Source of the DNA: a virus
Taxonomy: Duplodnaviria > Heunggongvirae > Uroviricota > Caudoviricetes
Virus record (IMG/VR): IMGVR_UViG_3300022692_000031
Coordinates: 1 to 5,945 of that record
Reading direction: 5' to 3' (one strand)
Length of the DNA stretch: 5,945 nt
In this document: positions 1 to 5,945 of the stretch, one piece after another
Numbering within the stretch: the stretch's first letter is position 1
Layout: each line of letters starts with the position of its first letter
Position numbers and translations under genes: made by a program
Notes under the pieces: model-generated
What the model saw: only the letters and a program-made list of their open reading frames with translations
The model's database searches: none
What the model was told of the DNA's origin: nothing

Positions 1-105
1 GTCATAGTGACGGCACTGGTAACGAGGAAAGACCTCTGCGAGGTACGAATCCGAACCGGCCAGACGGAGGTCGCTGTTTTCACAGTCTACGAACCTGAGG
101 AGTAA
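1..105 (+). CDS. hokD: Hok-family type I membrane toxin, C-terminal part (5' end lies left of the window)
   Basis: Frame 1 from nt 1 reads VIVTALVTRKDLCEVRIRTGQTEVAVFTVYEPEE, then TAA at 103-105. This matches my recollection of the C-terminus of E. coli HokD/RelF. It is absent from the ORF track because the start is outside the window. Confidence 0.85.
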   Translation, partial: VIVTALVTRKDLCEVRIRTGQTEVAVFTVYEPEE

Positions 106-114
106 GAGTGACCT

Positions 115-142
115 GGGCGGGGTACTGATCCCATCCCCGCCC
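115..142 (+). other. GC-rich hairpin in the hok 3' UTR (8-bp stem GGGCGGGG/CCCCGCCC, 12-nt loop)
   Basis: Perfect inverted repeat read directly from the sequence. Hok-family mRNAs carry 3' fold-back structures; no T-tract follows, so it is not a terminator in itself. Confidence 0.4.
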
Positions 143-183
143 ACCTCTGATGTGTCAGGCATCCTCAATGCACCCGCACTTAA

Positions 184-208
184 CCCGCTTCGGCGGGGTT
201 TGTTTTTT
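184..208 (+). terminator. Rho-independent terminator after hok
   Basis: Stem CCCGC, loop TTCG, stem GCGGG, followed by GTTTGTTTTTT. Confidence 0.6.
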
Positions 209-279
209 CCTGGCATTCTGGTTTACAATTCGCACGTCAGCCTGAACAACTGGCACCTGCTGCGTCACCGGAGATCCCG

Positions 280-549
280 ATGGCGCACGATACCAGATTG
301 CACAATTCTGCCGACCTTGCCAGCAGGCATGGGCGGCGTTCTCACACATTCAAATCTGACTGGTTCCAGCATGACCCGTGCACTGAAGAACAGGCCGAAT
401 GGCTGATTCAGTGCTACCGCAGACGTGGTTACGAGTTTCAGAAAGATCTCAGCTTCGATCGTCGTCACTGGATAATCTCCGTCAGGCTCCCTTATTCCGA
501 ACGCCCACCGCGTCCGTCCCGCACATTCCAGCAGCGCATCTGGAGGTAA
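280..549 (+). CDS. Hypothetical small protein (89 aa); Rem-like by position between hok and the DUF968 gene
   Basis: ORF with GGAG 6 nt upstream of the ATG. Its TAA stop (547-549) abuts the GTG start of the next gene at 551, consistent with translational coupling. Assignment rests on synteny with the Qin prophage order hokD-rem-ydfU only; I do not recognise the sequence. Confidence 0.4.
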   Translation: MAHDTRLHNSADLASRHGRRSHTFKSDWFQHDPCTEEQAEWLIQCYRRRGYEFQKDLSFDRRHWIISVRLPYSERPPRPSRTFQQRIWR

Positions 550-550
550 C

Positions 551-1600
551 GTGCGGGTATTACTTCGACCTGTTCTGGTACCGGAACTCGGGATGGTGCT
601 CCTTAAGCCGGGCCGTGAATCAATGTCAGCATTCCATAACGGCAGAATATTGGTGGAGCCGGAACCGAAAAACATGCGCGGTCTGCCGTCCGGAGTCGTT
701 CCTGCCGTTCGCCAGCCGCTGGCAGAGGATAAAACATTACTGCCATTTTTCAGCGATGAGCGGGTTATTCGTGCAGCAGGTGGTGCAGGTGCACTGTCTG
801 ACTGGTTATTACGTCACGTGAAATCCTGCCAGTGGCCACACGGCGATTATCATCACAGCGAAACCGTCATTCACCGTTACGGTACCGGCGCGATGGTGTT
901 GTGCTGGCACTGTGACAACCAGCTGCGCGACCAGACATCAGAATCACTCGATCAACTTGCTCAGCAGAATCTGGCAGTCTGGATGATTGATGTTATACGT
1001 CACGCAATAAACGGTACGCAGGAGAGGGAGTTATCGCTGGCCGAATTATCCTGGTGGGCGGCCTGCAATCAGGTGGTGGATGCACTACCTGAGGCAGTAG
1101 CGCGTCGTTCGCTGGGATTACCGGTGGAAAAAATCCGCTCCGTATACCGTGAGAGTGACATCGTACCGGGAGAACAGACAGCCATCAGCATACTGAAGCA
1201 GCGCACAAAAAATATTGCGCTGCCACTTCACGTCCACCAGCAACAAAATCCACCACAGAAAAAAACGGTTGTCAGTATCGCTGTTGATCCGGAGTCTCCT
1301 GAATCGTTCATGAGGCGGCCTAAACGTCGCCGTTGGGTTAATGAGAAATACACGCGCTGGGTAAAGACACAGCCGTGTGCGTGTTGTGGTAAGCCTGCTG
1401 ACGATCCGCATCACCTGATTGGTCATGGTCAGGGGGGAATGGGGACAAAGGCCCACGATATTTTCACGCTACCGTTGTGCCGGGAGCACCACAACGAACT
1501 TCATGCAGACCCGCTGGAGTTTGAGAAAAAGTACGGCTCTCAGATTGAGTTAATTTTTCGTTTTCTTGATCACGCCTTTGCGACTGGCGTGCTCGGGTAA
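551..1600 (+). CDS. ydfU: DUF968/YdfU-like prophage protein with a C-terminal HNH-like Cys/His motif
   Basis: 349-aa ORF with GTG start and a GGAGG Shine-Dalgarno at 543-547. The C-terminus reads CACCGKPADDPHHLIGHG...LCREHHNELH, an HNH-like metal-binding arrangement. Size and position (hok, small ORF, this gene, then Q) match the Qin prophage ydfU locus; the symbol is given on synteny and size, not on a verified alignment. Confidence 0.75.
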   Translation: MRVLLRPVLVPELGMVLLKPGRESMSAFHNGRILVEPEPKNMRGLPSGVVPAVRQPLAEDKTLLPFFSDERVIRAAGGAGALSDWLLRHVKSCQWPHGDYHHSETVIHRYGTGAMVLCWHCDNQLRDQTSESLDQLAQQNLAVWMIDVIRHAINGTQERELSLAELSWWAACNQVVDALPEAVARRSLGLPVEKIRSVYRESDIVPGEQTAISILKQRTKNIALPLHVHQQQNPPQKKTVVSIAVDPESPESFMRRPKRRRWVNEKYTRWVKTQPCACCGKPADDPHHLIGHGQGGMGTKAHDIFTLPLCREHHNELHADPLEFEKKYGSQIELIFRFLDHAFATGVLG

Positions 1601-1612
1601 AAGAGGTGACTG

Positions 1613-1987
1613 ATGCTCATAGATTTGGTTTTACCTTACCCGCCGACGGTGAACACTTACTGGCGACGCCGTGGCAGCACATATTTTGTATCAAAAGCCG
1701 GGGAGCGTTATCGCCGTGCAGTGGCGCTTATTGTTCGCCAGCAGCGGCTGAAATTAAGCCTGTCCGGACGGCTGGCAATAAAAATTATTGCAGAGCCACC
1801 GGATAAGCGTCGTCGTGACCTGGACAACATTCTGAAAGCACCGCTGGATGCGCTGACGCATGCGGGACTGCTTATCGACGATGAACAGTTTGATGAAATC
1901 AATATTGTACGTGGTCAGCCAGTATCTGGTGGACGTCTGGGGGTGAAGATTTACCCCATAATGCTTGAAGGGCAGGTCAAAAAATGA
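1613..1987 (+). CDS. rusA: RusA crossover-junction endodeoxyribonuclease (Holliday junction resolvase)
   Basis: 124-aa ORF with AAGAGG 7 nt upstream of the ATG. The segment PDKRRRDLDNILKAPLDALTHAGLLIDDEQF aligns with the RusA core [31 protein letters not shown] as I remember it, including the acidic catalytic residues. Its stop overlaps the next start (ATGA at 1984-1987). Confidence 0.9.
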   Translation: MLIDLVLPYPPTVNTYWRRRGSTYFVSKAGERYRRAVALIVRQQRLKLSLSGRLAIKIIAEPPDKRRRDLDNILKAPLDALTHAGLLIDDEQFDEINIVRGQPVSGGRLGVKIYPIMLEGQVKK

Positions 1988-2805
1988 AACTGGAAGATTT
2001 ACCGAAATACTACTCCCCAAAATCCCCCGGCCTGACTGATGCATCGGCCTCAACGTCAAAAGATGCGCTGAGTATCACTGATGTGATGGCCGCGCAGGGC
2101 ATGACACAGAATCGGGCTGAGATGGGGTTTTCTGCGTTCCTTGGGAGAATGGGCATTAGTATGAATGACAGAGAGCGGGCAACAGAATTGCTGACAGAAT
2201 ATGCACTCAGTCGGTGTGATCGCGTGGCGGCGTTAAGAAAACTCCCGGCAGAAATAAAACCGGCAGTGATGCGTATTATGGCTTCGTATGCGTTTGAAGA
2301 TTATGCCCGTAGCGCGGCGAGCAAAAAACAGTGCCCCTGCTGTCACGGAAAAAAATTTATTGAAAGCGAGGTTTTTACAAACAAGATCCAGTATCCGGAT
2401 GGTAAGCCGCCAGTGTGGGCAAAGTGCACAAAAGGCGTGTATCCGTCTTACTGGGAGGAATGGAAAAAAGTCAGGGAGGTGGTAAAAGTTGCCTGTCCGG
2501 AGTGTGGCGGAAAGGGGGAGGTTTCCACCGCCTGTAAAGATTGTCGTGGGCGCGGTGTTGCCATTCATCGTGAAGAGTCGGAAAAACAGGGTGTGCCGGT
2601 TTTCAGAAACTGTCAGCGTTGTGGTGGGCGTGGCTATGAAAGATTACCTTCAACGGAGGCATTTAATGCCATATGTAATGTAACCGATGCCATATCTCTT
2701 GATACATGGAAAAAAACAGTTAAACGTTTTTACGATACGCTGGTGGTGCAGTTTGATATTGAAGAAGCATGGGCAGAACAACAACTGAAAAAGGTGACCA
2801 GATAG
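1984..2805 (+). CDS. Q-type late-gene antiterminator (QuuQ-like) with DnaJ-type CxxCxGxG zinc-finger repeats
   Basis: 273-aa ORF in the canonical position after rusA and before a promoter-terminator unit. It contains the repeats CPECGGKG, CKDCRGRG and CQRCGGRG plus CPCCHGKK. Size and cysteine repeats fit the large Qin-type Q family from memory. Confidence 0.7.
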   Translation: MKLEDLPKYYSPKSPGLTDASASTSKDALSITDVMAAQGMTQNRAEMGFSAFLGRMGISMNDRERATELLTEYALSRCDRVAALRKLPAEIKPAVMRIMASYAFEDYARSAASKKQCPCCHGKKFIESEVFTNKIQYPDGKPPVWAKCTKGVYPSYWEEWKKVREVVKVACPECGGKGEVSTACKDCRGRGVAIHREESEKQGVPVFRNCQRCGGRGYERLPSTEAFNAICNVTDAISLDTWKKTVKRFYDTLVVQFDIEEAWAEQQLKKVTR

Positions 2806-2810
2806 CTTTG

Positions 2811-2838
2811 TTGATTTTTCCCGAATCTGTGGTAAATT
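2811..2838 (+). promoter_or_regulatory. Candidate late promoter PR' (-35 TTGATT, 16-bp spacer, extended -10 TGgTAAATT)
   Basis: Sigma-70-like hexamers read directly, immediately downstream of the Q stop and about 50 nt upstream of the terminator at 2888-2909. This is the expected PR'-tR' arrangement of lambdoid late control. Confidence 0.35.
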
Positions 2839-2887
2839 TGCCCTAACGATGGGCGTTTTATGCCTGACGTTAGAAGATTTTTTACAC

Positions 2888-2909
2888 CCCGCCGCCTGGC
2901 GGGTTTTTT
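2888..2909 (+). terminator. Rho-independent terminator, candidate tR'
   Basis: Stem CCCGCC, loop GCCT, stem GGCGGG, followed by TTTTTTAT. Confidence 0.6.
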
Positions 2910-3031
2910 ATGACTGAAATCGCGTCAGTACAGTAAACGCGCTGGTGGCGGTGAATACCGGTCTTTCAGCTTGCTGGCTTTTTTGACAAGAGTTATTGGT
3001 GTGTCACGTTAACCGAAAAAGGGAAAAAGAC

Positions 3032-3229
3032 ATGCTGAAACAGCAGGATATGACAGAAACTGCCAGAGCAGTGTTTAATGAATTAAGCGTCACCGAACCG
3101 GCGACAGTCGGGGAGATTGCGCAGAATACTTACCTTTCACGCGAACGCTGCCAGTTAATACTGACCCAGCTTGTTATGGCGGGTCTGGCAGACTATCAGT
3201 TCGGTTGTTACAGACGCCTTCGGTCCTGA
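3032..3229 (+). CDS. Small (65 aa) putative winged-helix DNA-binding protein, PapI/FaeA-like pattern
   Basis: ATG at 3032 preceded by a purine-rich AAGGGAAAAAG. The segment TVGEIAQNTYLSRERCQLILTQLVMAGL resembles the helix-turn-helix region of the small PapI/FaeA family (compare [28 protein letters not shown]) from memory. Confidence 0.5.
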   Translation: MLKQQDMTETARAVFNELSVTEPATVGEIAQNTYLSRERCQLILTQLVMAGLADYQFGCYRRLRS

Positions 3230-3240
3230 AGGCTTTTTTA
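3216..3240 (+). terminator. Strong Rho-independent terminator overlapping the stop codon of the small ORF
   Basis: Perfect stem GCCTTC/GAAGGC with loop GGTCCT, followed by TTTTTTATTT. The TGA stop at 3227-3229 lies inside the hairpin. Confidence 0.65.
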
Positions 3241-3242
3241 TT

Positions 3243-3252
3243 TGTGGTAAAT
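3243..3252 (+). promoter_or_regulatory. Second copy of the 10-mer TGTGGTAAAT (extended -10-like element)
   Basis: The same 10-mer occurs at 2828-2837 inside the PR' candidate. This copy sits just after the terminator and upstream of the methyltransferase gene. Confidence 0.25.
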
Positions 3253-3328
3253 GGGCGGCTGGTGGGTGTTAGGGGCACTCACCAGCCATCTGCTCATGCG
3301 TCTGGATCACAAGCAAACCTCAGGCCCA

Positions 3329-3347
3329 CTGCTTTGCGCAAAAGCAG
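3329..3347 (+). promoter_or_regulatory. Near-perfect dyad CTGCTTTGCGCAAAAGCAG about 35 bp upstream of the methyltransferase start
   Basis: Inverted repeat read directly from the sequence, with 7-bp arms and one unpaired A. It could be an operator or an RNA hairpin. Confidence 0.3.
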
Positions 3348-3379
3348 AATGAGCCTATCAGAGACAGGCTTAATGATCC

Positions 3380-4438
3380 ATGCTTAACACTGTAAAAATA
3401 TCCAGTTGTGAGTTAATCAACGCCGACTGCCTGGAATTTATCCGGTCGTTACCCGAAAATTCTGTTGACCTGATAGTCACGGATCCGCCGTACTTTAAAG
3501 TGAAGCCTGAGGGCTGGGATAACCAGTGGAAGGGCGACGATGATTACCTGAAGTGGCTGGACCAGTGTCTTGCGCAGTTCTGGCGGGTGCTGAAACCTGC
3601 CGGAAGTCTTTACCTGTTCTGTGGCCATCGCCTGGCATCTGACATTGAAATCATGATGCGTGAACGCTTCAGTGTGCTGAACCATATTATCTGGGCGAAG
3701 CCGTCCGGACGCTGGAACGGGTGCAACAAGGAAAGCCTGAGGGCGTATTTCCCCGCCACAGAGCGCATTCTGTTCGCGGAACATTATCAGGGGCCGTATC
3801 GTCCGAAAGATGCCGGGTATGAGGCGAAGGGCAGGGCACTGAAACAGCATGTGATGGCACCGCTGATTGCTTACTTTCGTGATGCGCGTGCTGCCCTGGG
3901 GATAACGGCAAAACAGATTGCTGATGCCACAGGAAAGAAAAACATGGTGTCGCACTGGTTCAGTGCCAGTCAGTGGCAGTTACCGAACGAAAGCGATTAT
4001 CTGAAATTACAGGTGCTGTTTGCCCGGGTGGCAGAAGAGAAGCATCAGCGGGGTGAACTGGAAAAGCCCCACCACCAGCTGCTGGAGACGTATACTTCAC
4101 TGAACCGGCAGTATGCGGAACTGCAGAGTGAATATAAGCATCTGCGGCGGTATTTTGGCGTGACGGCGCAGGTGCCGTACACGGATGTGTGGACGCATAA
4201 ACCGGTGCAGTACTATCCCGGGAAACATCCGTGCGAAAAACCGGCAGAAATGCTGCAGCAGATAATCAGCGCGAGCAGTCGTCCGGGTGACCTGGTTGCA
4301 GATTTTTTCATGGGGTCGGGTTCGACAGTCAAAGCCGCGATGGCGCTGGGGCGGCGTGCAACTGGCGTTGAGCTGGAGACTGAACGTTTTGAGCAGACGG
4401 TCAGAGAAGTTCAGGATTTAGTCAGTCAGAACGGATGA
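3380..4438 (+). CDS. DNA methyltransferase, beta-class amino-methyltransferase (probably N6-adenine), with no restriction partner in the window
   Basis: 352-aa ORF. The catalytic motif IV DPPY (LIVTDPPYF) is near the N-terminus and the SAM-binding motif I FxGxG (DFFMGSGST) near the C-terminus, the beta-class order seen in CcrM, HinfI and RsrI methyltransferases. Confidence 0.9.
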   Translation: MLNTVKISSCELINADCLEFIRSLPENSVDLIVTDPPYFKVKPEGWDNQWKGDDDYLKWLDQCLAQFWRVLKPAGSLYLFCGHRLASDIEIMMRERFSVLNHIIWAKPSGRWNGCNKESLRAYFPATERILFAEHYQGPYRPKDAGYEAKGRALKQHVMAPLIAYFRDARAALGITAKQIADATGKKNMVSHWFSASQWQLPNESDYLKLQVLFARVAEEKHQRGELEKPHHQLLETYTSLNRQYAELQSEYKHLRRYFGVTAQVPYTDVWTHKPVQYYPGKHPCEKPAEMLQQIISASSRPGDLVADFFMGSGSTVKAAMALGRRATGVELETERFEQTVREVQDLVSQNG

Positions 4439-4478
4439 TATTGCAGGATTAGTTACGTACCGTTATTATCCTGCGCCC

Positions 4479-4554
4479 GGCCCTTTAGCTCAGTGGTGAG
4501 AGCGAGCGACTCATAATCGCCAGGTCGCTGGTTCAAATCCAGCAAGGGCCACCA
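4479..4554 (+). tRNA. tRNA with anticodon CAU, ileX/ileZ-like (tRNA-Ile2, lysidine type; an anticodon-only caller would say Met)
   Basis: Manually folded 76-nt cloverleaf: acceptor GGCCCTT/AAGGGCC, D-stem GCTC/GAGC, anticodon loop CTCATAA, T-arm GCTGG-TTCAAAT-CCAGC, encoded CCA. The overall sequence closely resembles E. coli ileX as I remember it. Confidence 0.85.
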
Positions 4555-4563
4555 TATCACATA

Positions 4564-4640
4564 CCGCCATTAGCTCATCGGGATAGAGCGCCAGCCTTCG
4601 AAGCTGGCTGCGCGGGGTTCGAGTCCTCGATGGCGGTCCA
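4564..4640 (+). tRNA. tRNA-Arg, anticodon UCG
   Basis: Manually folded 77-nt cloverleaf: acceptor CCGCCAT/ATGGCGG, D-stem GCTC/GAGC, anticodon stem CCAGC/GCTGG with loop CTTCGAA, T-arm CGGGG-TTCGAGT-CCTCG, encoded CCA. The 5' C1 is unusual but pairs with G72. Confidence 0.75.
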
Positions 4641-4696
4641 TTATCTGCATTATGCGTTGTTGGTTCTGATGAGTGAATCATTGTCTTTTGAGCAAC

Positions 4697-4718
4697 AGGC
4701 TATCATATAAGATAGCCT
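4697..4718 (+). other. Perfect 8-bp inverted repeat AGGCTATC-ATATAA-GATAGCCT downstream of the tRNAs
   Basis: Read directly from the sequence. No immediate T-tract; it may be a processing or regulatory hairpin or a protein-binding dyad. Confidence 0.3.
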
Positions 4719-4918
4719 CAGACTTCCTTGTTTATTCTCGCCGGATGCTTCGTAGATATTTGCAGGCATCTGTATGCAGGGGTATTATTGCGGCATATAT
4801 CATCCGGAAAAATAAAAACTACATGCTGATCCGGAGATGATAGTTACAAGTCCTCCCGGATCCCGCATATTTACTATATTTTATAGATAATTGTTCTTGT
4901 TAATATGGAGATGGATAA

Positions 4919-5347
4919 ATGTATTGCCGTGCTGTACCGGTTCTTGTTTTGATATTAGCCAGTCTGACAACTGGCTGCACAAAAGATGTATCGACAAATA
5001 ATCATGATGCTTCTCTGTATCACTCAGATAAATTAATAAAGTCGCAAAATTTGAGCTCATCGGAACGTACCCCTGATGCCAGTGAAGAAATCCGGCAGTA
5101 TGCCATTCAGGTCAGGAAAGCCATAGAAGAACAGTTAAAGGATGCGAGTAAGTATTCAGGAAAAGAGTGTTCACTGAGAATGTATATGGCCCCGAATGGT
5201 CTTCTGCTACAGGTTAAAAGAGAAAGCGGTGATCCCGATTTATGTCGTGAAGCGATGAATGCAGTAAAGAATGCTGATATACCATCACCACCGTCTTCAG
5301 GAGTATATAAAGCATTTAGAAATGGCGTGCTGGATTTTAAACTCTGA
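4919..5347 (+). CDS. Putative secreted lipoprotein homologous to TolA C-terminal domain III
   Basis: 142-aa ORF with GGAG 8 nt upstream of the ATG. The N-terminus has a hydrophobic signal (AVPVLVLILASL) followed by LTTGC, a lipobox-like cysteine. Residues about 60-142 align at roughly 50 percent identity with my recollection of the E. coli TolA C-terminus (YAGQIKSAIESKFYDASSYAGKTCTLRIKLAPDGMLLDIKPEGGDPALCQAALAAAKLAKIPKPPSQAVYEVFKNAPLDFKP), including both cysteines. Confidence 0.8.
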   Translation: MYCRAVPVLVLILASLTTGCTKDVSTNNHDASLYHSDKLIKSQNLSSSERTPDASEEIRQYAIQVRKAIEEQLKDASKYSGKECSLRMYMAPNGLLLQVKRESGDPDLCREAMNAVKNADIPSPPSSGVYKAFRNGVLDFKL

Positions 5348-5350
5348 CAG

Positions 5351-5380
5351 GGGGAGAAGATTTTCTCCTGTCCTGATGAT
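5351..5380 (+). terminator. Weak terminator-like hairpin just after the lipoprotein stop
   Basis: Stem GGAGAA, loop GATT, stem TTCTCC, followed by TGTCCTGATGATTTTGG. Imperfect T-tract. Confidence 0.3.
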
Positions 5381-5636
5381 TTTGGGGCGCTGGAAAGATA
5401 TTGTGCTGTGAAGTGTTAAATCCCTCACAATTCAGTAAGTTGACAGTTGCCTGTCAGACTGAGCATTTGTTAAAAAAATTTCGCATGGTGAATCCCCCTG
5501 TGCGGAGGGGCGACTGGTGAACGGTATGATCTCTTTGATGATCGTAAGCGAGAATACGCGGGTTTGGTGTCACCGGGCTGAACTCACCGGGAGGCACCCG
5601 GCACCATGCTCATGGTGATACAGAAATGCGGCTTCA

Positions 5637-5660
5637 GCCCCTCTCCGGAGGGGCTTTCTT
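5637..5660 (+). terminator. Rho-independent terminator for + strand transcripts
   Basis: Stem GCCCCTC, loop TCCG, stem GAGGGGC, followed by TTTCTT. Confidence 0.5.
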
Positions 5661-5666
5661 ATGGAC

Positions 5667-5695
5667 AAAAAAAGCCCGCGCTGGGAGACGCGGGC
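5667..5695 (-). terminator. Rho-independent terminator for - strand transcripts
   Basis: On the - strand this reads GCCCGCG-TCTCCCAG-CGCGGGC followed by seven T. With the + strand terminator 7 bp to its left it forms a convergent pair. Confidence 0.55.
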
Positions 5696-5814
5696 GGCAA
5701 GGAATAAACAATAAAACGTGAAGTAATACTTCAACTGGCGAATAATACCCGACAGTAATCACTCTGCGCAATAGCGTGGCCTTTTTCGAATTGCGGGCTG
5801 TAGTCTCCCTTCTG

Positions 5815-5945
5815 CCGGGTGTCCTGGTTGCAGATTTCTTCATGGGGTAGGGTTCGGCAGTTAAAGCAGCGATGGCGCTGGGGCGTCGTGCAACTGGCGT
5901 TGAGCTGGATACCGGGCGTTTTGAACAGACTGCGCAGGAAATCAG
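5815..5945 (+). pseudogene. Decayed 3' fragment of a second DNA methyltransferase gene (runs past the window edge)
   Basis: About 130 nt are roughly 85-90 percent identical to the 3' end of the intact methyltransferase gene (4283-4418). In the equivalent frame, motif I reads FMG-stop-GSA because TAG at 5848-5850 replaces TCG; there is no upstream coding sequence or start. Confidence 0.75.

Follow-up and report, generated by a model that had tools for sequence, protein, structure and literature searches.

The DNA analysed here is a 5,945-nt window, by which we mean the whole stretch at its full length, and it represents the late-control region of a lambdoid E. coli prophage. A 701-nt segment of it (window 2700-3400) shares 99.7% identity with E. 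coli O111:H8 strain 8E, and no full-length match to the whole window above about 93% was found in complete E. coli genomes. A DUF968 (NinG-like) gene (551-1600) and rusA (1613-1987) precede the gene for the antiterminator Q, which encodes 273 residues on the plus strand (1984-2805). They are followed on the same strand by the late promoter PR' and its terminator tR', by a small ORF of 65 residues (3032-3229) with a weak winged-helix (TrmB-like) match, and by a DNA methyltransferase gene (3380-4438; Pfam PF01555, 5.3e-44, with the same annotation in relatives), which is the next gene of the late transcript. Two plus-strand tRNA genes sit 3' of the methylase, as in Stx phages: one with a CAT anticodon (4479-4554), called Met and possibly an ileZ-like tRNA-Ile2 as annotated in phiP27, and tRNA-Arg(TCG) (4564-4640).

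The right-hand part of the window holds further plus-strand elements. An ORF of 142 residues (4919-5347) combines an N-terminal lipoprotein-like signal (…LASLTTGC) with a TolA C-terminal domain (PF06519, 5.7e-23) and corresponds to tolA in the annotation of relatives; this TolA-like moron might interfere with Tol-dependent phage or colicin entry. Beyond it lies a full-length match to STnc100 RNA (5454-5666; Rfam RF02076, 172 bits, E = 3.9e-40), a prophage-associated sRNA that has lately been tied to PasD (bioRxiv 10.64898/2026.05.13.724894). A 116-nt direct repeat with 90% identity links 4283-4398 to 5815-5930, so that the 3' end of the methyltransferase reappears, in diverged form, where the window ends. 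Two methylase C-terminal segments thus enclose the tRNAs, the TolA-like gene and STnc100, an arrangement suggestive of an insertion or of a junction with another prophage-like segment.

The Q protein matches Pfam PF03589 at 3.8e-51, the family of lambda Q, PF06530 being that of Q21 (PMC9388147). It also aligns with the lambda Q structures in the PDB (7UBM/7UBN, E = 2.5e-41) over residues 1-113 and 182-273, while about 68 extra residues in between (about 114-181) are absent from lambda Q and contribute additional CxxCxGxG zinc-ribbon motifs. Across its full length the protein is 40.7% identical to phi80 Q. Judged by these homologies, Q belongs to the lambda-Q family in its long, phi80-like form; an assignment to the Q82 family proved a wrong lead, Q being of the lambda family. 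In lambda, the zinc-ribbon arm of Q contacts positions 11-13 of the QBE, a 13-bp asymmetric site embedded in PR' (PMC9388147). The extra CxxCxGxG segment falls at the position of this arm, and it may explain the differing spacer sequence at PR' here. From the end of the Q stop codon (2805) it is 6 nt to the -35 hexamer of PR' and 23 nt to the first copy of the 10-mer TGTGGTAAAT, the repeated word that is the subject of this analysis.

Read in order on the plus strand, PR' consists of a -35 hexamer TTGATT (2811-2816), a 16-nt spacer, an extended -10 (2830-2838) composed of TG (2830-2831), G and the hexamer TAAATT (2833-2838), and then TGCCCT, AACGAT and GGG ahead of the tR' hairpin. The -35 hexamer occupies the same position as TTGACT in lambda and the annotated TTGCAT in phi80, and the T at -15 and the G at -14 can be read straight from the sequence. 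The initial transcribed region (2838-2853) contains a -35-like TTGCCC (2838-2843), AACGAT (2845-2850) and GGG (2851-2853), with spacing and sequence as in lambda TTGACTCAACGATGGG; a TTG followed by AACGAT is the arrangement of a sigma-dependent pause element, and it is conserved in relatives. The -10 hexamer is the same as in the PR' of lambda and P22, and from -10 through +9 the pattern TAAATT TGnCnn AACGAT GGG matches both with identical spacing. We predict a +1 at 2845 and a pause near 2860-2861. A generic promoter scan of 2600-3500 returned zero promoters, which is uninformative for PR' because its score of 8/12 falls below the threshold of 9/12, even though it is clearly homologous to lambda PR'.

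Copy 1 of TGTGGTAAAT (2828-2837, plus strand, an exact word match) takes in the 3' end of the spacer (TGTGG), the TG of the extended -10 and all but one base of TAAATT. Its first half, TGTGG, is also the 3' part of a putative Q-binding element in the spacer, TCCCGAATCTGTGG (2819-2832, plus strand), which is proposed from its conservation and from the phi80 record, where the annotated Q-binding site TCGCGGA lies at the equivalent position. The spacer TTTCCCGAATCTGTGG is retained in PHB10 (Q 56% identical) despite a -10 of TAATTT, and nearly retained in Kpn_R1, the Q proteins of these two phages being 56-63% identical to the one here. The spacer around 2819-2832 is a probable Q-binding site. Loading of lambda Q also needs sigma region 2 on a -10-like pause element and sigma region 4 moved to a -35-like site just upstream of that element (PMC9388147), and every position required for it is filled by appropriate sequence around copy 1. 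The PR' segment, copy 1 with it, hardly varies across 80 viral contigs with a Q of 91% identity or more, and the -35 is conserved in 80 loci. By homology, copy 1 is part of an ordinary lambda/phi80-type Q-dependent late promoter, a well-known kind.

The intrinsic terminator tR' (2888-2909, plus strand) is formed by a stem-loop at 2888-2903 and a T-run at 2904-2909. Its loop and stem variants preserve pairing across loci, and the RNA from 2845 to 2912 folds at -21.9 kcal/mol (z = -2.9). Terminated in the absence of Q, a transcript that starts at the +1 (2845) and ends with the T-run (2909) is predicted to measure about 65 nt. An earlier, sequence-only reading of this DNA had placed the 10-mer within the extended -10 of PR', had called the PR'-tR' interval short at about 50 nt, and had seen in it a likeness to the lambda 6S RNA unit. 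All of this holds: the TG at 2830-2831 gives a true extended -10, about 50 nt separate the end of the -10 hexamer (2838) from the start of the tR' stem (2888), and a lambda-family Q is combined with a near-identical PR' core and a following terminator. The unit corresponds to lambda 6S RNA and likewise to the PR'-tR' RNA of Stx phages (PMC7547250). The alignment with late promoters of the same Q family that it called for agrees as well, the stretch from the -10 to the pause being nearly identical to lambda and P22 PR'.

A search of Rfam over 2811-3300 gave zero matches at E up to 1. In the predicted RNA of about 65 nt, a 5' hairpin and the terminator hairpin are separated by a U-rich single-stranded stretch, a modelled layout that would resemble that of Hfq-type sRNAs and parallel StxS (PMC7547250). 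If this RNA acted like StxS, it could be a prophage sRNA, a question separate from that of the repeat.

When both strands of the whole window are searched, exactly two copies of TGTGGTAAAT are found, both on the plus strand, at 2828-2837 and 3243-3252, with a start-to-start distance of 415 nt. The exact recurrence noted earlier is thus confirmed, but is it more than chance would produce? For a word fixed in advance, 0.01 exact matches are expected in 5.9 kb, a figure that overstates the surprise because TGTGGTAAAT was picked only after the window had been read. Outside the single genuine long duplication, 43 other distinct 10-mers recur on the plus strand, compared with about 20 recurring 10-mers expected in Markov-simulated sequence. 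A repeat search of the window with a minimum length of 14 nt returned only families of at least 15 nt, and several of these are chance repeats of 15-26 nt. The recurrence of TGTGGTAAAT is no greater than chance would give. In 1.45 Mb of fetched lambdoid DNA, TGTGGTAAAT is confined to the two homologous contexts, and its interpretation as a general motif was rejected for want of a third.

Nor do the surroundings of the two copies resemble each other. In the register of the 10-mer, 20 of 60 positions are identical upstream and 11 of 60 downstream; local alignment of the copy 1 flanks with the copy 2 flanks gives p = 0.14 and 0.89 against shuffles, and p = 0.30 for the whole segment. Neither ungapped nor gapped comparison of the 60-nt flanks detects similarity above shuffles.

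Copy 2 (3243-3252, plus strand, an exact word match) begins 3 nt past the T-run of a second intrinsic terminator (3216-3239, plus strand; stem-loop 3216-3233, T-run 3234-3239), which agrees with its earlier placement just after a terminator. The stem of this terminator is conserved in 15 haplotypes. The copy is embedded in ...CCTGAAGGCTTTTTTATT upstream and GGGCGGCTGGTGG downstream, and inspection of both flanks showed that a -35, the Q-binding half-site CCCGAAT, a -35-like TTG and AACGAT are all absent. G3253 comes next, so that the one TG-extended register of copy 2 reads TAAATG and lacks the T at -7, while the other register, GTAAAT, carries a T at position 2; neither offers a -10 hexamer in which position 2 is A and position 6 is T. 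The TG at 3245-3246 does stand where an extended -10 would have it, and upstream of it runs a T-rich tract (3234-3242). Among 119 relatives retrieved via the adjacent 25-mer, about 47 (~40%) carry TGTGGTAATGGG, with one A fewer, which amounts to an AAAT versus AAT polymorphism. With this allele the sequence becomes TAATGG (2/6 matches), so that even the partial -10 is destroyed.

Directly after copy 2, a hairpin is predicted on the plus strand (3251-3297; -30.7 kcal/mol, z = -4.4). Its 5' arm contains a Chi octamer (3258-3265), and in the commonest allele its 3' arm is CACCCACCAGC, a second, inverted Chi. Changes in this hairpin are one-sided only, with G-C or G-U kept and zero compensatory pairs. 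A structured RNA involving copy 2 itself was considered and rejected: a possible helix of 6-10 bp, 3205-3214 with 3241-3250, could form around the second terminator, and it is invariant and G-U-rich. Support from covariation is absent, since this helix never varies and the hairpin at 3251-3297 changes on one side at a time. Copy 2 is probably ordinary intergenic sequence, and a function of its own is unsupported.

How the two copies are distributed among relatives indicates why they stand side by side. Homology with most Stx2 and other phages starts at the tR' stem (~2888) and often ends at ~3270, and in phages with other Q types it likewise begins at tR' (2888-2909). We sampled 112 loci that carry the small-ORF module together with enough upstream sequence. 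Copy 1 is absent from 79 of them, where several visibly different leaders are joined at the tR' hairpin, and the three of these loci that were checked encode Q21-family PF06530 proteins. Copy 2 is accordingly not co-inherited with a cognate Q, a lambda-type PR' being missing from the same 79 of 112 loci. From the opposite side, the downstream module and copy 2 are both missing from 25 of the 72 loci that have this Q and copy 1; in phage Evi, tR' runs straight into tRNA genes and the same two are absent. The E. coli set gives a similarly composite picture, with 1065 of 2376 matching records covering at least 80% of window 2700-3400 and the others partial. Each copy is inherited with its own module, since across relatives either one is found without the other and the two meet only in mosaics.

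The small ORF of the downstream module (3032-3229) gives a weak TrmB/DprA_WH winged-helix signal (Pfam TrmB 0.0012, below the cutoff) and is annotated in relatives as hypothetical or as a TrmB family regulator. Flanked by the two terminators, this 65-residue ORF is widely conserved, occurring in the late leaders of numerous Stx and non-Stx prophages. The tR' hairpin itself appears as a recurrent mosaic junction (2888-2909; related loci L007-L126), at which various PR'/leader types are joined to the same downstream module, each ending in its own CCCGCC...GGCGGG terminator variant. The window is also rich in Chi octamers GCTGGTGG, with five sites compared with 0.21 expected: 1234-1241 and 4072-4079 on the minus strand, and 2739-2746, 2941-2948 and 3258-3265 on the plus strand. 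The three plus-strand octamers cluster around the repeat. The octamer at 3258 starts 6 nt past copy 2 and has been retained in 104 of the 106 related loci; the mosaic breakpoint (~3270) falls directly past it. The octamer at 2941 persists in 76 of 106 loci, even in phage Evi, where its flanks diverge.

We conclude, with a probability of about 85%, that the two copies have neither a common origin nor a common function and were brought together by lambdoid mosaic modules that assort independently. Module A (about 1984-2887) would comprise the lambda/phi80-type Q gene with its own PR' and carry copy 1; module B (about 2888-3270) would comprise tR', the winged-helix small ORF, the second terminator and the Chi-bearing hairpin and carry copy 2. 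Because 43 other 10-mers recur and the copies travel with separate modules, the repeat is a by-product of mosaic assembly and not a real repeated element. Some observations speak against coincidence. If the post hoc choice of the word is ignored, an expectation of ~0.01 makes pure chance not trivially likely. A further match to GGGCG across a 13-nt gap could hint at a degenerate relic, albeit one whose gapped alignment is no better than shuffles, and copy 2 does have a well-placed TG and an upstream T-rich tract.

The TG and the tract are the basis for reading copy 2 as a weak extended -10 promoter (TGgTAAATg), from which the methylase and the tRNA genes would be transcribed independently of Q in lysogens. 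The TG at 3245-3246 stands one base upstream of TAAATG, behind the T-rich stretch of 3234-3242; the methylase is situated behind two terminators, and the scan of 2600-3500 offers zero other promoter-like sites that could serve it. Yet a G takes the place of the highly conserved T at -7 that the scan criteria require, no -35 is present, and roughly 40% of relatives have TAATGG, with 2/6 matches. Moreover, gene order adequately explains the methylase as a late gene reached by Q-modified polymerase. We regard such a promoter as very unlikely, and the proposal of a promoter at copy 2 in the sequence-only reading fails on the same grounds, its sole TG-extended hexamer lacking the T at -7 and being lost in about 40% of relatives.

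It is similarly improbable that copy 2 is the degenerate relic of an ancestral lambda-type PR', or the trace of a duplication or of an insertion in which a target-site duplication flanks a moron. A relic would account for the fact that a 13-nt deletion of the pause element extends the match to TGTGGTAAAT plus GGGCG (compare TGTGGTAAAT[ttgccctaacgat]GGGCG with TGTGGTAAATGGGCG), and it gains from the restriction of the 10-mer to these two contexts within 1.45 Mb of lambdoid DNA against an a priori expectation of ~0.01. Its weakness lies in the flanks, which are not significantly similar. A segmental duplication was rejected for this reason, the flank alignments being no better than shuffles. An insertion with a 10-bp target-site duplication fails at both ends: lambda, P22, Evi and PHB10, which have no copy 2, run on unbroken through both edges of copy 1, including its right flank, and Q21-type cassettes without copy 1 are contiguous with both flanks of copy 2. 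Neither copy resembles an insertion boundary, given that its flanks are contiguous in relatives that lack the other. Recombination between the copies was also discarded, as the deletion junction that it predicts, CGAATCTGTGGTAAATGGGCGG, is absent from the viral contig collection. The modular duplication suggested earlier therefore falls, each copy being contiguous with its own module in relatives without the other and the flanks being dissimilar. Taken jointly, the two residual possibilities, a degenerate PR' relic and, where phages have the AAAT allele, a weak extended -10 promoter, remain unlikely.

A narrower variant, which we consider highly improbable, is that in AAAT-allele phages copy 2 and the T-rich tract of the terminator form a weak extended -10 start or a sigma-retention pause, providing low Q-independent expression of the methylase and tRNAs during lysogeny. 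If it were true, the identity to the -10 region of PR' would reflect convergent selection for contacts with sigma-70 regions 2 and 3. The least probable reading, a second Q-utilisation or sigma-dependent pause site that would re-load or modulate the late elongation complex after the second terminator, and one that had also been proposed from the sequence, draws on the location of copy 2 just past a terminator and on its partial -10-like sequence, but of the elements by which a lambda-family Q is loaded (PMC9388147) only part of the spacer and of the -10 is there, with CCCGAAT, TTG, AACGAT and a -35 all missing, a pause element needs an A at position 2 and a T at position 6, the latter wanting in TAAATG, and copy 2 persists behind cassettes of the Q21 family, the Q of which has another recognition site.

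The late operon would work as follows. By homology with lambda, sigma-70 holoenzyme would initiate at about 2845 and the polymerase would pause at ~+16/+17 as sigma re-binds the -10-like AACGAT. Without Q, transcription would terminate at tR' (2888-2909) and release the RNA of ~65 nt. Q bound to the spacer site would load onto the paused polymerase, which would then read through tR' and the second terminator (3216-3239) and go on to transcribe the small ORF, the methylase, the tRNAs and the lysis genes. Each step of this scheme, from the positions of start and pause to the binding of Q at the spacer and the read-through, is inferred.

For annotation, the consequence is that TGTGGTAAAT at 3243-3252 should not be entered as another late promoter or as another qut site. 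What the window does offer is a clean example of a long, phi80-like Q whose PR' is lambda-like, with an extended -10, and whose predicted terminated leader is very short (~65 nt). It also shows the tR' hairpin as a recurrent mosaic junction, at which several Q/PR' cassettes are combined with the same downstream module.

Comparison with the lambda PR'/qut/6S RNA cassette shows a homologous Q and the same succession of Q gene, TAAATT, TTG, AACGAT, GGG and intrinsic terminator. Lambda PR' reads TTGACT, a 17-nt spacer, TAAATT, TGACTC, AACGAT and GGG, and P22 has the same arrangement from the -10 to AACGAT; phi80, Stx2k, PHB10 and Kpn_R1 share the PR' architecture with variant hexamers. The differences from lambda concern the spacer, which has 17 nt (TATTGAATAAAATTGGG) in lambda and 16 nt (TTTCCCGAATCTGTGG) here, and the dinucleotide ahead of the -10, which is GG in lambda and a true TG extended -10 here. 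Because the spacers differ in length and sequence, the Q-binding specificity probably differs from that of lambda. In addition, lambda PR' lies about 45 nt past the Q stop codon, compared with 6 nt here, its terminated RNA has about 194 nt, compared with about 65 nt predicted here, and its Q is without the ~68 extra residues that bring a second zinc-ribbon-like CxxCxGxG pair.

These extra residues are a point of likeness to phi80, whose long Q (gp17, 269 aa) combines PF03589 with a DnaJ-like zinc motif. In the phi80 record the annotated -35, Q-binding site and -10 are arranged as they are here, and with a terminator about 50 nt downstream the unit is short there too. On the other hand, every element differs in sequence (TTGCAT, TCGCGGA, TAGATT, AACGCT), and TGTGGTAAAT is absent. 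In Stx phages, PR' is constitutively active and is terminated at tR' in lysogens, which gives rise to the short RNA by-product StxS (PMC7547250). There the PR'-tR' interval is 258 nt and the RNA is processed to 74 nt, whereas the RNA predicted here has ~65 nt and an unrelated sequence. Downstream of the promoter the relationship is closer, and many Stx2 phages share the module B region described here, with tR', the small ORF, the methylase and the tRNAs.

Follow-up and report, generated by a model that had tools for sequence, protein, structure and literature searches.

An M.EcoGII-family adenine methyltransferase and a small winged-helix protein as putative cargo of a lambdoid late operon

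The window analysed here, that is, the whole stretch of 5,945 nt (positions 1 to 5,945 of IMG/VR record IMGVR_UViG_3300022692_000031), contains the beginning of the late operon in a lambda-like E. coli prophage, where a familiar enzyme occupies an established cargo slot, together with a small open reading frame (ORF) that is accessory. As judged from its sequence, the enzyme is the orthologue of M.EcoGII, a DNA methyltransferase that is already known. On balance, we lean towards a reading in which the module is cargo in the 'moron' slot just 3' of a Q-dependent lambdoid late promoter, and consists of a Q-dependent M.EcoGII orthologue that is silent in the lysogen and a separate, self-contained small winged-helix unit. 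In the lysogen the enzyme would be kept off by two terminators (2888-2909 and 3216-3239) and by a leader that pairs the start codon and lacks a Shine-Dalgarno sequence. After induction Q would permit readthrough by RNA polymerase, and only then would the enzyme be made. It would add N6-methyl groups to adenines in any sequence context, and the progeny DNA, now broadly methylated, would be spared by adenine-sensitive restriction when it enters the next host. The small gene would be a separate unit with its own invariant upstream motif, ribosome binding site (RBS) and terminator, usually travelling ahead of a methyltransferase that does not need it. Its product would most likely be a small nucleic-acid-binding regulator acting at its own upstream motif, and its effect on the methyltransferase, if any, would be accessory. 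The Q dependence, the translational occlusion, the anti-restriction role and the binding target of the small protein are proposals made with this reading.

Gene identities, a fold prediction, linkage statistics and RNA covariation were obtained in the present analysis, and the features located are listed in Table 1. A first-pass annotation, made from the sequence alone, had placed two ORFs at 3032-4438 within a late operon. Both were indeed present, 3' of a Q antiterminator gene and a lambda-like pR' promoter. A homologue of this Q is annotated as 'antitermination protein' in RefSeq. Twenty of the 23 bases at 2831-2853 (ggtaaatttgccctaacgatggg) were identical to the -10 and pause region of lambda pR' (ggtaaatttgactcaacgatggg), and a Pantoea prophage whose Q belongs to the same family contained this block as well. 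The functions of the -10 and pause elements are taken by us to be those established for lambda, and transcription would start near 2845. Upstream, the module is flanked by genes for DUF968, RusA and Q, and downstream by two tRNA genes and a TolA_C-like ORF. The counterparts of both tRNA genes in phage phiP27 are annotated as ileZ and argO and lie 5' of stx2e. No endonuclease was present in the window, as had been noted before, and none was found in related loci.

Table 1. Features of the module and its surroundings in the window.
Feature	Position	Strand	Basis or remark
Q antiterminator gene, 273 aa	1984..2805	+	Pfam PF03589 Antiterm, E 3.8e-51
Late promoter pR'	2811..2853	+	lambda match
pR' -35 element TTGATT	2811-2816	+	
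pR' -10 element TAAATT	2833-2838	+	
pR' promoter-proximal pause element AACGAT+GGG	2845-2853	+	
First intrinsic terminator (tR'-like), CCCGCCGCCTGGCGGG then TTTTTT	2888..2909	+	terminator scan, 6 G-C pairs
Motif CTTGCTG-N12-AGAGYTA, candidate operator/promoter of the small ORF	2970..2995	+	62 nt 5' of its start
65-aa winged-helix protein (predicted fold), phrog_331	3032..3229	+	RBS AGGGA 3020-3024
Second intrinsic terminator, GCCTTCGGTCCTGAAGGC then TTTTTT	3216..3239	+	terminator scan
Structured methyltransferase mRNA leader, ~130 nt	3249..3379	+	covariation, fold energy
Leader helix SL1	3251-3268 with 3275-3297	+	
Leader helix, alternative to SL1 base	3289-3294 with 3312-3317	+	
Leader helices	3305-3309 with 3374-3378; 3311-3315 with 3367-3371	+	
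Hairpin with the dyad as its apex (3329-3335 with 3341-3347)	3323..3355	+	inverted-repeat search
M.EcoGII-family beta-class N6-adenine DNA methyltransferase, 352 aa	3380..4438	+	PF01555, M.EcoGII identity
Two tRNA genes, anticodons CAT and TCG	4479..4640	+	ARAGORN and Rfam; same operon, downstream

In phages SfV (orf47-orf48), phiP27 (Stx2e; L23-L24) and mEp460 (052-053) the same two-gene module has Q on its upstream side and lysis genes or stx on its downstream side. This order, with the small ORF ahead of the methyltransferase, was seen repeatedly, and lysis genes or stx also followed the module in other related loci. The Q types and the downstream cargo of these three phages differ from those of the window, the SfV module is annotated with terminators on both flanks, and in none of the three records is a tested function given for the small ORF. 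The same gene order was found in prophages that have different Q families, among them those of Pantoea and Salmonella. The slot behind pR' is a recognised insertion site of morons (PMC4104026). A 60-aa ORF at 3205-3387 was discarded as spurious; a family search with it gave no match, and its conservation is due to the RNA leader that overlaps it.

The methyltransferase matched Pfam PF01555 over residues 29-340 with 151 bits (cut-off 26.7). A DPPY motif at residues 35-38 (nt 3482-3493) precedes an FxGxG motif (FMGSG) at residues 310-314 (nt 4307-4321), which confirms the earlier description as a beta-class DPPY methyltransferase. Over the full length, including the central domain, 330 of 349 residues were identical to M.EcoGII (95%), a value that is a lower bound with some noise because the reference sequence (PMC11551740, Table S1) was machine-read from a PDF table. 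The 19 substitutions lay mostly in residues 211-275 and in the C-terminal tail, residues 1-190 were nearly unchanged, and there were 3 extra residues. The DNA was 97.5% identical to that of phage 1720a-02, which has been named as bearing an enzyme very similar to M.EcoGII (PMC5778455). With M.EcoGII and M.EcoGI the enzyme has in common, besides this full-length identity, the order of DPPY, target-recognition domain and FxGxG and the setting in a prophage. With 95% identity there is nothing unusual about the enzyme itself, which leaves only the small protein and the structured RNA leader to be explained.

The first-pass annotation had regarded the placement of motif IV before motif I, with a long insert between them, as a distinctive architecture. 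This order is the norm, as the beta class is defined by motif IV ahead of motif I with the target-recognition domain between them. The solved relatives M.RsrI, CcrM and MboIIA aligned as two blocks on either side of the insert. In M.EcoGII the insert has been described as a four-helix target-recognition domain with a charged helical linker (PMC11551740), and from the 95% identity we infer the same domain architecture for the window enzyme. A single-sequence AlphaFold2 model of the methyltransferase (pLDDT 42) was too poor to reveal its domain architecture. Membership in the M.EcoGII family settles the question of an unusual architecture.

Non-specific activity, silence in the lysogen and toxicity are taken here from published work, in which M.EcoGII was found to be non-specific, prophage-borne, silent in the lysogen and harmful under constitutive expression (PMC5778455). 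M.EcoGII and M.EcoGI come from E. coli O104:H4 C227-11 (Murray et al. 2018, PMC5778455); the upstream ORF and the leader are not discussed in that paper. The first-pass annotation had offered as its fallback that the enzyme shields progeny DNA from restriction, and this is the published view of M.EcoGII (PMC5778455, PMC12707154), with which Mom has also been compared (PMC12707154).

The linkage of the two genes was determined in 78 diverse Enterobacterales loci with the methyltransferase. The small ORF was located upstream of the methyltransferase, at a distance of 116-176 nt, in 55 of these loci, and an intact methyltransferase occurred without it in 23 (29%). Adjacency in a fixed order was kept down to 41% identity of the small ORF, in several genera and with several Q types. 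The conserved linkage expected earlier was therefore found far beyond close relatives, but it is not obligatory. In complete E. coli genomes the small ORF occupied 4059 places and the methyltransferase 3250, about 800 fewer; the methyltransferase family was present in 2007 of 5426 of these genomes (about 37%), often in several copies. In some loci the small ORF was followed by other cargo in place of the methyltransferase. The small ORF of an Stx2c phage was 48% identical to that of the window and its methyltransferase 88%, and the corresponding values for mEp460 were 52% and 81%, so that the small-ORF alleles of these phages are only about 50% identical to the allele of the window. A homology break was located between the two genes, at 3269-3283, and by these sequence comparisons the alleles of the two genes are reshuffled at the junction between them. 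Fused forms were absent from all 340 clusters of small-ORF homologues. A functional tie of some sort between the two may nevertheless exist, because adjacency down to 41% identity exceeds the obvious prediction for a shared slot.

The codon pattern of the small ORF is that of a real gene under purifying selection: among 57 distinct homologues, 60% of single-base differences were synonymous and third positions varied most. The family is narrow, with 63 representatives among 1.84 billion proteins. AlphaFold2 confidently predicted the 65-aa product to be a minimal winged helix (pLDDT 92.4), with helices at residues 9-16, 26-33 and 37-49 and a beta hairpin at 53-62. The best fold matches were MarR, IclR and N-terminal winged helices of methyltransferases, and weak Pfam matches to TrmB, DprA_WH and MarR_2 were obtained. 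The net charge of the protein is zero (7 K+R, 7 D+E). Such neutrality is unusual in small DNA binders. The orf-64 of lambda, of equal size and in an equal place after pR', was considered as a relative and rejected, as its sequence was unrelated by eye.

Of the PapI/FaeA-like helix-turn-helix (HTH) proposed for this protein in the first-pass annotation, the winged helix was upheld and the kinship was not. Neither the 65-aa protein nor any of 16 members of its family matched the FaeA family (Pfam PF04703) at E<=1, the best 50 Foldseek matches did not include PapI, and a PDB sequence-profile search with the small protein did not find it. PapI and FaeA are likewise small winged-helix proteins, but their genomic context is different. 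Their sites of action are pairs of conserved GATC sequences within a fimbrial control region to which Lrp binds, whereas the module lies in a phage late operon in which only the GATC at 3375 is conserved. This site, 2 nt 5' of the methyltransferase start, forms one strand of an RNA helix, and the second one (3305) is replaced by GGTCAC in most loci. Although the shared fold and the conserved GATC just ahead of the start codon would fit a PapI-like epigenetic switch, in which the small protein and Lrp act at methylation-sensitive sites set by the enzyme, the missing family match and the single conserved site in the spacer make this original proposal highly improbable. Moreover, a non-specific enzyme made only in the lytic phase (PMC5778455) would be unable to maintain a heritable site-specific pattern.

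The motif CTTGCTG-N12-AGAGYTA upstream of the small ORF had one exact match in the window, compared with 0 expected from 200 shuffles. It occurred once per locus and at a constant distance in nearly all small-ORF loci, down to 41% protein identity, and it was not found in methyltransferase loci without the small ORF. The motif is not recognisable as a sigma-70 promoter, and it is not palindromic. The sequence TTGACA at 2984-2989 was rejected as a -35 element of the small ORF, because it is an unconserved part of the variable N12 and no suitable -10 accompanies it. An RNA hairpin inside the motif was also rejected by inspection, as was base pairing between the motif and codons 4-6, because the complementarity was not consistent across loci. 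What the motif does, and that the small protein might bind to it, are guesses.

A hairpin and T-run equivalent to the first terminator were found 3' of pR' in loci with other Q types, and its counterpart is annotated as a terminator in the record of phage SfV. The second terminator overlaps the final codons and the stop of the small ORF. In most loci a hairpin lies just 5' of the methyltransferase leader, with or without the small ORF, and in many its T-run is weak.

The methyltransferase start has no Shine-Dalgarno sequence, and its start codon is base-paired in the leader fold. In the window this fold had an energy of -63.5 kcal/mol (z = -4.89), and none of 200 shuffles was equally stable. 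In an alignment of 54 sequences 91% of the cells were paired, and 14 pairs varied on both sides; shuffles gave 5.6 +/- 1.4 (0 of 500), and slid controls gave 4-8. Pair 60-84, for example, was CG in 29 sequences, AU in 11, UA in 9 and UG in 4, and was never unpaired. Since G.U pairs are frequent, the structure was assigned to the + strand. The leader holds two mutually exclusive helices, each compatible with the alignment. No Rfam match at E<=1 was obtained in 3230-3380.

The first-pass annotation had suggested that the small protein might control the methyltransferase through a dyad at 3329-3347. The repeat (CTGCTTT/AAAGCAG) is present and is the tip of an RNA hairpin that is largely invariant from genus to genus; a few lineages carry compensatory changes (columns 103-113, UA in 50 and GC in 4; columns 99-117, UA in 22, CG in 5 and UG in 4). 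Taken alone it is within chance, a comparable repeat occurring in 8.9% of dinucleotide shuffles of the 150-nt spacer. The leader, including this hairpin, was equally conserved, with the same consensus, in 20 diverse loci with an intact enzyme ORF and no small ORF. Because the leader is conserved with or without the small ORF, the dyad is not the operator of the small protein, and control through it was dismissed.

A wider form of this idea, that the small protein is a dedicated controller which binds leader RNA or DNA and turns the toxic enzyme on or off at the level of translation or transcription, appears unlikely to us. The enzyme is toxic and silent in lysogens, its unaided start codon is paired in a leader with two switch-like alternative helices, the small ORF precedes it at 116-176 nt in 55 of 78 loci, and RNA-binding winged helices, e.g. 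SelB, were among the fold matches of the small protein. However, besides the 20 loci that keep the leader without the small ORF, there are 25 with the small ORF in which this leader is missing and a different, shorter one is present, and loci of the Proteus type retain the small ORF despite a plain Shine-Dalgarno sequence and no leader. The free reshuffling of alleles between the two genes, the neutral charge of the protein, its lack of a zinc-finger motif and its fold, which is not an Xre-type HTH, also speak against a dedicated controller.

Two known systems bear on such control. In com-mom of phage Mu a late, toxic, broad adenine-modifying enzyme that is silent in the lysogen is preceded by a small ORF, and an mRNA structure occludes the enzyme start. 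By analogy, the M.EcoGII-type enzyme would be likewise late-expressed, toxic and silent, with a small ORF upstream and a start-occluding mRNA structure. Com, however, is a zinc-finger protein and overlaps mom, whereas the protein considered here is a predicted winged helix, is encoded a terminator and about 150 nt away and is dispensable in many loci. A Com-like zinc finger was rejected, as the 65 residues contain only two cysteines (C40, C59) and no CxxC pair. The C proteins of type II restriction-modification systems, with an Xre-type HTH and palindromic C-boxes, time the endonuclease. The trait shared with them, a small DNA-binding protein beside a methyltransferase, is putative for the 65-aa protein, and assignment as a C protein was rejected, as the fold is a winged helix and not HTH_3, an endonuclease is missing, and the motif upstream is non-palindromic.

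A third comparison concerns PNB-2 of Stx2a phages, a small winged-helix protein which is encoded directly upstream of the methyltransferase M.EcoPA8orf6770P, as in the module (Gong et al. 2023, PMC10810198), forms a 1:1 complex with it and confers a preference for 16S rRNA (PMC10810198). That the 65-aa protein is, by analogy, an enzyme subunit altering the substrate choice of its neighbour seems improbable, even though RNA methylation is possible for M.EcoGII, winged-helix dimerisation domains of SAM-dependent methyltransferases are among the best fold matches, and the neutral charge is compatible with a protein-binding role. PNB-2 has 143 aa, its enzyme belongs to a different family (MT-A70, PF05063, compared with PF01555 here), and the two are encoded near the integrase gene, within the early region. 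The small ORF was rejected as a homologue of PNB-2 (pairwise E = 0.22). M.EcoGII needs no partner for full activity and was characterised in the absence of the small ORF, which 29% of the diverse enzyme loci lack. A terminator separates the two genes, the 340 clusters contained no fusion, and the reshuffling of alleles disfavours a co-evolving interface between small protein and enzyme.

To our knowledge, M.EcoGII has so far been studied only outside its native context. We tentatively consider, as an idea of rather low probability, that the phage enzyme is governed by two elements, a switching leader and the 65-aa protein as a modulator. If true, the leader would gate translation of the start lacking a Shine-Dalgarno sequence via its mutually exclusive helices, and the 65-aa protein might lift the block by the leader, restrict or retarget the enzyme, or read or shield m6A-marked DNA. 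The native system would then be a regulated and possibly targeted methylase, and not an indiscriminate one.

Returning to the reading that we favour, cargo composed of a silent M.EcoGII orthologue and a separate winged-helix unit, the module matters both for the use of the enzyme and for the phages that carry it. M.EcoGII is sold commercially and widely used in chromatin and RNA footprinting, and its family adjoins stx in many Shiga-toxin phages. The terminators, the covarying leader that occludes the start, and the dispensable but conserved winged-helix ORF are testable candidates for the silencing and release of a toxic enzyme. As the module shares its late transcript with stx, e.g. in phiP27, the terminators and the leader may also affect toxin expression.

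The window comprised the late-regulatory region of a lambdoid E. coli prophage, in which the listed genes all lay on the + strand. The ORF coordinates and the motifs agreed with the first-pass annotation, and no endonuclease was present, as stated there. The methyltransferase was 95% identical (330/349 residues) to M.EcoGII as given in the PMC11551740 supplement, and the DNA of phage 1720a-02, whose enzyme is included in the very large M.EcoGII family (PMC5778455), matched the window at 97.5%. M.EcoGII is a non-specific N6-adenine enzyme from an E. coli prophage; it is not expressed in the lysogen, and its constitutive expression is deleterious (Murray et al., PMC5778455). It is also paired with Mom, both being silent in lysogens and toxic (PMC12707154). 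The domain order of the enzyme and its long, partly coiled-coil insert had been regarded as a distinctive architecture. The beta class is defined by motif IV preceding motif I, so this order is not peculiar. The insert corresponds to the recognition domain and linker of M.EcoGII, and the architecture is canonical: a Rossmann domain (residues 1-134 and 260-349), a recognition domain formed by a four-helix bundle with an HTH (residues 160-237) and a charged linker with two helices (PMC11551740). A single-sequence structure prediction of the enzyme was too poor to be informative. The best-supported reading is a known M.EcoGII-type methyltransferase in the moron slot downstream of the late promoter pR' (slot described in PMC4104026). 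The enzyme and its setting are already known, and the two-gene module can be recognised in phage genomes already published (SfV orf47-orf48, phiP27 L23-L24).

Features of the window and their positions
Feature	Position	Strand	Remarks
DUF968 protein	551-1600	+	
RusA	1613-1987	+	
Q antiterminator	1984-2805	+	Pfam PF03589
pR' core and following terminator	2811-2909		
Match to lambda pR' -10 and pause region	2831-2853		20/23 bases equal
Terminator-like hairpin	2888-2909		T-run
CTTGCTG-N12-AGAGYTA motif	2970-2995		
Small ORF, 65 aa	3032-3229	+	
Terminator-like hairpin	3216-3239		T-run
Leader of the methyltransferase mRNA	3249-3379	+	
Base of first leader hairpin	3251-3256 with 3292-3297		
First leader hairpin	3257-3268 with 3275-3287		
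Homology break in variant loci	3269-3283		
Second leader helix	3289-3294 with 3312-3317		
Long-range leader helix	3305-3309 with 3374-3378		
Leader hairpin with the dyad at its apex	3323-3355		
Dyad	3329-3347		
Methyltransferase, 352 aa	3380-4438	+	
Two tRNA genes	4479-4554 and 4564-4640	+	anticodons CAT, TCG
TolA_C-like ORF, 142 aa	4919-5347	+	PF06519, E 5.7e-23; phrog_5772
sRNA family STnc100 match	5454-5666	+	Rfam, 172 bits vs gathering score 47

The segment 2806-4478 was present in 2466 of 5426 complete E. coli genomes, at up to 10 places per genome, and in 255 phage records, chiefly of Stx2 phages. In phiP27 the same two genes and the tRNAs lie immediately 5' of stx2e, while the closest genome record had the gene order of the window followed by lysis genes. 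In Stx phages, ileZ and arg tRNAs occupy the corresponding position ahead of stx, a gene that is missing after the tRNA pair of the window. The TolA_C-like ORF, which has the look of a moron of its own, sits in AT-rich DNA (GC about 0.40-0.45). The STnc100 match is strong and is located 3' of the cargo genes, within the pR' moron region, from which convergent prophage sRNAs have been described (Tree et al. 2014, PMC4104026).

Placement of the genes in a late operon was borne out by the match to lambda pR'. The core, with its -10 TAAATT and pause element AACGATGGG, is lambda-like despite a Q of another Pfam family than lambda Q. Both terminator-like hairpins flanking the small ORF are strong. 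Since a strong terminator lies about 45-65 nt past the inferred pR' start, a lysogen should make a short pR' RNA analogous to lambda 6S RNA or to the StxS sRNA of Stx phages. Lambda (44621-44815) has an annotated ORF between pR' and tR', the 64-aa orf-64; its position is equivalent to that of the small ORF and its size comparable, but by eye the two sequences are unrelated.

The small ORF is a real gene. An AGGGA ribosome-binding site lies 7 nt 5' of its ATG, and among 57 distinct homologues 60% of the single-base codon differences were synonymous, with most variation at third codon positions. AlphaFold2 on a 16-sequence alignment predicted three helices and a beta hairpin (pLDDT 92.4), a minimal winged helix as the first-pass annotation had proposed. 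The more specific PapI/FaeA-like label did not hold: FaeA was matched in Pfam by 0/16 family members, and PapI was absent from the top 50 fold matches. These were generic (MarR/OhrR with TM 0.81, IclR, SelB and the N-terminal winged helices of SAM-dependent O-methyltransferases), and none reached E <= 1e-3; the Pfam matches TrmB, DprA_WH and MarR_2 were all sub-threshold. The suggested PapI/Lrp epigenetic switch is essentially excluded. The protein has no net charge and an invariant L-T-Q in its recognition helix. It belongs to phrog_331, to which PHROGs assigns no function, and its family is narrow, with 63 representatives among 1.84 billion proteins and 340 clusters at 90% identity. Every named homologue was from Enterobacterales, and all loci examined were prophages.

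The motif CTTGCTG-N12-AGAGYTA occurred once in the window (0 expected), 62 nt 5' of the small-ORF ATG. Nearly every small-ORF locus carried exactly one copy at this distance, across genera and even where the protein was only 41-52% identical, and it was missing from methyltransferase loci without the small ORF. The motif is not palindromic and was not recognisable as a sigma-70 promoter. That an invariant site goes with an invariant recognition helix would fit autoregulation or a dedicated promoter/operator.

The two genes, paired in the first-pass annotation, were indeed linked. Among close relatives in viral contigs, the methyltransferase followed 128/135 small ORFs and the small ORF preceded 139/140 methyltransferases. 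Scanning one genome per species with an alignment of divergent enzymes gave 78 diverse loci (62-96% enzyme identity), in 55 of which the small ORF lay 116-176 nt 5' of the enzyme. Even with small ORFs of only 41% and 51% identity the pair was kept, and it always lay downstream of Q, whose family varied. The two genes are nevertheless not obligately linked. An intact enzyme occurred without the small ORF in 23/78 loci, and complete E. coli genomes held 4059 small-ORF places and 3250 methyltransferase places. Other cargo follows the small ORF in some E. coli prophages, namely, as judged by eye, a NanS-p-like ORF of ~650 aa or an AraC-like ORF of 237 aa. Alleles were also reshuffled, with small-ORF and enzyme identities of 48% and 88% in an Stx2c phage and of 52% and 81% in mEp460; elsewhere, 84-86% small ORFs stood 5' of 73% enzymes. 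Homology in variant loci broke off between the two genes. This break is a recurrent recombination junction inside the first leader hairpin (loci L013, L025, L062, L066, L081, L157); 5' of it the small-ORF unit meets different cargo, and 3' of it the methyltransferase unit meets different upstream DNA. In two methyltransferase loci without the winged-helix ORF (L178, L182; about 3058-3297), a 79-aa cysteine-rich, zinc-ribbon-type ORF lies upstream of the leader.

The dyad noted earlier exists, but does not stand out alone, such a repeat occurring in 8.9% of shuffles. It forms the apex of one hairpin in a spacer that is conserved as a whole across genera and folds (-63.5 kcal/mol in the window, z = -4.89), as seen in an alignment of roughly 150 nt 5' of the enzyme from 54 loci. 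When a hand-drawn structure was compared on this alignment with shuffles and slid controls, 91% of cells were paired, as against 88.9% in shuffles (0/500 reaching the observed value) and 29-45% in slid controls. Fourteen pairs had changed on both sides, as against 5.6 +/- 1.4 (0/500 reaching 14) and 4-8. The long first hairpin had compensatory changes in 8/11 pairs; its base was 99.7% paired and varied through G.U pairs only. One pair of the second helix was CG in 29 loci, AU in 11, UA in 9 and UG in 4, and unpaired in 0. Formation of the second helix competes with that of the first-hairpin base; the two conformations are therefore alternative and mutually exclusive. G.U pairs are abundant, which assigns the structure to the + strand and hence to the methyltransferase mRNA. 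The long-range helix stops 1 nt short of the AUG, which is itself paired in the minimum-energy fold, and no Shine-Dalgarno sequence precedes the enzyme start. The leader had no Rfam match.

The leader was present in 50/78 diverse loci irrespective of the small ORF: 30 had both, 20 the leader without the small ORF, 25 the small ORF and a shorter leader of another kind, and 3 neither. Loci with the small ORF and loci lacking it shared one leader consensus, and conservation did not drop in any segment when the ORF was missing. This argues against the dyad, proposed as the control site of the small protein, or the whole leader as its operator. It also weakens a model like that of Com in Mu, despite a striking overall resemblance to com-mom. 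That the small protein is a dedicated controller of the enzyme is possible at a lower probability. The same holds for a specificity subunit as in the PNB-2 system (PMC10810198), which is, however, not homologous to the small protein.

On the best-supported reading, the M.EcoGII-type enzyme is insulated by the two terminators and the start-occluding leader. Its synthesis would accordingly be confined to Q antitermination, and its likely role is protection of progeny DNA from restriction. The small ORF is, on this reading, a self-contained neighbouring unit, a usual but not necessary companion. No account of its function, its upstream motif or the covarying leader came up in the literature searched. 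These three are modestly interesting, as the enzyme is widely used, and its co-transcription with stx in some phages adds to their interest.

Follow-up and report, generated by a model that had tools for sequence, protein, structure and literature searches.

A probable second terminator and a conserved structured leader before an M.EcoGII-type methyltransferase gene in a lambdoid late operon

Positions 3216-3243 of the viral DNA analysed here (5945 nucleotides, hereafter the window) probably form a Rho-independent terminator, second in series after tR', that silences a DNA methyltransferase gene until Q reads through the late operon. From the anatomy of the element, its conservation and covariation among relatives, its synteny with Q and the protein families around it, we infer termination, Q read-through and a translational effect of the adjoining leader.

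In a lysogen, PR' would fire constitutively and its transcripts would end at tR'. Leakage past tR', and stray transcripts begun between the two terminators, would be halted at 3216-3243, and the M.EcoGII-type methyltransferase would thereby stay off. Upon induction, Q would load onto polymerase paused at the AACGAT element of PR', and the Q-modified polymerase, ignoring both terminators, would transcribe a small gene, the methyltransferase gene and the rest of the late operon. The leader that follows the second terminator is predicted to pair with the methyltransferase start, which would be a probable added translational lock.

Start of the late operon and its two putative terminators

The window comes from a lambdoid prophage of the Escherichia type and represents its nin/late-regulatory region. 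The region is matched in 2384 of 5426 complete E. coli genomes; the closest complete genomes match at 93% across most of the window, and an O111:H8 prophage matches positions 2700-3500 at 99.4%. Holin and lysozyme genes come next on the same strand in the O111:H8 relative, so the late operon begins with the stretch that starts at Q. Its features, with the two genes before Q, are:

551-1600, DUF968 gene, a nin-region gene preceding Q
1613-1987, RusA
1984-2805, + strand, Q antiterminator gene, lambda-Q family (Pfam PF03589, E = 3.8e-51)
2811-2850, + strand, PR' late promoter, from alignment to lambda PR' and to the phiSTEC1575 and Kosakonia PR' regions
2811-2816, + strand, PR' -35, TTGATT
2830-2838, + strand, PR' extended -10, TGGTAAATT, containing the first copy of a repeated 10-mer (2828-2837)
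near 2845, + strand, PR' +1, placed by homology
2845-2850, + strand, lambda-like sigma-dependent pause element AACGAT, aligned with the lambda element
2888-2910, + strand, tR', first late-operon terminator, CCCGCC-GCCT-GGCGGG plus TTTTTTA
3032-3229, + strand, gene for a 65-aa winged-helix protein (phrog_331, E = 2.5e-37; PGAP name 'TrmB family')
3216-3243, + strand, H1, putative terminator: hairpin 3216-3233 plus U-tract 3234-3243
3380-4438, + strand, gene for a beta-class N6-adenine DNA methyltransferase of the M.EcoGI/GII family (Pfam PF01555, E = 5e-44)

Q matches lambda Q (PDB 7UBM, E = 2.5e-41) over residues 1-113 and 183-273; residues 114-182 are an insert of ~69 aa with CXXC zinc-finger motifs. 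At PR', TGGTAAATTTGCCCTAACGATGGG in the window aligns with GGGTAAATTTGACTCAACGATGGG in lambda, and the spacer between -35 and -10, where a lambda-type unit has its Q-binding element, is unlike lambda's. The extended -10 pattern TGNTANNNT has only two matches on the + strand, PR' (2830) and a site before the lipoprotein gene (4898).

The tR' terminator lies ~45 nt 3' of the PR' elements, and its hairpin (2888-2903), followed by T6, folds at -12.6 kcal/mol (z = -2.9). PR' transcripts made without Q should thus already end at ~2910, 5' of the small gene, as RNAs that would be ~66 nt long. For Stx phages, constitutive PR' activity, termination at tR' and Q read-through after induction are established (PMC7547250). 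Because tR' would already stop PR' transcripts, the terminator at 3216-3243 is best placed as a second barrier, not the primary one. tR' is also a mosaic joint: the homology of many Stx2 phages with other Q genes begins at 2888/2889.

The H1 hairpin, GCCTTCG-GTCC-TGAAGGC, has seven pairs (four G-C, one G-U) and a 4-nt loop, and the U-tract TTTTTTATTT (9 of 10 T) begins at the base after the stem. With an intrinsic terminator defined as a G+C-rich hairpin of 5-14 bp and loop of 3-8 nt with a U-rich tract immediately 3', H1 has both the hairpin and the tract; it is co-directional with the genes, on the + strand at the end of the small ORF, and on the reverse strand no T-run follows the hairpin. 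The original prediction of a terminator overlapping the small-ORF stop is borne out in detail, the TGA (3227-3229) being the first three bases of the 3' arm after a hairpin loop and before the T-run. The stop codon being inside H1, a closely following ribosome could suppress termination. On its own H1 folds at -9.8 kcal/mol (z = -2.5), a stability that 5 of 200 shuffles equal; 15 terminator-like sites were found in the window against 5.7 +/- 2.5 expected. With its recurrence among homologs described below, this marks the hairpin as more than a chance feature. The terminator had been called strong, which is apt for the excellent U-tract but somewhat generous for the stem, a moderate one beside that of tR'. 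From these features termination is the best reading of H1 here, though maybe not the sole ancestral role of the hairpin.

The small protein has 340 homologs. Its AlphaFold2 model (pLDDT 91) has three helices and a beta wing, and the nearest folds are the wHTH domains of IclR/MarR regulators and of O-methyltransferases. A promoter of its own for the small gene, at a perfect TTGACA (2983-2988), was considered and rejected, because no usable -10 follows with a spacing of 16-18 bp and the hexamer is TCGACA in relatives.

The methyltransferase is identical to the enzyme of phage 1720a-02 at 347 of 352 residues (99%), and that enzyme has been named very similar to M.EcoGII, a non-specific adenine methyltransferase (Murray et al. 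2018, PMC5778455). From this identity we class the window enzyme as M.EcoGII-type, its non-specific activity being assumed. M.EcoGI and M.EcoGII are unexpressed during normal growth of the lysogen and their constitutive expression harms the cell, and the authors suggested that a gene of this type is switched on only at prophage excision (PMC5778455). Such silence and harm give a clear reason for tight silencing.

Gene order was compared among 79 loci from different species, collected through the methyltransferase protein. The best upstream match is a Q gene in 43 of the 79 genomes, 0.5-1.5 kb upstream on the same strand, and at least three unrelated Q types occur there: lambda-like, a 126-aa type (phiP27, PhiR5_1) and the Flotzy type. 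For a further 21 genomes the best upstream match is a DUF968 gene, the gene that precedes Q in the window; the 1720a-02 'antitermination protein Q' (329 aa) is really a DUF968 protein, and its matches were counted apart from true Q. The small gene lies directly upstream of the methyltransferase gene in 62 of the 79, and the other 17 loci keep the leader without it. Q synteny and the small gene together therefore place the module consistently first in the late operon, irrespective of the type of Q. phiP27 and many Stx2a phages have it between Q and the tRNA-stx2 genes (also PMC8456039), where late transcripts can arrive at stx2 only by crossing H1.

The terminator anatomy, the place in the Q/PR' late operon and the M.EcoGII-type gene together make read-through by Q-modified polymerase the most likely route of methyltransferase expression. 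The terminator had been taken to imply Q dependence; it is the late-operon position that argues for expression through Q, and the terminator does not imply it by itself, with tR' already upstream.

The hairpin and the leader among homologous loci

For the hairpin, ~80 phage contigs anchored on the leader motif were compared in addition to the 79 loci, and H1 was counted as present where a hairpin ends no more than 14 nt from the conserved motif TGTG(R)AAATGGGCGG. By this rule 33 of 47 distinct leaders, spread over Enterobacterales, have a hairpin at the H1 position, against 4.4 +/- 2.0 (maximum 12) in shuffles. The genera include Escherichia, Salmonella, Klebsiella, Enterobacter, Citrobacter, Kluyvera, Mixta, Buttiauxella, Mangrovibacter and others; leaders of Providencia, Proteus and Morganella have no H1 hairpin. 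More than 15 different complementary arm pairs occur (GCCTTC/GAAGGC, GCCTCC/GGAGGC or GGGGGC, GCTGCC/GGCAGT, GTCGTC/GACGGC, CCGCCAG/CTGGTGG and CCTCGC/GCGGGG among them). Since the arms vary widely yet stay complementary, the hairpin is under selection.

The T-tract is less general. A good one (5 T or more among the 8 bases 3' of the stem) follows the hairpin in only 18 of the 47 leaders; in many the sequence there is TTTCTGCTGTG or worse, and several have no T-tract at all (GAATCTGC, TACCCCAT). Given so few T-tracts and the genera that lack the hairpin, the conserved thing is the hairpin rather than a complete terminator. The conserved role of H1 might then be something other than termination, as a structural part of the mRNA of the small gene and the methyltransferase gene (an intercistronic attenuator, a stabiliser of the processed 3' end, or an element coupled to small-ORF translation through its internal stop codon), with the full U-tract a secondary gain in the E. 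coli lineage of the window. About 70-85% of leaders keep the hairpin; wherever the small gene is present its stop falls in the hairpin loop or 3' arm, at Escherichia-, Salmonella- and Xenorhabdus-type loci alike; and the hairpin has stayed with the methyltransferase leader where the small gene has been lost (Trabulsiella loci L131 and L132, phage Flotzy), all of which would suit such a role. We nevertheless consider it unlikely. The window's U-tract is among the best of the set, near perfect in the window and its close relatives and conserved in ~60 IMG/VR phage copies; partial termination is still possible at GC-rich hairpins followed by UUUCUGCUGUG; and in Kosakonia L130 and Enterobacter L136, where the leader comes directly after PR'-tR', the hairpin at the H1 position is tR' itself, the PR'-proximal terminator. 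Termination thus stays our preferred reading of H1 in the window.

Between H1 and the methyltransferase ATG runs a non-coding leader of 137 nt (~140, counted from 3243), with these parts:

3243-3252, + strand, second copy of the 10-mer TGTGGTAAAT, a local variant of the leader motif TGTG(R)AAATGGGCGG
3251-3297, + strand, H2, 20-bp hairpin with base ATGGGC/GCTCAT plus GGCTGGTGGGTG/CACTCACCAGCC
3300-3383, + strand, domain 3, predicted fold of -31.4 kcal/mol (z = -3.8)

The leader is found in prophages of Escherichia, Salmonella, Klebsiella, Enterobacter, Proteus and Providencia, and in a shorter form in Xenorhabdus and Photorhabdus. Its identity between genera (67-83%) is above that of the third-codon positions of the gene (33-50%), which argues for strong purifying selection on the leader. 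In a 46-sequence alignment 14 pairs have changed on both sides, against 5.8 +/- 1.5 after column shuffles; none of 500 shuffles reaches 14, and slid controls give 2-10. A cmscan with Rfam 15 (E <= 1) gave no match in 2800-3400, and hence none for the leader (3200-3383).

H2 folds at -30.7 kcal/mol (z = -5.3) on the + strand and -20.4 on the - strand. It has many G-U pairs, and its arms show compensatory changes in Providencia and Proteus. Two other readings of this hairpin were set aside. One, a DNA palindrome or operator to which the winged-helix protein would bind, is disfavoured: many of its positions pair as G-U on the + strand only (38 of 46 sequences at pair 71-113, for example), folding favours the + strand over the - strand by 10 kcal/mol, and loci lacking the small gene still have the element. 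A 33-aa ORF at 3251-3352 (MGGWW...) is not coding and was rejected as a tandem-Trp leader peptide, as an H2 loop of 6 or 7 nt shifts the frame and Providencia, Proteus and Xenorhabdus show no conservation of the peptide.

In domain 3, UGGAUCA (3303-3309) is predicted to pair with UGAUCCA (3374-3380), so that the A of the methyltransferase AUG falls within the helix, and there is no Shine-Dalgarno sequence before that start. Nearly all homologs have a paired AUG in their MFE structure, and in 35 of 44 the start-sequestered state is within 1 kcal/mol of the unconstrained MFE; covariation is moderate. From these folds we read the leader as a probable translational lock on top of the transcriptional one, a lead rather than a finding. 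The conserved leader with its paired start codon had been missed in the original prediction.

Post-transcriptional control could even dominate and leave the terminator secondary, the leader holding the start codon until it is opened by the winged-helix protein (by analogy with the action of Mu Com on mom mRNA), by RNase III cutting H2, or by a refold of the TGTGR strand. The leader's conservation against third-codon positions, the two-sided covariation, the paired AUG lacking a Shine-Dalgarno sequence and the pairing of small gene with methyltransferase gene in most genomes all speak for it, and there are precedents in Mu com-mom and in the com-like genes that stand before non-specific adenine methyltransferase genes in Mu-like prophages (PMC3299994). 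The small protein, though, is a winged helix rather than a Com-type zinc finger, and the 17 loci without the small gene still have the leader. The refold would use a helix P1 between UGUGG (3243-3247) and UCACA (3307-3311), which we tried as an ON state and leave as speculation: it is compatible with at least 40 of the 46 sequences, but both strands are invariant, which leaves no covariation to see, and its stability falls 3-9 kcal/mol short of the OFF state. Dominant post-transcriptional control seems to us improbable; it is in any case compatible with the terminator explanation rather than exclusive of it.

A broader and tentative proposal, less likely than not, is that H1 opens a cis-regulatory leader not described before (~170 nt: H1, the TGTGR strand, H2 and the AUG-pairing domain) that travels with M.EcoGII-type methyltransferases and gates their translation, possibly with the winged-helix protein, as a lambdoid counterpart of com-mom.

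The repeated 10-mer and the question of a second promoter

There are exactly two copies of the 10-mer TGTGGTAAAT, at 2828-2837 and 3243-3252. The latter begins on the last T of the H1 T-run, so it does directly follow the terminator, as first reported. By simple arithmetic a sequence of 5.9 kb should contain ~17 exact same-strand 10-mer pairs by chance, and the pattern was picked after the sequence was seen; the repeat alone is not significant.

It had also been proposed, as an alternative to Q read-through, that the second copy serves as the -10 of a Q-independent promoter for the methyltransferase gene and the genes downstream. The copy shares all 10 nt with the PR' extended -10, its TG dinucleotide is correctly placed for TGgTAAATG, and in 17 of 46 homologs the motif is TGTGAAAAT, which gives A at -11 and T at -7. 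In the window, however, the hexamer TAAATG has G at -7, a position where T is near-invariant in -10 hexamers; 3243-3253 has no match to TGNTANNNT, and the best -35 scores 3 of 6. Among homologs the would-be -11 base is G in 29 of 46. The leader motif itself takes the forms TGTGGTAAT (phiP27), TGTAGTAAT, TGTGAAAAT, TGTGGAAAT and TGTGAAAT, with TGTGGAAAT, TGTGAAAAT or TGTGAAAT in other genera, and close relatives of the window have one A fewer (TGTGGTAATGGG in phiP27, or TGTAGTAATGGG), a 1-nt indel that destroys the register while the remaining leader is conserved. With no fixed -10 register and yet near-invariant surrounding bases, a promoter on the 10-mer is disfavoured. A constitutive promoter would moreover contradict the reported silence and toxicity of M.EcoGI/GII.

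The TGTGR sequence can instead be explained as RNA: its complement is the invariant UCACA at 3307-3311, and Xenorhabdus and Photorhabdus have a clear homologous helix, GGUGAA/UUCACC. We therefore regard the promoter as very improbable and the second copy as better explained as part of the conserved RNA leader. The repeat is a coincidence of unrelated functions, the PR' extended -10 in copy 1 and the 5' edge of the mRNA leader in copy 2. Origin of the second copy as a relic of PR' duplication (TGTGGTAAAT-13 nt-GGGCG against TGTGGTAAAT-GGGCG) is suggestive and statistically weak, and was not retained.

A promoter scan found no sigma-70-like site on the + strand from 854 to 4758. The same scan missed PR' (8 of 12 matches), so its lack of matches is weak evidence against internal promoters.

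Related systems and the genes downstream

The late terminators of lambda, 82, 21 and 933W/Sp5, which Q-modified RNA polymerase reads through, resemble those of the window in their lambda-family Q, a PR' -10 of TAAATT and the AACGAT pause element. Lambda-type late operons also share with it a promoter-proximal terminator, further intrinsic terminators before the late genes, and accessory genes between Q and the lysis genes. In contrast to lambda, the Q of the window has a zinc-finger insert, and H1, as a putative terminator, is second in series and overlaps a gene stop. As a Q-operon terminator H1 is ordinary lambdoid biology and adds a routine detail to the Q paradigm; experiments could be more rewarding on the conserved leader.

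The predicted RNA at 2845-2910 corresponds to lambda 6S RNA and StxS in position and in logic, with termination straight after a constitutive promoter; no sequence similarity to either was seen, and the region has no Rfam match. It would be much the shorter, ~66 nt against 194 nt for lambda 6S. StxS-L is 258 nt (PMC7547250).

The silence and harm published for M.EcoGI/GII fit the double terminator and predicted paired start codon of the window; the paper is without description of a Q/PR' context, a terminator, a small upstream gene or a leader (PMC5778455). Mu com-mom is similar in having a harmful, late, anti-restriction DNA-modifying enzyme, a small gene immediately upstream in the operon, and a predicted mRNA structure that occludes the start of the modification gene. 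It differs in that the small protein of the window is a winged helix with no sequence homology to Com, its RNA binding being putative, and in that Mu mom is controlled by C protein, Dam and OxyR whereas the window has lambdoid Q antitermination.

M.EcoGII-type enzymes methylate every accessible adenine and harm the cell, yet sit on prophages of thousands of E. coli. How they are silenced and fired bears on the escape of phages from restriction and other DNA-targeting defences, on the reading of methylomes of pathogenic E. coli, and on Shiga toxin expression in the many Stx2 phages whose late transcripts must cross the module on their way to stx2.

Downstream of the methyltransferase gene the window contains:

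4479-4554, + strand, tRNA-Met(CAT)
4564-4640, + strand, tRNA-Arg(TCG)
4919-5347, + strand, gene for a lipoprotein with TolA C-terminal domain (Pfam PF06519, E = 5.7e-23)
5454-5666, match to the STnc100 sRNA (Rfam 15)
5815-5930, 3' end of a second methyltransferase gene, a 116-nt remnant

The Rfam 15 matches in the whole window are the two tRNAs, STnc100 and three weak ones below gathering scores, two of which overlap the tRNA genes and one of which is at 5636-5697.

The original prediction had grouped the tRNAs and the lipoprotein with the methyltransferase as products of Q read-through. The methyltransferase part holds up, and the grouping of the others is unsafe. A separate promoter has been mapped upstream of the tRNAs in the Stx2 phage Sp5 (Sy et al. 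2020, PMC7547250). An island of low GC (0.39-0.43, against 0.50-0.56 elsewhere) holds the lipoprotein gene, which is preceded by promoter-like sites at 4759-4788 and 4898-4906. Given the Sp5 promoter and these sites, Q dependence should not be assumed for either. Low GC and promoter-like sites of its own are typical of a moron expressed from the prophage. On such sequence signs the lipoprotein gene is probably an independent moron outside the terminator logic, and in phages such as mEp460 it is found next to Q without the methyltransferase gene.

The methyltransferase leader

The start of the M.EcoGI/GII-family methyltransferase gene (3380-4438, +) is preceded by one non-coding element:

3243-3383, methyltransferase leader, 137 nt, comprising the long hairpin H2 (3251-3297) and a domain predicted to pair with the AUG

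Between genera, this leader is better conserved than the synonymous sites of the methyltransferase gene itself. Its predicted structure consists of H2 and the domain that would pair with the methyltransferase AUG, and no Rfam family was found for it. The stretch 3243-3383 may be a new cis-regulatory RNA. Each of the 46 aligned leaders has a GATC (Dam site) 1-5 nt 5′ of the methyltransferase ATG (3374-3379 in the window), which is predicted to pair with a conserved GRTC farther upstream (3304-3307). Either RNA pairing or Dam methylation may be the source of this conservation.

The homologous loci from Xenorhabdus and Photorhabdus (L171-L192) carry a shorter version of the leader, in which H2 is enclosed by a GGUGAA/UUCACC helix; L190-L192 are without H2, and there the helix itself forms the hairpin. 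In several of these loci T-runs follow the second hairpin, which looks like a terminator.

The leader and the late promoter PR′ (2811-2850) share more than their 10-mer. When 2828-2855 is compared with 3243-3257, GGGCG is found downstream of both copies of the repeat, 13 nt away at PR′ and with no spacing in the leader. The shared motifs in the leader could be a relic of a PR′-like sequence, or a coincidence.

Mosaic joints and the downstream block

Two sharp mosaic joints are found in the window. At 2888/2889, homology to numerous Stx2 phages whose Q genes are unrelated begins exactly at the hairpin of tR′, the first late-operon terminator. At about 3268-3278, PhiR5_1 and phiSTEC1575-Stx2k depart from the window within or just past H2, and beyond this divergence the methyltransferase is replaced by other genes. 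At 5815-5930, 116 nt that extend to the window edge duplicate the 3′ end of the methyltransferase gene (90% identity to 4283-4398). This copy is the remnant of a second methyltransferase gene, and on that account the late region is a recombination mosaic. Two further features lie between the two copies:

4919-5347, lipoprotein with a TolA C-terminal domain; the low-GC island that holds it has promoter-like sites of its own
5454-5666, STnc100 sRNA match, full length (Rfam, 172 bits, E = 4e-40)

Speculatively, the lipoprotein could be a decoy for TolA-using colicins or filamentous phages. Convergent terminators follow the STnc100 match (5636-5655, +; 5695-5674, −); in PhiR5_1, which lacks the methyltransferase block, the STnc100 element is directly 3′ of the small winged-helix gene.

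The Q protein and a misannotated phage 1720a-02 protein

Both ends of the Q protein match lambda Q, and between them lies an insert of ~69 aa (residues 114-182; 2323-2529) with CXXC / DnaJ-like zinc-finger motifs. The 329-aa 'antitermination protein Q' of GenBank in phage 1720a-02 (42-1031 of L206) is a protein of the DUF968/YdfU type rather than a Q; this annotation error can distort synteny counts.

Follow-up and report, generated by a model that had tools for sequence, protein, structure and literature searches.

In Stx-converting lambdoid phages, the stx locus comprises Q, a methyltransferase gene, the ileZ-argN-argO tRNAs, stxAB, nanS-p and the lysis genes. Lambdoid phages are mosaics, and the concepts of morons and 'novel joints' come from comparisons of HK97, HK022 and lambda. 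Prophages of EHEC also encode YdeO/GadX-like regulators of the AraC family, including PatE and PsrA/PsrB. According to a preprint, Stx-like prophages often contain hits to the STnc100/PasD sRNA, and these are associated with esterase genes (bioRxiv 10.64898/2026.05.13.724894). A search of the literature on prophage TolA-domain lipoproteins, or on a methyltransferase scar, returned nothing relevant.

The stretch of DNA analysed here (5,945 nt of the IMG/VR record IMGVR_UViG_3300022692_000031; hereafter the window) closely resembles the stx locus of the Stx2a phage LC567842. The small ORF, the methyltransferase and the first two tRNAs are shared (96.7% identity over window 2889-4661), as is STnc100 with its tail (91% over 5425-5826), and in both loci the cargo lies between the tRNAs and the sRNA. 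The loci differ in that the window has a gene for a TolA C-terminal domain where the Stx2a phage has argO and stx2AB, and in the anticodon of the tRNA-Arg (TCG in the window, TCT in Stx2a). They differ further in that a second module, headed by a methyltransferase fragment, precedes nanS-p here but is absent from Stx2a phages.

The locus also has the properties of lambdoid morons. Its accessory genes are AT-rich and terminator-flanked, lie in the late operon, and vary in presence between otherwise collinear relatives, with sharp transitions, one of which cuts a gene. Genes of atypical composition, bounded by terminators, lie between Q and the lysis genes, as shown by GC content (39-43% in both cargo blocks, compared to 53-58% in the backbone), by terminator-like hairpins (10 observed, 3.7 expected) and by gene order. 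Unlike the lambdoid morons, this locus allows both parental layouts and the exact joint to be identified, and the event appears to have stacked two accessory modules in tandem, with no replacement.

A sequence-only reading of the window had placed two tRNAs, an AT-rich leader, a TolA-like gene and convergent terminators between two copies of a methyltransferase 3' end, and all of these features were found (Table 1). Neither a transposase nor an integrase was present between or beside the copies among the ORFs, the annotation and the Pfam matches. This lack of a recombinase gene, and a repeat consisting of a gene segment with another allele's tail rather than a duplicated target, do not fit the insertion of a mobile element.

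Table 1. Features of the window, with coordinates, strand and evidence or content.
Feature	Position	Strand	Evidence or content
Intact methyltransferase, allele A (352 aa, PF01555 N6_N4_Mtase)	3380-4438	+	ORF; Pfam E 5.3e-44
Repeat copy 1	4283-4398	+	3' part of the intact methyltransferase, codon ~302 on, including motif I (FMGSGS)
tRNA(CAT), tRNA-Ile in RefSeq	4479-4554	+	ARAGORN; Rfam tRNA
tRNA-Arg(TCG)	4564-4640	+	ARAGORN; Rfam tRNA
Segment exchanged relative to Stx2a phages	4662-5424	+	AT-rich leader, TolA-domain gene, hairpin after it; GC 39-43%, backbone 53-57%
TolA C-terminal domain gene	4919-5347	+	Pfam TolA, E 5.7e-23
STnc100 block with terminators and ~150-nt tail	5425-5816	+	Conserved backbone
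STnc100-family sRNA gene	5454-5666	+	Rfam RF02076, 172 bits, E 3.9e-40
Terminator-like hairpins, convergent	5636-5655 (+), 5695-5674 (-)		Between repeat copies
Novel joint, dinucleotide CC common to both parents	5815-5816		Multiple alignment: window, both parents, Stx2a
Repeat copy 2	5815-5945	+	166-nt 3' remnant of methyltransferase allele B; TAG 5848-5850

Cargo exchange in the stx slot

Alignment to the Stx2a phage shows that the resident methyltransferase (allele A) and both tRNAs are backbone common to Stx phages, and not swapped cargo. The two sequences are homologous across the methyltransferase and both tRNAs as far as 4661, and again from 5425 via STnc100 to 5816. The suggestion that related phages might carry other cargo here, for example stx, was borne out, as Stx2a phages have argO and stx2A/stx2B in place of the tolA-like gene of the window. 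However, the repeats do not mark the ends of the exchanged cassette, as had been proposed. The breakpoints fall at 4661 and 5425, which places the stx and tolA alternatives between the tRNA block and the STnc100 block, and a methyltransferase fragment is wholly absent from the Stx2a phage.

The sRNA gene matches the STnc100/PasD family (RF02076), and the block that contains it lies directly 5' of nanS-p in both Stx2a phages and tolA-only prophages of the kind described below (parent A). In a layout that the preprint cited above does not discuss, each cargo module here has the sRNA block as its right conserved edge, and the hybrid locus contains four copies of this block.

Positions 4653-4700 pair with argO at ~63% over 46 nt in a MAFFT alignment, with the first 8 nt identical, while a local alignment extends over only 16 nt. 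This pairing is at most suggestive of a decayed third tRNA (argO).

A probable remnant of a second methyltransferase allele

A repeat finder placed the direct repeat at window 4283-4398 and 5815-5930 (116 nt, spacing 1532 nt, 90%), and an ungapped count gave 12 mismatches in 116 nt, or 89.7% identity, with longest identical runs of 23, 17 and 15 nt. In a blastn comparison of the window with itself the repeat scored 156 bits (E 7e-40), whereas the best scores in 30 shuffled windows averaged 12.8 bits and never exceeded 26.5. Similarity is lost sharply on both sides: the 30-nt flanks to the left are only 23% identical, and to the right 4399-4413 and 5931-5945 are 33% identical. Thus, the repeat that had been described as ~135 nt long at 85-90% identity is real, but its true length at the nucleotide level is 116 nt. 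Past this point the frame runs on in both copies with different C-terminal tails (QTVREVQ... compared to QTAQEI...).

Translated in the methyltransferase frame, the downstream copy reads ...PGVLVADFFMG*GSAVKAAMALGRRATGVELDTGRFEQTAQEI. The in-frame stop noted earlier inside motif I is present, with TAG at 5848-5850 where the intact gene has TCG (4316-4318), which turns FMGSGS (motif I, FxGxG) into FMG*GS. The fragment runs to a TAA 35 nt past the window end, and the sequence upstream of it is unrelated STnc100 tail, as shown by multiple alignment. When the stop was replaced by Ser, the fragment matched Pfam N6_N4_Mtase (PF01555) over positions 180-219 of 221 (E 1.7e-8). It is therefore homologous to this family, motif I included, as the remnant of a gene; with only the last ~55 codons and the internal TAG, it is not a functional member. 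The ORFs that run across it (83 aa on the plus strand and 117 aa on the minus strand) matched no Pfam family. RefSeq lists the fragment as a pseudogene ('internal stop; incomplete; missing N-terminus'). Together these features answer the question of whether it might belong to an intact gene beyond the window, and the view of it as a recombination scar holds. We conclude that the downstream copy is very probably a relic of a second methyltransferase allele, and presumably a non-functional one.

The resident gene is not the source of the fragment. It differs from allele A at 4354, 4378, 4381, 4383, 4384 and 4393, and nearly everywhere past 4398. Its 3' tail is that of a different allele, the one preceding an AraC-family gene that lies just outside the window, and its last 112 nt are identical to the tail of this allele in E. 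coli strain SMBL (parent B, below).

Six changes are private to the fragment (the TAG and five others, at 5822, 5838, 5849, 5857, 5862 and 5868). The first 54 nt of the fragment contain all of them, and the next 112 nt none (p ~0.001 under uniform placement, for a boundary picked post hoc), a clustering for which simple uniform decay fails to account. The donor allele may have differed from the present SMBL allele in this first part. A search of IMG/VR for an intact allele with the private variants found none, as all 10 matches were to the same scar. Two short methyltransferase-like proteins (P0011 and P0019) were considered as independent scars and rejected, both being at contig edges.

Two parental layouts and the joint between them

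Each side of the joint has relatives that are collinear with it and lack the other side. On the left, the complete genome of E. coli strain 99RCEF (parent A) has an intact methyltransferase, tRNA(CAT), tRNA-Arg(TCG), the tolA-like gene, STnc100 and nanS-p, with no fragment, and window 238-5826 aligns to it collinearly in a single HSP. AR_0017 is a second case of tolA, STnc100 and nanS-p without the window's fragment. On the right, the complete genome of E. coli strain SMBL (parent B) has an intact 355-aa methyltransferase, the AraC gene 63 nt further on, and then nanS-p. SMBL is thus a relative of the kind that the earlier reading had proposed to look for, one in which the only methyltransferase is intact and the tolA cassette is absent. 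It is the only complete genome with this layout, which is also found in draft contigs (L006-L011) where genuine methyltransferase sequence continues upstream of the joint position.

The fragment is the first feature of the second module, most of which lies outside the window. The order of this module is a YdeO/GadX-like AraC gene, a 92-aa ORF, three STnc100-like copies and then nanS-p. The AraC gene matched the YdeO model over its full length but below threshold (118 bits, cut-off 348), and GadX also matched. By these models, and by its place in the late region of a lambdoid prophage, it resembles PatE and PsrA/PsrB, a likeness by family only. Outside E. coli, the sole match to it was an unrelated protein in Neiella (34% identity).

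The sequences at the joint are ...CTTCTGCC/ATTGTCC in parent A, ...AGTCGTCC/GGGTGACC in parent B and ...CTTCTGCC/GGGTGTCC in the window, where the slash marks the joint. The window is therefore parent A up to 5816 and parent B from methyltransferase codon ~302. On its left the fragment adjoins unrelated intergenic sequence, with an overlap of 2 nt (CC) only. An abrupt joint with 2 nt shared points to an illegitimate join, and not to homologous recombination. A 7-nt microhomology near the joint (TGTCCTG) was considered as the crossover point and rejected, because its register is shifted by one base against CTTCTGCC. The same 7 nt are present in parent A and in the fragment, and account for the BLAST extension to 5826.

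The AraC region was found in 80 complete genomes, one of which is parent B, and the layout of the window is carried by ~79 complete genomes and 10 IMG/VR contigs. Among the matches listed, all 39 others start exactly at the joint, and 10 of 10 IMG/VR contigs with the private variants of the fragment share this joint and have the TAG. In every copy inspected, which included part of the 79 hybrid loci, the joint was the same, and this points to a single event.

We propose that the fragment marks an out-of-register, illegitimate join of two related lambdoid (Stx-phage-like) late regions in one event, a reading to which we assign a probability of roughly 0.85. Parent A would have given Q, a small winged-helix ORF, methyltransferase A, the two tRNAs, the tolA-like gene and STnc100 to the end of its tail. 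Parent B would have given the last 166 nt of methyltransferase B, the AraC gene, the 92-aa ORF, the three STnc100-like copies, nanS-p and the lysis genes. In the product, the two AT-rich cargo genes would lie in tandem where Stx phages have stx, with the partial duplication of the methyltransferase 3' end as a by-product. Once joined, the fragment had the TAG and the five other private changes. We infer this order from the truncation, as only an intact gene can give rise to such a fragment, and the two phages were presumably co-resident or co-infecting when the event took place. It is conceivable that SMBL is a revertant formed by deletion and does not descend from the parent lineage.

The original proposal, that the tRNA and tolA cassette was gained or replaced by homologous recombination between methyltransferase genes whose copies mark its ends, now seems highly improbable. 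The methyltransferase alleles are indeed mosaic, as the SMBL allele matches that of the window without a difference over 4015-4353 and shows 34 differences from it in the last 85 nt, which would fit past homologous exchange within the gene, and stx is found in the same region of related phages. However, a homologous crossover would leave one hybrid gene, and not an extra truncated copy that abuts unrelated DNA with 2 nt shared. Moreover, the stx/tolA exchange has its boundaries elsewhere, and the fragment is absent from the Stx2a phage and from two tolA-only prophages.

Duplication of the resident 3' end in place, with later insertion of the cargo between the copies, is scarcely credible. It would account for same-strand direct repeats 1.5 kb apart, but not for the allele-B tail of the fragment, which is identical to SMBL and unlike the resident gene, nor for the collinearity with parent A of the intervening DNA, which includes the tRNAs and STnc100 of the backbone. 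In addition, strain N51 has a unit of tolA, fragment and AraC gene without any upstream methyltransferase. The fragment can thus exist without a resident gene, and 'bracketing' by the repeats is not constant.

Possible retention of the fragment and its meaning for Stx-type prophages

Could the fragment have been kept for a function? It might act as a promoter or 5' leader of the AraC gene, or as a homology arm for deletion or exchange of the 1.5-kb tolA block, with SMBL as a deletion product. In parent B the AraC gene directly follows the methyltransferase, so that its promoter could sit in the 3' end of that gene; however, no sigma-70-like consensus was found on the plus strand of L001 8300-8744. 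The SMBL methyltransferase is A-like to 4353 and fragment-like thereafter, as expected for a crossover in the shared 17-nt run, but the copies are only 90% identical and their three longest identical runs are short. Such runs are poor substrates for RecA. In draft contig L012 the fragment lacks the TAG and contains an A-type patch, which could reflect gene conversion, although this short-read draft may be an assembly chimera. Recent common descent alone predicts the high conservation of the fragment, and we consider a retained function unlikely.

A broader reading is that the methyltransferase-3'-end/tRNA block and the STnc100 sRNA/terminator block are recurrent linkers, between which stx-slot cargo is stacked, swapped and deleted as units in a tandem 'moron array', with the 166-nt fragment kept because the YdeO/GadX-like regulator takes its lysogenic promoter or its leader from it. 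There are hints in this direction. In AR_0017 an independent 297-nt methyltransferase 3' fragment heads a tRNA-tolA unit after an ompC moron, a mosaic boundary at 4354 lies inside the repeat, and the same sRNA tail closes each module. We regard this reading as speculative and doubtful.

The out-of-register join is a well-documented example of a known process, and the scar is an ordinary by-product of phage mosaicism, with no new system or mechanism. It is a clean and fully reconstructable case, as public genomes contain both parents as well as the product. The comparison corrects the map of the locus, in that the tRNA block and the STnc100 sRNA block, and not the methyltransferase repeats, are the limits of the exchangeable cargo in the stx slot. 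The fragment itself flags a second accessory module, with a YdeO/GadX-like regulator, mostly outside the window. The locus also shows how one out-of-register join can bring accessory genes into tandem in the late operon of Stx-type prophages, in whose relatives that operon drives toxin expression.

Gene content and the repeated methyltransferase end

The window comes from a lambdoid, Stx-phage-like E. coli prophage, of which it is the late-regulatory region. Of 5,426 complete E. coli genomes, 3,626 matched some part of 3300-5945, and 107 carried at least 80% of this interval at one place.

Features of the window
Feature	Positions	Match
DUF968 gene	551-1600	
RusA	1613-1987	
Q antiterminator	1984-2805	
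Small winged-helix ORF	2996-3229	
Methyltransferase	3380-4438	PF01555
tRNA(CAT)	4479-4554	
tRNA-Arg(TCG)	4564-4640	
TolA C-terminal-domain gene	4919-5347	Pfam E 5.7e-23
STnc100-family sRNA	5454-5666	RF02076, 172 bits
Repeated methyltransferase segment	5815 to window end	

The Q region (1955-2930) is a mosaic patch in its own right. Its 273-aa product combines Antiterm with a DnaJ-type CXXCXGXG zinc finger; the HY220605 locus, 95-99% identical elsewhere, lacks it and has a DUF1133 gene in its place. The winged-helix ORF immediately upstream of the methyltransferase matched TrmB weakly (E 0.0019), and the pairing of the two may be analogous to PNB-2 with M.EcoPA8orf6770P, reported to be a 16S rRNA methyltransferase holoenzyme of an Stx prophage (PMC10810198).

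As the sequence-only reading had it, the 3' end of the methyltransferase gene recurs downstream with an in-frame TAG. Over 116 nt, positions 4283-4398 and 5815-5930 differ at 12 sites; the match scores 156 bits, whereas the best of 30 window shuffles reached 26.5 bits, and the similarity ends sharply on both left and right. In the methyltransferase frame the TAG lies at 5848-5850, where FMGSGS has its Ser codon, and the fragment terminates at a TAA 35 nt beyond the window, as read from the 99.4% identical HY220605 locus (L001); no intact gene was found past the window end. In RefSeq the fragment is already annotated as a pseudogene (internal stop, N-terminus missing), and other ORFs crossing it matched no Pfam family.

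Two parental layouts and their joint

The window layout joins those of two other strains. In 99RCEF (parent A), an intact methyltransferase is followed by the tRNAs, tolA, STnc100 and nanS-p, and a single HSP spans 238-5826 of the window; AR_0017 has the same layout from tolA to nanS-p. In SMBL (parent B), an AraC gene directly follows an intact 355-aa methyltransferase and precedes nanS-p. Draft contigs L006-L011 start upstream of the joint position, within a methyltransferase of SMBL type, and run on into the AraC gene. The SMBL allele (B) equals the resident window gene (allele A) at every position of 4015-4353 but departs from it at 34 of the last 85 nt, which form a distinct tail; the tail of the fragment is exactly that of SMBL.

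The 12 mismatches between the window copies comprise six differences between alleles B and A (4354-4393) and six private to the fragment (5822, 5838, 5849, 5857, 5862 and 5868), the TAG being one of the latter. All six private changes fall within the first 54 nt of the fragment and none in the following 112 nt (p about 0.001 under uniform placement, with the boundary set post hoc). Either the donor allele was unlike that of SMBL here, or the SMBL gene is a later recombinant.

At the joint, parent A reads ...CTTCTGCC followed by ATTGTCC, parent B ...AGTCGTCC followed by GGGTGACC, and the window ...CTTCTGCC followed by GGGTGTCC. The parents overlap only in the dinucleotide CC (5815-5816). With so short an overlap, homologous recombination, which had been proposed as the origin, does not hold, and the joint is an illegitimate one. 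A nearby shared TGTCCTG was ruled out as the crossover point, being one base out of register.

We propose a single out-of-register join of two related late regions, made after the sRNA tail of A and before the AraC gene of B. Such a join would account for the presence of an intact gene alongside a dead partial one, for a fragment that bears the tail of allele B, and for a locus collinear with parent A to the left of the joint and with parent B to its right. It would also explain the two tandem cargo modules, each closed by an STnc100 tail. Where exactly the join fell seems arbitrary, since any join in both intervals keeps both cargos and all essential genes. A truncated fragment presupposes an intact gene, so the order of events runs from A and B to the hybrid. 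SMBL could conversely be a deletion product of the hybrid, which is possible but unlikely: it needs a crossover in a 17-nt identical run, an improbable event by the minimum lengths of homology generally given for RecA. We infer that the join of A and B took place between co-resident prophages or co-infecting phages.

Spread of the joined unit

The AraC region was found in 80 complete genomes, one of which is SMBL; among the matches listed, 39 of the 39 rows other than SMBL begin exactly at the joint. All ten IMG/VR contigs with the private variants share the joint and the TAG, and no intact allele was found among them. These matches point to one event behind the hybrid joint. Two sub-lineages are told apart by 5822 (GTC or GGC) and by the tail preceding the fragment. 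In N51, the tolA-fragment-AraC unit directly follows Q and the tRNAs, with the upstream methyltransferase absent; thus, the unit has moved among backbones since the join.

Site 5822 has three states in close relatives (GAC, GTC and GGC; L014 is among the loci concerned), and draft contig L012 (GCA_000647455.1, 1386-1589) carries a fragment without the TAG and with an allele-A patch. The L012 fragment results either from gene conversion involving the two copies or from an artefact of assembly, such as a chimera. Separately, AR_0017 has an independent 297-nt methyltransferase 3' fragment (L003 4443-4739, breakpoint equivalent to window 4142), which stands at the head of the tRNA-tolA unit, right behind an ompC moron in reverse orientation, so methyltransferase truncations at module edges recur in this region.

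The cargo slot and the downstream module

The repeats had been read as the ends of a cassette in a slot that stx could also occupy; comparison with Stx2a phage LC567842 bears out the slot and not the ends. Identity to the phage is 96.7% over window 2889-4661 and 91% over 5425-5826; between 4661 and 5425 the phage carries argO and stx2A/stx2B in place of the tolA-like gene. The 3' end of the methyltransferase gene, both tRNAs and the sRNA block therefore belong to the backbone, and the exchanged segment is about 4662-5424. After the common ...CTTCTGCC the phage continues directly into nanS-p, without the fragment. The fragment thus stands as a recombination scar in an stx-equivalent slot, but neither as a marker of cassette boundaries nor as a product of homologous recombination.

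A third tRNA, the argO of Stx phages, may survive as a decayed 5' half at 4653-4700: the two sequences agree throughout the first 8 nt and at ~63% of 46 aligned nt, but a local alignment is weak and ARAGORN called no tRNA there. If real, it places the left cargo breakpoint inside argO. The tRNA-Arg has anticodon TCG in all tolA-carrying prophages examined (window, 99RCEF, AR_0017 and N51), whereas the near-identical tRNA of the Stx2a phage (argN position), like that of a DLP12-like prophage, has TCT; this one-base switch would shift decoding from AGA to CGA.

The tolA-like gene, in the slot used by stx in Stx phages, encodes a 142-aa protein that has a TolA C-terminal domain and, in its signal peptide, a lipobox-like ...SLTTGC. 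This cargo occurs in 123 complete genomes, and a ~82%-identical gene in about 770 more, after Q and tRNAs in DLP12-like prophages; in AR436 the latter adjoins a second TolA-C-domain gene. A literature search on the function of the protein found none; one idea is a putative decoy for TolA-binding colicins or phages.

Beyond the fragment, L001 carries an AraC-family gene, a 92-aa ORF (no family match), three STnc100-like copies, a nanS-p-type SASA esterase and lysis genes. The AT-rich AraC-family gene (241 aa, L001 8744-9469) lies 63 nt downstream of the fragment. Its best NCBIfam matches, YdeO and GadX, were each under their cut-off (YdeO: full-length, 118 bits, cut-off 348); it may belong with the prophage acid-resistance and LEE regulators of EHEC (PatE, PsrA/B). 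Both cargo stretches are AT-rich (39-43% GC) compared to the backbone (53-58%). Convergent terminators accompany the window sRNA, and the three further STnc100 copies (L001 10083-10949) are in tandem upstream of nanS-p and diverged (68-73% identical). The STnc100/PasD family has been linked with esterase genes in Stx-like prophages (2026 preprint, bioRxiv 10.64898/2026.05.13.724894). The case adds a new and well-resolved example of the mosaic joints and stacked morons already familiar from lambdoid prophages.

Follow-up and report, generated by a model that had tools for sequence, protein, structure and literature searches.

The tRNA gene cluster ileZ-argN(-argO) has long been known and is routinely annotated in lambdoid and Stx prophages. 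A rare-codon rationale for the presence of ileZ-argN-argO in Stx phages was reportedly put forward by Schmidt et al. in 1997 and by Plunkett et al. in 1999. The gene names used here follow the annotation of AP012534.1. More generally, tRNA genes just 3' of Q are common in lambdoid phages, where they have been read as codon supplements for the whole phage (PMC3636060). Our full-text literature search returned nothing on ileZ/argN/argO, on ileZ together with Shiga toxin, or on the rare-codon tRNAs of 933W, and a paper on the stx flanking region leaves the tRNAs unmentioned. Here we compare with these systems a window of 5,945 nucleotides (the whole stretch of DNA analysed), in which two such tRNA genes lie 5' of a gene encoding a 142-aa lipoprotein (positions 4919–5347, + strand). 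To the known cluster, the window adds only a variant with a dead argO and another cargo. In our opinion, the adjacency most probably reflects ordinary phage mosaicism, which has placed an AT-rich accessory gene in the toxin slot of Stx phages, rather than a dedicated codon-supply pair.

The window represents the beginning of the late region in a lambdoid E. coli prophage whose architecture is that of Stx phages. The Q antiterminator gene (1984–2805; PF03589, E 3.8e-51) is followed, about 80 nt 3' of its end, by a candidate late terminator tR' (2888–2910, + strand) consisting of a terminator-like GC hairpin and a T-run; all DNA downstream of this point, tRNAs included, would belong to the Q-dependent late transcript. 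In phage mEp460, the tRNA cluster comes directly after the point matching the candidate tR'. In the window, unlike in Stx2a_F765, Q and the tRNAs are separated by a methylase gene of full length and by a small winged-helix ORF. The methylase gene (3380–4438, + strand) encodes an N6/N4 DNA methyltransferase (PF01555, E 5.3e-44; PADLOC MTase_II, E 2e-164), and its final ~110 nt are the left-hand homology in common with Stx2 phages, the homology to Stx2a_F765 beginning at position 4328. The methylase 3' end also carries the left copy (4283–4398, + strand) of a 116-nt direct repeat (repeat search, family D1) that brackets the tRNA–tolA module; the right copy (5815–5930, + strand), 90% identical to the left one, is a pseudogene fragment that RefSeq labels 'DNA methyltransferase, internal stop, missing N-terminus'. 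On its right-hand side, the cargo slot is bounded by an STnc100-family RNA element (5454–5666, + strand; Rfam RF02076, 172.4 bits, E 3.9e-40), which carries its own terminator at 5636–5655. A promoter scan of the window gave fewer sigma-70-like sites than shuffled sequence (2 vs 3.9), and we claim no promoter of its own for the tolA-like gene.

The first tRNA gene, ileZ (4479–4554, + strand), encodes a tRNA-Ile2 with the anticodon CAU and an encoded CCA; the second, argN (4564–4640, + strand), encodes a tRNA-Arg with the anticodon UCG, again with an encoded CCA. Both are called by ARAGORN and score 72.5 and 55.1 bits, respectively, with the Rfam tRNA model, whose gathering score is 29. The anticodons proposed in an earlier note on this DNA, which was made from the letters alone, hold up: neither other anticodons nor a pseudogene call came out of these scans, and RefSeq, on identical DNA, annotates a tRNA-Ile and a tRNA-Arg with no pseudogene mark on either. 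The minimum-energy fold of argN is a cloverleaf. The description of the CAU tRNA as ileX-like was equally sound, as ileZ shares 68 of 76 bases with K-12 ileX, compared with 54 of 77 with metT and 49 of 77 with the initiator gene metZ, which rules out an elongator or initiator Met tRNA. More specifically, ileZ has in common with ileX the CAU anticodon, an identical anticodon loop, the pairs C4-G69 and C5-G68, the discriminator A73 and the encoded CCA; it differs by being phage-borne and multi-copy and by eight substitutions, which include an A27-C43 mismatch where the anticodon stem of ileX is topped by a G-U pair. The C4-G69 and C5-G68 pairs, which can be read directly off the acceptor stem (5' GGCCCUU ... 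AAGGGCC 3'), are said, after work by Ikeuchi et al. in 2005, to be determinants by which TilS tells tRNA-Ile2 from tRNA-Met, and ileZ is expected to read AUA once the host TilS has converted C34 to lysidine. argN reads CGA and CGG by wobble.

Judged by their sequence, which is 99–100% identical to that in Stx2 phages, these two genes are the ileZ and argN of the Stx-phage cluster, in line with the comparison drawn in the earlier note. ileZ is the same base for base in the window, Stx2a_F765 and mEp460, a single D-loop base distinguishes argN from its Stx2a_F765 counterpart, and the 9-nt gap between the two genes is also found in Stx2a_F765. The window further shares with 933W and Stx2a_F765 the methylase 3' end upstream and the position of the tRNAs, after Q and before the cargo slot and STnc100. 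In contrast to these phages, argO, the gene for a tRNA-Arg with the anticodon UCU, is a non-functional stump in the window (4654–4695, + strand; delimited by alignments to intact argO). What the stump retains is the acceptor strand of the 5' side, GCGTTGT, and a decayed version of the anticodon arm, with TTT in place of TCT; it is devoid of the T arm and the 3' acceptor strand. Identity to argO amounts to 30 of 43 positions in the 5' part and 16 of 35 in the 3' part. It yields no tRNA call with ARAGORN, nor with Rfam at E ≤ 1, and no cloverleaf in the fold prediction. An intact argO would read AGA and AGG; here, the gene appears to have been destroyed by decay of its 5' 42 nt and replacement of its 3' half. 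The earlier note had suggested that a third tRNA was lost or lay elsewhere. The stump speaks for loss; as for a location elsewhere, ARAGORN and Rfam detected no third tRNA in the window, and none was detected within 12 kb on either side in two related prophages, so that, with the fold prediction, a hidden third tRNA is ruled out.

The stump is immediately followed by a perfect 8-bp palindromic hairpin seen in the fold (AGGCTATC-ATATAA-GATAGCCT, 4696–4717), which is placed where the Stx-phage homology stops, the BLAST homology to Stx2a_F765 (L001) ending at 4695. Two homology blocks flank the cargo: window 4328–4695 matches L001 2929–3297 at 95%, and window 5425–5826 matches L001 4708–5085 at 73% identity. 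The cargo between both blocks is non-homologous, with 729 bp containing the TolA-III gene in the window versus 1,410 bp containing the 3' half of argO and stxAB in Stx2a_F765, where the same STnc100 element lies 3' of stx2B (L001 4737–4942). The TolA-III gene thus fills the slot of stxAB, from the tRNA cluster to STnc100. This slot would accommodate interchangeable payloads, stxAB or the TolA-III lipoprotein, and such a cassette exchange is relevant to the origin of Stx phages and to the loss of their toxin genes.

A second point of comparison is mEp460_ev081 (LR597641), a type present in 359 complete E. coli genomes, which shares with the window the DUF968-RusA-Q module (87% nucleotide identity), ileZ, and a TolA-III lipoprotein gene located 3' of the tRNAs and 5' of the lysis genes. 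The two lipoproteins are 67% identical in amino acids and their genes about 81% identical in nucleotides over the alignable 375 nt. The differences are a dead argN and an intact argO in mEp460, the position of STnc100, which lies there between the tRNAs and tolA instead of 3' of tolA, the absence of the methylase, and the presence of a second TolA-III lipoprotein paralogue, which follows the first. In a tblastn search of sequenced phages with the TolA-like protein, mEp460 was the sole record found.

The earlier note had assigned the tRNAs the task of supplying the lipoprotein gene, on account of its codons. Its figures are borne out by an in-frame count (4919–5347), which gives four ATA, one ATT and one ATC for Ile and, among eight Arg codons, three AGA, one AGG and one CGG; the three CGT codons had been left out, and CGA does not occur. 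As a host yardstick we used 40 core genes of E. coli HY220605, a strain with a chromosome that matches window 4400–5945 at 100% identity. In these genes, ATA represents 6.7% of the Ile codons, AGA+AGG 3.3% and CGA+CGG 13% of the Arg codons, and against them the lipoprotein gene is enriched in ATA (P=2.7e-4) and AGA+AGG (P=7.5e-5, binomial). Against seven low-GC3 genes of the same strain, mostly from the waa LPS-core cluster and with no tRNA neighbour (ATA 29% of Ile, AGA+AGG 38% of Arg), there is no enrichment (P=0.06 for ATA, P=0.36 for AGA+AGG). Likewise, given the gene's own third-base usage, A being 44% of A+T+C in four-fold families, four ATA out of six have a P of 0.25. The rare codons of the lipoprotein gene (GC 41.5%, GC3 34%) are what an AT-rich composition predicts, and the proposed supply role is not supported by this comparison.

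In the 28 other prophage genes examined, ATA makes up 21% of the Ile codons, and the Arg codons comprise 24% AGA+AGG and 27% CGA+CGG. These genes hold 59 of the 63 ATA, 91 of the 95 AGA/AGG and 102 of the 103 CGA/CGG codons, which leaves the lipoprotein gene with 4/63, 4/95 and 1/103, respectively. Because AUA and CGA/CGG are two to three times commoner in the prophage than in the host core genes, the tRNAs would add decoding capacity for these codons to the benefit of the phage genes as a whole. Within the lipoprotein gene, ileZ matches the four ATA and argN the one CGG, and the four AGA/AGG have no phage tRNA. Note that the ATA share of the lipoprotein gene is nominally high relative to the other prophage genes (P=0.02, n=6), and that it varies between alleles, with 4/6 in the window type and 3/12 in the other allele. 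In stx2A, the classic cargo of the slot, ATA accounts for a striking 15 of 20 Ile codons, which leaves room for a degree of selection in favour of ATA, or of tolerance towards it, in the cargo adjoining ileZ.

The distribution of the gene and of the tRNAs across genomes bears on the same point. The TolA-III lipoprotein gene occurs in 897 of 5,426 complete E. coli genomes. In about 448 complete genomes, no tRNA lies closer than 4 kb to the homologous gene; in about 359, it is accompanied by ileZ and argO (the mEp460 type), and in about 120 by ileZ and argN (the window type). A similar picture is seen in the IMG/VR loci, where the tRNA set, named by anticodon, is none in 27, cat+tct in 21, cat+tcg in 21 and all three in one, and where one nucleotide allele (54 loci) occurs both with and without tRNAs. 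Since the window-type allele is linked to ileZ-argN at a fixed distance in 21/21 loci, the window-type module travels as a unit. This tRNA–tolA module is joined to at least three Q modules: the 273-aa Q of the window, DUF1133 (L003) and a 221-aa Q (L004). Of the 5,426 genomes, 2,084 contain the ileZ-argN pair itself, which is mostly found beside other cargo and can occur as many as 12 times in one genome. A further 284 phage records, mostly Stx-converting, match the query only over its tRNA-bearing part, window 4400–4661, 112 of them at ≥99%. Among GTDB representative genomes, with a method that catches close relatives alone, only one locus was found, in Shigella flexneri.

Taken as phage mosaicism, which we regard as the likely explanation, these data could be accounted for as follows. 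ileZ and argN are the leading pair of genes in the widespread ileZ-argN-argO cluster, which is situated just 3' of Q and the terminator, and the conserved flanks would act as homology for cassette exchange, bringing varied cargo beside the same tRNAs. The tRNAs would be transcribed from the Q-dependent late promoter and might bring an actual translational benefit. The TolA-like gene would profit only through its four AUA codons, and its AGA/AGG codons would rely on the host argU and argW. A weaker, novel reading is that the loss of argO, by leaving AGA/AGG to the scarce host argU and argW, would throttle lipoprotein expression; the dead argO is the would-be reader of four of the nine rare Ile and Arg codons (ATA, AGA, AGG, CGG) of the gene. 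Richness in rare codons beside phage tRNAs calls for caution, as it probably arises for the most part because accessory genes of high AT content end up at a hot spot of recombination.

A first alternative, which we consider unlikely, is that the tRNA genes persist mainly as recombination linkers for swaps of late cargo, with little translational effect and an incidental decoding benefit. The homology blocks shared with Stx phages do break off inside the tRNA cluster or at its edge, to start again at STnc100, and the ileZ-argN pair has also been counted 7,537 times across 3,058 genomes, as might be expected of such linkers. Moreover, tRNA losses differ by lineage (argO in the window, argN in mEp460, all in the Rac-like type), which suggests weak selection on each single tRNA. 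However, not one base of ileZ differs between the window, Stx2a_F765 and mEp460, in contrast to the rapid decay of the dead tRNAs beside it, and this speaks for purifying selection acting on ileZ in its capacity as a tRNA. Prophage codon usage, too, fits the three anticodons.

That the tRNAs are kept beside the lipoprotein gene because its expression needs them, as proposed for stx, seems to us quite improbable. The four ATA readable by ileZ, the significant enrichment over host core genes, the constant linkage of the window-type allele to ileZ-argN and the ATA-rich stx2A in the same slot all speak in its favour. However, the gene offers argN no more than one codon, a CGG that is missing from the lipoprotein-gene allele shared by six IMG/VR loci, and argO, the reader of four rare codons, is dead. 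Furthermore, the enrichment vanishes against composition-matched controls, the gene holds 4–6% of the ATA and AGA/AGG and about 1% of the CGA/CGG codons of the prophage, and the host possesses its own ileX. Finally, no tRNA lies closer than 4 kb to roughly half of the homologues, and one and the same nucleotide allele occurs both with tRNAs and without them.

Work on other phages has led to the idea that phage tRNAs stand in for host tRNAs lost through depletion or cleavage, whether in the course of infection or through anticodon nucleases, regardless of the codons of the neighbouring gene; this counter-defence role is very unlikely to explain the present pair. Nothing in the window lends it direct support; the UCG anticodon of argN is, for its part, not known from any K-12 tRNA-Arg. 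Against this role, there is no linked nuclease or defence gene, PADLOC matches only the methylase, and the anticodon set corresponds to the classical rare-codon trio and to the codon bias of the prophage.

The cargo itself deserves closer description. The lipoprotein gene, in which a GGAG lies 8 nt 5' of the ATG, encodes a signal peptide, a lipobox LTTGC (Cys20), a linker of ~33 residues and a copy of TolA domain III (residues 54–141; PF06519, E 5.7e-23, 81.4 bits for a Pfam cut-off of 25). The end of the signal peptide fits the PROSITE-style lipobox pattern, the translation reading MYCRAVPVLVLILASLTTG followed by C, with IIIG before C in the other allele and VAG before C in the paralogue; the signal peptide and the invariant Cys are those expected of an SPase II substrate, and acylation is predicted. 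The TolA domain III structures 1s62/3qdp are matched at E 1.6e-25, and residues 54–141 align without gaps to residues 333–420 of K-12 TolA, with 45 of 88 amino acids identical and both disulfide cysteines conserved. The fold assignment is safe because of this 51% identity to a solved domain (PDB codes: 1S62, 3QDP and 1TOL). In contrast to E. coli TolA, the protein has neither the transmembrane anchor nor the long helical domain II, in place of which it has the lipoprotein signal peptide and the short linker, and its gene is only 56% identical to tolA in nucleotides, with a GC3 of 34% compared to 47%. With the equivalog model NF007065, it scores 103 bits for a cut-off of 213 and matches only positions 297–386 of the 387 in the profile; it passes TIGR02794 on score, but through domain III alone. 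A full-length TolA orthologue is thus ruled out by the 142-aa length and the NF007065 score, and RefSeq misnames it as 'tolA: cell envelope integrity protein TolA', given the missing anchor and domain II and the score below the cut-off.

The lipoprotein, which is of the outer-membrane type, is the product of an accessory gene of high AT content, a 'moron'. Lipoprotein morons are known from temperate and lytic coliphages, as exemplified by T5 Llp, phi80/N15 Cor and lambda Bor, which block entry routes. Like them, the TolA-III protein is a small lipoprotein encoded by an AT-rich accessory gene, here in a lambdoid late region, and by analogy it plausibly acts in the envelope; it has no sequence relationship to them, and PADLOC returns no match for it or its paralogue. 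The family is common in E. coli and conserved, and corresponds to PHROG 5772, for which the function is given as unknown. A literature search for phage-encoded TolA-like proteins found nothing relevant, the sole mention of TolA in PMC10326431 referring to chromosomal TolA. We tentatively propose that this lipoprotein, and not the tRNA adjacency, is the interesting object of the locus: it could be a molecular decoy, or it could retune Tol-Pal and vesiculation. As a decoy, it might bind the TolB N-terminus, g3p of filamentous phages or the translocation domains of group A colicins, and the lysogen would then be protected from Tol-dependent colicins and Ff-type phages. The other allele carries a pseudogene label in RefSeq, but a degraded gene is ruled out, as the 142-aa ORF is intact at all loci examined (80/80 in IMG/VR); with a dN/dS of 0.33 relative to the second allele, the TolA-III lipoprotein appears to be under purifying selection.

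The window (5.9 kb) is the nin/late-regulatory region of an E. coli lambdoid prophage and carries, on the plus strand, a DUF968 gene (551–1600), rusA (1613–1987), the Q antiterminator gene (1984–2805, PF03589), a winged-helix ORF of 65 aa (3032–3229; PHROG 331, no assigned function) with its own terminator (3216–3233), an N6/N4 DNA methyltransferase gene (3380–4438), two tRNA genes and a 142-codon, tolA-like ORF (4919–5347). The earlier note had described the tRNAs as having the anticodons CAU and UCG, the former being ileX-like, and had proposed that they supply rare codons of the adjoining lipoprotein gene. The first part is borne out by ARAGORN, by the Rfam tRNA covariance model, which scores tRNA(cat) (4479–4554) at 72.5 bits and tRNA-Arg(tcg) (4564–4640) at 55.1 bits (gathering score 29), and by RefSeq, which annotates tRNA-Ile and tRNA-Arg on the same DNA with a pseudogene flag on neither. 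The refuting outcomes named in the note, other anticodons or a second tRNA scored as a pseudogene, thus did not arise. The CAU tRNA shares 68 of 76 bases with K-12 ileX, as against 54/77 with elongator metT and 49/77 with initiator metZ, and direct reading shows that it retains C4–G69 and C5–G68, the acceptor-stem pairs through which TilS reportedly selects tRNA-Ile2. Aligned with Stx2a_F765 (AP012534.1), an Stx2a phage locus whose record carries the names ileZ, argN and argO, the first tRNA is identical to ileZ and the second differs from argN by one D-loop base; the pair is literally that carried by Stx-converting phages. Matches confined to the tRNA-bearing part of the query (4400–4661) come from 284 records of the phage collection, mostly Stx-converting phages, 112 of them at 99% identity or more. 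The tRNA identification is right, and the ileZ–argN element is already known and annotated.

The suspicion that a third tRNA had been lost also proved correct. In Stx2a_F765, argO, whose UCU anticodon reads AGA/AGG, begins 14 nt past argN; at this site the window retains the argO 5′ acceptor strand (GCGTTGT), after which both the D arm and the anticodon arm have decayed (identity is 30 of 43 positions, with TTT replacing TCT at the anticodon position). The similarity is lost past 4695 (16/35), and the place of the T arm is taken by a hairpin. Neither ARAGORN nor Rfam at E ≤ 1 calls a tRNA at the remnant, and no further tRNA was found within 12 kb to each side in two related prophages; argO thus survives in the window as a decayed 5′ stump. 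The reciprocal decay is seen in phage mEp460 (2759–2858 of its locus) and 359 E. coli genomes, where ileZ and argO are intact, whereas argN has kept its acceptor strands but is scrambled between them. All three tRNAs are intact upstream of the tolA-like gene in one IMG/VR locus, which probably represents the ancestral state. The hairpin (4696–4717) is a perfect palindrome, AGGCTATC-ATATAA-GATAGCCT, located exactly at the end of the argO/Stx-phage homology; it has no T-tail and is therefore not an obvious terminator, and it might serve as a site of recombination or of protein binding.

The idea that the tRNAs serve the adjoining gene fared less well. The reported codon counts of the tolA-like gene are right (ATA 4, ATT 1, ATC 1; AGA 3, AGG 1, CGG 1, CGA 0), except that three CGT had gone unmentioned. 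Compared to host core genes (40 CDS of E. coli HY220605: ATA 6.7% of Ile; AGA+AGG 3.3% and CGA+CGG 13% of Arg), the shares of ATA (4/6) and AGA+AGG (4/8) are clearly enriched (binomial P = 2.7e-4 and 7.5e-5), that of CGA+CGG being 1/8. However, the gene is AT-rich (41.5% GC, 34% GC3), and against seven AT-rich, low-GC3 genes of that genome, most of them waa LPS-core and without a nearby tRNA (ATA 29%, AGA+AGG 38%), both shares are unremarkable (P = 0.06 and 0.36), as is ATA given the gene's own third-base composition (P = 0.25). Since AT-rich cargo is rich in ATA and AGA through composition alone, no dedicated pairing is needed to bring a rare-codon gene beside tRNAs. The tolA-like gene nominally exceeds the other prophage genes in ATA share (P = 0.02, n = 6). 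The 28 other prophage CDS examined (ATA 21%, AGA+AGG 24%, CGA+CGG 27%) hold 59 of the 63 ATA, 91 of the 95 AGA/AGG and 102 of the 103 CGA/CGG codons, so that the demand for these tRNAs comes overwhelmingly from other phage genes. The anticodons also fit the neighbor's codons poorly: argN has a single CGG to read, which is itself absent from the allele common to six IMG/VR loci, and, with argO dead, no phage tRNA reads the four AGA/AGG codons. Note that in stx2A (3422–4381 of the Stx2a_F765 locus), which occupies the same slot, 15 of 20 Ile codons are ATA, far above the AT-rich host genes; stx2A looks like a better case for the classical codon-supply argument than the tolA-like gene does.

The distribution of the gene points the same way. 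Homologues are present in 897 of 5,426 genomes and form two allele groups, about 120 being window-like and about 774 having about 81% nucleotide identity. In complete E. coli genomes, the gene lies behind ileZ–argN in about 120 cases (window type), behind ileZ, dead argN and argO in 359 (mEp460 type) and in a Rac-like setting in 448; in the Rac-like loci examined, no tRNA was found within 4 kb of it. The IMG/VR picture is independently the same. The window-type allele has cat+tcg at a fixed distance in 21/21 loci, in keeping with a window-type module that always travels as one unit, whereas the other allele is accompanied by cat+tct in 21 loci, all three tRNAs in 1, cat only in 2, tct only in 2 and none in 27 (flanks were too short to judge in 6 more). 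A single nucleotide allele, represented by 54 IMG/VR loci, has tRNAs beside it in some of them and none in others. Conversely, the ileZ–argN pair is found in 2,084 genomes, with as many as 12 places per genome and usually with other cargo. Four rare codons (ATA40, AGA87, AGA101 and ATA121) are common to both alleles and are therefore older than the present tRNA context. Altogether, a functional link between the tRNAs and the adjoining gene is unsupported, and supply of this particular neighbor retains a low probability, in its favor being the joint travel of the window-type module, the ATA richness of stx2A and the nominal ATA excess over the other prophage genes.

Most likely, the late operon start in this phage group has the tRNA cluster as a regular fixture, a placement that we infer from the hairpin at 2888–2903 right after Q, a candidate tR′ that is directly followed by the tRNAs in mEp460. 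The tRNAs would add AUA and CGA/CGG capacity for phage genes generally, plus AGA/AGG where argO is intact; this role fits the prophage-wide codon bias and agrees with how tRNAs that follow Q in lambdoid phages are generally viewed, as whole-phage codon capacity (PMC3636060). Across lineages ileZ is strictly identical, beside dead neighbors that decay fast, which suggests selection on ileZ itself as a tRNA. The region just 3′ of Q (2806–3233) has a stretch that by eye resembles a promoter, terminator-like hairpins at 2839–2855 and 2888–2903 and, farther on, the winged-helix ORF; compared with mEp460, this ORF and the methylase are an insertion.

A hot spot of cargo exchange probably lies between the conserved sequences of the tRNAs and STnc100. 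Homology with the Stx2a phage comprises a left block (4328–4695, 95%: methylase 3′ end, ileZ, argN and argO stump) and a right block (5425–5826, 73%: STnc100 and beyond). The DNA between the blocks measures 729 bp in the window, where it contains the tolA-like gene, and 1,410 bp in the Stx phage, where it contains the remainder of argO together with stxAB. The STnc100-family RNA element (5454–5666, plus strand, 172 bits) follows the tolA-like gene just as its counterpart (4737–4942 in Stx2a_F765) directly follows stx2B; given these shared flanks, the tolA-like gene occupies the stx slot. Two related prophages with the same module have three to four more tandem STnc100 copies about 1.5 kb downstream (15027–15735 in L003, which has DUF1133; 15028–16007 in L004, which has a 221-aa Q), and STnc100 looks like a repeated, conserved late-region linker. 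Back-to-back intrinsic terminators lie at its end (5636–5655, plus; 5695–5674, minus). The minus-strand one occupies the position of AsxR, an antisense sRNA next to STnc100 in the Stx2a phage, although the window has no AsxR match at E ≤ 1.

The 1.5-kb tRNA–tolA–STnc100 module is bracketed by a 116-nt direct repeat of the methylase 3′ end (4283–4398 and 5815–5930, 90% identical), whose second copy belongs to a pseudogene fragment (plus strand, from about 5815); the repeat is a footprint of the recombination by which the module inserted, and it offers a substrate to loop-out deletion. The chromosome of HY220605 is 100% identical to 4400–5945, many Shiga-toxin-producing isolates are 99.5–99.7% identical, and at least 80% of this segment is present in 119 of 5,426 complete genomes; none of the complete E. 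coli genomes of the collection has the whole window at >93% identity. Q modules differ among strains carrying the tRNA-bearing module: that of the window resembles mEp460 (87%), but HY220605 has another Q-region gene (DUF1133). This is the usual lambdoid mosaic.

The cargo itself is the sole part that might repay experiments. The ORF starts with a signal peptide closing in the lipobox LTTG|C (Cys20), followed by a linker of ~33 residues and a domain whose alignment with E. coli TolA 333–420, i.e. domain III, is free of gaps (45 of 88 residues identical; PF06519, 81 bits; PDB 1S62/3QDP, E about 1e-25), both disulfide cysteines being kept. Unlike TolA, the protein has neither membrane anchor nor domain II, and it scores 103 bits with the NCBIfam TolA equivalog (cut-off 213); it is therefore not TolA, despite its RefSeq name. 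The family is PHROG 5772, with no assigned function; PADLOC gave no match, and a literature search found no paper on TolA-III lipoproteins. All 80 IMG/VR copies are intact and dN/dS between the window-like and the other allele is 0.33, which indicates a working gene. Thr at position +2 of a lipoprotein directs sorting to the outer membrane, and this protein has Thr there. TolB, g3p and the translocation domains of colicins dock on TolA domain III, and the PDB matches include such complexes (1TOL, 2X9A and 3QDR). On this basis, a periplasm-facing, lipid-anchored domain III could compete with TolA for its partners, and could thereby block Tol-dependent import (group A colicins, filamentous phages) or alter Tol–Pal function.

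RefSeq calls the second allele a pseudogene 'missing N-terminus' in three loci (L005, L006 and L007, 3947–4375), where the 142-aa lipoprotein ORF is intact, and names these genes 'tolA' though domain III alone is present; both labels look like artefacts of comparison with real TolA. Directly downstream in mEp460-type and Rac-like loci lies a second, more divergent TolA-III lipoprotein paralogue (124 aa, WP_001348108.1, PHROG 5772; 4547–4921 in L005 and 4512–4907 in the mEp460 locus), these loci having a tandem TolA-III lipoprotein pair ahead of the holin gene.

Follow-up and report, generated by a model that had tools for sequence, protein, structure and literature searches.

A predicted lipoprotein encoded in the Shiga toxin slot of an E. 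coli prophage carries a stand-alone copy of TolA domain III and may act as a periplasmic decoy

A gene for a 142-aa protein composed of a lipoprotein-type signal peptide, a linker and a complete copy of domain III of TolA (TolA-III) was found in the window (the whole stretch of viral DNA analysed, 5,945 nucleotides of the IMG/VR record IMGVR_UViG_3300022692_000031), part of a lambdoid prophage, at the position that stx occupies in Shiga toxin phages (Table 1). The reading that we prefer, with a probability of roughly 50%, is that the product would compete with host TolA-III in the periplasm, as a decoy, and would give the carrier tolerance to Tol-dependent colicins and filamentous phages.

Table 1. 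Features of the window, in order of position (nucleotides counted from its first letter)
Feature	Position	Strand	Basis or remark
Late-gene antiterminator Q	1984..2805	+	Pfam Antiterm PF03589, E=3.8e-51
Terminator-like sites downstream of Q	2839-2855, 2888-2903	+	terminator scan and fold, z=-2.5
Phage tRNA, CAT (ileZ in Stx phages)	4479..4554	+	ARAGORN, Rfam
Phage tRNA, Arg-TCG	4564..4640	+	ARAGORN, Rfam
AT-rich cassette (moron), 763 bp	4662..5424	.	junctions from pairwise BLAST; replaces argO and stx2AB of Stx2a phages
Weak σ70 promoter-like site, TTTGCA-18-TATTAT	4759..4788	+	9/12 consensus matches; possible own promoter
Shine-Dalgarno GGAG	4907..4910	+	8 nt ahead of ATG; read from sequence
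Stand-alone TolA-III lipoprotein precursor gene (predicted)	4919..5347, including stop codon	+	142 aa, ATG at 4919; ORF list
Signal peptide with lipobox LTTG/C (predicted)	4919..4978	+	Cys20 codon 4976-4978; read from sequence
Linker, residues 21-53	4979..5077	+	~33 aa, predicted disordered, Ser/Asp/Asn-rich
TolA domain III, residues 54-142 (TolA 333-421)	5078..5344	+	ungapped alignment, AlphaFold model
Hairpin directly 3' of stop codon	5346..5372	+	-16.6 kcal/mol, z=-1.0, poor U-tract; weak terminator candidate
STnc100-family sRNA gene	5454..5666	+	Rfam RF02076, 172 bits vs gathering score 47

The Pfam family PF06519 (TolA_C) matched residues 52-140 of the protein over profile positions 7-96 of 96 (E=5.7e-23, 81.4 bits against a cut-off of 25), and phmmer aligned residues 54-141 without gaps to E. 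coli TolA-III structures in the PDB (1s62, 3qdp and 1tol, E around 1e-25). Forty-five of 89 residues (51%) were identical to E. coli TolA 333-421, and the disulfide cysteines C84 and C109, aligned with TolA C363 and C388, were both invariant in 36 diverse homologues. The accepted AlphaFold model, built on a 39-sequence alignment, had pLDDT values of 84-96 across the domain and reproduced the three-strand, three-helix α/β fold of solved TolA-III: α1, a short helix, β1, β2, α2, α3 and the C-terminal β3 (...GVLDFKL). It superposed on 2x9a_B with an rmsd of 0.6 Å (target-normalised TM 0.95) and on 1tol with an rmsd of 0.7 Å, which places it close to the g3p-bound form of TolA-III. A model from 15 near-identical sequences was dropped (pLDDT 56, wrong C-terminal secondary structure). 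The full-length alignment to TolA-III with both disulfide cysteines, claimed in the initial annotation, was therefore confirmed, and the structural interpretation given with it (a lipoprotein-type precursor, a full TolA-III fold, the stx slot and an AT-rich moron) was supported by every test run.

Matches in Pfam, the PDB and NCBIfam were confined to the last ~90 residues of TolA. Compared with the 421 aa of K-12 TolA, the 142-aa protein had neither the inner-membrane anchor (domain I), its N-terminus being a predicted cleavable lipoprotein signal, nor the Ala/Lys/Glu-rich helical domain II. NF007065 scored 103 bits, below its equivalog cut-off of 213, and TIGR02794 scored 75.9 bits, above its cut-off of 59.45, through the C-terminal domain alone; because TIGR02794 passes in this way, RefSeq auto-annotation routinely and wrongly calls the gene “TolA”. 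The protein also matched PHROG 5772 (E=6e-58), annotated as “unknown function”. No defence-protein family of PADLOC-DB was matched at E up to 1, and a full-text literature search returned no functional study of any phage or plasmid TolA-III protein, in agreement with the earlier statement that no characterised phage-encoded TolA-III lipoprotein was known.

The precursor starts with MYCRAVPVLVLILASLTTG, which precedes the lipobox cysteine and includes Arg4 and a hydrophobic core (VPVLVLILASL); Cys20 lies within the 15-35 range. A PROSITE PS51257-type rule recognised it as a lipoprotein signal (positive n-region, hydrophobic core, lipobox Cys), as expected from the signal peptide and lipobox-like cysteine described initially. 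Residue -3 of the lipobox is Thr, the commonest residue there being Leu, and the mEp460 allele has the canonical IIIG/C. The same rule was passed by 144 of 186 short homologues, as against 3 of 60 long TolA-like proteins, and in an alignment of 36 diverse members of the family at least 90% retained the lipobox Cys. Under the “+2 rule”, a residue other than Asp at +2 sends lipoproteins to the outer membrane. This Lol-avoidance Asp was present in none of the 144 lipobox-positive homologues, and the Thr found at +2 predicts outer-membrane sorting of the 142-aa protein, which would also be processed and lipidated. Linker residues 22-49 had pLDDT below 50 in the model, the linker showed no similarity to TolA domain II (matches to TolA profiles started only at residues 47-54), and several of its positions were conserved among E. 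coli prophage alleles.

The β3 edge strand, GVLDFK, corresponds to APLDFK of TolA (A415-K420), with L, D, F and K identical. The three prophage alleles did not differ at these residues (L417, D418, F419 and K420), and a single residue follows the K of LDFK, so that the chain has the same endpoint as TolA. As described in PMC4339652, g3p-N1 of Ff-type filamentous phages, colicin N and the N-terminus of TolB all bind TolA-III by β-strand addition at β3, and g3p-N1, ColN and TolB require the backbone hydrogen bonds of D418 and K420. The affinities given there are ~40 µM for TolB and ~1 µM for colicin N, ColN and g3p being bound ~40x more tightly than TolB; on these figures a decoy present at a low level would therefore favour invaders over TolB. 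The colicin A site was partly changed (K368 to Y or H, with Y in the protein of the window, D377 to Q or E, P380 to R), and K368 of TolA pairs with Tyr58 of ColA, a residue essential for complex formation. Colicin A may therefore lie outside the range of any protection.

In the proposed mechanism, a Sec/Lgt/LspA-type signal peptide would be cleaved ahead of Cys20, the cysteine would be acylated, and the Thr at +2 would direct Lol delivery to the inner leaflet of the outer membrane. A flexible tether of ~33 residues would hold the TolA domain III copy, complete with its disulfide, in the periplasm and leave its exposed β3 edge strand (LDFK) available to TolA-III partners; domains I and II are absent, so the copy could not couple to the TolQR motor. 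This unenergised decoy, close to the outer membrane, would trap colicin translocation domains and phage pIII ahead of motor-coupled TolA, and the lysogen would become broadly tolerant of filamentous phages and of bacteriocins that depend on Tol. If much protein were made, for instance from Q-dependent late transcription, TolB would also be titrated and the outer membrane loosened. Each of the 5,426 complete E. coli genomes had a separate canonical tolA, and in 5,420 of them the DNA identity of the host TolA-III sequence was 99% or higher; being nearly invariant, it is a fixed target open to copying by a mimic.

The locus was resolved by comparison with the Stx2a phage Stx2_95. Window positions 2889-4661 were 96.7% identical to this phage up to the start of argO, and positions 5425-5826 matched a segment beginning 46 nt past stx2B, which sets the cassette junctions at 4661/4662 and 5424/5425 (pairwise BLAST). 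An empty site occurs at the cassette position in phi296. On its left the cassette borders the tRNA pair, from which the third tRNA of Stx phages (argO) is missing, and on its right the STnc100 sRNA gene, a conserved neighbour within the Stx-phage post-stx segment. The position equivalent to that of stx, downstream of Q, terminator-like sites and tRNAs, had thus been read correctly in the initial annotation, now at nucleotide resolution, and the AT-richness reported there corresponded to 39-43% GC over 4650-5400 versus 53-56% in the flanks. An insertion between conserved flanks with deviant base composition, the cassette is, to judge from its sequence, a prophage moron. Other cargo in the same slot between Q and the lysis genes included PmrD and AraC-type regulators.

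The promoter-like site of the cassette was unchanged in 15 of 20 loci of the window type. Promoter-like sites in the region were rarer than the shuffle expectation, and the site is therefore not evidence of function; in the mEp460 allele, a 10/12 promoter-like site lies 30 nt upstream of the ATG. Of the terminator-like hairpins that had been claimed to follow the gene, the one adjoining the stop codon is real but unexceptional, and the strong terminator at 5636-5655 was rejected as the gene's own, as it forms the 3' end of the STnc100-family sRNA.

Related stand-alone TolA-III lipoproteins were encoded on 1,329 plasmids, many Klebsiella plasmids being among the carriers, and homologues were found on IncR plasmids. 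One cloacin-type bacteriocin plasmid, a ColRNAI plasmid of Klebsiella, carried the TolA-III lipoprotein in tandem with a TonB C-terminal domain that has a signal peptide; the homologue was located there outside the bacteriocin operon and on the opposite strand to it. One relative lies near the psiB/psiA leading-region genes of pO157, another within an F-like tra operon, and a Serratia relative adjoins GmrSD/HEPN genes. Such company (plasmids, the TonB-domain pair, leading region, tra, GmrSD/HEPN) is what would be expected of cargo that protects its carrier. Some members do not travel on mobile elements, however, because an Enterobacter subfamily keeps one conserved, non-mobile-looking chromosomal site. 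Circumstantial support for the functional ideas of the initial annotation, a decoy giving exclusion or colicin tolerance, or disturbance of Tol-Pal at lysis, was provided by the conserved β3, the spread over plasmids and defence-island neighbourhoods and the pairing with the TonB C-terminal domain on one plasmid.

A wider reading, to which we give somewhat less than even odds, is that lambdoid prophages, F-like and Col-type plasmids and some chromosomal islands of Enterobacterales share an undescribed defence principle in which copies of the C-terminal hub domains of the two envelope energy transducers (TolA and, in the case of one plasmid or more, TonB) would serve as periplasmic co-receptor decoys. 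The lipid-anchored or secreted copies might then confer broad tolerance to Tol- and Ton-dependent bacteriocins and pilus-specific filamentous phages, which is suggested here tentatively, and it is conceivable, with similar reserve, that the gene of the window is the E. coli prophage representative of this principle, placed in the slot of Shiga toxin.

Several observations were counted against the decoy. The promoter-like site is weak (9/12), and the gene lies just upstream of the lysis region in a predicted Q-dependent late transcript, as would be fitting for a protein that acts at lysis. Binding of TolB by a decoy would cost the carrier a tol-like leaky envelope. The possible loss of protection against colicin A, the chromosomal site in Enterobacter and the presence of the gene in only 1 of 50,697 sequenced phage isolates were also counted on this side.

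The late position raises the alternative that the lipoprotein helps lysis or release, as a late, Q-dependent product that would titrate TolB (perhaps Pal), switch off Tol-Pal and loosen the outer membrane, and that would thereby aid spanin-mediated lysis, vesiculation or the escape of phage or bacteriocin from the cell. At the molecular level this would again be competition with TolA-III, as for the decoy, with another beneficiary and another timing. The gene is always found between Q and the holin/endolysin/Rz genes, in the slot of stx, which is late-expressed in Stx phages; evidence for a promoter of its own is weak, and the plasmid of one homologue carries a bacteriocin together with its lysis gene. 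TolA β3 mutants that lose TolB binding have a full tol phenotype and leak periplasm, according to PMC4339652, and β3 is conserved here. Against this, the homologues of the pO157 leading region, the tra operon, the Enterobacter and Serratia chromosomes and the IncR plasmids have nothing to lyse, an intact gene was kept in at least one decayed prophage without its former lysis genes, and the ColRNAI copy lies outside the bacteriocin operon, on the opposite strand. The weak affinity of TolA for TolB (~40 µM) would also call for large amounts of protein. We consider a role at lysis unlikely, at about the level of a minority explanation.

An effect on envelope fitness was judged slightly less probable still. 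The lipoprotein would then, like Bor or Lom, alter the lysogen envelope independently of invaders, for example through Pal mobilisation, vesicles, resistance to detergent, bile or serum, or biofilm, acting via Pal, CpoB, TolB or porins. Pal and CpoB are further partners of TolA-III in its role as a hub (PMC7391070), the Enterobacter subfamily sits at a conserved chromosomal location, the slot carries PmrD and AraC-type regulators as other cargo, and the linker has conserved positions, all of which are consistent with such a role. No specific feature of the gene indicates this phenotype, however, and interference with both energy-transducing import hubs is about the only ready explanation for a TolA-III gene paired with that of a secreted TonB C-terminal domain.

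The prophage copy was present in ~890 of the 5,426 complete E. coli genomes (~16%), always between Q and the lysis genes, and the rarity with which the gene had first been presented did not hold. Many strains with the allele of the window came from cattle, beef or human STEC cases. The 142-codon ORF was intact in 80 of 80 IMG/VR viral contigs (a scan that used a narrow family alignment) and dN/dS across alleles was ~0.23-0.35; from these values and from its retention in the ~890 genomes, the gene is functional and under purifying selection. Nucleotide identity to host tolA was 56%, and a recent fragment of host tolA was rejected on this identity together with the purifying selection. Frameshifted C-terminal variants also occur, and RefSeq marks some copies as partial or as pseudogenes. 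These copies would suit an inert passenger, that is, a captured tolA fragment with no function of its own kept by a recombination-prone slot, but this reading is already contradicted by the data on selection and architecture and is very improbable: the gene is not recent, given 51% aa and 56% nucleotide identity to a host tolA whose own conservation is 99% or more, a signal peptide and lipobox common to a wide family have been acquired, and its reading frame is intact and constrained as described above.

The protein resembles E. coli TolA-III (1TOL, 2X9A, 3QDP/3QDR, 1S62) in fold, disulfide, the β3 LDFK and the end of the chain. It differs from TolA in the absence of domains I and II, which leaves it unconnected to TolQR and the proton-motive force; in its predicted anchoring in the outer membrane, TolA being an inner-membrane protein; in its gene context, a prophage moron between Q and the lysis genes instead of the ybgC-tolQRA-tolB-pal-cpoB operon; and in the changed colicin A contacts K368, D377 and P380. 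With stx the gene shares the site of insertion, flanked by the phage tRNAs on one side and the STnc100-type sRNA / nanS-p segment on the other, as well as AT-richness and predicted late transcription, whereas its product is unrelated and is no toxin.

Other lipoproteins of mobile elements are known to exclude invaders: Cor (φ80, N15 and mEp phages) and Llp (T5) block FhuA, and TraT of F plasmids also excludes invaders. The prophage protein is, like them, a small accessory lipoprotein of a mobile element thought to be protective at the envelope, and no link to Cor, Llp or TraT was detected in Pfam, PHROG or PADLOC. These proteins mask an outer-membrane receptor, whereas the prophage lipoprotein would mimic a periplasmic co-receptor, a decoy as opposed to a plug. 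Free periplasmic TolA-III reportedly led to colicin tolerance and leakiness in the 1993 work of Levengood-Freyermuth, Click and Webster. A mirror-image precedent is periplasmic pIII-N1, which sequesters TolA, makes cells resistant to colicin A and lowers the uptake of Ff phage by 4 logs (PMC10424213). In both laboratory systems a free domain competes with the interaction of native TolA, as proposed here for the prophage protein; those constructs are engineered, whereas the prophage gene is natural, widespread, carried on mobile elements and predicted to encode a lipid-anchored product.

If the decoy reading is true, approximately one in six sequenced E. coli strains would blunt group A colicins and filamentous phages, which would bear on colicin-based control of STEC in cattle, on competition in the gut and on attempts to combat resistance plasmids with pilus-specific phages. 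The decoy reading would also account for a gene to which annotation pipelines wrongly give the name of a second “TolA”, and it would represent a new logic of envelope defence, in which the periplasmic target of the invader is copied instead of the surface receptor being hidden.

The predicted TolA domain III (TolA-III) lipoprotein gene was a real ORF, with an ATG start, GGAG eight bases 5' and 142 codons. Residues 1-20 (MYCRAVPVLVLILASLTTG followed by C) showed the basic residue, the hydrophobic core and the Cys at position 20 that the initial annotation had read as a signal peptide with a lipobox, and passed a PROSITE PS51257-type rule. Residues 21-53 were Ser/Asp/Asn-rich, unstructured in the AlphaFold model (pLDDT below 50) and without a match to TolA domain II in Pfam and TolA profile searches. 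Residues 54-142 corresponded to the entire TolA domain III, and the Pfam check proposed for it was positive (PF06519, E=5.7e-23, 81 bits vs. a cut-off of 25). E. coli TolA-III entries of the PDB were matched by phmmer, ungapped, over residues 54-141 (E about 1e-25); residue n of the window protein is n+279 in TolA numbering. Identity between the two domains was 45 of 89 residues, both disulfide cysteines were in place (C84 and C109, aligned with C363-C388 of TolA), and the C-terminus lay one residue past the K420 position, as in TolA. The AlphaFold model used, from an alignment of 39 sequences (the shallow-alignment model was poor), had a domain pLDDT of 84-96, showed the expected order of elements (α1, short helix, β1, β2, α2, α3, β3) and superposed at 0.6-0.7 Å on the TolA-III chains solved in complex with If1 g3p and M13 g3p (target-normalised TM 0.95). 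The window protein belongs to the TolA C-terminal domain family. Identity as a TolA protein was rejected: domains I and II and the tol operon context, each tested, were absent.

The gene had been placed in the position equivalent to stx, and this was confirmed to the base (feature coordinates in the table below). Positions 2889-4661 were 96.7% identical to the Stx2a phage Stx2_95, ending at the first bases of the third tRNA, argO, and homology restarted at 5425, 46 nt past the stx2B stop codon; the stx slot is therefore filled exactly by a cassette of 763 bp. The segment downstream of the cassette also follows stx1B in Stx1 phage, and phi296, a stx-less relative, has argO alone between the two flanks. 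The AT-richness noted for the gene was found for the whole cassette (GC 39-43% vs. 53-56% in the flanks). Beyond the gene, a genome whose copy is 100% identical had a methylase fragment, an AraC-type regulator, the NanS-p esterase, holin, lysozyme and Rz.

Features of the window and of compared loci
Feature	Locus	Coordinates	Strand	Remarks
DUF968, RusA	window			upstream of gene
Q antiterminator	window	1984-2805		Pfam Antiterm; terminator-like sites next
Small ORF	window			between Q region and cassette
DNA methyltransferase	window	3380-4438		after small ORF
Two tRNAs	window			after methyltransferase; CAT-anticodon tRNA at 4479-4554
116-nt direct repeat	window	4283-4398, 5815-5930		90% identity
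Cassette	window	4662-5424
Inverted repeat	window	4696-4719		in cassette, ~200 nt 5' of gene
TolA-III lipoprotein gene	window	4919-5347	+
STnc100-family sRNA gene	window	5454-5666	+	Rfam RF02076, 172 bits; right-hand cassette flank
Strong terminator	window	5636-5655		sole one 3' of ORF
Three sRNA copies	L001 (related prophage)	14503-14739, 14755-15002, 15015-15369		more diverged, ahead of nanS-p
Second TolA-III lipoprotein paralogue	L002 (mEp460)	5919-6314
Second paralogue	L007	6601-6975
Second paralogue	L005 (pO157)	6947-7378

Several other features of the locus were recorded. Window Q (273 aa) has two Antiterm (PF03589) stretches and a DnaJ-type CXXCXGXG zinc-finger region, and a shorter form is annotated DUF1133 in RefSeq. 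The CAT-anticodon tRNA is “Met” according to ARAGORN and some Stx-phage annotation, and ileZ or tRNA-Ile in other records; argO (anticodon TCT) is absent from the window, removed along with stx. The inverted repeat is a perfect 9-bp one with an AT-rich loop (AGGCTATCA-TATAAG-ATAGCCT), a candidate operator or vestige of a terminator. The 116-nt repeat is the methyltransferase 3' end, duplicated 1.5 kb downstream; its copies flank the block of tRNA, TolA-III and sRNA genes on both sides; the second copy is absent from Stx2_95, and phi296 retains merely a 99-nt methylase remnant ahead of the tRNAs. The terminator-like hairpins described 3' of the gene held in part: a hairpin follows the stop codon directly, but is unexceptional (z=-1.0). 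The strong terminator was rejected as the gene's own, since it belongs to the STnc100-family sRNA. This sRNA gene is part of the conserved stretch found after stx1B and stx2B in Stx phages, and the sRNA repeats may be recombination anchors for cargo exchange in the slot.

All 5,426 complete E. coli genomes had canonical tolA domain III DNA (at least 99% identity in 5,420), so the prophage gene, with 56% nucleotide identity to host tolA, is always an extra, old paralogue. The prophage copy occurred in about 890 of these genomes (window allele, at least 95% identity, in about 122; mEp460 allele, at least 99%, in 782) and in 124 IMG/VR viral contigs, with the 142-codon ORF intact in all of the best 80 of the 124; mEp460 was the sole carrier among 50,697 sequenced phage isolates. 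The RefSeq/PGAP name of the 142-aa protein is “tolA: cell envelope integrity protein TolA” (annotation of H31-H60 and H102-H125; L007 6169-6429), an over-annotation, because the C-terminal domain by itself passes the TIGR02794 cut-off; such genomes thus seem to have two tolA genes, and PGAP at times labels the prophage gene a partial pseudogene. In mEp460-type protein variants P0019-P0029, mostly from read-archive assemblies, the reading frame shifts past about residue 124, and an unrelated tail (...RRKYIKYFKMGCWILNP...) stands in place of α3 and β3; either natural loss of function or misassembly may account for them.

The wider family comprised 305 relatives among 1.84 billion representative proteins (exhaustive HMMER search), many of 120-160 aa, aligned end to end and with a canonical lipobox. 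The lipobox rule was passed by 144 of 186 short homologues, none with Asp at +2; among long TolA-like proteins, only 3 of 60 passed. A second, pO157-like paralogue followed the mEp460-type gene in tandem in 55 of 59 viral loci, and none of 20 window-type loci had it. This paralogue has the lipobox FVAGC, an extra linker Cys pair and the C-terminus GFDMRG in place of LDFKP; its subfamily also occurs in Enterobacter, Citrobacter and Serratia chromosomes.

Through β-strand addition, the β3 edge strand of TolA-III (A415-K420) engages g3p-N1, colicin N and the N-terminus of TolB. With either D418P or K420P, all three interactions are lost and cells show the full tol phenotype; affinities are about 1 µM for ColN and g3p and about 40 µM for TolB (PMC4339652). 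In window β3, L, D, F and K are identical to TolA. Colicin A contacts TolA-III on the other side (L375-P380, K368, K379 and K396), Tyr58-K368 being the essential contact (PMC3365938); the window protein retains L375, L376, K379 and K396, and has K368 replaced by Y, D377 by Q and P380 by R. The protein is devoid of domains I and II, so force transmission is impossible. The simplest mechanism would be competition with TolA-III: held beneath the outer membrane, this unenergised hub copy would bind the partners of TolA-III. Because the affinity for the invaders is about 40 times that for TolB, a modest amount of decoy should intercept them at little cost; large amounts would disable Tol-Pal too. 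Periplasmic TolA-III reportedly caused both colicin tolerance and leakiness (Levengood-Freyermuth et al. 1993). In the mirror experiment, periplasmic pIII-N1 sequestered TolA, giving colicin A resistance and a 4-log fall in phage uptake (PMC10424213).

Protection of the carrier cell is the function for which we consider the gene selected, with a probability of roughly one half. It is favoured by the plasmid, tra-operon and chromosomal homologues: 1,329 of 72,556 plasmids had one (tblastn), including pO157 (downstream of ssb-psiB-psiA-hok by a few kb), a conjugative Klebsiella plasmid (adjoining psiA) and an IncR plasmid (adjoining a thioredoxin-fold gene); a metagenomic contig had one inside an F-like tra operon, and Enterobacter had chromosomal copies at one fixed site. 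It is also favoured by a TonB-domain partner gene, which overlaps the TolA-III gene on a 10-kb mobilizable ColRNAI plasmid of Klebsiella pneumoniae (NZ_CP028539.3; L004 969-1702 and L024 1598-3496) and encodes a stand-alone TonB C-terminal domain with a signal peptide (Pfam TonB_C, E=9e-11); the two products are possibly a decoy pair for both import systems. The same plasmid bears a cloacin/colicin-E3-like bacteriocin with immunity and lysis genes. Defence-gene neighbours argue likewise: on the Serratia marcescens chromosome the gene adjoins GmrSD_N and HEPN-domain protein genes (L012 6957-8736), a defence-island-like neighbourhood. Retention in at least one prophage that has lost its lysis genes favours protection as well. 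Interference with Tol-Pal that aids lysis or release is less likely; it is favoured by the constant position in the late transcript (in all contexts examined, flanked by a Q-type gene and either the lysis genes or the remains of a decayed prophage) and by the weak promoter evidence. Another role in envelope fitness seems somewhat less probable still. An inert passenger is very improbable. The three allelic types differ in 27-35% of their protein sequence, and a domain dN/dS of 0.23-0.35 across them indicates purifying selection.

Cor, Llp and TraT are exclusion lipoproteins of mobile elements and would be the nearest natural functional analogues of a protective window protein. Pfam, PHROG and PADLOC searches gave no sequence relation to them; they mask a surface receptor, whereas the window protein would mimic the periplasmic co-receptor. 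Its match, PHROG 5772, is annotated “unknown function”, and no PADLOC model matched it. Full-text searches, with few subscription journals among the sources, found no study of a phage or plasmid TolA-III protein, and an earlier report is possible. The observation of a TolA-III lipoprotein is robust, and the hypothesis for its function, that it would protect the carrier cell as a decoy, is simple and important.

Follow-up and report, generated by a model that had tools for sequence, protein, structure and literature searches.

A probable convergent pair of Hfq-binding small RNA genes downstream of the moron in a lambdoid Stx-type prophage

What is encoded by a stretch of about 430 bp, without any long open reading frame, that separates a moron gene from a truncated methyltransferase gene in a prophage? 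The question was raised by a viral sequence of 5,945 nucleotides (IMG/VR record IMGVR_UViG_3300022692_000031), the whole of which is referred to below as the window. A first-pass annotation, made from the letters alone, had described positions 5381-5810 as a region holding two terminators that face each other, several GC-rich inverted repeats and a possible minus-strand small RNA of about 70 nt. Our analysis leads us to propose, with a probability of about 0.85, that the region is a convergent pair of Hfq-binding sRNA genes of the kind carried downstream of the moron by lambdoid Stx-type prophages.

Gene order in the window

The window corresponds to the late-regulatory part of an E. coli prophage that is lambdoid and Stx-phage-like. 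Outside the region of interest, it contains the following features:

551-1600: DUF968 gene
1613-1987: RusA
Ending at 2805: antiterminator Q
3380-4438: DNA methyltransferase gene
4479-4640: tRNA(CAT) and tRNA-Arg
4919-5347, plus strand: moron, a 142-aa lipoprotein-like ORF with a TolA C-terminal domain (Pfam PF06519, E 5.7e-23)
5813-5945, plus strand: pseudogene, the 3' fragment of a second DNA methyltransferase gene, listed by RefSeq as a partial methyltransferase pseudogene

The TolA-like lipoprotein gene fills the moron slot, which is the place of stxAB in Stx phages; its product is named 'cell envelope integrity protein TolA' in RefSeq. At the other end of the region, the methylase fragment stands where the nanS-p esterase gene usually flanks the sRNA module. 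Positions 5815-5930 of this fragment are 89.7% identical by blastn to positions 4283-4398 of the upstream methylase gene, and the junction looks like the product of a recombination event that concatenated two moron cassettes. Between the two, no ORF longer than 69 aa overlaps 5381-5810, as had been noticed at first sight, and six ORFs of 33-69 aa tested there gave no match in Pfam.

Some other features of the window were noted in passing. A strong terminator lies directly 3' of Q on the plus strand (2820-2903, with CCCGCCGCCTGGCGGG then TTTTTT at 2888-2903), at the position where the pR'-proximal terminator and a StxS-type short transcript are expected. The tRNA at 4479-4554 (plus strand) is called tRNA-Met (anticodon CAT) by ARAGORN and tRNA-Ile (ileZ) by RefSeq and by the Sakai annotation of the identical gene. 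The window holds two tRNAs (ileZ, argN) instead of the usual three, argO being the missing one. Finally, the sequence TGTCCTG is present as a microhomology at the junction of the sRNA module and the methylase fragment.

STnc100 on the plus strand

The whole window was searched against Rfam with cmscan, as the first-pass annotation had recommended. A single very strong match was obtained, to the STnc100 sRNA on the plus strand, far above the gathering score of 47 bits for this family. The match is full length, covering model positions 1-206 of 206 with no truncation. The plus-strand features are:

5412-5453, plus strand: conserved left edge of the module, leader or promoter region of STnc100, containing TGTTAAAT (5414-5421) and CTCACAATTCAG
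5454-5666, plus strand: STnc100 sRNA (Rfam RF02076; 172.4 bits, E 3.9e-40)
5636-5663, plus strand: intrinsic terminator of STnc100, stem 5636-5655 of 8 pairs with tail TTTCTTAT (terminator scan)

The GC-rich inverted repeats reported in 5480-5636 do exist, and they are the helices of the STnc100 covariance model. The plus-strand terminator, placed at 5637-5660 by the first-pass annotation, was recovered by the terminator scan as the stem 5636-5655 followed by TTTCTTAT and is the last helix of the Rfam model. Both elements had been seen correctly; what went unrecognised is the complete STnc100 gene to which they belong.

Judged by its sequence, the RNA encoded at 5454-5666 is the same as EcOnc27, EcOnc05 and sRNA103, and a relative of PasD. 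STnc100 is a computational name. In strain Sakai it designates the Hfq-binding RNAs EcOnc27 (prophage Sp5) and EcOnc05 (prophage Sp4) (PMC4104026, PMC7873438, PMC12711010), and in EDL933 the RNA is known as sRNA103 (Gruber and Sperandio 2015; PMC7873438, PMC12711010). EDL933 has 11 copies, which are transcribed (PMC5331693). A relationship to PasD of EPEC (PasD1/PasD2) has been described in a preprint of 2026 (10.64898/2026.05.13.724894). Expression and Hfq association of the homologues are documented by CRAC, Northern blot and RNA-seq (PMC4104026, PMC5331693). In Stx phages STnc100 lies 75 nt after stx2B (PMC12370729), and its variants downstream of stx2 show a statistical link to HUS risk (PMC12711010).

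The 5' end of the RNA was estimated from conservation. Among 76 distinct related modules conservation rises sharply at about 5412, and the Northern sizes published for EcOnc05 and EcOnc27 are 222-247 nt (PMC4104026). Taken together, these two observations place the 5' end probably near 5425-5430, upstream of the start of the Rfam model. At this conserved 5' edge, positions 5424-5429 (plus strand) read CUCACA. The same motif has been reported from EPEC RIL-seq in targets of the PasD seed UGUGAG, and the agreement may be a coincidence.

The location of the gene is also that of known STnc100 copies. In the window, STnc100 comes after Q, the methylase, the tRNAs and the TolA-like moron. This layout, with STnc100 flanked by the moron and by the nanS-p/lysis genes, recurs in 933W, an Stx1 phage, phi296 and Sakai Sp4. 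The homologues in 933W, Stx1 phage and phi296 score between 158 and 208 bits.

The minus-strand gene and the conservation of the module

On the opposite strand, and to the right of STnc100, the following features were delineated:

5771-5742, minus strand: proximal promoter P1, with -35 TTGCGC at 5771-5766, an 18-nt spacer and -10 TATTAT at 5747-5742
5736-5667, minus strand: predicted 70-nt EcOnc08-type Hfq-binding sRNA, AGUUGAAGUAUUACUUCACGUUUUAUUGUUUAUUCCUUGCCGCCCGCGUCUCCCAGCGCGGGCUUUUUUU, matching a Sakai CRAC peak and an EPEC RIL-seq sRNA
5719-5733, minus strand: 5' hairpin formed by the palindrome, with a 6-bp stem and a 3-nt loop
5702-5696, minus strand: seed CCUUGCC, single-stranded, directly 5' of the terminator
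5695-5667, minus strand: intrinsic terminator, stem 5695-5674 with 7 of 8 pairs GC, then U7 at 5673-5667
5764-5788, plus strand: conserved terminator-like hairpin, CTGCGCAATAGCGTGG then CCTTTTTCG, overlapping the -35 of P1
5772-5812, no strand assigned: conserved right flank of the module, which in Sakai lies within the EcOnc21 Hfq peak of the long minus-strand transcript

The individual elements pointed out on this strand by the first-pass annotation were all retrieved. The strong terminator claimed at 5667-5695 corresponds to a scanned stem at 5695-5674 followed by TTTTTTT at 5673-5667, the imperfect palindrome of 5718-5735 is GTGAAGTAATACTTCAAC at exactly those positions, and the promoter hexamers, given as roughly 5744-5775, lie at 5771-5766 and 5747-5742 with an 18-nt spacer. 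The terminator scan listed 15 terminator-like sites, compared with 5.7 +/- 2.5 in shuffled sequences, and the first two were the plus-strand stem 5636-5655 and the minus-strand stem 5695-5674, separated by a stem-to-stem gap of 18 bp. These short stems, missed by a repeat search using 10-nt arms, come from the terminator scan and the Rfam alignment. It was also observed that the 3' arm and tail of the plus-strand terminator (5651-5660, GGGCTTTCTT) are 90% complementary to 5668-5677 (AAAAAAGCCC), which is the A-tract and 5' arm of the minus-strand terminator, so that slight readthrough would give the two sRNAs complementary 3' ends.

The predicted minus-strand RNA is identical at 66 of 70 nt (94%) to the alleles of both Sakai Sp4 and EPEC E2348/69 PP6, which correspond to RNAs detected experimentally. 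In Sakai, the allele is EcOnc08, an Hfq-CRAC peak of E. coli O157 prophage Sp4 (1179938-1180010, minus strand; PMC4104026 Table S2). The peak consists of TCGCC plus the corresponding 70-nt body up to the U-tract, and starts right after the -10. In EPEC, the allele is the RIL-seq sRNA 'E2348C_1409.E2348C_1408.IGR', presented by its authors as a homologue of EcOnc08/21/42 (PMC8550237), and it ends at the same terminator as the window RNA.

To assess the promoter, we relied on comparison with related modules. The promoter scan called no minus-strand promoter in 5700-5945; the TTGCGC-18-TATTAT pair escaped it because its -35 matches 3 of 6 consensus bases only, and for that reason the site by itself is not above chance and draws its weight from homology. 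A pattern built from the conserved right flank was used to collect 120 IMG/VR loci. Class A, to which the window belongs, comprises 79 modules with -10 TATTAT, and class B, that of AsxR, AgvB and EcOnc03, comprises 41 modules with -10 TAAAAT. The -10 hexamer, which lay outside the search pattern, is conserved at fixed spacing in both allele classes: of 125 related modules, 122 have TAnnAT at precisely 18 nt from TTGCGC, against a background of variable spacers and RNA bodies. The promoters of AsxR, AgvB and EcOnc03 share the layout of P1, and the primary 5' ends of these RNAs were mapped by RLM-RACE (PMC4104026). Because in class B the +1 lies six nucleotides after the -10, transcription is predicted to start at A5736 and to yield an RNA of 70 nt.

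Published sizes are longer. A Northern size of about 271 nt was reported for Sakai EcOnc08/21/42 (PMC4104026), and the EPEC annotation of the same allele spans 182 nt (1444797-1444978, minus strand; PMC8550237), its annotated 5' end at 1444978 being preceded by a TAAAAT hexamer. For transcripts of 182 to about 271 nt, the start would have to lie close to the 5' end of nanS-p or within it. The window stops resembling the other modules at 5812, which is 146 nt from the 3' end of the minus-strand RNA, and the full published transcript with its upstream start was not found in it. Since homology ends at 5812 and the methylase fragment lies beyond, the start of the long form is absent and the proximal promoter alone is left, from which the predicted 70-nt form would be made. 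The initial suggestion of a minus-strand sRNA of about 70 nt was essentially right in pointing to an allele already detected by CRAC in Sakai and by RIL-seq in EPEC, while its length stays a prediction that is shorter than the published sizes.

The minus-strand RNA folds with a predicted energy of -20.9 kcal/mol (z -4.65 versus shuffles), in the order 5' hairpin, A/U-rich single-stranded linker carrying the seed, and terminator. Its conservation was followed in 14 distinct class A variants, as the first-pass annotation had proposed to do with homologues. The seed CCUUGCC is kept in 11 of them, and the terminator helix, with 98% of its positions paired, shows a single compensatory change from G-C to A-U. 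The 5' hairpin received no covariation support: it is perfect in the window variant only, and 13 of the 14 variants have an A.C mismatch at one pair, so that it probably represents neither a conserved RNA structure nor a DNA operator.

Two other assignments of the minus-strand RNA were considered and rejected. It is not PasA or PasC, because the published seed context differs and because both lie beyond the esterase gene, on the opposite side. The weak minus-strand matches in Rfam (OmrA-B with 20 bits, anti-hemB, suhB) are far under the gathering scores and reflect the terminator only.

With 73-92% identity, the block 5425-5816 follows stx2B in 933W and stx1B in Stx1 phages, and it comes immediately after the tRNAs in the stx-negative phage phi296; in each case the nanS-p esterase gene lies just downstream. 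On the minus strand to the right of STnc100, Rfam identified AsxR in 933W and AgvB in Stx1 phage. Among the 121 IMG/VR modules whose left flank is sufficient to judge, the STnc100 core is convergent with the minus-strand gene in all but one; within class A, it is present at the left in 77 modules and absent in 1, the flank being too short in 1. In alignments with 933W, Stx1 phage, phi296, Sakai and EPEC, the most conserved block is the hairpin at 5764-5788, which may act as a second barrier to readthrough into the lysis genes.

Within E. coli, a 473-bp query taken from the region was matched in 2729 of 5426 complete genomes, with as many as 11 places per genome, and the minus-strand allele segment in 1232 of the 5426. 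At least 12 genomes have the exact 473-bp region with 100% identity. [quoted passage not shown] 2014). In contigs representing one genome per species, the core pattern had no match, and the flank pattern gave chance matches plus one 888-bp contig, NZ_JPLE01000080.1. This contig, labelled Xanthomonas pisi DSM 18956, carries an AsxR gene and an STnc100 core and matches Stx2 phage over the approximately 120 nt compared; its sRNA genes are probably E. coli phage contamination of the assembly.

A further locus was observed in NZ_CP027440, a genome that also has the identical 473-bp region. About 1.5-2.6 kb to the right of the window end, it carries four tandem STnc100 copies of 120-141 bits each, upstream of the esterase gene (positions 11079-12058 of the extracted locus). 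After them, at 12060-12200, comes a third minus-strand allele, in which the core is the same, the CCUUGC seed is duplicated and the terminator stem is unrelated. That this paralogous locus keeps core and seed with an unrelated stem argues that selection acts on the core and on the presence of a terminator.

Partners of the minus-strand RNA were examined through its EPEC homologue. The partner table of PMC8550237 gives 767 RIL-seq chimeras with the cfa 5'UTR, 197 with the dppA 5'UTR and 118 with pcm, and includes perA, tir, espC and emrA as further partners. All chimera ends given in that table fall in the 3'-terminal 35 nt or so of the homologue, a part that the window RNA retains. The motif GGCAAGG/GGCAGGG, common to the EPEC RIL-seq targets (PMC8550237 Fig S5, Table S7), is complementary to the seed CCUUGCC, and the cfa 5'UTR contains an exact CGGCAAGG. 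Duplex energies calculated with RNAduplex and locally for the cfa and dppA leaders were no better than those of shuffled sRNA, and the only pairing evidence of weight is the exact CGGCAAGG in cfa together with the published RIL-seq motif.

Possible functions and comparison with known systems

The scheme that we propose builds on the assignment of STnc100 to its Rfam family, on the sequence identity between the minus-strand gene and RNAs detected by experiment, on the homology of the promoter and on the conserved terminator. The plus strand would produce STnc100 as a structured RNA of about 210-240 nt ending at the terminator 5636-5655. The minus strand would produce an EcOnc08-type sRNA from the AsxR-type promoter at 5771-5742, most likely starting near A5736, and transcription would stop at the terminator 5695-5674 with its U7 tail, giving about 70 nt. 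Terminator and U-tail would bind Hfq, and the single-stranded CCUUGCC just upstream would pair with GGCAAGG-type mRNA sites; the corresponding partners in EPEC are cfa, dppA, pcm, tir and perA. Expression of the window copy, and with it the regulation of targets, is presumed.

It is also conceivable, if doubtful, that the minus-strand gene of the window is a dead remnant. The functional RNA would then be the long form only, its promoter next to the nanS-p start codon would have been lost when the methylase fragment was joined at 5813, and the terminator would merely stop stray antisense transcription. The published sizes of about 271 nt (Northern) and 182 nt (EPEC annotation), the EPEC 5' end at 1444978 after a TAAAAT hexamer, the end of homology at 5812 and the silence of the promoter scan between 5700 and 5945 on the minus strand would all fit such a loss. 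However, the proximal promoter is intact, with its -10 at fixed spacing in both allele classes; in class B it yields mapped primary transcripts, and the Sakai EcOnc08 CRAC peak starts right after the -10. Moreover, the RIL-seq chimera ends fall within the 3'-terminal 35 nt or so that the window has retained, the whole Hfq and seed module is kept, and the 100% identity of the 473-bp region in at least 12 genomes gives no sign of decay. We consider it improbable that insulation rather than trans-regulation is the main function of the locus, with the RNAs as by-products. In that case, transcription from the moron and tRNA promoters would be kept out of the lysogen's lysis genes by the back-to-back terminators and the 5764-5788 hairpin, which would also block antisense transcription into the moron. 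Two strong convergent terminators accompanied by a third plus-strand terminator-like site, always inserted between the moron and the nanS-p/lysis genes, would fit such a device, and a review gives no known reason for the convergent arrangement. Against this, both RNAs have homologues that bind Hfq in abundance and have specific partners, class B alleles at the locus have proven trans functions (AgvB on GcvB, AsxR on FnrS), and seed and core persist at a locus with a replaced terminator sequence. Both roles could coexist.

Finally, the idea that the region is the decayed 5' part of a methyltransferase gene, which the first-pass annotation had itself put forward as an alternative, or a set of small-protein genes, is almost certainly wrong. 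A RefSeq 'DNA methyltransferase' pseudogene does lie under the BLAST matches, and PHANOTATE predicts small ORFs here in phage phi296. Yet when positions 5348-5945 were compared with the intact gene by blastn, similarity was confined to 5815-5930, with nothing upstream; the six short ORFs have no Pfam match, and indels between related modules have lengths that are not divisible by three.

A more specific extension of the convergent pair to the rearranged prophage is rather unlikely as a whole. According to it, the window would make the 70-nt primary RNA only, and the two classes would be interchangeable cassettes behind one conserved promoter, and would converge on the same host pathway. AgvB would free dppA by sponging GcvB, the EcOnc08-type RNA would contact the dppA and cfa leaders directly, and a G-to-A substitution of the window in a GU-rich stretch would retune this contact.

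The pair is real and has already been described: STnc100 is in Rfam, the convergent pairs were reported by Tree et al. (2014), and the minus-strand allele is EcOnc08/21/42 and the EPEC sRNA. The current picture is unchanged by our finding, which is mainly a matter of annotation, RefSeq leaving the stretch unannotated or calling it a methyltransferase pseudogene where there are two sRNA genes. Between a fifth and a half of complete E. coli genomes have the module. Its minus-strand allele is not represented by any Rfam family and has been named only as EcOnc08/21/42. Both RNAs have homologues that bind Hfq and contact mRNAs for virulence functions (tir, perA, espC) as well as for the envelope or metabolism (cfa, dppA).

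Compared with the STnc100 copies of other phages, that of the window has the same position downstream of a moron and, like them, ends in an intrinsic terminator; at 73-92% identity it is a sequence variant, and it follows a TolA-like lipoprotein gene whereas stx precedes it in Stx phages. The minus-strand gene shares with EcOnc08, EcOnc21, EcOnc42 and the EPEC sRNA the same body, seed, terminator and proximal promoter, in the same slot convergent with STnc100. Seed and terminator stem are identical to those of Sakai and EPEC, and one loop base of the terminator is A in the window and U in the two strains. Among the 4 substitutions of the window, one completes the 5' hairpin and another, from G to A, breaks a 10-nt perfect match of the Sakai/EPEC allele to the CA-rich dppA leader, a match that is not significant. 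From 5813 on, the window has the methylase fragment in place of the upstream 110-200 nt of the long transcript described in the literature and of the promoter presumed for it.

With AsxR (RF02703), AgvB (RF02702) and EcOnc03, the window RNA has in common the slot, orientation and flanks, the TTGCGC-18-TAnnAT promoter and a position 3' of the moron and antisense to the late transcript. All are short RNAs ending in a GC stem and a U-tract, and AsxR, AgvB and EcOnc03 are Hfq-dependent. The window RNA is nevertheless not a member of the AsxR/AgvB families: their covariance models gave no match in the window even at E<=10, compared with 88 bits in 933W and 57 bits in Stx1 phage. The bodies of AsxR, AgvB and EcOnc03 align poorly with it, the conserved 42-nt 3' region of these RNAs is absent in the window, and its predicted 70 nt compare with 51-60 nt. 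AgvB acts in trans on GcvB and AsxR on FnrS (PMC4104026), and the entries examined in the partner table of PMC8550237 name no sRNA partner of the EPEC homologue. Because the RIL-seq partners of this homologue are mRNAs, the window RNA resembles an ordinary seed-pairing sRNA more than a sponge for sRNAs.
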